Part shown: in pieces, positions 1 through 25,112 of the stretch
Position numbering within the stretch: the first letter of the stretch is position 1
How the letters are laid out: each line of letters opens with the position of its first letter
Origin: a virus
Length of the DNA: 25,112 bases
Virus record (IMG/VR): IMGVR_UViG_3300032893_001950
Strand: one strand, 5' to 3'
The notes under the pieces: generated by a model
Databases searched by the model: none
The model's input: only the letters and a program-made list of their open reading frames with translations
Told to the model about the DNA's origin: nothing
Translations under genes and position numbers: made by a program

Positions 1-1
1 C

Positions 2-433
2 GAGCAGGTCAAGTATAACAAGGCGACTGGCACCATCAGCTTCAACGTCCTGGCAAAAACTAACGTCCTCCACGACCCGACTGCGCCTAGCAACCTCACC
101 TGCATCATGCACGAATTGGCTCACGAGCTAGTGGTCGAGCACGACGAGAAGTTCATCGAGGCAATGGAGAACATCGCGGGCAAAGTGGCCCACTGGCTGC
201 TCAAGAATGCCAGCAAAGTGCTTGGCACGGATCACGGATCGGCATCGACCGTGCAGCACGTCCCAGGCACGCCGCCGACCGGTGCCACCGTGGAGATCAA
301 GTGCACCGAGCCGGGCTGCACCCGTACCAGAATGGTCAAGCCGCAGGACGTGTTCCAGGTCAAGCGGTGTACCCAGTGCCAGTTGGACCACCAGAAGAAG
401 CGCGCCGCCGAGCGGCGCCAAGGAAGGGCATAA
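2..433 (+). CDS. hypothetical protein with C-terminal Zn ribbon (IKCTEPGC...KRCTQCQ); 5' partial at window edge. The reading frame is open from nt 2; the first in-window ATG is at 107.
   Basis: Frame open from window start to TAA at 431-433. C-x4-C-x17-C-x2-C motif shared with paralogs at 2873, 3131 and 5829. Stop overlaps the next start (TAATG). Confidence 0.55.
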   Translation, partial: EQVKYNKATGTISFNVLAKTNVLHDPTAPSNLTCIMHELAHELVVEHDEKFIEAMENIAGKVAHWLLKNASKVLGTDHGSASTVQHVPGTPPTGATVEIKCTEPGCTRTRMVKPQDVFQVKRCTQCQLDHQKKRAAERRQGRA

Positions 434-750
434 TGAAAACCAAGGTCTACACACTCGACCTCGATGGCATCATCAGACACCTGCTGAAGAGCACGTCCAG
501 GGAGCGCGTTCCGACCAGAATGCTCCTCAGGAACCGCATCAGGCGCAAGCTCAAGGAAGTCCACGAGATGACGCCCGCCCAGGGTCGTATCTACGACCGC
601 GTCCGAGCGTGTGTCGCAGCCGACAAGAGGGGCATGGACCTCTGTTCGTTCCTGGCAGAAGATGGACGCTCCGCCAACATTATGTTCCACCGTGAATGGC
701 TGCGGTGGAACATGGTCAAGGGGCAAAGGTTTGTCCTACCCGAGTACTAG
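433..750 (+). CDS. hypothetical protein (MKTKVYTLDL...)
   Basis: ATG overlapping the upstream stop (taATGa). AGGAAGG Shine-Dalgarno 6-12 nt upstream. GC-rich codon usage consistent with neighbours. The track ORF 301..750 begins inside the previous gene. Confidence 0.6.
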   Translation: MKTKVYTLDLDGIIRHLLKSTSRERVPTRMLLRNRIRRKLKEVHEMTPAQGRIYDRVRACVAADKRGMDLCSFLAEDGRSANIMFHREWLRWNMVKGQRFVLPEY

Positions 751-759
751 GAGGTCGGC

Positions 760-1056
760 ATGAGGAGACTGTGGTGGGTAGGGACTCTGGCCCTGGCCAG
801 CTGTGCCAAGGACCGTGACTCCTGGGTCGGGTGTGGGGTGATCGCCATCGCTGCCTTGGTCTGTACCCGTGGACTGTTAGGCAACCTCCGCAGCATGTTC
901 AAGGGACCCGGCTACTTCATCTGGGCCATGATCAAGCTATATGTGCTGCTGGCCTTCATCGCTTCAATCTTCATCATATCAGAGGCCACCTGCGATGTTG
1001 GCCTCACGACACTTTGCCCAGACCGTACGTCGAAGCGCCATGGCCACGGGAAGTGA
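760..1056 (+). CDS. small membrane protein (two predicted TM helices)
   Basis: Strong SD (TAGGAGGT) 6 nt upstream of ATG 760. Hydrophobic segments VIAIAALVCTRGLLG and LYVLLAFIASIFII. Confidence 0.6.
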   Translation: MRRLWWVGTLALASCAKDRDSWVGCGVIAIAALVCTRGLLGNLRSMFKGPGYFIWAMIKLYVLLAFIASIFIISEATCDVGLTTLCPDRTSKRHGHGK

Positions 1057-1342
1057 TGTCATACTCCTGTCGTATAATCCAATCCCACATCAATGGCATA
1101 TTTGTGACAATCCCTATTGTTACGGGTGTCAGTTCTGCGATGGTGGCTTGAGCGCTTGCATAGTATGTGGTGGATTGGAGGGCAGCCTACTATTGTTTTG
1201 TCCAGGGGTCAGGTTGGATCCAGATACTTTGGACGCAATTTATCAAGACCACATCGTGGATATTAACTACCACAGGATGCACAATGGAATCGATGGCCCA
1301 ACTCCACGTGCTGTAATTAATACCAAGTATTGGAGAAAGTGA
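1040..1342 (+). CDS. Cys-rich hypothetical protein (CDNPYCYGCQFCDGG...CIVCGG); start uncertain
   Basis: ORF in the 941..1342 frame; first ATG after the previous gene's end is at 1040. TGA overlaps the ligase ATG (tgATG). The AT-richer local composition makes the call weaker. Confidence 0.35.
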   Translation: MATGSDVILLSYNPIPHQWHICDNPYCYGCQFCDGGLSACIVCGGLEGSLLLFCPGVRLDPDTLDAIYQDHIVDINYHRMHNGIDGPTPRAVINTKYWRK

Positions 1343-2622
1343 TGCTAGACGTCTTCCAGAAGCTCTCCGACACGTCCTCCAAGACCGAGAAGGCCAAGAT
1401 TCTTTCTGGGCTCAACGAGACTCAGAAGAAGCTGTTTGTGGCGGCTCTCGATCCGATGCGCATCTACTTCTATCAGATGCCTTTGGACAACATCCCGCCA
1501 TCCACATCCAGCGACATGGCTGATGAGGCTGCCTCCAAGATGTTCTTGGATTTGCTGGACGCCCTCTCCGCACGGTTGGCCACCGGCACCTCTGCTCATG
1601 AGGTGGTTCGTACGACCTTCATGAAGTTCTCGAAGAACCAGCAACAGTGGTTCGCCCGGATCCTCAACAAGGACTTGAAGGTCGGGGTAGAGGTGAAGTC
1701 CTACCTGGCCGTCCACAAGGGAGCGTTCGAGGTTTTCGAGACCCAGCTCTGCGAGAAGTGGGAGCCGGGGCACGCCGACATTTCTGGATGGTACGCAGAG
1801 ATCAAGTACGACGGGCTGCGTGCCGTTGCTTGTGTCACCGCCACCGCCGTAGAGTTCTTCTCCCGCAACGGGAAGCCCATCTATGGCAACGAACATATGC
1901 ACGACACCCTGAAGGAGATGTATCACACCTTCAACCCGGGCCATATGGGAGCCATCTGGCTGGATGGAGAGCTTAAGGGCGGCGGCTTCAACGACTCCGT
2001 ATCCGTGATGCGGTCCAGCAAGAACAAGAAGGACTCGTCGGACGTCTGCTTCTACGTCTTCGATATCCTGGTGGGCGGCGCCTGGAAGAAGCGGGACACC
2101 CCGCCACTAGAGACGCGCCGGAAGCAGCTCCATCAGTTCTTCGGTGTGCCCAATCCCGACGACCTGCTGGGCCGGGCTTTCTCCTACAAGAAGACGAACA
2201 TCCTCGCCACCGGCCAGGTGAAGGTCAAGAATGATGCAGAGGTTCATCACTACTTCGGCAACGTCCTCCGGAACGGCCACGAGGGTCTTATCCTCAAGAA
2301 GCCTGGGTCCAAGTACGAGTGGAAACGGTCTAAGAACTGGCTGAAGGTGAAAGCGGAGGAGACCGAAGACCTGGAGGTCGTCGGTTACTACGAGGGCGAG
2401 GCCGGCTCCAAGCAACAAGGAATGCTTGGAGGCCTCATCTGCGACCGCAAGGGAATCCAGGTCCGAGTCGGTGGGGGTTTCTCCCAGGACCAAATCAAGC
2501 AGCTCTGGGACATAAAGGAGAAGCTCCTCGGCAAAGTCATCGAAGTGAAGTTCCATGAGGTGACGCCCGACGGCTCCCTCCGCCATCCCCGCTTCGTGCG
2601 GTTCCGCGAAGACAAGGAATAA
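1342..2622 (+). CDS. ATP-dependent DNA ligase
   Basis: Motif I EIKYDGLRA (KxDG adenylation lysine), motif III FYVFDIL, motif IV EGLILK, motif V NWLKVK. GGAGAAAG SD upstream of ATG 1342; the track's TTG at 1330 is less likely. Confidence 0.9.
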   Translation: MLDVFQKLSDTSSKTEKAKILSGLNETQKKLFVAALDPMRIYFYQMPLDNIPPSTSSDMADEAASKMFLDLLDALSARLATGTSAHEVVRTTFMKFSKNQQQWFARILNKDLKVGVEVKSYLAVHKGAFEVFETQLCEKWEPGHADISGWYAEIKYDGLRAVACVTATAVEFFSRNGKPIYGNEHMHDTLKEMYHTFNPGHMGAIWLDGELKGGGFNDSVSVMRSSKNKKDSSDVCFYVFDILVGGAWKKRDTPPLETRRKQLHQFFGVPNPDDLLGRAFSYKKTNILATGQVKVKNDAEVHHYFGNVLRNGHEGLILKKPGSKYEWKRSKNWLKVKAEETEDLEVVGYYEGEAGSKQQGMLGGLICDRKGIQVRVGGGFSQDQIKQLWDIKEKLLGKVIEVKFHEVTPDGSLRHPRFVRFREDKE

Positions 2623-2624
2623 TC

Positions 2625-2876
2625 ATGGCCCTGGATGACCTTGAGCGTATTGGGATGCAGATACGCCACATTACCGTGGAGTTCCAGAATCTCGGTAAAG
2701 AGGAGTTATTCAGCTGGCACAAGGCGCTTCAGGTGCCCAGCATCGGTGAGGAGCTATATATCCCACCACCGGGCGGGCGTGGGCGTGGGAGATGGCGCAA
2801 GGTTGTGGCGGTCAGTTGGGTTAACTCCCAGTACGCCGTGGTGATGCTCAACGTACAGAAGGGCGAAGGCCAGTGA
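2625..2876 (+). CDS. hypothetical protein
   Basis: ATG 2 nt after the ligase stop, AAGGAA SD. ORF of 83 aa with Gly/Arg-rich centre. Confidence 0.55.
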   Translation: MALDDLERIGMQIRHITVEFQNLGKEELFSWHKALQVPSIGEELYIPPPGGRGRGRWRKVVAVSWVNSQYAVVMLNVQKGEGQ

Positions 2877-3058
2877 AATACGACCACACCAAGGCGATCG
2901 CCAACATCAAGGTAAAGCATTCGTCCAAGGACGGGAACTATACCGTCCGATGTGAGGTTGATGGATGCGACCAGACGACCCCAAGCTCCAAGATGCACGG
3001 GTGGCACAAGGATAGGTGGATCACCTGCCCGAGCCACGAGCAGAGGGATGAGGAGTAG
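2873..3058 (+). CDS. small Zn-ribbon protein (VRCEVDGC...WITCPSHE), paralog of the Zn-ribbon family
   Basis: GTG start overlapping the upstream TGA (GTGA). C-x4-C-x20-C-x2-H pattern shared with family members. Confidence 0.5.
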   Translation: MKYDHTKAIANIKVKHSSKDGNYTVRCEVDGCDQTTPSSKMHGWHKDRWITCPSHEQRDEE

Positions 3059-3130
3059 CGTCGCGACGCGGCTTAAGCGGCCCGCCGCGTGCAACAGGAG
3101 ACACATCCGGCGCGTAGCTCAGGAGATGCA

Positions 3131-3778
3131 ATGGCAACCGGCGCAGATCTTATCGAGGCAGCACGGCAGGCCATCGACAAGACCCGTGAGGAAATCCGGG
3201 CCGAACTGGACAGGTACAAGCTCTCCATTCCGGCGCATGTCGAGGCCCAGCTTGAGAAGTGCCGATTTCTGTTCGGCCCCGAGCTGGAGCATGGGCTGAA
3301 GAGGGCCAAACAGAAGGCCGAGATGCATGTGCTCTCAGAGCGAACCAAGGCTCCCAAACCCATGAAGGAGGAGGCCAAGGCACGCCTCCGGGCTCTGAAC
3401 GCCCAGCGAAAGCAGGAGCGGGAGGAGCGCAAGGCCAGGTTGGCAGTAACAGTGGTGGACAAGAAGAGTGAGCTGCCCGCAGAGCCCCCGAAGAAGGAGG
3501 TAAAGAAGCCAGTTGTGTCCAAGCCACCGAAGCCGGTTTCAAGCAAGCCCAAGGTGAATGGTCGGGTGCCACTCTGGCAGGACCCAGAGGCCCAGGTAGA
3601 GCGGGTGAAGAAGTATCCCCATGCTATCCCTGGCACCTTCAAGCAGGGGAAGAACCACGGTCTGACGGTCGTGGACATCCAGTGCCAGGTGCCCGACTGC
3701 AAGGCCACCCGCACCATTCCCGTGGCGGAGCTGTTCCACATCAACAAGTGTGAGCCCCACAAGAAGGTGAAACTCTAG
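3131..3778 (+). CDS. basic Lys/Pro-rich protein with coiled-coil N-terminus and C-terminal Zn ribbon (IQCQVPDCKATRTIPVAELFHINKCEPHK); histone-H1-like tail KKEVKKPVVSKPPKPVSSKPK
   Basis: In-frame ATG at 3131 with AGGAG 7 nt upstream; the track's GTG at 3089 is less likely. Low-complexity K/P/E-rich segment followed by C-x4-C-x16-C-x2-H. Confidence 0.7.
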   Translation: MATGADLIEAARQAIDKTREEIRAELDRYKLSIPAHVEAQLEKCRFLFGPELEHGLKRAKQKAEMHVLSERTKAPKPMKEEAKARLRALNAQRKQEREERKARLAVTVVDKKSELPAEPPKKEVKKPVVSKPPKPVSSKPKVNGRVPLWQDPEAQVERVKKYPHAIPGTFKQGKNHGLTVVDIQCQVPDCKATRTIPVAELFHINKCEPHKKVKL

Positions 3779-4215
3779 TGGAACCTATCGCGTTTTTACT
3801 CCTAGGGCTGTTTGGCGTACCAATGTCGATGTTCATGTTGTACCGTCGGCATACTGGGTTCAACATAAAGTGTCCGGTCTGCAAGCGTAGTCGCAGATTC
3901 CTGAAGTCCAGGGCGCAGTGGCGTGTGGTCAACGAGTTCCCGGACCTGCTCAATAACTACACATACTTCTGCGGCGGCGAAGGTTTCGCAAACAAGAGTC
4001 ACTACAAGCCAGAAATCGATTCCGATGTGGGGTGCGGGGCAGACCTCATTGGAGAGTATCTAACCCACCCATACGTGGTGGGCGTCCACAACGAAGTAAT
4101 TGCCCTACAGGAACGAACCGACTCTGCGCGAGTCACACGAACGGAGGTGGATAAGGCCCATCATGAGCTTGCAGAAGAAGACAACAGAGTAGTCAAGATG
4201 CGGGAGCATTCGTAA
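3778..4215 (+). CDS. membrane-anchored protein with CPVC motif; hypothetical
   Basis: GTG start immediately after the upstream TAG. N-terminal hydrophobic helix IAFLLLGLFGVPMSMFML followed by CPVCKRSRR. Lower-GC island. Confidence 0.5.
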   Translation: MEPIAFLLLGLFGVPMSMFMLYRRHTGFNIKCPVCKRSRRFLKSRAQWRVVNEFPDLLNNYTYFCGGEGFANKSHYKPEIDSDVGCGADLIGEYLTHPYVVGVHNEVIALQERTDSARVTRTEVDKAHHELAEEDNRVVKMREHS

Positions 4216-4488
4216 ATGTTTGATCCCTCGGCCGACAAGCTTGAACTGATGGTCTGCGGTGGTCTTCAGTATGCATGTGAGGTTGAAGGCTACGCGGATG
4301 CTCCAGCCATAATTGCGCTCTGGAACAAAGTAGAGTTAAATGAGCGCACGCCTGAAGTTCTGGCGACGCTGATTGTAGATTTCACGTATCGCAAGCATTG
4401 GATGCCGCTCAACACCACAGCTAAAGATTGGAATTATGAGGGGCGGATCAAGCACATTCTGGACAACGTAATCCCAGCCCTGGCCTAG
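4216..4488 (+). CDS. hypothetical protein
   Basis: ATG directly after the upstream TAA. 90-aa ORF. Confidence 0.5.
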   Translation: MFDPSADKLELMVCGGLQYACEVEGYADAPAIIALWNKVELNERTPEVLATLIVDFTYRKHWMPLNTTAKDWNYEGRIKHILDNVIPALA

Positions 4489-4530
4489 GGGTAGGCCAGT
4501 CGGTTGGCGTGTTTGTGGGGAGTGGGGCGG

Positions 4531-5754
4531 ATGTTTATCGACAATAGCTTGGCGAACCAATTGGTTCGCCAAGCCCAGACGCGCAAAGATGCAGGTTCGA
4601 TTCAGCGGCTCATGGAACAGATAGTCGAGGTCGAGAATTATCGACAGCACGACATCAAGAACCAGGGCTACATCGGTCGCGTGTTCTTCCAAGAACAGGA
4701 GCGGCTGCCAGCTAGTGTGGACATGACTGACATTGTGGCAGTATTCTGGGAACAGGTGATGAAGGATCTGCCCAGGGCCGCCATGGAGGGTGAGGTCGTA
4801 TCCGTCCGCAAGATCAACGAAATCCAACATGATGGCATTGAATATGTCGCGTCAAAGACTAAGGATGGTGAAGTTTACGTAGACCGCAAGACGAAGATGA
4901 ACCCAGTTTATTGGTTGAGGCGCCAAGGTTATATGGCAGTCCGGAATTTCATCAACGACCACTACCGGGACAACTGGAATCAGTCTTGCGACGACTGTGG
5001 GCACGTTGGGCCTTCGGCACAATCCACGGAGGTTGTAACTCCCTGCCACCAGTGTAACTCCAAGGACTCGGTCAAGGTCACGCTCCGGAAGCGGACGGTC
5101 CAGCGAGGCTCTAACAATTCACACCGTAAGTGTTCAGCCTGTGGCACCCTGCGCCCACGCCAGTTCACGCGTTCTTGTCGGAAGTGCGGGTCGTCAAACG
5201 TCAGGGTGGACTACAGATTCGATGGCGAACTTAAGGAGGACATCTTTAGCTTACCTGATGGCCTCCATAACATGCGGCCGGACGACATTCTGGTCAAGGG
5301 TGAGGTGAATCGGGAGCTTGAGCAACTGCTTAAGGATATCGAGGATTCGTTCCCCAAGAACACCAAGGATAACATTGGTGACACTCAGGTCAGACGTATC
5401 TTTCGCATCCTCATCTATCCCGAAGCGTCCATGGAGATGTGTGGTCAATGCAAATTCAAAGCCGGCATGGTGTGTGCAGAGGGTTGCCGGCGCGACTACT
5501 GCAACCACGATCGCAAGGTAAACCCCTCGAAGTCATGCGGAGCAGATAGCTTCCAACTCGACAAGTGCATCAACTACAGCAAGAAGATTGGCGAGTACAT
5601 GGGGTTTACCGGCGCACTGGCCAATCGTCGGGTACAGAAAATCCGCCTCTACGTCGAGCAGTTCCTCCGCAACAACCTGGACAGGTACGGCATCTCCCAG
5701 CAGCTCCTAAGGAAACTGGAAACCGCGAAACGAAGGAAGAAAGGGTTGGCGTAA
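4531..5754 (+). CDS. hypothetical protein with four CxxC-type Cys clusters (putative multiple Zn ribbons). The N- and C-terminal regions weakly resemble sigma-factor regions 2 and 4.
   Basis: ATG 4531 with GGGGAG SD; the track's TTG at 4504 is less likely. Motifs CDDCGH...CHQC, CSACG...CRKCG and CGQC...CAEGC...CNHD. C-terminus ALANRRVQKIRLYVEQFLR is HTH-like. Confidence 0.6.
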   Translation: MFIDNSLANQLVRQAQTRKDAGSIQRLMEQIVEVENYRQHDIKNQGYIGRVFFQEQERLPASVDMTDIVAVFWEQVMKDLPRAAMEGEVVSVRKINEIQHDGIEYVASKTKDGEVYVDRKTKMNPVYWLRRQGYMAVRNFINDHYRDNWNQSCDDCGHVGPSAQSTEVVTPCHQCNSKDSVKVTLRKRTVQRGSNNSHRKCSACGTLRPRQFTRSCRKCGSSNVRVDYRFDGELKEDIFSLPDGLHNMRPDDILVKGEVNRELEQLLKDIEDSFPKNTKDNIGDTQVRRIFRILIYPEASMEMCGQCKFKAGMVCAEGCRRDYCNHDRKVNPSKSCGADSFQLDKCINYSKKIGEYMGFTGALANRRVQKIRLYVEQFLRNNLDRYGISQQLLRKLETAKRRKKGLA

Positions 5755-5828
5755 AACCAACCAGTGATTAGGTTTGAAGATGCCTCAGACATTTCGTCTG
5801 CGGCCGTCACGCAGCAAGGAGGCAACCA

Positions 5829-6146
5829 ATGGTTGCGAAGAAGAAGGACGAGAAGCCGACCAAGGAGTCGGTGTTCCGCAAGCAGAAGGACTACGACGGC
5901 TCGGTGGAGGAGATCGACACGGCGATCTACAACGTCGAGATCGAGTGCAAGGACAAGGACTGCCACGAGATCCGCTACATCAAGCCCCAGGACAAGTTCC
6001 AGGTGAAGTACTGCAAGCCGCACCAGCGCAAGTACAGCCGCCTGGGCGCGAAGAAGGCGAAGAAGGCGGCGGGCAAGACGGCTTCAAAGGCCGCTCGCCG
6101 CGCCTCCAAGAGCAGCGTCGCCCCGGCTGCTGCGGCTTCGGCCTAA
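5829..6146 (+). CDS. basic histone-H1/AlgP-like protein with Zn ribbon (IECKDKDCHEIRYIKPQDKFQVKYCKPHQ) and Lys/Ala-rich C-terminal tail
   Basis: AAGGAGG SD 8 nt upstream of ATG. Tail GAKKAKKAAGKTASKAARRASKSS. The KPQD-F-QVK-C motif is near-identical to the gene at 2..433. Confidence 0.75.
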   Translation: MVAKKKDEKPTKESVFRKQKDYDGSVEEIDTAIYNVEIECKDKDCHEIRYIKPQDKFQVKYCKPHQRKYSRLGAKKAKKAAGKTASKAARRASKSSVAPAAAASA

Positions 6147-6205
6147 TCGGGGACACGGCGGGCGGCCATCGTAAGGTGGCCGTCCGTCAAGGTGTCTGAT
6201 CCATC

Positions 6206-6376
6206 ATGCACTGTGCCTGCCCTGGTTGTCGGTATGTACAATACATGAACAACAAGTGCGCACATCCCAAGACGTATGATCGCGACCTTACTTATCCTGA
6301 GAGACAAACCAGCCACTTTCCGGACAAGACACCAAAATGGTGTCCTATCAGCAAAAATAAATCTAACGGAGTGTAG
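6206..6376 (+). CDS. possible small Cys-rich protein (MHCACPGCRY...KCAH...WCPIS), 56 aa; its 3' end overlaps the tRNA-Pro gene
   Basis: ATG 6206 with AAGGTG 11 nt upstream; ORF ends TAG 6374-6376, 10 nt into the tRNA. Below the track's size cutoff, so weak. Confidence 0.25.
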   Translation: MHCACPGCRYVQYMNNKCAHPKTYDRDLTYPERQTSHFPDKTPKWCPISKNKSNGV

Positions 6377-6440
6377 CGCAGCCTGGTAGCGCACTTGCCT
6401 TGGGCGCAAGGGGCCGGAGGTTCGAATCCTCTCACTCCGA
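6367..6440 (+). tRNA. tRNA-Pro (anticodon UGG)
   Basis: Manual fold. Acceptor CGGAGTG/CACTCCG (7 bp, C1:G72, A73 discriminator as in bacterial tRNA-Pro). D-stem GCGC/GCGC. Anticodon stem CTTGC/GCAAG with loop CTTGGGC (anticodon TGG at 6401-6403, G37). T-arm GGAGG-TTCGAAT-CCTCT. CCA not encoded. Confidence 0.8.
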
Positions 6441-6485
6441 AACTGTCACAGGAAGCTACACGATAGTAATTGTTAGGGAGCGGGC

Positions 6486-6770
6486 ATGAGCGGCAAGCCA
6501 TACCCAGAGGGTGTAGAGCGGGTGGCCGTGCTCCTACGCAAGGAGCACCAGCTCCGCGTCGAGCTGGGTGCCCTCAAGCCACATGTCGAGCGCTACCACA
6601 AAGCTCAGGAGGAGTACGGCAAGATTTCCACAGAGGTCGCCAAGCTCCTGGAGAGCATGGATCTGGAAGGACAGGGCAATTACGGGTTCGGTGGCCGGAT
6701 GGGGTGGTTTCTCCGCACCATGCGTGAGCTTATTCTAAAGGACCTGGCCAAGCCACAGGAGGGTCCATGA
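6486..6770 (+). CDS. hypothetical protein
   Basis: ATG with AGGGAG SD. 94-aa helical-looking ORF. Stop overlaps the next ATG (ATGA). Confidence 0.6.
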   Translation: MSGKPYPEGVERVAVLLRKEHQLRVELGALKPHVERYHKAQEEYGKISTEVAKLLESMDLEGQGNYGFGGRMGWFLRTMRELILKDLAKPQEGP

Positions 6771-7189
6771 AGCGCCTATTTGTTTTCACTGCTGTCCTCG
6801 GAATCGCTGCGGTTGGGGCCATCGCTTACGGAGAGCGGATCGCCTCGGTCGAGACCAAGGGCATCTTCGTAAAGGACAACATCTTCGTCGATGCCTTCGA
6901 CGACCCAGACCTCAAGGGTGTGGTCTGTTACATCACCTACTACAGCAAGGCGATGTCAATGGTGGACCCCAGCGACACGAGTATCGCCTGCGTGAAGACG
7001 GGTCCAGTTTCAGGAGAGCCGGGCAACAAGGCGGGCGTCTTTTCACAACAGAAGTCGCCCATCTTCAAGTCCACGGTTGTGGACCGGTTCTATGACGCCA
7101 ACCGCAAGGTAGTTCTCTACCTTGCATATACGACAGACACGGGCGGGAAGAACGCTGCCCACGCCATGTCGGCGGTTCCACTGCAGTAA
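6767..7189 (+). CDS. secreted/periplasmic protein, CreA-family-like (tentative)
   Basis: Signal peptide MKRLFVFTAVLGIAAVGAIAYG. The segment FVDAFDDPDLKGVVCYITYY...DPSDTSIACVKTGPV resembles the CreA/DUF family as recalled from memory. Confidence 0.6.
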   Translation: MKRLFVFTAVLGIAAVGAIAYGERIASVETKGIFVKDNIFVDAFDDPDLKGVVCYITYYSKAMSMVDPSDTSIACVKTGPVSGEPGNKAGVFSQQKSPIFKSTVVDRFYDANRKVVLYLAYTTDTGGKNAAHAMSAVPLQ

Positions 7190-7869
7190 GTAGTAGTAGT
7201 CTGTTCTTTGACATTATGATGGTTGCGGCGTGGCGATATGACACGCGGGAGATGGGGATTGGTATGGACCTTTCAGTGAAAGGCGCCCAAAATCCCGAGT
7301 CCGACATAAGCAGGGCCGGCTTCTCTTGAAGTGCTGCCAGGAGCCCTTGCGCAGTGAAATTTGTGGAAGCACACCAGTGCCTATATGGTTTGACACCTAA
7401 CACAAATCGAGTCGGACCAAAGCCAATTAGCCGGGGAAGGACCGGCCAACCATCAACTTTTAATAGTCTCAAGCCGAAGGGAGGTTGGCCTAGAAGCAGC
7501 CATCCTTTAAAGAGTGCCAAGTGGAGGAAAGTAGGGTAGCGCACCTGAAATCAAGAGTCCCACCTACGATGAAGCGGGTTAGCAGCCCGTGGAGTTTAAA
7601 GTCCTGACGACGTGGGCGTAGAACCACAGGGAGTGCAAAATCCTAGACGACGATCTGGTTGCGGGTTTTCCTAGCACGGCGACGTGCGAAGTTCCTACCA
7701 ATGACTGGATCTATCGTGACTTCGGAAAGTAGCAACGGCCAGTTTCGCCCGCACTGTACGAGAGGAACTGCGGGTCTGACTTGGGGCCTGTGTCAAGGAC
7801 ACGTGAAGCCCTGGGAACGACTGGTACGGCCCTCAGAGGCTTTGGCGTAATAGCACACCTTCAGCTTGG

Positions 7870-7908
7870 GGCCGCTCCCCGCACGTATTGGGGGAGCGGT
7901 TCTTTTTG
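7870..7908 (+). terminator. Rho-independent terminator
   Basis: GC-rich stem CCGCTCCCC / GGGGAGCGG (9 bp), 10-nt loop, then TCTTTTTGT. Confidence 0.7.
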
Positions 7909-7927
7909 TGGTAAAGTAGTAACGTAA

Positions 7928-8297
7928 GGGCCCGAAAAGGTTTCGACGTGGGACCTGAACGTAGTAGTGCGAGCCTAGGCGGTTACGGGCCTAGTCAAAT
8001 CCGTGGCAAACCAACAAACGCCAACGACAACGTTGACGTCGGCTTCCCCGCGCTCCGCGCGGCCTAAGCCACTCCAGGGTGAGACCGCCTCAATACACCC
8101 TGGGGCCAATAAAGAGGCTGTAACGCGGTGATGTTGTCCTGCTGCGCCGCGCCAAAGTAGTTGTAGGAAGACACGGGCTAGGTACCGAGCGGAGAGTTCC
8201 AACTCCAAACCGGTGCCGAAGAAAGAAATTGGAACTACGCTCGTAGTGCTGCTACCGGATGGACTTACGGACCCCGGTTCGATTCCGGGCGGGTCCA
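7928..8297 (+). ncRNA. ssrA: tmRNA (ssrA), one-piece; tag reading frame 8020..8067 encodes (A)NDNVDVGFPALRAA, stop TAA
   Basis: 5' end GGGCCCG-AAAA-GGTTTCGACGTGGG matches the tmRNA 5' consensus (GGGGCUG...GGAUUCGACGGG). 3' end GGAC-CCCGG-TTCGATT-CCGGG-CGGGTCC-A matches the T-arm plus acceptor. The acceptor pairs 7928-7934 with 8290-8296 and includes a G3:U70 wobble (Ala identity element). Resume codon GCC. The tag begins ANDN and ends AA, like proteobacterial tags. A hairpin CCAGGGTG...CACCCTGG follows the stop. Confidence 0.8.
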
Positions 8298-8314
8298 TTA
8301 TTTTGGAGTAAAAT

Positions 8315-17500: not shown

Positions 17501-17794
17501 AAGACCAACGGTGTGAATGGGCACAAGAACGGCCACTCCGAGCAGCTTCAGCTGCCCATCGAGATGCCGCACCCTGCGGTAATCGAGTCAGTGATGACAA
17601 AGGCCCCGGAAGTGGTGTCCTTCTCGTCCACCGCGCACTTCCAGGCGTTCTCTACGGATCTGCTGGCGAAAGCGGCCTCGCCTTGGGCCAGTAGCAAGAA
17701 GAAGCTGGAGCAGTGCCCGAATTGTTCCAGCAAGAACATTGATCATGGGGCTGGCTGCGCCACCTGTGCAGATTGTGGTGGTAGTTTCTGCTGA
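14510..17794 (+). CDS. nrdJ: class II (adenosylcobalamin-dependent) ribonucleoside-triphosphate/diphosphate reductase NrdJ, interrupted by an intein
   Basis: SNGEPGLLF motif and the active-site NPC|GE motif split by the intein (ATNP-C...N-CGEQ). C-terminal Zn ribbon CPNCSS...CATCADCGG typical of monomeric class II RNR. Mature length about 729 aa after excision. Confidence 0.9.
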   Translation: MAEMQLTPNAMNVLKKQKYLHPKDDGGTESVQEMWSRVSVAVGAAEDIFVGESNSANRYTFEKEAYYYQSEGLFVANSPTMVNAGKKRGQLAACFVLPIEDDTHSIMQASHNQVMVQTSGGGTGFSGARLRCRNSLVGTTGKVSGGAMSVLRMLNANSQYFITQGAARNGANMWVQPCWHFDVLEFIDIKRYELRNLHHKLEAGIHLTDDERKFLEGGTDIKEFNISVAATDEFMELATNGDYTTENWPLKDPKDGRVVEWTNAASMLDRIIFRAWSNGEPGLLFIDAANRQNPTPQIGTLEATNPCLTGDTFIATDKGLLQLHDIVEHKLKVKVYGSDGQLQDIAKYVDSGVQKIFQIKTRSGAELYATSYHRWPTKDGEKQTHELQVGDKLSVFVNAKLEQNLNTEEYDAGLLLGWLIGDGYLSHMESKSRSAGIIVGKDDFDYIPLIQNLIEKATGQKASEHKRDEFSTVQLLSQRIWKWAVNDMGVIPHKAGDKEVPQCVMEGSQSMQRGFLKGLFSADGHVVHGNDSRVQVRLTSKSKALMDGVRILLTQVGVVSKVMDRSRPPREDLFKHVNKDGDTVWYGSDGVAYEVHVSGRSYLEQFARAVGFTQQTKTIKLTAAIESLTGRQMVDDSDPIISIEPAGVEHTYCLNVTPTHSMVANGINTLNCGEQWLLGDESCTLGHAVLSRFCREFLSDKKMPTTLAEVLPFIDLDKLRDCFKFITRFLDNVVQVNYYPVESIAKMHRDGNRKIGVGVLGWGDMLAKLHIRYGSELSLILAAHIGKLWQEATDEASIGLAKERGSFGNYKGSAVELQFPEGMRNACRRTVAPTGSTGIIVNASTGIEPIFGLVLTRNQAGSIMHEVHSFFQEVLDREVSKSYHEQIFNYFSVMKTLAGISKDKTFAGIVPEWIEQVFVQASDVSPTEHVAMQAAWQQHTDNSISKTINMPSSASENDVRTAYVQAWKSGCKGITVYRDGSRNNQVLTVGDKTNGVKKTNGVNGHKNGHSEQLQLPIEMPHPAVIESVMTKAPEVVSFSSTAHFQAFSTDLLAKAASPWASSKKKLEQCPNCSSKNIDHGAGCATCADCGGSFC
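15428..16522 (+). mobile_element. intein (365 aa) with LAGLIDADG homing-endonuclease domain inside nrdJ
   Basis: Starts CLTGDTFIA (block A) directly after ATNP. LAGLIDADG motifs LLGWLIGDGYL and KGLFSADGHV. Ends HSMVANGINTLN followed by the C-extein Cys of CGEQ. In frame; the insertion is 1095 nt. Confidence 0.8.
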
Positions 17795-17808
17795 CCGGGG
17801 AGGGGGAC

Positions 17809-18078
17809 ATGGCTGAGAAATTGCCCTATCACCATATCCTTGGGTTTGTTGAGGACAAGGATATGGAAGTACAGATGCGAGAGGCCCTGAAATCTAAGCC
17901 TCACGTTCGTGTCATCAATTTCTATTCACGTATCCTGGAAGACCTGCTCCTGGCGGCGAAGTACCGCACCGTCAGCCGCCCTACTGTGATTGTGCTCCAC
18001 AGTGACAAGGTGGTGGCCCGCCTTTGTAGAATACCGGATGCGGCCATGCTGGCACATCTTGAGCCCGCAATAGGTTAA
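17809..18078 (+). CDS. hypothetical protein
   Basis: Very strong SD (GGGAGGGGG) upstream of ATG. 89-aa ORF. Confidence 0.6.
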   Translation: MAEKLPYHHILGFVEDKDMEVQMREALKSKPHVRVINFYSRILEDLLLAAKYRTVSRPTVIVLHSDKVVARLCRIPDAAMLAHLEPAIG

Positions 18079-18081
18079 TCC

Positions 18082-18108
18082 GCACGGGTCCGTTGGTTAG
18101 ACCCGTGC
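18082..18108 (+). promoter_or_regulatory. stable hairpin GCACGGGTC-loop-GACCCGTGC (9 bp) upstream of the purA-like gene; no U-tract
   Basis: Perfect 9-bp inverted repeat with a 9-nt loop in the 61-nt intergenic gap. Confidence 0.3.
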
Positions 18109-18139
18109 ACAGGACCCACAATCGCACGGAGCATAACAC

Positions 18140-19546
18140 ATGGCCAAGGGCAAGAGCGTCACGGTAGTGGTGGGGATGCAGTATGGATCAGAGGCCAAGG
18201 GCAAACTGATCTCAGTGATCGCTCACGAGTACCAGATGCTCGTCCGCACGGGCTCAGTAAACGCGGCCCACACGGTCTACTTCGAAGGGAAGGCCTACCC
18301 CTGGCACCAGCTCCCGGCCGGCACCCTTCACATGATGAAGCGGAACCCGGAGTCCATCATCGTCCTGGGTGCTGGGTCACAGCTTGACCTGCACTACCTG
18401 GAGCGGGAGGTCAAGTGGCTCCAGGAGCATGGAGTCCTCTTCTTTGAGGGAACGAAGGTTCCCCGCCTGCTCATCGACAACATGGCCACGGTGATCGACG
18501 AGTTCGACACCTTCGCAGAGAACGGCTACGCCAATGTCTGCGGGCCGCAGTGGTACAAGCCCACTACCTGCCAGTACCACAACGGCGACAAGGGACCGGA
18601 CGGGGCGACCAAGGCGAAGGGCGGCTGTACCGGGTGCTCGCTCTACCCCGCCGACTCCATGCACCGGACCCTGGGTTCCACCACCCACGGGTCGGGCATG
18701 AACATGATCCGCAAGCTGGCTCGTCGCGGTAACATCGTGATGGGCCGCGAGAACCTGACCTTCGAGCAGTTCGTGGAGGGCATGGCCATCGACCAGATGT
18801 TGAAGGACGACATTGGGCCTGCCATCAAGGGAGTGATGGCCCAGGCCTACGAAATCTATGGCAAGCGTATCGCTCTCAAGGCGCCGCCGGTCAAGCTCGT
18901 GTCAGACATCAAGGACACGGAGATCGCGGGCGTGAAGCTCGGTGCCTTCCTGGCCGACACCGTGGACGCCATCAACACCTACATCGATGCCGGCAAGAAG
19001 GTAATGCTGGAGGGTACGCAGGGCGCGATGCTCTCTGTCCACCACGGCACCTGGCCCAAGACCACCAGCCGCGACACCAACGCCTCCAACTGGTGCATGG
19101 AGGCCGGCGTCGCCCCGACTGCTGTGGAGAAGGTCATCGGCGTGGCCCGTACCTTCCCGATCCGGGTGGCCGGCGATTCTGGGCCCACCAGCGGGAAGGA
19201 AATCACCTGGAAGGACGTCTCCGAGTTCGCGGGCGTGCCCTACACCCACAACGATGATCCCACCCAGATCAAGGGCCTCATCGAGATCACCACCGCCACC
19301 AAGCGGGTGCGCCGGGTCTTCGAGTTCGGGGACGAGGACTTCCTCAAGGCGATGCAACTGAATCGCCCCGACGAGCTGATGCTCACCTTCGTGGACTACC
19401 TGGGCATCGAGAATGCTGGCAAGCGTGACTGGAACGAACTCACGCCCAAGGCCCGTGAGTGGGTCATCAAGAAGGAAGCCTCCCTTGGTGTCCACTTCAG
19501 GTACCTGTCCACCGGTCCTGGCGACCAAGAACTCATCGTCCGCTAA
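18140..19546 (+). CDS. adenylosuccinate synthetase family enzyme (PurA/PurZ-like), divergent
   Basis: Alignable end to end with PurA. P-loop [14 protein letters not shown] matches VVVLGTQWGDEGKGK. Also NAAH (His41 region), GSTTHGSG (GTTGRGIGP), [19 protein letters not shown] ([20 protein letters not shown]), [14 protein letters not shown] (TTGRRRRTGWLD) and LSTGPGDQE (ISTGPDRTE). Deviations: Asp13 replaced by Ser, TKLD replaced by TFVD, and a Cys4 insertion (C-x9-C-x17-C-x2-C). Confidence 0.85.
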
Positions 19547-19806
19547 TGGGAATCGAAATCATGAACAACTTCGGCTGGGCAGTCGAGCGACTCAAGGATG
19601 GGTGTGCCGTCGCCCGTAAGGGCTGGAACGGCAAGGGCATGTGGATCGCCCTACAGCGCCCAGATGCCAACTCCAAGATGACCCTGCCATATACCTACAT
19701 GAGCACCGTGACCGGAGACCTGGTCCCGTGGCTAGCCTCTCAGACCGACATCCTCGCTGAGGACTGGGAGCTGGTTAAGGGACCCACACCCTACTCAGGT
19801 AAGTAG
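19546..19806 (+). CDS. DUF2829-like small protein (possible Tad2-like nucleotide sponge); alternative start ATG 19561
   Basis: TAATG overlap with the purA-like stop. [34 protein letters not shown]...[19 protein letters not shown] matches the recalled DUF2829 signature (GWNGKG, pW..sq.D.LA.DWE). Confidence 0.6.
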
Positions 19807-19816
19807 GAGGCGATGT

Positions 19817-19844
19817 CAGGGTAGCGTGCTATCCTGTCTTTGCT
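19817..19844 (+). terminator. candidate terminator (CAGGGTAGC-gtg-GCTATCCTG then TCTTTGCT)
   Basis: 8/9-bp stem, 3-nt loop, U-rich tail, 11 nt after the stop at 19806. Confidence 0.35.
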
Positions 19845-19974
19845 GGACCAGCAGTTGCAGCACGAACACCGTAGCACCCTCACGCCAAGCCAATACCGCA
19901 CAAACACGACAAGCACTACTGTAAACGACAGCGCGTAAGGCAAACCTCACAACCACAACAAGGACAACTGAACC

Positions 19975-20901
19975 ATGGGATTCCTAAGCGAAACCGGCAA
20001 CTCCATCTACCTCGCACTGAAGGAAACGATCCAGACCGGGCGCCCGCTGGCGAAGAAGCCTCAGTCGGTCTGGACCCACCAGATCCCGGAAGTCTTCACC
20101 ATGGACGACCGTCTGCCCGGGACGAAGCTAATCCTTCGCCCCTACGGGACGGCGCCCTGCATCGCCACCGCTCGCAACAAGAGCGCTTGCTGGCACTGCA
20201 ACAACACCGACCCTCTATGGCACCAGCTCGCCCCCGATCAGCAGGTCGCCACGGGCGGCAAGTACAAGGGTCAGCGTGTGGACTTCAGCAAGAAGGTGGT
20301 CCACCTCCTGCCCATGTACAACCACACCGAGGGCAAGACCCAGATCCTGAAGAGCGGCAACCAGGTCTTCAAGGAGATGGAGAAGTGGGACGAGGCCGGG
20401 AACGACATCCGTGGCTGCGACTGGGACCTCTGGAAGAAGGGGACCTTCCGTAACACGGAGAACTTCTCGACCCGCAAGGACTCGACCCAGACCCTCCCCC
20501 TGGACCTCGCCGCCTACGAGGAAGAGGCCAAGGCCATCCTCCGGCAGGCCCTGGATGACCTCAAGCCGCTCAGCGCCGAAGAGTACGCCAAGCATGCTCA
20601 CGGCGTGAGCAAGGAAGAGGCCATCGAGGCGGCGAAGAAGAAGGCCGCTTCCGCGACGACCGCTGCTCCGGCGATGGGCCTCCCCGCCGCCCCGTCCTCG
20701 TCCGGTGCGCTCCCGCCCGCTCCTGCCATGGGCTCGATGCCGGCGCTCCCGCCTCCGCCGCCTCCCCCGGTGGCAGCTGTGGACAACCGGCTCATGCAGC
20801 CGCTGAAGTTCTCGGACGACAAGCACTACGTCCTGCTCGCCACCAACCAGTGGAAGCTGGTTGCGGAGGCGAAGCGCGAAGGGTACGTAGGCCTGCCGTA
20901 G
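19975..20901 (+). CDS. putative ssDNA-binding protein, T4 gp32-like (tentative), with C-terminal Ala/Pro-rich linker (PPPPPPP) and small C-terminal domain
   Basis: C-x9-C-x2-C (CIATARNKSACWHC) has the same spacing as the gp32 Zn site (C77-x9-C87-x2-C90). KLILRPYG resembles gp32 AVIRFLPS. EGKTQILKSGNQVFKEMEKW resembles gp32 EGKVFKYRFGKKIWDKI. CA-rich leader with AAGGA SD. Confidence 0.55.
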   Translation: MGFLSETGNSIYLALKETIQTGRPLAKKPQSVWTHQIPEVFTMDDRLPGTKLILRPYGTAPCIATARNKSACWHCNNTDPLWHQLAPDQQVATGGKYKGQRVDFSKKVVHLLPMYNHTEGKTQILKSGNQVFKEMEKWDEAGNDIRGCDWDLWKKGTFRNTENFSTRKDSTQTLPLDLAAYEEEAKAILRQALDDLKPLSAEEYAKHAHGVSKEEAIEAAKKKAASATTAAPAMGLPAAPSSSGALPPAPAMGSMPALPPPPPPPVAAVDNRLMQPLKFSDDKHYVLLATNQWKLVAEAKREGYVGLP

Positions 20902-20924
20902 TTCAGCCGTTATAACCATCCACA

Positions 20925-20960
20925 GCGCCGGGAGTGTTCTGCTCCCGGCGCATTTACTTG
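20925..20960 (+). terminator. Rho-independent terminator (GCGCCGGGAG-tgttctg-CTCCCGGCGC then ATTTACTTGG)
   Basis: Perfect 10-bp GC stem, 7-nt loop, T-rich tail, 24 nt after the stop at 20901. Confidence 0.55.
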
Positions 20961-20975
20961 GGGAGTACCCAAATC

Positions 20976-22187
20976 ATGAAGACTTGGTCGATTGACATCA
21001 CCTTCAAGGGCACCGACGAGGCTGTCCATGATGCGGTGAAGAAGCTCGCCAACGAGTTCGCAACCAAGACCCTGTCCACCCACGTTCTCATCAGTGCCGG
21101 CGTCGGCAGCCAGCAGGAATGGGAAGGTAAGGTCCCGGCCCCAGGGCCGAAGGTCATACCTGAGCCGATCATCGAGAATGTGGACAACACGCCAGTGGTC
21201 GAGGCCGAGGTGGTTCCACCGAGCGAGGTGAAGAAGCTCAGCAGCTCCACCGCCCAGGCCCAATTCGAGGTGGTGGAGGTCAAGGCCGAGCCAGTCGCGC
21301 CACCGGTCCAGGCGGCACCGCCACCGCCGCCACCGCCGCCACCGCCCGTCCCGGCGTCTCCGCCGGTTCCGGACGCGCCCGCCGCTGCCGCCCCGCCACC
21401 GCCGCCACCCGCGCCCGTGCAGAACACGGCGCCGGCTCCTGTCGAAGTGTCGGCCACCCCGTCTGGTGGCATCGAGGCAGACAAGGCCATCGTGATGTCG
21501 GAAGGCAAGTACAAGGGCAAGACCCTCGGATGGGTCGCGGAGAATGACTCAAAGTACTTCACCTTCATGAAGTCCTACACCAAGGACGAGGCCATCAAGG
21601 CGGCCACCGATCGCATCAAGCTCGCCATGAAGGCTGGCGCCATCACCACTTCGGCCCCGACCGAGGCCCCGCCTCCGCCGCCTCCCCCAGTGGCTGGCGC
21701 GGCTGTGCCTCCACCCCCGCCCGCTCCCGTCACTCCTGAAGTGGCCGCACCCCCGCCTCCTCCACCCCCGCCTCCTGCCCCGGCGGCTGCAGCGGCTCCC
21801 CCTCCGCCGCCTCCTGCTCCTGCTGCGGTGGCCGCGCCTCCTCCCCCTCCGCCGCCCGCCCCAGCCCCTGCGGCCGAGCCCACCCCACCTGCCACGCCGG
21901 CTCCTGTCGCCGCTGCACCGGTCGATTCCAAGGCTCAAGTCGTCGCGGTTCAGGACCTGTCCAACTACATCAATTCGCAGCCCGAGTTCAAGGGTGCGAA
22001 CATGGTGAAGAACCTCATCCCGCTGCTTCGCGGTGTGATGAACGGGACCCTCGACTACACGGACAAGGACATCCCGACGCTTCAGAAGATTCGAGCGGTC
22101 GTGGACGCGTGGCTCACCACTGCCCGTAATAGGGCTCCGTCGGCCCCTCCGCCGCCCCCTCCGATGCCCACCGCGCCGACTGCCTAA
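20976..22187 (+). CDS. proline-rich multidomain protein with six polyproline (PPPPPPP-type) / Ala-Pro linker tracts
   Basis: ATG 20976 with GGGGAG SD; the track start 20934 lies inside the terminator hairpin. Three apparently folded segments separated by APPPPPPPPPPPVPASPPVP, APPPPPPAP, EAPPPPPPPVAGAAVPPPPPAP, AAPPPPPPPPPAPAAAAAPPPPPPAPAAVAAPPPPPPPAP and a C-terminal SAPPPPPPMP tract. Confidence 0.7.
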   Translation: MKTWSIDITFKGTDEAVHDAVKKLANEFATKTLSTHVLISAGVGSQQEWEGKVPAPGPKVIPEPIIENVDNTPVVEAEVVPPSEVKKLSSSTAQAQFEVVEVKAEPVAPPVQAAPPPPPPPPPPVPASPPVPDAPAAAAPPPPPPAPVQNTAPAPVEVSATPSGGIEADKAIVMSEGKYKGKTLGWVAENDSKYFTFMKSYTKDEAIKAATDRIKLAMKAGAITTSAPTEAPPPPPPPVAGAAVPPPPPAPVTPEVAAPPPPPPPPPAPAAAAAPPPPPPAPAAVAAPPPPPPPAPAPAAEPTPPATPAPVAAAPVDSKAQVVAVQDLSNYINSQPEFKGANMVKNLIPLLRGVMNGTLDYTDKDIPTLQKIRAVVDAWLTTARNRAPSAPPPPPPMPTAPTA

Positions 22188-22196
22188 GGACCAAAC

Positions 22197-23396
22197 ATGG
22201 CCCGCCCAGACAAGGACAAGGAAAAGAAGCTAAAGCCCCTCATCCTGGAGGGGAAACTCCCGACCGATGCCAAGGGCATCAAGGCATTCCTCAACAAGAC
22301 CTTGGGGACTGCCGACTCACCGCTCAACATCGCAGGGACAGGCGCAGACCTGGAAAGCCCCGAAGTCATGAAGGGGGTCGTCGTCCACCCCACTGGCATC
22401 CTCGGACTCGATCGCTACCTAGGGATTGGAGGATTCCTGGGTGGACGCATCCTGGATGTCTTCGGGTGGGAGGGCACGGGTAAGACCCTCACTGCCCTCA
22501 TGATCGGGGCCTTCTTCCAGTCAGTGGGGAAGCGGGTCGCCTTCGTGGACGCTGAGGGCACCCTCTCGCCCCAGATGGCAAGGTCGGTGGGCGTCAACCT
22601 GGATGAACTCATCATCATCCAGTCAACGCCAGAGAAGGTGATGATGGGCGAAGACTACCTGGAGGCAGTCAAGTTACTGCTCCAGCTCGGCGTCGAGTTC
22701 ATCATCGTGGACTCGGTGCCTGCGCTCGTGCCCGGCATGACCATGCAGAAGAAGATTGGTGAGGGGCAGAAGTCGGTACAGGCCCAGATGATGTCCGAGG
22801 GCCTGCAGCAGATGATACCGCTCCTGACCAGCAAGAAGACTTCGTGCGTCTACTTCATCAACCAGATGCGCGGCGTCCCAATGGCCATGTTCGGTCCATC
22901 CGAGAAAGAAACCGGCGGTAACGCCCTGAAGTTCTACGCCTCGGTCCGTCTGGGTGTGAGGAAGAAGGAAGACATTATCGAGAAGATCCAGATGCCAGAT
23001 GGGCGGATCGTCGAGACCCAGCTAGGCGTCCGCAACGTCTACACCTTGGAGAAGAACAAGACGGCTATCATACCAATTGATAGCCTGGAGCTGGACGTTT
23101 ATTTCCAGCCGAAGTGGGGAGACCGGTGGGTCCTTCACAACGGCACGGAAATCATGCCCGGCGTGGACGTAATGAAGGACATGGTGGAGGTCGGTGTCAA
23201 CAACGGCGTCATCAAACAGGAGTCGTCTTGGTTCACCTTCGGGTCGCACAAGTGCAATGGCAAGGCGGCACTTGCCAACGCCCTGAAGGCCGACGCCGTG
23301 GCGCAGGTGATCCTCCGAGAACAGGTGCTCTCCGCAGGCTCGCTGAAGCCGACCCCACCCCCGGAGGAAGAGGCCAAGAAGGGCAAGAAAGCCTAG
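22197..23396 (+). CDS. recA: RecA recombinase (bacterial RecA type, extended N-terminus)
   Basis: [15 protein letters not shown] (Walker A), [55 protein letters not shown] (near-identical to E. coli RecA [33 protein letters not shown]). AAGGA SD. Confidence 0.9.
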   Translation: [399 protein letters not shown]

Positions 23397-23405
23397 TAAG
23401 ACGGT

Positions 23406-23879
23406 ATGTCCTCTAAGTCTGTATCTGTCGATGTCCTTGAGTGGCCTAATGTCAAGCAGGTCAACCTCCAGCCAGGCGATCATCTGGAGTTCGGCATGCC
23501 ACAGACAGGATCTCTGTCGATGGCTTTCAGGACGGACCCGGGAACGAGGGTTGAGCTAGCGCTCGTAGATTCAAGCAAAACTCGTGGCACCAACCGAGAT
23601 GCCGTTGCGACCGCCGAGTTGCAGCGGCTTCTCGGTGTTTGGTGCTGCTGTAGATCTGCGCATCCATTCCCGACGTACGAGCTACCGTGCCCAATCCACA
23701 ATACCCGTGAGCTAGCGAACTCGATTCGGTCTGCTATTGGTGATATGAATGAGCTAAGAGGCAAACTAGACAATGCCCAAAAGAAAATCGAAGACCCGCT
23801 CGCGGACTGGGATACAGCTAAACTCATCTCTGAGCTACGCGACCGCGACGACGCCTCTGATATCAAACAGGCGTTATGA
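23406..23879 (+). CDS. hypothetical protein
   Basis: ATG 9 nt after the recA stop. 157-aa ORF with C-terminal coiled-coil-like segment. Lower-GC island. Confidence 0.5.
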   Translation: MSSKSVSVDVLEWPNVKQVNLQPGDHLEFGMPQTGSLSMAFRTDPGTRVELALVDSSKTRGTNRDAVATAELQRLLGVWCCCRSAHPFPTYELPCPIHNTRELANSIRSAIGDMNELRGKLDNAQKKIEDPLADWDTAKLISELRDRDDASDIKQAL

Positions 23880-23886
23880 GGGTAAG

Positions 23887-24084
23887 TTGGAGGGGATCCA
23901 AATCATCCACGAGCAGTTTTTCTTAAAACATTTGATGCCTGGTGATTGTATAGAGGCGTGTGGGTTTAAAGCGATTGCGAAACAGACGTCATCAATAGAT
24001 ACCGTCACACGGCTATTTGTTGGCAACAAAATGGGCGCATACTTTTGGGACTCAACCACTGGTGAGTTGCTCGATGAACTCTGA
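23887..24084 (+). CDS. possible small protein (TTG start)
   Basis: Residual part of track ORF 23773..24084 after the upstream gene ends. TTG with GAGGG SD. Weak. Confidence 0.25.
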   Translation: MEGIQIIHEQFFLKHLMPGDCIEACGFKAIAKQTSSIDTVTRLFVGNKMGAYFWDSTTGELLDEL

Positions 24085-24856
24085 CGACATCGACTGCAAA
24101 AAGTGTGATGGTGAGAAGCGGATCCTTGTCCCCATCAAGCCTGCGGAGGATGAGAAGAAGGTATTCATACTCGTAAGTCAGGTACCCAAAGAAGCATACA
24201 ATAAGAAGACCAAGAAGTACACCTATGGTGGCAGAGAGTGGAAGGAAGTCCTTTGTCCAAGGTGCAATGGGCGTGGAACAGAACTACCCAACAAGAATCG
24301 CAATAACTCCAAGCGCGGCAAGGGGTTTGAGCGACGCGTTGGGGCCGACTTCAAGAAGTGGTGGCAGCAGATTGAGCCAGATTGCGACTTTCAGCGCACG
24401 CCCTCGTCTGGAGGGTCCGCACTAGCTGAGGGTTGGGGCCTCTATGGCGACCTTTGCACCAACTCAAAGACTTTCCCCTTCCATCTCGAATGTAAGTTAG
24501 AGAAGATCTGGGACTTCGAGGATTTCTTCACCCCAAAAGGTGGCCGTATTGGGGCCTATATCAAGCAGTCGCTAGCAGATTGCCCGTTGGGGAAGATCCC
24601 AATGGTGATCTTCTGCCATCCGGGCCCTAGCCAACGGGCCTACGTGATGCTTGTGGTTAAGCATGAGTGGCAATTGTTTCTGCTCGCCATTTTAGAGGCA
24701 GTGACACAGAACTATCGTAACTTCCACGTGACACTACCATGCGGAGAGTCGTCCATCTTCGCTGTTGTGCTCCCACTCGAAACGTTGCTGAGCATTAGCC
24801 CTTCAGCGTGGCGTGACGCCGGGGCTGCATTGGCCCGGGGCCTGGGAATCAAATGA
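24074..24856 (+). CDS. PD-(D/E)xK nuclease, Hjc-like putative Holliday-junction resolvase with N-terminal Zn ribbon
   Basis: N-terminus CKKCDG...CPRCNG (C-x2-C...C-x2-C). Core KGKGFERRV...RTPSSGGS...GDLCTN...LECK matches Hjc-type motifs (G-F-E-R, S-x-G-S, D, E-x-K). ATG overlaps the upstream stop. Position just downstream of recA. Confidence 0.5.
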   Translation: MNSDDIDCKKCDGEKRILVPIKPAEDEKKVFILVSQVPKEAYNKKTKKYTYGGREWKEVLCPRCNGRGTELPNKNRNNSKRGKGFERRVGADFKKWWQQIEPDCDFQRTPSSGGSALAEGWGLYGDLCTNSKTFPFHLECKLEKIWDFEDFFTPKGGRIGAYIKQSLADCPLGKIPMVIFCHPGPSQRAYVMLVVKHEWQLFLLAILEAVTQNYRNFHVTLPCGESSIFAVVLPLETLLSISPSAWRDAGAALARGLGIK

Positions 24857-25112
24857 ACATCCACGACGAGCCAGAAGTCCCGGGGCTACCCAAGTCGCCG
24901 GAGCCCGATGTCACCGACCCGCGTGCGGTCAACATCCTGAATGTCTGTGAAGTAGATCCAATCAAGTTTGCCATGTGGGTCAATTATAACCTGGAGGGGC
25001 TCCGTCTGCCCCGCCCAGGCCCAAATGGCGACGTCACGGGTGGCATGATTGCCCCATTCCTAGCAGAGCTTTCCAACCGGGTGCAGTTTGCTACCGAGTT
25101 GTATAACACCCT
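24853..25112 (+). CDS. hypothetical protein, 3' partial (runs off window)
   Basis: ATGA overlap with the previous stop. No stop codon in frame to the end of the window (MNIHDEPEVPGLPKSPEPDV...). Confidence 0.45.
   Translation, partial: MNIHDEPEVPGLPKSPEPDVTDPRAVNILNVCEVDPIKFAMWVNYNLEGLRLPRPGPNGDVTGGMIAPFLAELSNRVQFATELYNT

Follow-up and report, generated by a model that had tools for sequence, protein, structure and literature searches.

A complete one-piece tmRNA gene in an apparent large phage belongs to a clade with its own tag family and lies beside an RNA resembling the 23S rRNA GTPase-associated centre

Genes for tmRNA (ssrA) are carried by a small minority of phages. A 2021 survey recorded them in 402 of 18,146 phage genomes (2.3%; PMC9004378), huge phages carry tmRNA and SmpB (PMC7162821), and ARAGORN's tag table already lists the tmRNAs of mycobacteriophage Bxz1 and Bacillus phage G. 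The genes of Bxz1 and its relatives, phage G, the huge phages and OM43 phage Melnitz are complete ssrA genes in large, apparently lytic phages, where they lie beside tRNA genes with no integrase near and are presumed to act in ribosome rescue during infection; host-dependent trans-translation in infection is the standard inference for phage tmRNAs. Here, we describe a gene that shares these features, in a window of 25,112 nt (the whole stretch of DNA that was analysed) from IMG/VR virus record IMGVR_UViG_3300032893_001950. An initial annotation of this window had called it uncommon for a mobile element to carry its own ssrA, which is fair in view of the survey figure of ~2.3% of phage genomes (PMC9004378), though such genes were already known. 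The window's gene adds to the documented phage tmRNAs and is ordinary in itself.

The gene can be compared with three kinds of described system. With the Myxococcota-type one-piece tmRNA it shares an acceptor stem with G3:U70, the T arm, P2, a PK1 before the resume codon and probably PK2–PK4, together with an Ala-started tag ending in Ala-Ala and a stop codon inside a hairpin, but it is phage-encoded. The ANDNV(E/D) prefix of the Myxococcaceae tag is identical to that of the window's clade, whereas, relative to Myxococcaceae ANDNVELALAA, the window's tag is four residues longer, with an inserted ..G/A-x-P-x-L, and has Arg in place of Leu at position -3. Among phages, the tags of Bxz1 (ATDTDATVTDAEIEAFFAEEAAALV) and phage G (AKLNITNNELQVA) are unrelated to the window's, and the Melnitz tmRNA is two-piece, whereas the window's is one-piece. 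Finally, the ssrA 3' fragments found at prophage and island att sites are likewise tmRNA-derived sequences on mobile elements; by contrast, the gene described here is complete, with its 5' partner, and has neither integrase nor repeat.

A full-length one-piece tmRNA (ssrA) of 370 nt was called at 7928–8297(+) by both ARAGORN and Rfam. The match to RF00023 (7928–8300) covered the whole model, positions 1–374, with a score of 135.8 bits (E=2e-53) against a gathering score of 47 bits. A two-piece (permuted) tmRNA was rejected, as the permuted model gave only 27.5 bits, below the threshold of 47. In the tRNA-like domain, the acceptor stem is formed by 7928–7934 (GGGCCCG) and 8290–8296 (CGGGTCC), with 7/7 pairs base-checked, including G3:U70 at 7930:8294, and is followed by the discriminator A at 8297 (base-checked). 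CCA is not encoded; TTA directly follows the discriminator. The T arm (CCCGG-TTCGATT-CCGGG, 8273–8289) has a loop of the GTTCGAnTC type and a base-checked stem at 8273–8277/8285–8289, and ARAGORN's tRNA-domain annotation places a D-loop-like segment, AAAAGGTTTCGA, at 7935–7946, in which GG..TCGA is invariant among relatives. P2, the long helix that links the tRNA-like domain to the pseudoknot ring, is present, the 5' strands P2a (7947–7954), P2b (7961–7967) and P2d (7969–7974) pairing within 7947–7974 and 8239–8269 (pairs base-checked). All of these features lie on the + strand, as do those that follow.

PK1 (7975–8007) is built from base-checked stems S1 (7975–7980/7989–7994) and S2 (7982–7988/8001–8007), and it ends 12 nt short of GCC (8020), the resume codon. 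From this codon, the tag ORF (8020–8067; ARAGORN and sequence), which lacks a start codon, runs through 15 codons, ANDNVDVGFPALRAA, to a TAA stop at 8065–8067. The stop codon is spanned by the P5 hairpin (8041–8070), in which 8041–8045/8066–8070 and 8048–8053/8057–8062 form 11/11 base-checked pairs. PK2 (8072–8118; S1 8072–8081/8096–8105, S2 8087–8091/8114–8118) was base-checked, and its hairpin part was aligned by the Rfam model. PK3 (8124–8173; S1 8124–8130/8145–8151, S2 8132–8142/8163–8173), base-checked with one mismatch (10/11 pairs in S2), is the weakest stretch of the RF00023 alignment, and PK4 (8181–8236) has base-checked stems S1 (8181–8187/8211–8217 plus 8191–8194/8203–8206) and S2 (8195–8202/8229–8236). 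PK2–PK4 are drawable with second stems of 5–11 bp in the window's own sequence, the relatives being too divergent there. Every detail that the initial annotation had listed was correct, far beyond chance: the complete one-piece gene with tRNA-like ends was called by both programs, as in one of the checks it had proposed; the G3:U70 pair sits in an acceptor stem with all seven pairs present; a pseudoknot precedes the resume codon; the 15-codon tag ends in TAA within a stop-straddling hairpin; all four pseudoknots can be drawn base by base; and no CCA is encoded. Ten nucleotides before the mature 5' end there is a possible extended -10 element (TGGTAAAGT, 7909–7917(+)), read by eye; a scan for consensus sigma-70 promoters gave no site near the tmRNA gene. 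Further upstream, an intrinsic-terminator-like hairpin with a T run (7871–7907(+)), read from the sequence with the hairpin also present in the MFE fold, probably ends an upstream RNA gene and would bound the tmRNA transcription unit.

The window is 100% identical to part of a 103,236-bp metagenomic contig (ENA ERZ27256510 k141_1884565), whose genes are nearly all on the + strand and whose recognisable functions are typical of large lytic phages. ARAGORN called two RNA genes in the window, the tmRNA and, 1.5 kb upstream of it, a tRNA-Pro(TGG) at 6367–6440(+) that was also called by Rfam and is 89% identical to the tRNA-Pro of a related contig (L097). Genes flanking the tmRNA on the + strand encode an ATP-dependent DNA ligase (phrog_114), a class I ribonucleotide reductase interrupted by a LAGLIDADG intein, a PurZ-like adenylosuccinate synthetase (phrog_1211), a Tad2-like anti-Thoeris protein, RecA/UvsX and a PDDEXK nuclease. 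A CreA-like protein is encoded on the contig around the tmRNA, a major-vault-protein (MVP) homologue lies 1.4 kb downstream, and further downstream are a DEAD helicase, a primase-helicase, a nucleoside deoxyribosyltransferase and a dUTPase/dCTP deaminase. In the ~35 kb of contig read there was no integrase, no SmpB gene and no structural gene, and neither a second copy of the tmRNA 3' end nor an att-like direct repeat was found. Since the tmRNA is flanked on either side by phage-type genes, and integrase and repeat are both lacking, it appears to sit inside a phage genome rather than at a prophage junction or in an attP remnant. This bears out the placement of the gene on a mobile element in the initial annotation, and the alternative raised there, an attP-type ssrA 3' fragment, is ruled out by the full-length gene (model 1–374) with its 5' acceptor strand and by the lack of integrase and repeat. 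Assignment to a phage is based on gene content and on relatives in IMG/VR. Nucleotide searches of 50,697 phage records with the tmRNA (distant mode) and with the whole window (near mode) gave no match, nor did searching IMG/VR with the MVP-like or the CreA-like protein alone or an exact look-up of the ligase product, and the RecA-like protein is <40% identical to anything in cultured phages.

Relatives of the gene were found beside the MVP gene or by tag pattern. The MVP-like protein has many homologues, the closest of which (59–63% identity) are on phage-like contigs, while the next tier (56–60%) is named as Kofleriaceae, Myxococcales and Deltaproteobacteria MAGs. In four of the closest contigs, a tmRNA lies upstream of the MVP gene, with the tags ANDNVEVAPMLQAA (L003), ANDNVELAPALLAA (L004), ANDNVEAGPTLMAA (L006) and ANDNVESAPMLRAA (L007). 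An alignment-based MVP profile search of IMG/VR identified 229 viral stretches that encode MVP relatives; in 2 of the 80 loci examined, on contigs of 187 and 189 kb, a tmRNA was present within 10 kb. ARAGORN mis-assigned the tags of L010 and L011, and for L011, where its frame was wrong, the tag read by hand from the conserved resume context is ANDNVDFPQYALRAA. A tag pattern with a free -3 residue, scanned in its 14-residue form over 185,579 GTDB species-representative genomes, had a single match, L090 (tag ANDNVEAAPALMAA). This 102-kb contig is binned as Bacteriovoracaceae but, with 60% G+C, ArdC and L7/L12-domain genes and no housekeeping genes, has the look of a phage contig placed in the wrong bin. 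With a pattern of this kind, eight metagenomic contigs were also matched: L091 and L092 (both with the tag ANDNVESAPMLRAA), L093 (ANDNVEAVPALLAA), L094 (ANDNVELSAPALRAA), L095 (ANDNVEQSVPALRAA), L096 and L097 (both ANDNVELSAPLLRAA, the gene of L096 being cut off at the contig end) and L098, a short fragment with a pattern match only. Degenerate tag patterns gave no match in IMG/VR; as a nucleotide pattern, the 15-residue form of the tag is GCCAAYGAYAAYGTNGA-N10-CCNNNNYTNNNNGCNGCNTRR.

In this way, 13 related tmRNAs were found on other phage-like contigs, and those scanned with Rfam scored 110–134 bits. The contigs carry tRNA arrays (23 tRNAs in L097), a Thg1-like enzyme, a UvsX-like recombinase, ArdC and mostly ORFans. 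Their tags follow the pattern ANDNV[ED]..P.L[R/L/M/Q]AA, and the tmRNAs often adjoin a major-vault-protein gene. Judged from these sequences, the window's gene and its 13 relatives form a previously undescribed phage tmRNA clade with its own tag family.

To assess selection on the RNA, the structure of the window's gene was projected onto an alignment of 12 family members that covered their conserved 5' and 3' parts. Standard pairs occupied 80.7% of cells, compared with 31–48% when partners were slid by 1–3 columns and 64.8% in column shuffles, 0/500 of which reached the observed value. Similarly, changes on both sides of a pair were seen in 116 cells versus 17–40 in the slid controls. The acceptor stem was 100% paired, with compensatory changes at three pairs and G3:U70 in 12/12 aligned sequences, and the T arm was also 100% paired, with 4/5 pairs changing on both sides. 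Pairing across the 12 sequences was 89% for P2a, 73% for P2b and 94% for P2d. S1 of PK1 was 89% paired (5/6 pairs changing on both sides), S2 of PK1 was less well supported (44–76% paired) owing to poor alignment in that region, and the inner stem of P5 was 76% paired in relatives. In the tag, the head GCC AAC GAC AAY GTY GA is nearly invariant, while in the tail the residues Pro-x-Leu-x-Ala-Ala stay constant as the codons vary; the two Ala codons differ between members, and TAA, TGA and TAG all occur as stop codons in the clade. Covarying helices, together with a peptide that is constant despite codon change, indicate that both the tmRNA fold and the tag peptide are under selection across the phage clade, as judged by comparison of its members. 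The identity and integrity of the RNA, its location in a phage and the selection on its structure and tag are thus established by these data.

The ending of the tag was given particular attention. ARAGORN's table did not recognise the window's tag, and of its ~1,270 tags 869 end in LAA while RAA is found in only two, from Parachlamydia/Protochlamydia. Many others in the table end in VAA, MAA, AAA, IAA, FAA, YAA, KAA or QAA, and KAA is the usual ending in Campylobacter, Helicobacter and Francisella. Within the clade, RAA ends the tag in 8/14 tmRNAs (the window's and its 13 relatives), with the Arg codons CGC, CGG and CGA. Among the 12 aligned tmRNAs, seven have Arg at -3, two have Leu, two Met and one Gln; L096 supplies the eighth Arg, and the tag of L010, a more distant member, ends ...FRAAA. 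Members found via MVP, independently of the tag pattern, have R, R, R, Q, L and M at this position. From these comparisons, the Arg at -3 is therefore a recurrent, conserved state of the clade at a generally tolerant position. The codon sits within the P5 stem, and RNA pairing there may add to its conservation. Regarding function, the tag retains the terminal Ala-Ala and the Leu at -4. Recognition by ClpX depends chiefly on Ala-Ala-COO-, and replacing the antepenultimate Leu causes only a modest rise in KM (PMC7652416); in a screen of 5-mer degrons, depletion at -3 affected Pro, His, Gly and small polar residues but not Arg (PMC10862746). An ending of ...ALRAA is thus most likely still a ClpXP-type degron, with a quantitative effect of Arg at -3 on degradation possible. 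The initial annotation had offered two options for LRAA, an altered fate of tagged proteins or a simple reflection of the host lineage. The second holds in part: it is a lineage trait, with RAA in 8/14, but the lineage is a phage tmRNA clade rather than an identified host.

Taken together, these results make it very probable that the window carries a functional one-piece tmRNA gene of an uncultured large dsDNA phage, set among genes for nucleotide metabolism and replication. From this follows an inferred course of events, covering expression and charging of the RNA, its reliance on the SmpB of the host, what becomes of tagged proteins and what the phage gains. The tmRNA would be transcribed alone, between the upstream terminator and its own T-arm/U-run; host RNase P and enzymes of 3' processing would trim it, and the host CCA-adding enzyme would supply CCA. 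Host AlaRS would charge it with alanine via G3:U70. With host SmpB and EF-Tu, it would then enter ribosomes stalled on truncated mRNAs during infection; because no SmpB gene was present in the ~35 kb read, its function would depend on compatibility with host SmpB. Translation would resume at GCC (8020) and add ANDNVDVGFPALRAA, the ribosome would be released at TAA, and the terminal Ala-Ala-COO- would target the product to degradation of the ClpXP type. The phage would probably gain by keeping ribosomes recycling when infection, or host RNase-based defence, breaks many mRNAs.

Another reading accepts a working tmRNA and assigns a different role to its tag, in which Arg at -3 and the longer, Pro-containing peptide re-target or slow degradation, through weaker binding to ClpX or an adaptor or a preference for another protease, such that ribosomes would be rescued without normal host proteolysis. 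The great rarity of RAA in bacterial tags, its maintenance in more than half of the clade through synonymous Arg codons, and the influence that the antepenultimate residue does have on ClpX KM (PMC7652416) are all in keeping with this. We nevertheless consider it unlikely, given that sister phage tmRNAs have L, M or Q at -3, that many bacteria have V, M, A, I, F, Y, K or Q there, as expected of a tolerant position, and that KAA endings are normal in the three genera named above. In addition, the Ala-Ala end and the Leu at -4 are retained, and part of the conservation of the Arg codon may be due to its pairing in the P5 stem.

A decaying, non-functional copy of a host ssrA, acquired via imprecise excision or recombination, has a precedent in phages that integrate into ssrA and often carry its fragments (PMC9004378). 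Such a copy is very improbable here in the face of a full-length, high-scoring match with every helix intact, and of compensatory changes and synonymous tag codons across diverged phage copies; a fold and a peptide that are both maintained argue against a decaying pick-up. Very improbable too is a bacterial chromosome in which a host ssrA lies beside an integrated element, or in which the gene is itself an attP/attB site. While ssrA is a classic integration hotspot, and the related contig L090 was binned in a 'Bacteriovoracaceae' MAG, the tmRNA has same-strand phage-type genes on both flanks, and neither an integrase nor a direct repeat of its 3' end is present. Moreover, the related contigs are phage-like too, with tRNA arrays, Thg1, UvsX, ArdC and many ORFans, and L090 itself, from its G+C content and lack of housekeeping genes, is probably a mis-binned phage contig. 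A functional phage tmRNA thus remains the preferred reading.

With respect to the host, the lines of evidence are indirect. The closest named bacterial MVP homologues are from Kofleriaceae and Myxococcales, and the tag begins with ANDNVE, as in Myxococcus, Corallococcus and Stigmatella, all with the Myxococcaceae tag given above. Tags of Haliangium and Sorangium in the ARAGORN table also start with ANDN. Based on the MVP homologues, the tag prefix and the one-piece gene, a host in the Myxococcota has about an even chance of being correct. The homologue search with the CreA-like protein returned only itself and so provided no second line of host evidence. Alphaproteobacteria are the source of most other ANDN... 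tags, and the closest listed tag is that of R. prowazekii (ANDNRYVGVPALAAA), 11/15 identical to the window's; an alphaproteobacterial or Rickettsia origin was set aside because the window's gene and all of its relatives are one-piece, whereas most Alphaproteobacteria have two-piece tmRNAs (PMC9004378). The bacterial genome scan covered the 14-residue tag form and the window's tag has 15 residues, so that a bacterial ...LRAA lineage is possible.

The ORF-poor gap of 740 nt upstream of the tmRNA holds a further, unannotated RNA element at 7468–7907(+). A local match to the Rfam bacterial LSU model (7478–7546, 25–30 bits) was found in it, and the segment GGAGGUUGGCCUAGAAGCAGCCAUCCUUUAAAGAGUG differs very little from helix 43 in the GTPase-associated centre of 23S rRNA, the L11/thiostrepton site. 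The helix-44 loop motif, GGCGUAAUAGCAC, occurs 330 nt further on, at 7844–7856. Both blocks are enclosed by a closing stem (7470–7480/7858–7868, 10/11 pairs), after which the terminator at 7871–7907 follows. Within the insert, a hairpin at 7748–7774 (CCCGCA-CUGUACGAGAGGAAC-UGCGGG) has a loop that reproduces the 11-nt core of the sarcin-ricin loop (SRL).

Scanning IMG/VR with the helix-43 motif identified 118 stretches, of which 80 loci were examined. A real 23S gene was present in 0/80, with ~21–38 nt of each resembling 23S, and the helix-44 block was found 31–324 nt downstream in 73/80. Across 57 distinct cores, the closing stem was 74.7% paired versus 34–43% in slid controls, with 4–6 pair types at most positions, and helix 43 covaried while keeping the U-U/U-C mismatch of the rRNA. 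In one contig (L125), a homologous long insert has an SRL-like hairpin, AGUACGGGAGGAA, with a covarying stem. Thermodynamic z-scores of the upstream RNA were not significant; support for it comes from sequence identity to rRNA and from covariation. Genes for tRNA or tmRNA lay within 3 kb of the element in 54 of the 80 loci, and 314/314 of the neighbouring RNA genes, the window's two included, were on the element's strand. Cronobacter phage GAP32 and Aeromonas phage 4_4572 have complete, unannotated copies between their genes, and the helix-43 block recurs, unannotated or labelled 'hypothetical protein', in Pectobacterium phage CBB, Serratia phage BF, several Erwinia phages, Xanthomonas phage XbC2, Pseudomonas phages Astolliot and Milchi, and Paenibacillus phage Pd_22F. 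Rfam 15 holds no family for the element, and a full-text literature search found no description of it, although it may still have been described. These comparative data place the element in a covarying RNA family within phage tRNA arrays that mimics the GTPase-associated centre. Plausibly, although this is conjecture, it could act as a decoy or sponge for a binder of the ribosomal factor-binding site, such as uL11 or the stalk proteins, a translational GTPase, RelA, or a ribosome-targeting toxin or antibiotic. The greater value of the window lies in this neighbouring rRNA-mimic RNA rather than in its tmRNA.

A broader interpretation would join the tRNA-Pro, the mimic at 7468–7907 and the tmRNA into a phage RNA island for translation takeover, in which the ...P.LRAA tag is adaptive and alters handling by the host protease or adaptor; we regard this as quite unlikely. 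In L124, a second phage contig unrelated to that of the window, the mimic RNA likewise immediately precedes a tmRNA. This co-location is compatible with a functional link, and is equally explained by both RNAs residing in tRNA arrays.

The reason that phages carry their own tmRNA is still experimentally unsettled, and the locus supplies a well-defined phage tmRNA clade, probably from Myxococcota phages. The mimic RNA is more unusual than the tmRNA and, because it is present in cultivable jumbo phages, is directly testable. The tags of the clade, with a fixed ANDNV(E/D) head, Pro-x-Leu, a variable and mostly Arg -3 residue and a fixed Ala-Ala, form a natural allelic series that could show which tag positions are important for recognition by ClpXP and its adaptors, and whether phage and host tags are tuned differently.

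The region directly upstream of the window's tmRNA, at 7468-7907 on the plus strand, contains an unannotated structured RNA that mimics the GTPase-associated centre of 23S rRNA. Its parts, all on the plus strand, comprise a closing stem (7470-7480/7858-7868), a helix 43 near-identical to that of 23S rRNA (7482-7506), a helix-44 loop, GGCGUAAUAGCAC (7844-7856), and a terminator (7871-7907). The helix-43 and helix-44 blocks are separated by a 330-nt insert, within which lies a hairpin resembling the sarcin-ricin loop, with an exact GUACGAGAGGA core (7748-7774). Rfam 15 holds no family for this element, and a literature search found no paper on it.

A scan of IMG/VR showed that the helix-43 motif is matched by 118 stretches, and among the 80 of these loci that were fetched none was a real 23S gene. 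Strong covariation was seen across 57 distinct cores of the family. The elements are set in phage tRNA arrays and invariably share the strand of the tRNAs. Cultured jumbo phages carry the family too; relatives lie in Cronobacter phage GAP32 (about 1484-1752) and in Aeromonas phage 4_4572 (about 1485-1793).

The position next to a tmRNA recurs outside the window. In an unrelated phage contig, L124 (8522-9133), the rRNA-mimic element again lies directly upstream of a tmRNA, which scores 80.6 bits with the Rfam model and encodes the tag ANTNFALAA. In two further IMG/VR loci, L179 and L116, tmRNA calls likewise share a tRNA array with the element.

For two IMG/VR loci with a tmRNA near an MVP gene, L010 (7592-7959) and L011 (7456-7797), ARAGORN chose the wrong resume codon; when read from the conserved context, the L011 tag is ANDNVDFPQYALRAA. 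ARAGORN also calls an overlapping 'permuted tmRNA*' in the metagenomic contigs L091 (6302-6692) and L092 (943-1333), and these calls are probably artefacts. A tmRNA related to that of the window is carried by the 102-kb GTDB contig CAYILR010000008.1, which bears the bin label 'Bacteriovoracaceae'. A G+C content of 60% and a lack of housekeeping genes give this contig the look of a mis-binned phage. It also encodes a 186-aa protein whose C-terminal domain is of the ribosomal L7/L12 type, and a protein of the ArdC/M78-peptidase kind (4967-5527 and 3989-4927).

Downstream of its tmRNA, the window encodes an 853-aa homologue of the major vault protein (MVP; 9724-12285, plus strand). The protein has MVP shoulder and Vault_3 domains, and the local G+C content around its gene is high (64-68%). 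Its closest bacterial relatives are in Kofleriaceae/Myxococcales MAGs. MVP relatives are encoded in 229 stretches of IMG/VR viral contigs, and many of these stretches belong to contigs longer than 100 kb. The first report of MVPs in viruses is a preprint from 2023 (bioRxiv 10.1101/2023.11.10.566534).

The window carries further genes on the plus strand. A CreA-family protein with a hydrophobic, signal-like N-terminal segment (6767-7189) has homologues in jumbo phages of Vibrio, Rhizobium, Aeromonas and Xanthomonas; querying a large protein database with it returned only itself. A protein with a Tad2-like (Thoeris anti-defence 2) domain (90.7 bits) is encoded at 19459-19806, the called gene covering 81 aa (about 19561-19806). 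ORFs of 308 and 417 aa (19975-22187) had no family match. They lie in a stretch of 64-69% G+C, where a CCGCC-rich repeat of 27 nt recurs in eight imperfect copies (20748-22168), suggesting that their products are Pro/Ala/Gly-rich low-complexity proteins.

Several genes are associated with nucleotide metabolism. The ribonucleotide reductase large subunit (1094 aa; 14510-17794, plus strand) is split by an intein that carries a homing-endonuclease domain of the LAGLIDADG type. It is followed by a PurZ-like adenylosuccinate synthetase (18140-19546, plus strand) of the 'aminoadenylosuccinate synthetase' type (phrog_1211), which shares ~32% identity with the PurZ proteins of Arthrobacter, Gordonia and Streptomyces phages. 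Further downstream in the 103-kb parent contig lie a dUTPase/dCTP-deaminase-like gene and one encoding a nucleoside deoxyribosyltransferase. Taken with the PurZ-like gene, these raise the possibility that the phage may carry 2-aminoadenine in place of adenine in its DNA.

What the first reader, a model, noticed from the sequence alone, without database searches (positions are those of the whole stretch)
18140..19546. Divergent adenylosuccinate-synthetase homolog: P-loop Asp to Ser, altered (S/T)KLD, Cys4 insertion; PurZ-like candidate
The protein aligns with PurA along its whole length, but the catalytic P-loop GDEGKGK is GSEAKGK, the guanine-specificity box TKLD is TFVD, and a C-x9-C-x17-C-x2-C module is inserted before the IMP-loop (GSTTHGSG). 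Asp13 is the catalytic base in E. coli PurA. Phage PurA homologs include PurZ, which converts dGMP to dSMP for 2-aminoadenine (Z) genomes. A PurA with a rewired active site and nucleotide site in a phage replication module is a candidate for altered substrate or donor specificity, including but not limited to PurZ. No datZ (HD) or mazZ homolog is visible in this window.
Basis: partly seen in the sequence, partly recalled or inferred. Interest (0 to 1): 0.65.

Follow-up and report, generated by a model that had tools for sequence, protein, structure and literature searches.

The report
PurZ0-like Z-base enzyme, large phage
This gene most likely encodes a zinc-finger-bearing variant of the phage enzyme that starts synthesis of 2-aminoadenine (the "Z" base that replaces adenine in some phage DNA), and it suggests that a lineage of large uncultured phages of at least 100-185 kb may also use Z-DNA.

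Summary
Window 18140-19546 (+) encodes a 468-aa adenylosuccinate-synthetase homolog with P-loop GSEAKGK (Ser17 in place of catalytic Asp13), TFVD in place of TKLD, and a Cys4 insertion. The spacing is C-x9-C-x18-C-x2-C, not x17.

The Asp-to-Ser change is the published hallmark of the PurZ/PurZ0 group. The query's GSEAKG P-loop is identical to the PurZ0 references. It has the PurZ state at all four ligand-contact positions that separate PurZ from PurA. It keeps the guanine-recognising Asp419 and STGP, as PurZ0 and PurA do, so GTP is the likely donor.

No datZ or mazZ is present. About 13 kb downstream on the same 103-kb contig, outside the window, lie an adenylate-kinase-like gene, a DmtZ-like gene with the catalytic Tyr/Asn/Glu conserved, and a DutZ-like dUTPase. 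That is the accessory set specific to PurZ0 phages. The module is syntenic in two jumbo relatives of 166 and 178 kb. The polymerase is DnaE-type, not PolA DpoZ.

The Cys4 module is invariant across a metagenome-only clade (bootstrap 100%) and absent from PurZ, PurZ0 and PurA.

Verdict: a new variant of a known kind. Activity and Z content are untested. Ser-type homologs without partners are also common in cellular genome assemblies.

The parts
18140..19546 (+). PurZ0-like N6-succino-2-amino-2'-deoxyadenylate synthase candidate (468 aa), Cys4-insertion subfamily
   Evidence: ORF; PF00709 1.2e-46; PHROG 1211 '2-aminooxy adenylosuccinate synthetase' 1.8e-60; AF2 model pLDDT 89, pTM 0.86, fold matches P. 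horikoshii PurA, phiVC8 PurZ and PurZ0 7VF6; member of a 62-sequence clade with bootstrap 1.0
18185..18205 (+). P-loop GSEAKGK; Ser17 replaces the PurA catalytic base Asp13
   Evidence: Alignment; GSEAKG is identical to Ghobes and Sergei PurZ0; PurZ has GSTGKG and PurA has GDEGKG; Ser is invariant in the family
18260..18274 (+). NAAHT: Asn41/Ala42 base pocket and catalytic His44; Ala43 is family-specific (Gly in PurA, PurZ and PurZ0)
   Evidence: 60 of 66 family members have Ala at this column
18539..18637 (+). Cys4 module C134-x9-C144-x2-H147 ... C163-x2-C166, a probable structural Zn site inserted just before the nucleotide 5'-phosphate loop
   Evidence: Cys134, 144, 163 and 166 are invariant in the 51-sequence alignment A1; 74 sequences carry the motif; the linker between the Cys pairs varies in length; absent from all PurA, PurZ and PurZ0 references; model pLDDT 72-90 over this region; no Pfam match for the insert alone
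18674..18697 (+). GSTTHGSG (d)NMP-binding loop; G-S-T as in PurZ/PurZ0 (PurA has G-T-T)
   Evidence: aligns to S-2L G130/S131/T132
19289..19315 (+). TTATKRVRR aspartate-binding loop; T384/T385/T387 in the PurZ state (PurA has G-A-T-T); Arg391 conserved
   Evidence: the S-2L T273-T276 loop contacts aspartate (PMC8342488)
19385..19396 (+). TFVD donor-base box; Asp419 = E. coli D333 (guanine N1/N2 recognition), retained
   Evidence: Asp in 66 of 66 family members; PurZ0 and PurA have Asp, PurZ has Asn or Gln
19508..19519 (+). STGP, second guanine-pocket element (E. coli S414-P417), PurA-like
   Evidence: PurZ has GFGP or GWGD at this position
14510..17794 (+). Class II-type ribonucleotide reductase with a LAGLIDADG intein; conserved upstream neighbour (deoxynucleotide supply, context only)
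   Evidence: Pfam annotation; the same RNR-then-PurZ-like order occurs in L009, L011, L173 and L174

Best explanation
The gene encodes a PurZ0-type enzyme. [quoted passage not shown] It acts with three phage genes about 13 kb downstream on the same contig. A DutZ-like dUTPase-family diphosphatase would convert dGTP to dGMP (feeding PurZ) and dATP to dAMP. A DmtZ-like NDT/DNPH1-family enzyme would destroy dAMP and/or transfer deoxyribose-5-phosphate to Z. An adenylate-kinase-like NMP kinase is a candidate dZMP kinase. Host PurB would convert dSMP to dZMP. A DnaE-type (family C) phage polymerase would then copy the genome with Z in place of some or all A. The family-specific Cys4 insertion is proposed to be a zinc-stabilised module in the loop that closes over the nucleotide 5'-phosphate. 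What is shown: homology, active-site residue states, conserved gene linkage and clade structure. What is inferred: substrates, donor, zinc binding, the kinase's role, and the presence of Z in the DNA.
For: (1) Ser17 sits at the Asp13 position. Asp is about 99% conserved in PurA, and Ser is found in 100% of 147 phage PurZ/PurZ0 sequences (PMC12884076). All 120 nearest homologs have Ser, and none of the 150 nearest representatives has Asp.
(2) Of 25 published S-2L PurZ ligand-contact positions, the query has the PurZ state at all four that differ between PurZ and PurA (S23, S131, T273, T274). It conserves N49, A50, H52, T132, R146, Q190, T205, R240, V241, T276 and R280 (PMC8342488).
(3) The GSEAKG P-loop, EGTQG and PIRVAGxSGP motifs match the PurZ0 references. 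Asp419 and STGP keep the guanine pocket.
(4) The same 103-kb contig carries an NDT-like gene and a dUTPase-like gene next to each other. The NDT-like protein keeps Ghobes DmtZ residues Y6, D12, P57, N77 and E103, and these are invariant across 9 DmtZ-like sequences. The profile hits DNPH1/Rcl at 8.6e-5. The dUTPase-like protein has all five motifs and is 39.5% identical to the Dut domain of the Sergei DmtZ-DutZ fusion. Every one of 98 PurZ0 genomes has dutZ and 85 have dmtZ.
(5) The order PurZ-like ... primase-helicase, AK-like, DmtZ-like, DutZ-like is conserved in two jumbo contigs whose PurZ-like proteins are only about 42% identical to the query.
(6) About 30 representative clusters are natural fusions of a P-loop nucleotide kinase with a PurZ0-signature enzyme. 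The AK-like profile hits adenylate kinases at 3.4e-5.
(7) The nearest annotated phage homologs are all PurZ/PurZ0 genes. The best named viral structural matches are PurZ entries.
Against: No biochemical or DNA-composition data exist, and the phage is uncultured.
The protein is below the curated cut-off of the NCBIfam PurZ model (155.6 vs 300 bits) and scores higher on the archaeal-type PurA model (190 vs 368).
In my distance tree the Cys4 clade does not group with the characterised PurZ0 references, and the deep branching is unresolved.
Ser-type homologs are common on Mb-scale bacterial and archaeal contigs, and 66 of 71 lack Z-pathway partners within 10 kb, so Ser alone does not prove PurZ function.
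The partner genes are 13 kb away rather than adjacent. dUTPases are common in phages, and the DutZ-like protein is no closer to DutZ than to canonical dUTPases by score (50 bits vs 43 bits).
No PolA-type DpoZ is seen.
Three family-specific changes at contact positions (Ala43, Lys307, Ala386), plus an insertion next to the nucleotide loop, leave room for a shifted specificity.
Confidence: 0.7

Rival explanations
1. A PurZ-family enzyme with shifted chemistry. The Cys4 insertion and the family-specific Ala43, Lys307 and Ala386 would change the nucleotide substrate or product (for example dIMP, GMP or another purine monophosphate). The phage would then make a different modified purine, or only remodel purine pools, rather than make dZ.
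For: Three contact positions differ from all characterised PurZ, PurZ0 and PurA enzymes. The insertion lies immediately before the nucleotide loop. The clade is separate from characterised PurZ and PurZ0. In the closest long-contig relative a Mom-domain protein follows the gene directly, hinting at further purine modification in the lineage. The protein is below all curated family cut-offs.
Against: All residues reported to shape the dGMP base pocket and the aspartate loop are in the PurZ state. The conserved partners are exactly the dATP/dGTP-processing set of PurZ0 phages.
Confidence: 0.15
2. A canonical adenylosuccinate synthetase acting as an auxiliary metabolic gene: IMP + Asp + GTP to adenylosuccinate, raising AMP/dATP supply for replication of a large genome next to the phage RNR.
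For: Whole-length PurA homology. The best NCBIfam and PDB sequence scores are to archaeal-type PurA. The GTP pocket is retained. The gene sits beside the RNR. Many Ser-type homologs in cellular genome assemblies have no Z partners and might be functional PurA-like enzymes.
Against: The catalytic base Asp13 is replaced by Ser, which is invariant in the family. Asp is about 99% conserved in PurA. The G-S-T and TT.T states are PurZ-like, not PurA-like. A linked dAMP-degrading DmtZ-like gene would work against making more adenine nucleotides.
Confidence: 0.06
3. The enzyme is PurZ0-like and active, but the genome is only partly Z-substituted or not substituted at all. The module would serve mainly to deplete or re-route host dGTP and dATP pools, for example for host shut-off or defence evasion.
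For: No Z-selective PolA DpoZ is present. The replicase is DnaE-type with unknown A/Z discrimination. No DatZ-type dATP triphosphohydrolase is seen in 43.7 kb.
Against: In characterised PurZ0 phages the DutZ plus DmtZ set suffices for adenine exclusion (PMC12884076). S-2L achieves full substitution with a non-selective PrimPol (PMC8342488).
Confidence: 0.1

Closest known systems
PurZ0 (Gordonia phage Archimedes, PDB 7VF6; Gordonia phage Ghobes; Arthrobacter phage Wayne/Sergei type)
   Same: Ser in place of Asp13 with an identical GSEAKG P-loop. EGTQG and PIRVAGxSGP motifs shared. Asp retained in the donor-base box. Genome also encodes DutZ-like and DmtZ-like proteins and lacks DatZ, MazZ and DUF550. 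Fold match to 7VF6 with TM 0.78 on the target.
   Different: Only about 32% identity. About 100 extra residues, including an invariant Cys4 module and a second insertion. Family-specific Ala43, Lys307 and Ala386. Forms its own clade. The partners lie 13 kb away, not adjacent. Host phages are at least 103-185 kb with a DnaE-type polymerase rather than ~40-45 kb with a PolA DpoZ-1. An AK-like kinase is part of the conserved module.
PurZ (Vibrio phage phiVC8, PDB 6FM1/6TNH; cyanophage S-2L, PDB 7ODX; Acinetobacter phage SH-Ab 15497 type)
   Same: Same fold (TM 0.75-0.85 on the target). Ser at the Asp13 position. G-S-T nucleotide loop and TT.T aspartate loop.
   Different: PurZ has GSTGKG and Asn or Gln at the donor box (ATP/dATP donor), and GFGP instead of STGP. 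Its genomes carry DatZ plus MazZ or DUF550, and PolA DpoZ-2 or PrimPol. None of these are found here.
Short archaeal-type adenylosuccinate synthetase (Pyrococcus horikoshii PurA, PDB 2D7U/5K7X; NCBIfam PRK04293)
   Same: Best sequence and structure match in the PDB (6e-31; TM 0.90-0.92 on the target). Same T-x-x-D and TGP guanine pocket.
   Different: The archaeal enzyme has the catalytic Asp (GDEGKG), no Cys4 insertion, and uses IMP. The query scores 190 bits against a family cut-off of 368.

Membership tests
PurZ/PurZ0 group (succino-amino-deoxyadenylate synthases) | Ser replaces the PurA catalytic Asp13 (100% of 147 phage members; PMC12884076) | tested here: met
   Ser17 aligns with Asp13 and is invariant in the family
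PurZ/PurZ0 group (succino-amino-deoxyadenylate synthases) | PurZ state at the other ligand-contact positions that differ from PurA (S-2L S131, T273, T274) | tested here: met
   Ser180, Thr384 and Thr385
PurZ/PurZ0 group (succino-amino-deoxyadenylate synthases) | Branches with Ser-type sequences, apart from Asp-type PurA | tested here: met
   The split of 119 Ser-type sequences from E. coli plus P. horikoshii PurA has bootstrap 1.0, but only two outgroup sequences and a distance method were used. No Asp-type protein occurs among the best 150 representatives.
PurZ/PurZ0 group (succino-amino-deoxyadenylate synthases) | Scores above the curated cut-off of NCBIfam NF038379 (amino_Aden_PurZ) | tested here: not met
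   155.6 bits vs a cut-off of 300. That model is an 'exception'-type model only 293 positions long; the query also fails every PurA model.
PurZ/PurZ0 group (succino-amino-deoxyadenylate synthases) | Catalyses dGMP + Asp + NTP to dSMP, and the genome contains dZ | not testable with these tools
   Needs an enzyme assay and nucleoside analysis
PurZ0 subgroup | Guanine-type donor pocket like archaeal PurA (Asp at the E. coli D333 position) | tested here: met
   Asp419 in 66 of 66 family members, plus STGP. The GTP preference of PurZ0 itself comes from Tong et al. 2023 (own knowledge; paper not held) and the introduction of bioRxiv 10.1101/2025.10.22.683976.
PurZ0 subgroup | Genome encodes dutZ (98 of 98 PurZ0 genomes) | tested here: met
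   A dUTPase-family gene lies on the same contig (PF00692 5.8e-11, five motifs, 39.5% identity to the Sergei Dut domain) and is conserved in L171 and L172. Whether it has DutZ specificity for dATP and dGTP is untested.
PurZ0 subgroup | Genome encodes dmtZ (85 of 98), with catalytic Tyr6, Asn77 and Glu103 | tested here: met
   An NDT-like gene adjacent to the dUTPase-like gene has Tyr, Asp, Pro, Asn and Glu aligned and invariant. Trp124 does not align.
PurZ0 subgroup | Monophyletic with characterised PurZ0 enzymes | tested here: inconclusive
   In the NJ tree the Ghobes and Sergei PurZ0 references group with the PurZ references (bootstrap 0.655) outside the Cys4 clade. Deep nodes are below 0.6.
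PurZ0 subgroup | PolA-type DpoZ-1 polymerase in the genome | tested here: not met
   No PolA in the 43.7 kb seen; a DnaE-type Pol III alpha is present instead. About 60 kb of the contig was not examined.
ATP-dependent PurZ subgroup | Asn or Gln at the donor-base position, GSTGKG P-loop, DatZ plus MazZ or DUF550 partners | tested here: not met
   The query has Asp419 and GSEAKG, and no DatZ, MazZ or DUF550
Canonical adenylosuccinate synthetase (PurA) | Catalytic Asp13, and a score above the TIGR00184, PRK01117 or PRK04293 cut-offs | tested here: not met
   Ser17. Scores of 157 vs 396, 138 vs 402 and 190 vs 368 bits.

The most novel reading that the evidence does not exclude
A widespread, uncultured lineage of large phages (103 to about 185 kb) has a T4-like recombination and replication module with a gp32-like SSB, RecA/UvsX and a primase-helicase. 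It makes 2-aminoadenine DNA with a zinc-module PurZ0 variant, its own NMP kinase and a DmtZ/DutZ pair, and it replicates that DNA with a family-C (DnaE-type) polymerase. This would be the first Z-genome system outside small siphoviruses and podoviruses, and the first to use a Pol III-type replicase.
Probability: 0.5. Interest if true: 0.7.

Novelty: new variant of a known kind. Interest (0 to 1): 0.55.

Why it matters
Characterised Z-genome phages are small, about 40-45 kb for the references examined here, and use PolA-type DpoZ or a PrimPol. If this clade is active, Z-DNA biosynthesis extends to phages of at least 100-185 kb that replicate with a DnaE-type polymerase. That raises a directly testable question: how does a family-C replicase handle, or select, dZTP? 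It also adds two candidate pathway components not described in the papers I could read: a phage-encoded adenylate-kinase-like NMP kinase, supported independently by natural kinase-PurZ0 fusions, and a conserved Cys4 module in the synthetase. For annotation, no curated model captures this clade. It is labelled 'adenylosuccinate synthase' by the sources that name it at all, so these predicted Z-phages would be missed or mis-called. The finding remains a sequence-based prediction.

Tried and rejected
1. DNA-level search of 8 kb around the gene against 50,697 phage records: no match, so no cultured relative.
2. Single-sequence scans of IMG/VR with the source DutZ-like and DmtZ-like proteins: nothing found, because that method reaches close relatives only.
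This was inconclusive. Re-centring on a shared 133-aa protein solved it.
4. The search for homologous proteins with the DutZ-like protein: only 5 hits. It was useful only for obtaining an id to extend the contig.
5. Pfam on the excised Cys4 insert and on the second insert: no family even at E=10.
6. AFDB Foldseek: library unavailable.
7. Tong et al. 2023 (the PurZ0 paper): not held, so the GTP preference of PurZ0 rests on my own knowledge plus the introduction of the metaGPA preprint. The sentence in PMC12884076 giving 'ATP and GTP, respectively' for PurZ0 and PurZ appears to be inverted relative to that paper's own introduction.
8. I considered that Ser17 might be an assembly error. Rejected: the protein is identical in two assemblies and Ser is invariant in all relatives.
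9. I considered the ATP-type PurZ with a DatZ/MazZ cluster. Rejected on residues and gene content.
10. I could not measure Cys-Cys distances because model coordinates are not exposed, so zinc binding stays an inference.
11. About 60 kb of the 103-kb contig could not be reached, so PurB, a second polymerase or DatZ elsewhere cannot be excluded.
Full report
**1. Observation**

Window 18140-19546 (+) is an ATG-initiated ORF of 468 aa. The identical protein is encoded on a 103,236-bp ENA metagenome contig and on an independent Logan contig, so the unusual residues are not assembly errors.

It is a full-length adenylosuccinate-synthetase homolog: Pfam PF00709 at E=1.2e-46, and PHROG 1211 '2-aminooxy adenylosuccinate synthetase' at 1.8e-60. 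The cysteines are at 134, 144, 163 and 166, so the spacing is C-x9-C-x18-C-x2-C rather than x17.

**2. What the P-loop change means**

PMC12884076 reports about 99% conservation of Asp13 in PurA. It reports replacement by Ser in 100% of 147 phage sequences of the PurZ group, which splits into PurZ0 and PurZ. The metaGPA preprint uses 'PurZ homolog with S14' as its definition of a dZ phage.

I took reference sequences from annotated records: phiVC8, S-2L and Acinetobacter-phage PurZ; Ghobes and Sergei PurZ0; and E. coli PurA. In the alignment, the query's GSEAKG is identical to both PurZ0 references. PurZ has GSTGKG and PurA has GDEGKG.

All 120 nearest homologs carry Ser. Among the 150 nearest 50%-identity representatives of 1.84 billion proteins, none has Asp.

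**3. Residue-by-residue comparison**

I mapped the 25 S-2L PurZ ligand-contact positions given in PMC8342488 onto the alignment.
- At the four positions that separate PurZ from PurA, the query has the PurZ state: Ser17, Ser180, Thr384 and Thr385.
- It conserves the base-pocket, phosphate and aspartate-loop residues: Asn41, Ala42, His44, Thr181, Arg195, Gln294, Thr309, Arg342, Val343, Thr387 and Arg391.
- At the donor-base position (S-2L Q308, phiVC8 N297, E. coli D333) the query has Asp419. Asp is found in 66 of 66 family members, in both PurZ0 references and in PurA.
- STGP is also retained.

TKLD to TFVD is therefore not a rewired donor site. P. horikoshii PurA, crystallised with GTP, has TMLD at the same place. 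The predicted donor is GTP, as reported for PurZ0. That report rests on my own knowledge of Tong et al. 2023, which is not held in the library, and it is consistent with the introduction of the preprint.

Three contact positions are family-specific: Ala43, Lys307 and Ala386.

**4. A distinct clade with a Cys4 module**

Database searches recover about 70 metagenome-only relatives at 38-51% identity and 400-530 aa, plus a second group of 390-413 aa. Every one carries the block AENG...C-x9/10-C-x2-H...(variable linker)...C-x2-C directly before the G-S-T nucleotide loop. PurA, PurZ and PurZ0 lack it. The four Cys are invariant in a 51-sequence alignment.

In a bootstrapped distance tree (121 sequences, 332 columns, 200 replicates):
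- The long Cys4 clade of 62 sequences has support 1.0.
- The Ser-type sequences separate from E. coli and P. horikoshii PurA with support 1.0.
- The PurZ references have support 1.0.
- The position of the Cys4 clade relative to PurZ0 and PurZ is unresolved.

No curated NCBIfam model claims the protein: PurZ 155.6 vs 300, archaeal-type PurA 190 vs 368, TIGR00184 157 vs 396.

An AlphaFold2 model built from the family alignment is confident (pLDDT 89, pTM 0.86; 72-90 over the Cys4 region). It superposes on P. horikoshii PurA (TM 0.90-0.92 on the target), phiVC8 PurZ (0.84) and PurZ0 7VF6 (0.78). TM on the query stays near 0.65 because no solved or BFVD structure covers the insertions.

From established PurA structural work, the corresponding loop (E. 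coli residues about 120-131) orders over IMP on binding. I therefore infer that the Cys4 block is a zinc-stabilised lid element. This is inference only.

**5. Genomic context**

The window holds a replication and nucleotide-metabolism module:
- an ATP-dependent DNA ligase
- a class II-type RNR with an intein
- the PurZ-like gene
- a Tad2-like gene
- a probable gp32-like SSB
- RecA
- a PD-(D/E)XK nuclease

Extending along the source contig shows, in order: DEAD helicase, primase-helicase, a 193-aa adenylate-kinase-like protein, an 89-aa ORF, a 220-aa NDT-like protein, a 220-aa dUTPase-family protein, a sigma-like protein, a 1212-aa DnaE-type Pol III alpha, and Mre11/SbcC-like genes.

Evidence on the three partner proteins:
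- NDT-like protein. It aligns with Ghobes DmtZ and with the N-terminal domain of the Sergei NDT-Dut fusion. It keeps Tyr6, Asp12, Pro57, Asn77 and Glu103 of Ghobes DmtZ, the residues mutagenised or modelled in PMC12884076. These are the invariant columns across nine DmtZ-like sequences. Its profile hits DNPH1/Rcl and the NDTs, as the paper reports for DmtZ.
- dUTPase-like protein. It has all five dUTPase motifs and is 37.6-39.5% identical to the Ghobes and Sergei DutZ proteins.
- Kinase. Its profile hits adenylate kinases at 3.4e-5.

DatZ, MazZ, DUF550, DUF5664 and PolA queries find nothing in 43.7 kb. According to PMC12884076, all 98 PurZ0 genomes have dutZ and 85 have dmtZ, while DatZ, MazZ and DUF550 belong to PurZ genomes. 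The accessory set therefore agrees with the active-site signature.

**6. Conservation of the linkage**

IMG/VR contigs of 166 kb and 178 kb carry PurZ-like proteins that are only about 42% identical to the query. They show the same order from RNR through PurZ-like, SSB-like, RecA, nuclease, helicase and primase-helicase to AK-like, DmtZ-like and DutZ-like. One of them continues into a DnaE-type gene. The RNR, PurZ-like, RecA, helicase and primase-helicase order also holds for the closest long-contig relative and for the short Cys4 subfamily.

Among about 40-kb IMG/VR phages with a Ser plus Asp enzyme lacking Cys4, DutZ usually follows the synthetase directly and a PolA is nearby.

**7. Caveats**

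- Nothing here measures activity or DNA composition.
- A scan of 185,579 species genomes shows many Ser-type short homologs on Mb-scale bacterial and archaeal contigs. Of 71 such loci, 66 have no Z-pathway partner within 10 kb. Ser alone is therefore not sufficient evidence of PurZ function, and the conserved partner set carries much of the argument.
- The DutZ-like protein is not clearly closer to DutZ than to ordinary dUTPases by score.
- About 60 kb of the contig was not seen.
- The only long Cys4 hit in genome assemblies is the 183.8-kb phage-like contig binned into a Paceibacterota MAG, so the host remains unknown.

**8. Literature and novelty**

PurZ homology has already been used to predict more than 2000 dZ viruses (PMC13128860), so another PurZ homolog is not surprising in itself. 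In the held library I found no paper linking PurZ with jumbo phages, a DnaE-type polymerase, a phage NMP kinase or a Cys/zinc module.

About 30 representative clusters are natural fusions of a P-loop nucleotide kinase with a PurZ0-signature enzyme. This independently ties a kinase to the pathway.

I class the finding as a new variant of a known kind: a PurZ0-like synthetase subfamily with a Cys4 insertion, in a lineage of large phages with a different replicase.

**9. Verdict**

Confidence in the mechanism is 0.7. Interest is 0.55.

Noticed in passing
window 7928-8300 (+) and 6367-6440 (+): The phage contig encodes a tmRNA (Rfam RF00023, 135.8 bits vs gathering score 47; ARAGORN tag peptide ANDNVDVGFPALRAA) and a tRNA-Pro(TGG).
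   Followed up: partly
window 9724-12285 (+): An 853-aa protein with major-vault-protein domains (MVP_shoulder 5.6e-25, Vault_3 1.2e-10, weak Vault repeat), which is unusual in a phage.
   Followed up: no
window 19561-19806 (+): A Tad2-like (Thoeris anti-defence 2) protein, PF11195 E=4.1e-26, lies immediately downstream of the PurZ-like gene.
   Followed up: no
window 19975-20901 (+) and 20976-22187 (+): The 308-aa protein has C-x9-C-x2-C (APCIATARNKSACWHC), like the T4 gp32 zinc site. It is conserved between the PurZ-like gene and RecA in all Cys4-clade loci, so it is probably the SSB. In L009 and L011 it is fused with a homolog of the following 403-aa protein, which has long poly-proline tracts. 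The gp32 resemblance is from memory and was not tested.
   Followed up: partly
window 14510-17794 (+); L173 14948-17398; L174 434-4963: Inteins are frequent in this lineage. There is a LAGLIDADG intein in the RNR here, one in RecA of L173, and two in the RNR of L174.
   Followed up: no
L177 12517-16155 (window-equivalent about 35538-39176, outside the window): The phage replicase is a 1212-aa DnaE-type Pol III alpha (PHP, DNA_pol3_alpha, finger, HHH_6). L171 has one at the same relative position. L010/L179 instead has a PolA-like fragment.
   Followed up: partly
L089 17448-18029 (window-equivalent 31521-32102); proteins P0131, P0133, P0150, P0217, P0248: An adenylate-kinase-like gene is conserved just upstream of the DmtZ/DutZ pair. 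Separately, about 30 representative clusters are N-terminal P-loop kinase (AAA_17/AAA_18/ADK) fusions to PurZ0-signature enzymes, and P0217 has two kinase domains.
   Followed up: partly
L173 11313-12701: In the closest long-contig relative (125.7 kb; PurZ-like protein 49% identical to the query), a 462-aa protein with a Mom domain (PF25680) directly follows the PurZ-like gene. This is a possible additional purine modification in that phage.
   Followed up: no
L180-L257 (genome-contig loci): Ser-type (GSEGKG) short PurA homologs occur on Mb-scale contigs of Acidobacteriota/Bryobacterales, Alphaproteobacteria, Chloroflexota, Halobacteria, a Promethearchaeota MAG and CPR/DPANN MAGs. Most have no DutZ, DatZ or MazZ within 10 kb, and their function is unknown.
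   Followed up: partly
window 1330-2622 (+) and 6767-7189 (+): An ATP-dependent DNA ligase (PHROG 114, 8e-100) and a CreA-family protein (PF05981, 2.4e-26) lie upstream.
   Followed up: no
PMC12884076, section 24: [quoted passage not shown] It is probably an inverted 'respectively'.
   Followed up: partly

What the first reader, a model, noticed from the sequence alone, without database searches (positions are those of the whole stretch)
18140..19806. PurA-like enzyme translationally coupled to a DUF2829/Tad2-like small protein
The DUF2829-like ORF starts with ATG overlapping the purA-like stop (TAATG), so the two are co-expressed. Tad2 from phage SPO1, a nucleotide-signal sponge that blocks Thoeris, is recalled here as a DUF2829 member; that assignment is from memory and unverified. 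Pairing a nucleotide-metabolising enzyme with a putative nucleotide-binding sponge suggests a counter-defence or nucleotide-pool-manipulation module rather than plain purine biosynthesis.
Basis: inference. Interest (0 to 1): 0.5.

Follow-up and report, generated by a model that had tools for sequence, protein, structure and literature searches.

The report
PurZ-like enzyme beside Tad2 sponge gene
A large phage carries a PurZ-type enzyme gene (probably for making 2-aminoadenine "Z" DNA) followed closely by a small Tad2-type anti-Thoeris sponge gene, but the two look like independent counter-defence genes that happen to be neighbours, not a dedicated two-part module.

Summary
Both ORFs are real. 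ORF 19546/19561-19806 is a clear Tad2/DUF2829 protein by Pfam score, sequence matches to solved Tad2 structures and predicted fold. Its gcADPR-pocket residues are conserved, and it lacks the insertion that binds cyclic dinucleotides.

ORF 18140-19546 is not a PurA. Ser17 replaces the catalytic Asp13, and it carries the other validated PurZ residues. All 120 closest homologues and 138 of the top 150 cluster representatives also have Ser. About 14 kb downstream, the same contig encodes a DmtZ-like protein that keeps all five mutagenesis-tested DmtZ residues, followed by a Dut-like protein. This is the toolkit of PurZ0-type Z-genome phages. The enzyme belongs to a separate long-form clade with a conserved Cys/His insert.

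The pairing is not conserved. Close relatives keep the order RNR, small ORF, PurZ-like, then a conserved 308-aa gene. The slot after the enzyme instead holds a Mom-like gene, a dCMP deaminase or unknown genes. None of about 90 other PurZ-like loci has a Tad2 gene nearby.

The TAATG overlap exists, but ATG 19561 is the better-supported start. Overlapping or abutting junctions are common in this window.

Verdict: two known kinds of counter-defence gene, probably co-transcribed by chance of position. Interest is modest.

The parts
18140..19546 (+). Long-form Ser-type adenylosuccinate-synthetase homologue (PurZ-like), 468 aa
   Evidence: It matches PF00709 at 1.2e-46 and PHROG 1211, '2-aminooxy adenylosuccinate synthetase', at 1.8e-60. 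PurZ signature residues are present. The AF2 model has pLDDT 84 and its fold matches PurA and PurZ structures. The long-form clade has 100% NJ bootstrap support.
18185..18205 (+). P-loop GSEAKGK; Ser17 (codon 18188-18190) replaces the catalytic Asp13 of E. coli PurA
   Evidence: Alignment A1. All 120 best homologues have GSE[AG]KG or a near variant. Of the top 150 cluster representatives, 138 have Ser and 2 have Gly. The literature reports Ser in 100% of 147 phage PurZ and Asp in 99% of PurA (PMC12884076).
18539..18637 (+). Family-specific insert with invariant C134, C144, H147, C163 and C166 (putative zinc-binding knuckle)
   Evidence: These residues are invariant in alignment A2 of 31 long-form proteins. 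The insert is absent from phiVC8, S-2L and Ghobes PurZ and from E. coli PurA. Model confidence here is only moderate, pLDDT 63-84. Zinc binding is inferred.
19544..19548 (+). TAATG: stop of the enzyme gene overlapping the first in-frame ATG of the Tad2-like ORF
   Evidence: Read directly from the sequence. The same junction type occurs at 13394.
19546..19806 (+). Tad2-like (DUF2829) ORF: 86 aa from ATG 19546, or more probably 81 aa from ATG 19561
   Evidence: It matches PF11195 at 5e-26. Sequence matches to solved structures include SptTad2, HgmTad2/AcrIIA7, ModTad2 and SPO1 Tad2. The AF2 model has pLDDT 87, and the top 24 Foldseek PDB hits are all Tad2 structures.
19624..19632 (+). Codons for W27-N28-G29, the first half of the gcADPR pocket
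   Evidence: These align with HgmTad2 W21/N22/G23 and SPO1 Tad2 W25/N26. They are invariant in alignment A3.
19729..19749 (+). Codons for W62-L63-A64-S65-Q66-T67-D68, the second half of the gcADPR pocket
   Evidence: These align with HgmTad2 W87, L88, S90, T92 and D93, and with SPO1 Tad2 W73 and D79. W62, S65, Q66 and D68 are invariant in A3.
19817..19836 (+). Weak terminator-like hairpin 11 nt after the Tad2 stop codon
   Evidence: Consensus scan only: 8 pairs and a poor T tail.
17809..18078 (+). Conserved 89-aa ORF between the RNR gene and the PurZ-like gene (backbone; thioredoxin-like pattern without Cys)
   Evidence: Homologues occupy the same position in L087, L088 and L090, where they abut or overlap the purZ-like start. 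It has no Pfam or PHROG hit.
14510..17794 (+). Class II-type ribonucleotide reductase with a LAGLIDADG intein (upstream backbone gene)
   Evidence: Pfam matches PF02867, PF00317 and PF14528. It lies upstream of the purZ-like gene in all four relatives whose gene calls were examined.
19975..20901 (+). Conserved 308-aa gene that closes the variable slot after the PurZ-like gene
   Evidence: BLASTP finds homologues a short way downstream of the purZ-like gene in L087-L090, L095, L007, L009, L010, L011 and L014. It has no Pfam or PHROG hit.

Best explanation
These are two separate counter-defence genes that are transcribed together. They lie in the replication and nucleotide-metabolism block of a phage of at least 103 kb.

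(1) ORF 18140-19546 is a long-form member of the Ser-type (PurZ-like) branch of adenylosuccinate synthetases. By inference it condenses dGMP with aspartate, using ATP or dATP, to give N6-succino-2-amino-2'-deoxyadenylate. Host PurB and kinases would then turn this into dZTP. A DmtZ-like NDT enzyme and a Dut-like enzyme on the same contig would remove dATP and dAMP, so that 2-aminoadenine replaces adenine in phage DNA. Z-DNA is reported to partially prevent cleavage by host restriction endonucleases.

(2) ORF 19561(19546)-19806 is a minimal Tad2 sponge. By inference it forms a tetramer and sequesters Thoeris TIR-made signals: 1''-3' and 1''-2' gcADPR, and possibly His-ADPR. It lacks the insertion that some Tad2 proteins use to bind cyclic dinucleotides.

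The Tad2 gene sits in a variable accessory slot just after the enzyme gene. Its tight spacing reflects compact phage gene packing, not a shared mechanism.
For: Enzyme:
- Ser17 takes the place of Asp13.
- phiVC8 PurZ residues F12, S14, P233, W252, T262, F295 and Y298 correspond to Y15, S17, P340, W357, T384, F417 and Y420. The residue list comes from bioRxiv 10.1101/2025.10.22.683976 and PMC8342488.
- PHROG 1211, the PurZ family, is the only PHROG match.
- All 120 best homologues, and 138 of the top 150 cluster representatives, are Ser-type.
- The best phage hits are annotated PurZ or PurZ0.
- On the same contig, L091 18278-18940 is NDT-like. It keeps all five Ghobes DmtZ residues tested by mutagenesis (Y6, D12, P57, N77, E103 correspond to Y27, D33, P68, N90, E116). 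L091 18949-19611 next to it is Dut-like.
- PurZ0 genomes always carry dutZ and usually dmtZ (PMC12884076).

Tad2:
- PF11195 scores 91.5 bits.
- Sequence matches to solved Tad2 structures.
- The AF2 model with Foldseek returns only Tad2 structures among hits with E <= 0.001.
- Pocket residues W27, N28, G29, W62, L63, S65, T67 and D68 are conserved.

Independence of the two genes:
- The slot after the enzyme holds other genes in relatives.
- No other PurZ-like locus examined has a Tad2 ORF.
- Tad2 homologues at 69-82% identity sit in unrelated contexts, whereas backbone genes are at most about 51% identical to their nearest relatives.
- Overlapping junctions are common.
Against: - No biochemical or DNA-composition data exist for this clade.
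- The protein scores below the curated NCBIfam PurZ cut-off (155.6 against 300). It scores slightly higher against an archaeal-type PurA model, also below cut-off.
- In the NJ tree the long-form clade falls outside the PurZ + PurZ0 clade, and the deep nodes are unsupported.
- It keeps Arg389 at the position of E. coli R303, the ribose 2'-OH contact, where phiVC8 PurZ has Lys.
- No DatZ, MazZ or DpoZ was found in the roughly 35 kb of the contig that could be read.
- Ser-type enzymes also occur in cellular genomes, next to a Ham1-like ITPase. Ser alone therefore does not prove Z-DNA synthesis.
- The Dut-like protein is no closer to Ghobes DutZ than to E. coli Dut (19.7 against 19.3 bits).
- The Tad2 HMM used on the loci was built from close short-form homologues and could miss very divergent Tad2 proteins.
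Confidence: 0.68

Rival explanations
1. One reading: the enzyme and the sponge form one functional module. For example, the Tad2-like protein might bind a substrate, product or by-product of the enzyme (dSMP, dZ nucleotides), or regulate the enzyme. The translational coupling would then set their stoichiometry.
For: The two genes are at most 14 nt apart and almost certainly co-transcribed. Tad2 proteins bind adenine-containing nucleotides.
Against: - The adjacency was found in no other PurZ-like locus out of about 90 examined.
- Close relatives keep the enzyme and fill the slot with Mom-like, dCMP deaminase or unknown genes.
- The nearest Tad2 homologues lie in contigs with no PF00709 gene within 6 kb.
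- The gcADPR pocket is fully conserved, which argues for the ordinary ligand.
- The likelier start codon does not overlap the stop codon.
Confidence: 0.06
2. The enzyme is a genuine adenylosuccinate synthetase, an auxiliary metabolic gene that boosts AMP and dATP supply for a large phage.
For: PF00709 and the archaeal-type PurA model PRK04293 give its best NCBIfam score, 190 bits. The best PDB sequence and fold match is Pyrococcus PurA. The gene lies next to the RNR gene.
Against: - The catalytic Asp13 is replaced by Ser. Asp is 99% conserved in PurA.
- The GTP-recognition motif TKLD is replaced by TFVDY, with the Phe and Tyr that stack on adenine in PurZ.
- All PurA equivalog scores are far below their cut-offs.
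- No Asp-type protein appears among the 150 best cluster representatives.
- The DmtZ-like enzyme would be expected to destroy dAMP.
Confidence: 0.06
3. The long-form Ser-type enzyme catalyses a related but different reaction. It might act on GMP or another 2-substituted purine nucleotide, give only partial substitution, or serve a salvage or house-cleaning role like the cellular Ser-type paralogues.
For: - It forms a separate clade with two large inserts and a conserved Cys/His motif.
- Arg389 is retained at the ribose 2'-OH contact position.
- Cellular Ser-type homologues are coupled to a Ham1-like ITPase.
- Many Ser-type homologues are fused to nucleotide-kinase-like domains.
- No DpoZ, DatZ or MazZ was seen in 35 kb.
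Against: All five functionally validated PurZ determinants are present. The gene is embedded in deoxynucleotide metabolism, after the RNR gene. A DmtZ-like protein with intact catalytic and dAMP-specificity residues, plus a Dut-like protein, lie on the same contig.
Confidence: 0.15
4. The small protein is an anti-CRISPR (AcrIIA7-like) and not an anti-Thoeris sponge.
For: It matches AcrIIA7 (PDB 8kbi, 9kzr) at 4e-14 to 5e-13. Some phage records annotate homologues as 'anti-CRISPR protein'.
Against: AcrIIA7/HgmTad2 was re-tested and showed no Cas9 inhibition, but it did bind gcADPR and cGG (bioRxiv 10.1101/2023.11.15.567273).
Confidence: 0.03

Closest known systems
Tad2 (Thoeris anti-defence 2; DUF2829/PF11195): SPO1 gp34.65, ModTad2, SptTad2, HgmTad2/AcrIIA7
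   Same: It has the same Pfam family and the same fold: helix alpha1 plus an antiparallel sheet, with TM-score 0.72-0.84 to solved Tad2 chains. The gcADPR-pocket residues are the same (W-N-G ... W-L-x-S-x-T-D).
   Different: This is a minimal form of 81-86 aa. The loop between beta2 and the following strands is even shorter than in SPO1 Tad2. The cyclic-dinucleotide pocket of HgmTad2 and SptTad2 is therefore predicted to be absent. It belongs to a very abundant metagenomic subfamily of 71-80 aa proteins, with 7,192 homologues. Ligand binding has not been tested.
PurZ0 of Gordonia phage Ghobes / Arthrobacter phage Wayne type (PDB 7VF6) with DutZ and DmtZ
   Same: It shares the Ser-type P-loop GSEAKG, the PIRVAG...SGP...E..W segment and the F-x-D motif in the NTP site. 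The genome also encodes an NDT-like protein with the DmtZ residues and a Dut-like protein.
   Different: Identity is only about 32%. This protein is 468 aa against about 360 aa, because of two inserts, one with a conserved Cys/His motif. It forms a separate clade. The gene follows RNR instead of DpoZ. The Dut-like and NDT-like genes lie 14 kb away and are not adjacent to it. The host phage is at least 103 kb, not about 45 kb.
[quoted passage not shown]
   Same: It has the same fold (TM-score about 0.82 normalised to 6FKO/6TNH). [quoted passage not shown]
   Different: The P-loop is GSEAKG, not GSTGKG. Identity is 25-33%. No DatZ or MazZ homologue was found in the readable 35 kb. The NCBIfam PurZ score is below its cut-off.
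Canonical and archaeal PurA (E. coli 1ADE; Pyrococcus horikoshii 5K7X)
   Same: The overall fold is shared, and P. horikoshii PurA gives the highest raw sequence and fold score. Shared residues include H41, Q224, T129 and the R303 equivalent.
   Different: Asp13 is changed to Ser, W11 to Tyr, the GTP motif K331-L-D333 to F-V-D, and TRVG to IRVAG with an SGP insertion.

Membership tests
Tad2 / DUF2829 (PF11195) | Match to the family HMM above the curated cut-off | tested here: met
   91.5 bits against a cut-off of 25, E = 5e-26, covering profile positions 2-73 of 73.
Tad2 / DUF2829 (PF11195) | Tad2 fold: N-terminal helix plus antiparallel beta sheet | tested here: met
   AF2 model with pLDDT 87 and pTM 0.77. 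The 24 Foldseek PDB hits with E <= 0.001 are all Tad2 chains, at probability 1.00. The next hit has E = 0.13.
Tad2 / DUF2829 (PF11195) | gcADPR-pocket residues (SPO1 W25, N26, W73, D79; HgmTad2 W21, N22, G23, W87, L88, S90, T92, D93) | tested here: met
   W27, N28, G29, W62, L63, S65, T67 and D68 align with these residues (residue lists). Most are invariant in the subfamily alignment.
Tad2 / DUF2829 (PF11195) | Insertion domain that binds cyclic dinucleotides (HgmTad2/SptTad2 subtype only) | tested here: not met
   The region between the conserved halves is about 15-25 residues, against residues 32-72 in HgmTad2. No CDN binding is predicted.
Tad2 / DUF2829 (PF11195) | Homotetramer that sequesters gcADPR and rescues phage from Thoeris | not testable with these tools
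   This needs SEC/ITC/SPR measurements and infection assays.
PurZ / PurZ0 (succino-amino-deoxyadenylate synthase) | Adenylosuccinate-synthetase fold | tested here: met
   PF00709 at 1.2e-46. The AF2 model matches PurA, PurZ and PurZ0 structures at E of 1e-16 to 1e-28.
PurZ / PurZ0 (succino-amino-deoxyadenylate synthase) | Ser in place of the catalytic Asp13 of PurA | tested here: met
   Ser17 in GSEAKGK.
PurZ / PurZ0 (succino-amino-deoxyadenylate synthase) | Other PurZ-discriminating residues (phiVC8 F12, T262, F295, Y298, P233, W252, and others) | tested here: met
   Including Ser14, 7 of the 12 residues listed match, and these include all five with a demonstrated role. G256, Y244 and S273 do not match. 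P144 and I34 are ambiguous (I34 aligns with V35).
PurZ / PurZ0 (succino-amino-deoxyadenylate synthase) | Score above the curated NCBIfam PurZ model (NF038379) | tested here: not met
   155.6 bits against a cut-off of 300.
PurZ / PurZ0 (succino-amino-deoxyadenylate synthase) | Placement inside the PurZ or PurZ0 clade | tested here: inconclusive
   In the NJ tree the long-form clade has 100% bootstrap support and lies outside the PurZ + PurZ0 group. The deep nodes have only 9-46% support, and a single Asp-type outgroup was used.
PurZ / PurZ0 (succino-amino-deoxyadenylate synthase) | Companion enzymes that remove dATP or supply dGMP (DatZ + MazZ, or DutZ + DmtZ) | tested here: met
   A DmtZ-like protein retaining all five DmtZ residues tested by mutagenesis in Ghobes, and an adjacent Dut-like protein, lie on the same contig about 14 kb downstream. 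No DatZ or MazZ was found. Assigning the Dut-like protein to DutZ is weak.
PurZ / PurZ0 (succino-amino-deoxyadenylate synthase) | Z-selective DNA polymerase (DpoZ) in the genome | not testable with these tools
   Only about 35 kb of the 103-kb contig could be read. No PolA appears in it.
PurZ / PurZ0 (succino-amino-deoxyadenylate synthase) | 2-aminoadenine actually present in the virion DNA | not testable with these tools
   Sequencing reads Z as A. This needs LC-MS or restriction assays.
Canonical PurA (adenylosuccinate synthetase) | Asp13 catalytic base and GTP-specific (S/T)KLD motif | tested here: not met
   Ser17 is present instead of Asp. TFVDY replaces TKLDV. All PurA equivalog models score far below their cut-offs.
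   No Tad2-like ORF was found in 80 IMG/VR PurZ-like loci, 5 loci of close relatives, 2 cellular loci, or the phiVC8, S-2L and Ghobes records (Pfam columns). No PF00709 gene lies near three close Tad2 homologues.

The most novel reading that the evidence does not exclude
The long-form Ser-type synthetase may define a third, uncharacterised PurZ lineage. It is about 400-530 aa, carries an invariant Cys/His insert, and always follows the RNR gene and a small thioredoxin-like ORF. On this reading it gives 2-aminoadenine DNA to large phages of 50-190 kb that lack the classical DatZ/MazZ/DpoZ cluster. The position just after it would be a hot spot where such phages swap anti-defence or DNA-modification genes: Tad2 here, Mom-like and dCMP deaminase in relatives.
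Probability: 0.4. Interest if true: 0.5.

Novelty: new member of a known kind. Interest (0 to 1): 0.3.

Why it matters
The gene pair itself is ordinary: a Tad2 sponge gene dropped into a variable slot. The useful result is the reassignment of the 'PurA-like' gene.

- A distinct long-form PurZ-like clade, with DmtZ-like and Dut-like companions, suggests that Z-DNA (2-aminoadenine) genomes may extend to large environmental phages. Their gene organisation would differ from that of the roughly 40-kb model Z phages.
- Adenylosuccinate-synthetase genes in viral metagenomes should be checked at the Asp13/Ser position before being called purine-biosynthesis AMGs.
- The locus also shows one phage layering two counter-defences: base replacement against restriction, and signal sequestration against Thoeris.
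- The enzyme's conserved Cys/His insert is a concrete, testable structural novelty.

Tried and rejected
- A megablast of window 14000-24000 (the region around the finding) against 50,697 phage records found nothing, so no annotated close relative exists there.
- The last word-indexed protein search, with the NDT-like protein, returned only the protein itself. Co-occurrence of the DmtZ-like gene with long-form PurZ in other contigs could therefore not be tested.
- The rest of the 103-kb contig, beyond about 34.8 kb, could not be fetched. The presence of DpoZ, DatZ or MazZ there is unknown.
- Foldseek on the enzyme model confirms the fold but cannot separate PurA from PurZ. Pyrococcus PurA ranks first.
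- The NJ tree does not resolve the deep branching among Ser-type clades.
- The Dut-like protein cannot be assigned to DutZ rather than an ordinary dUTPase by score.
- The anti-CRISPR reading (AcrIIA7) was considered and rejected on published re-testing.
- The genuine-PurA AMG reading was considered and rejected on active-site residues.
- PADLOC was not searched. There was no reason to expect a defence system here.
Full report
**What is there**

On the plus strand, ORF 18140-19546 (468 aa) is followed by an in-frame ORF that ends at 19806.
- The first ORF matches Adenylsucc_synt PF00709 at 1.2e-46.
- The second matches PF11195 'Thoeris anti-defense 2-like' at 5e-26, 91.5 bits against a cut-off of 25.

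The window is the replication and nucleotide-metabolism block of a large phage. It encodes:
- an ATP-dependent DNA ligase;
- a ribonucleotide reductase with a LAGLIDADG intein;
- the two ORFs in question;
- RecA/UvsX and a PDDEXK nuclease.

The same sequence lies on a 103,236-bp metagenomic contig. That contig continues with a DEAD helicase, nucleotide-kinase-like proteins and a primase-helicase. No phage in the reference collection is close at the DNA level.

**The junction**

TAA at 19544-19546 overlaps ATG at 19546-19548. ATG 19561 is the more probable start:
- It has a GGGA 9 nt upstream, the same spacing as the GGAG/AGGA sites of neighbouring genes.
- It leaves three residues before the conserved FGWA motif, as in most homologues.
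- It is the start chosen on the long ENA contig.

The genes are therefore 14 nt apart or overlap by 1 nt. Co-transcription is likely. There is no promoter-like site upstream, and a weak hairpin follows at 19817-19836.

The spacing carries no special information. Five or six of 24 junctions in the window overlap or abut, including another TAATG at 13394. In two of the three unrelated phage contigs examined, the Tad2 homologue overlaps whatever gene lies upstream by 4 nt.

**The small protein**

Sequence search against solved structures returns only Tad2 proteins: SptTad2, HgmTad2/AcrIIA7, ModTad2 and SPO1 gp34.65. An AlphaFold2 model (pLDDT 87) gives 24 Foldseek hits with E <= 0.001. All are Tad2 chains, with TM-scores normalised to the target of about 0.6-0.84. 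The next hit has E = 0.13.

The residues that hold gcADPR are all present:
- SPO1 Tad2 uses W25, N26, W73 and D79.
- HgmTad2 uses W21, N22, G23, W87, L88, S90, T92 and D93.
- The window protein has W27, N28, G29, W62, L63, S65, T67 and D68.
- Most of these are invariant across the subfamily.

The insertion that forms the cyclic-dinucleotide pocket of HgmTad2 and SptTad2 is missing. I predict a gcADPR (and possibly His-ADPR) sponge without CDN binding.

This short form is very common: 7,192 homologues at E <= 1e-5, many at 70-82% identity. Related ORFs occur in 354 of 50,697 phage records. The older anti-CRISPR label for AcrIIA7 was not reproduced on re-testing.

**The enzyme**

It is not a PurA.
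- The P-loop reads GSEAKGK, with Ser17 where E. coli PurA has the catalytic Asp13.
- Published work finds Asp in 99% of PurA sequences and Ser in all 147 phage PurZ sequences. An S14D mutation in phiVC8 PurZ abolishes substrate selectivity.
- The residues that stack the adenine of ATP (F295, Y298) are matched by F417 and Y420.
- The top differential residues P233 and W252 are matched by P340 and W357.
- The only PHROG hit is the PurZ family, and the best phage hits are PurZ/PurZ0 genes at 25-33% identity.
- Every one of the 120 best homologues is Ser-type. So are 138 of the 150 best representatives from an exhaustive HMMER scan, with 2 Gly-type and 10 fragments or unmatched.

Caveats:
- The curated NCBIfam PurZ model scores only 155.6 bits against a cut-off of 300. 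An archaeal-type PurA model scores 190 bits, also far below its cut-off.
- Pyrococcus PurA is the best PDB match by sequence and by fold.
- Arg389 is kept at the position of E. coli R303.

**A distinct long form**

Some 65 homologues of roughly 400-530 aa share two inserts. One insert carries invariant C134, C144, H147, C163 and C166, which looks like a zinc site. Model confidence in the inserts is low to moderate.

In a rough NJ tree this clade has 100% bootstrap support. It lies outside the group that contains phiVC8, S-2L and Ghobes PurZ/PurZ0. The deeper nodes are unresolved.

Ser-type enzymes are a large radiation:
- 228 cluster representatives score at E <= 1e-30, and all classifiable sequences among the 150 listed are Ser- or Gly-type.
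- Some are fused to nucleotide-kinase-like domains.
- Some are cellular, translationally coupled to a Ham1-like ITPase.

Ser alone is therefore not proof of Z-DNA synthesis.

**Independent support for a Z pathway**

About 14 kb downstream on the same contig lie two adjacent 220-aa genes. One is NDT-like (PF15891 and PF05014) and the other is Dut-like (PF00692).

The NDT-like protein aligns with Ghobes DmtZ. It retains all five residues probed by mutagenesis: Y6, D12, P57, N77 and E103 correspond to Y27, D33, P68, N90 and E116. N77 is notable because Asp is the most frequent residue at that position in the NDT superfamily.

DmtZ and DutZ are the companions of PurZ0. Every PurZ0 genome has dutZ, and 85 of 98 have dmtZ. 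An independent enrichment study also links the dUTPase and NDT domains to dZ phages.

The Dut-like protein resembles Dut-like genes that sit next to PurZ0-like genes in IMG/VR contigs (63 and 54 bits). It is no closer to Ghobes DutZ than to E. coli Dut. No DatZ, MazZ or PolA was found in the readable 35 kb.

**Is the pairing meaningful?**

The four close relatives whose gene calls were examined share the backbone RNR, small ORFs (in three of them a homologue of the window's ~90-aa ORF directly precedes the enzyme gene), PurZ-like, [slot], conserved 308-aa-type gene, RecA, PDDEXK, DEAD helicase. The slot holds:
- Tad2 in the window;
- a 462-aa Mom-like protein plus two small ORFs in L087;
- a dCMP deaminase plus three small ORFs in L088;
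- unknown 140-aa and 98-aa ORFs in L090;
- an unrelated 84-88-aa ORF in L095 and L009;
- nothing in L011.

A Tad2 HMM run without filters found no hit above 10 bits in the other PurZ-like loci. These were 80 IMG/VR loci, the relatives above, two cellular loci, the phiVC8 and S-2L genomes, and the Ghobes region.

Conversely, three Tad2 homologues at 69-82% identity lie in unrelated neighbourhoods with no PF00709 gene within 6 kb. The backbone genes of this phage have no relative above about 51% identity. The Tad2 gene therefore has its own, more mobile history.

**Conclusion**

The exact overlap is probably not the start that is used.

This is not plain purine biosynthesis, and both genes plausibly counter host defence. 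Nothing supports a joint enzyme-sponge mechanism.

The best reading is a PurZ-like Z-DNA pathway gene of a new long-form clade, followed by an accessory minimal Tad2 sponge in a variable slot. Both belong to known kinds. The long-form PurZ clade with its Cys/His insert, and the possibility of Z genomes in phages above 100 kb, are the parts worth following up.

Noticed in passing
window 9724-12285 (+): An 853-aa protein carries eukaryote-type Major Vault Protein domains (MVP_shoulder 5.6e-25, Vault_3 1.2e-10) and a long C-terminal coiled-coil-like tail. It sits inside a phage replication block and has no PHROG match.
   Followed up: no
window 17809-18078 (+); L087 9715-10026, L088 9728-10000, L090 9751-10011: A small ORF of about 90 aa is conserved in three close relatives (L087, L088, L090). 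It lies between the RNR gene and the PurZ-like gene and abuts or overlaps the purZ-like start in all three. It has a thioredoxin-like pattern (..VINFYS....PTVVVL..) but no Cys pair, and no Pfam or PHROG hit. It is a better candidate than Tad2 for a true partner of the enzyme or of RNR.
   Followed up: partly
window 18539-18637 (enzyme residues 134-166): The motif C-x9-C-x2-H ... C-x2-C is invariant across 31 long-form PurZ-like proteins and absent from characterised PurZ, PurZ0 and PurA. It is a putative zinc site of unknown role.
   Followed up: partly
L091 18278-18940 and 18949-19611 (same contig, about 14 kb downstream of the enzyme gene, outside the window): Adjacent NDT-like and Dut-like genes. 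The NDT-like protein keeps all five mutagenesis-tested residues of Ghobes DmtZ. The Dut-like protein has an N-terminal extension of about 120 aa and an internal insert.
   Followed up: yes
L087 11313-12701: In a close relative, the gene directly after the PurZ-like gene encodes a 462-aa protein with a C-terminal Mom domain (5e-17) and a weak Vsr-like endonuclease region. Mom modifies adenine in DNA, which is curious in a putative Z-genome phage.
   Followed up: no
window 19975-20901 (+) and 20934-22187 (+): The 308-aa protein is conserved downstream of the PurZ-like gene in 10 related loci but has no family match. It and the next ORF carry long poly-Pro/Ala tracts, with runs of 7-11 Pro, in a stretch of up to 69% GC.
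   Followed up: partly
L093 8001-9625 (GCA_964596525.1, 1.34-Mb contig): A cellular 336-aa Ser-type PurA-like gene overlaps the start of a Ham1-like ITPase gene and lies near Endonuclease V. Ser-type enzymes therefore also exist outside phages, possibly in purine house-cleaning.
   Followed up: no
P0247, P0249, P0253, P0266, P0272, P0333, P0364: Many Ser-type PurA-like proteins of 500-750 aa are fused to N-terminal nucleotide or nucleoside kinase-like domains (AAA_18, AAA_33, ADK, dNK).
   Followed up: no
window 14510-17794; L087 14948-17398; L090 13436-15835: There is a LAGLIDADG intein in the RNR gene here. In two relatives, inteins occur in both RNR and RecA.
   Followed up: no
window 13394: A second TAATG stop/start overlap occurs between two unrelated ORFs. 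Overlaps or zero-gap junctions also occur at 2622/2625, 3778, 4215/4216 and 6767-6770.
   Followed up: yes
window 4504-5754 (+) and 941-1342, 107-433, 3089-3778 (+): Several ORFs are rich in CxxC pairs (zinc-ribbon-like) and have no family assignment.
   Followed up: no
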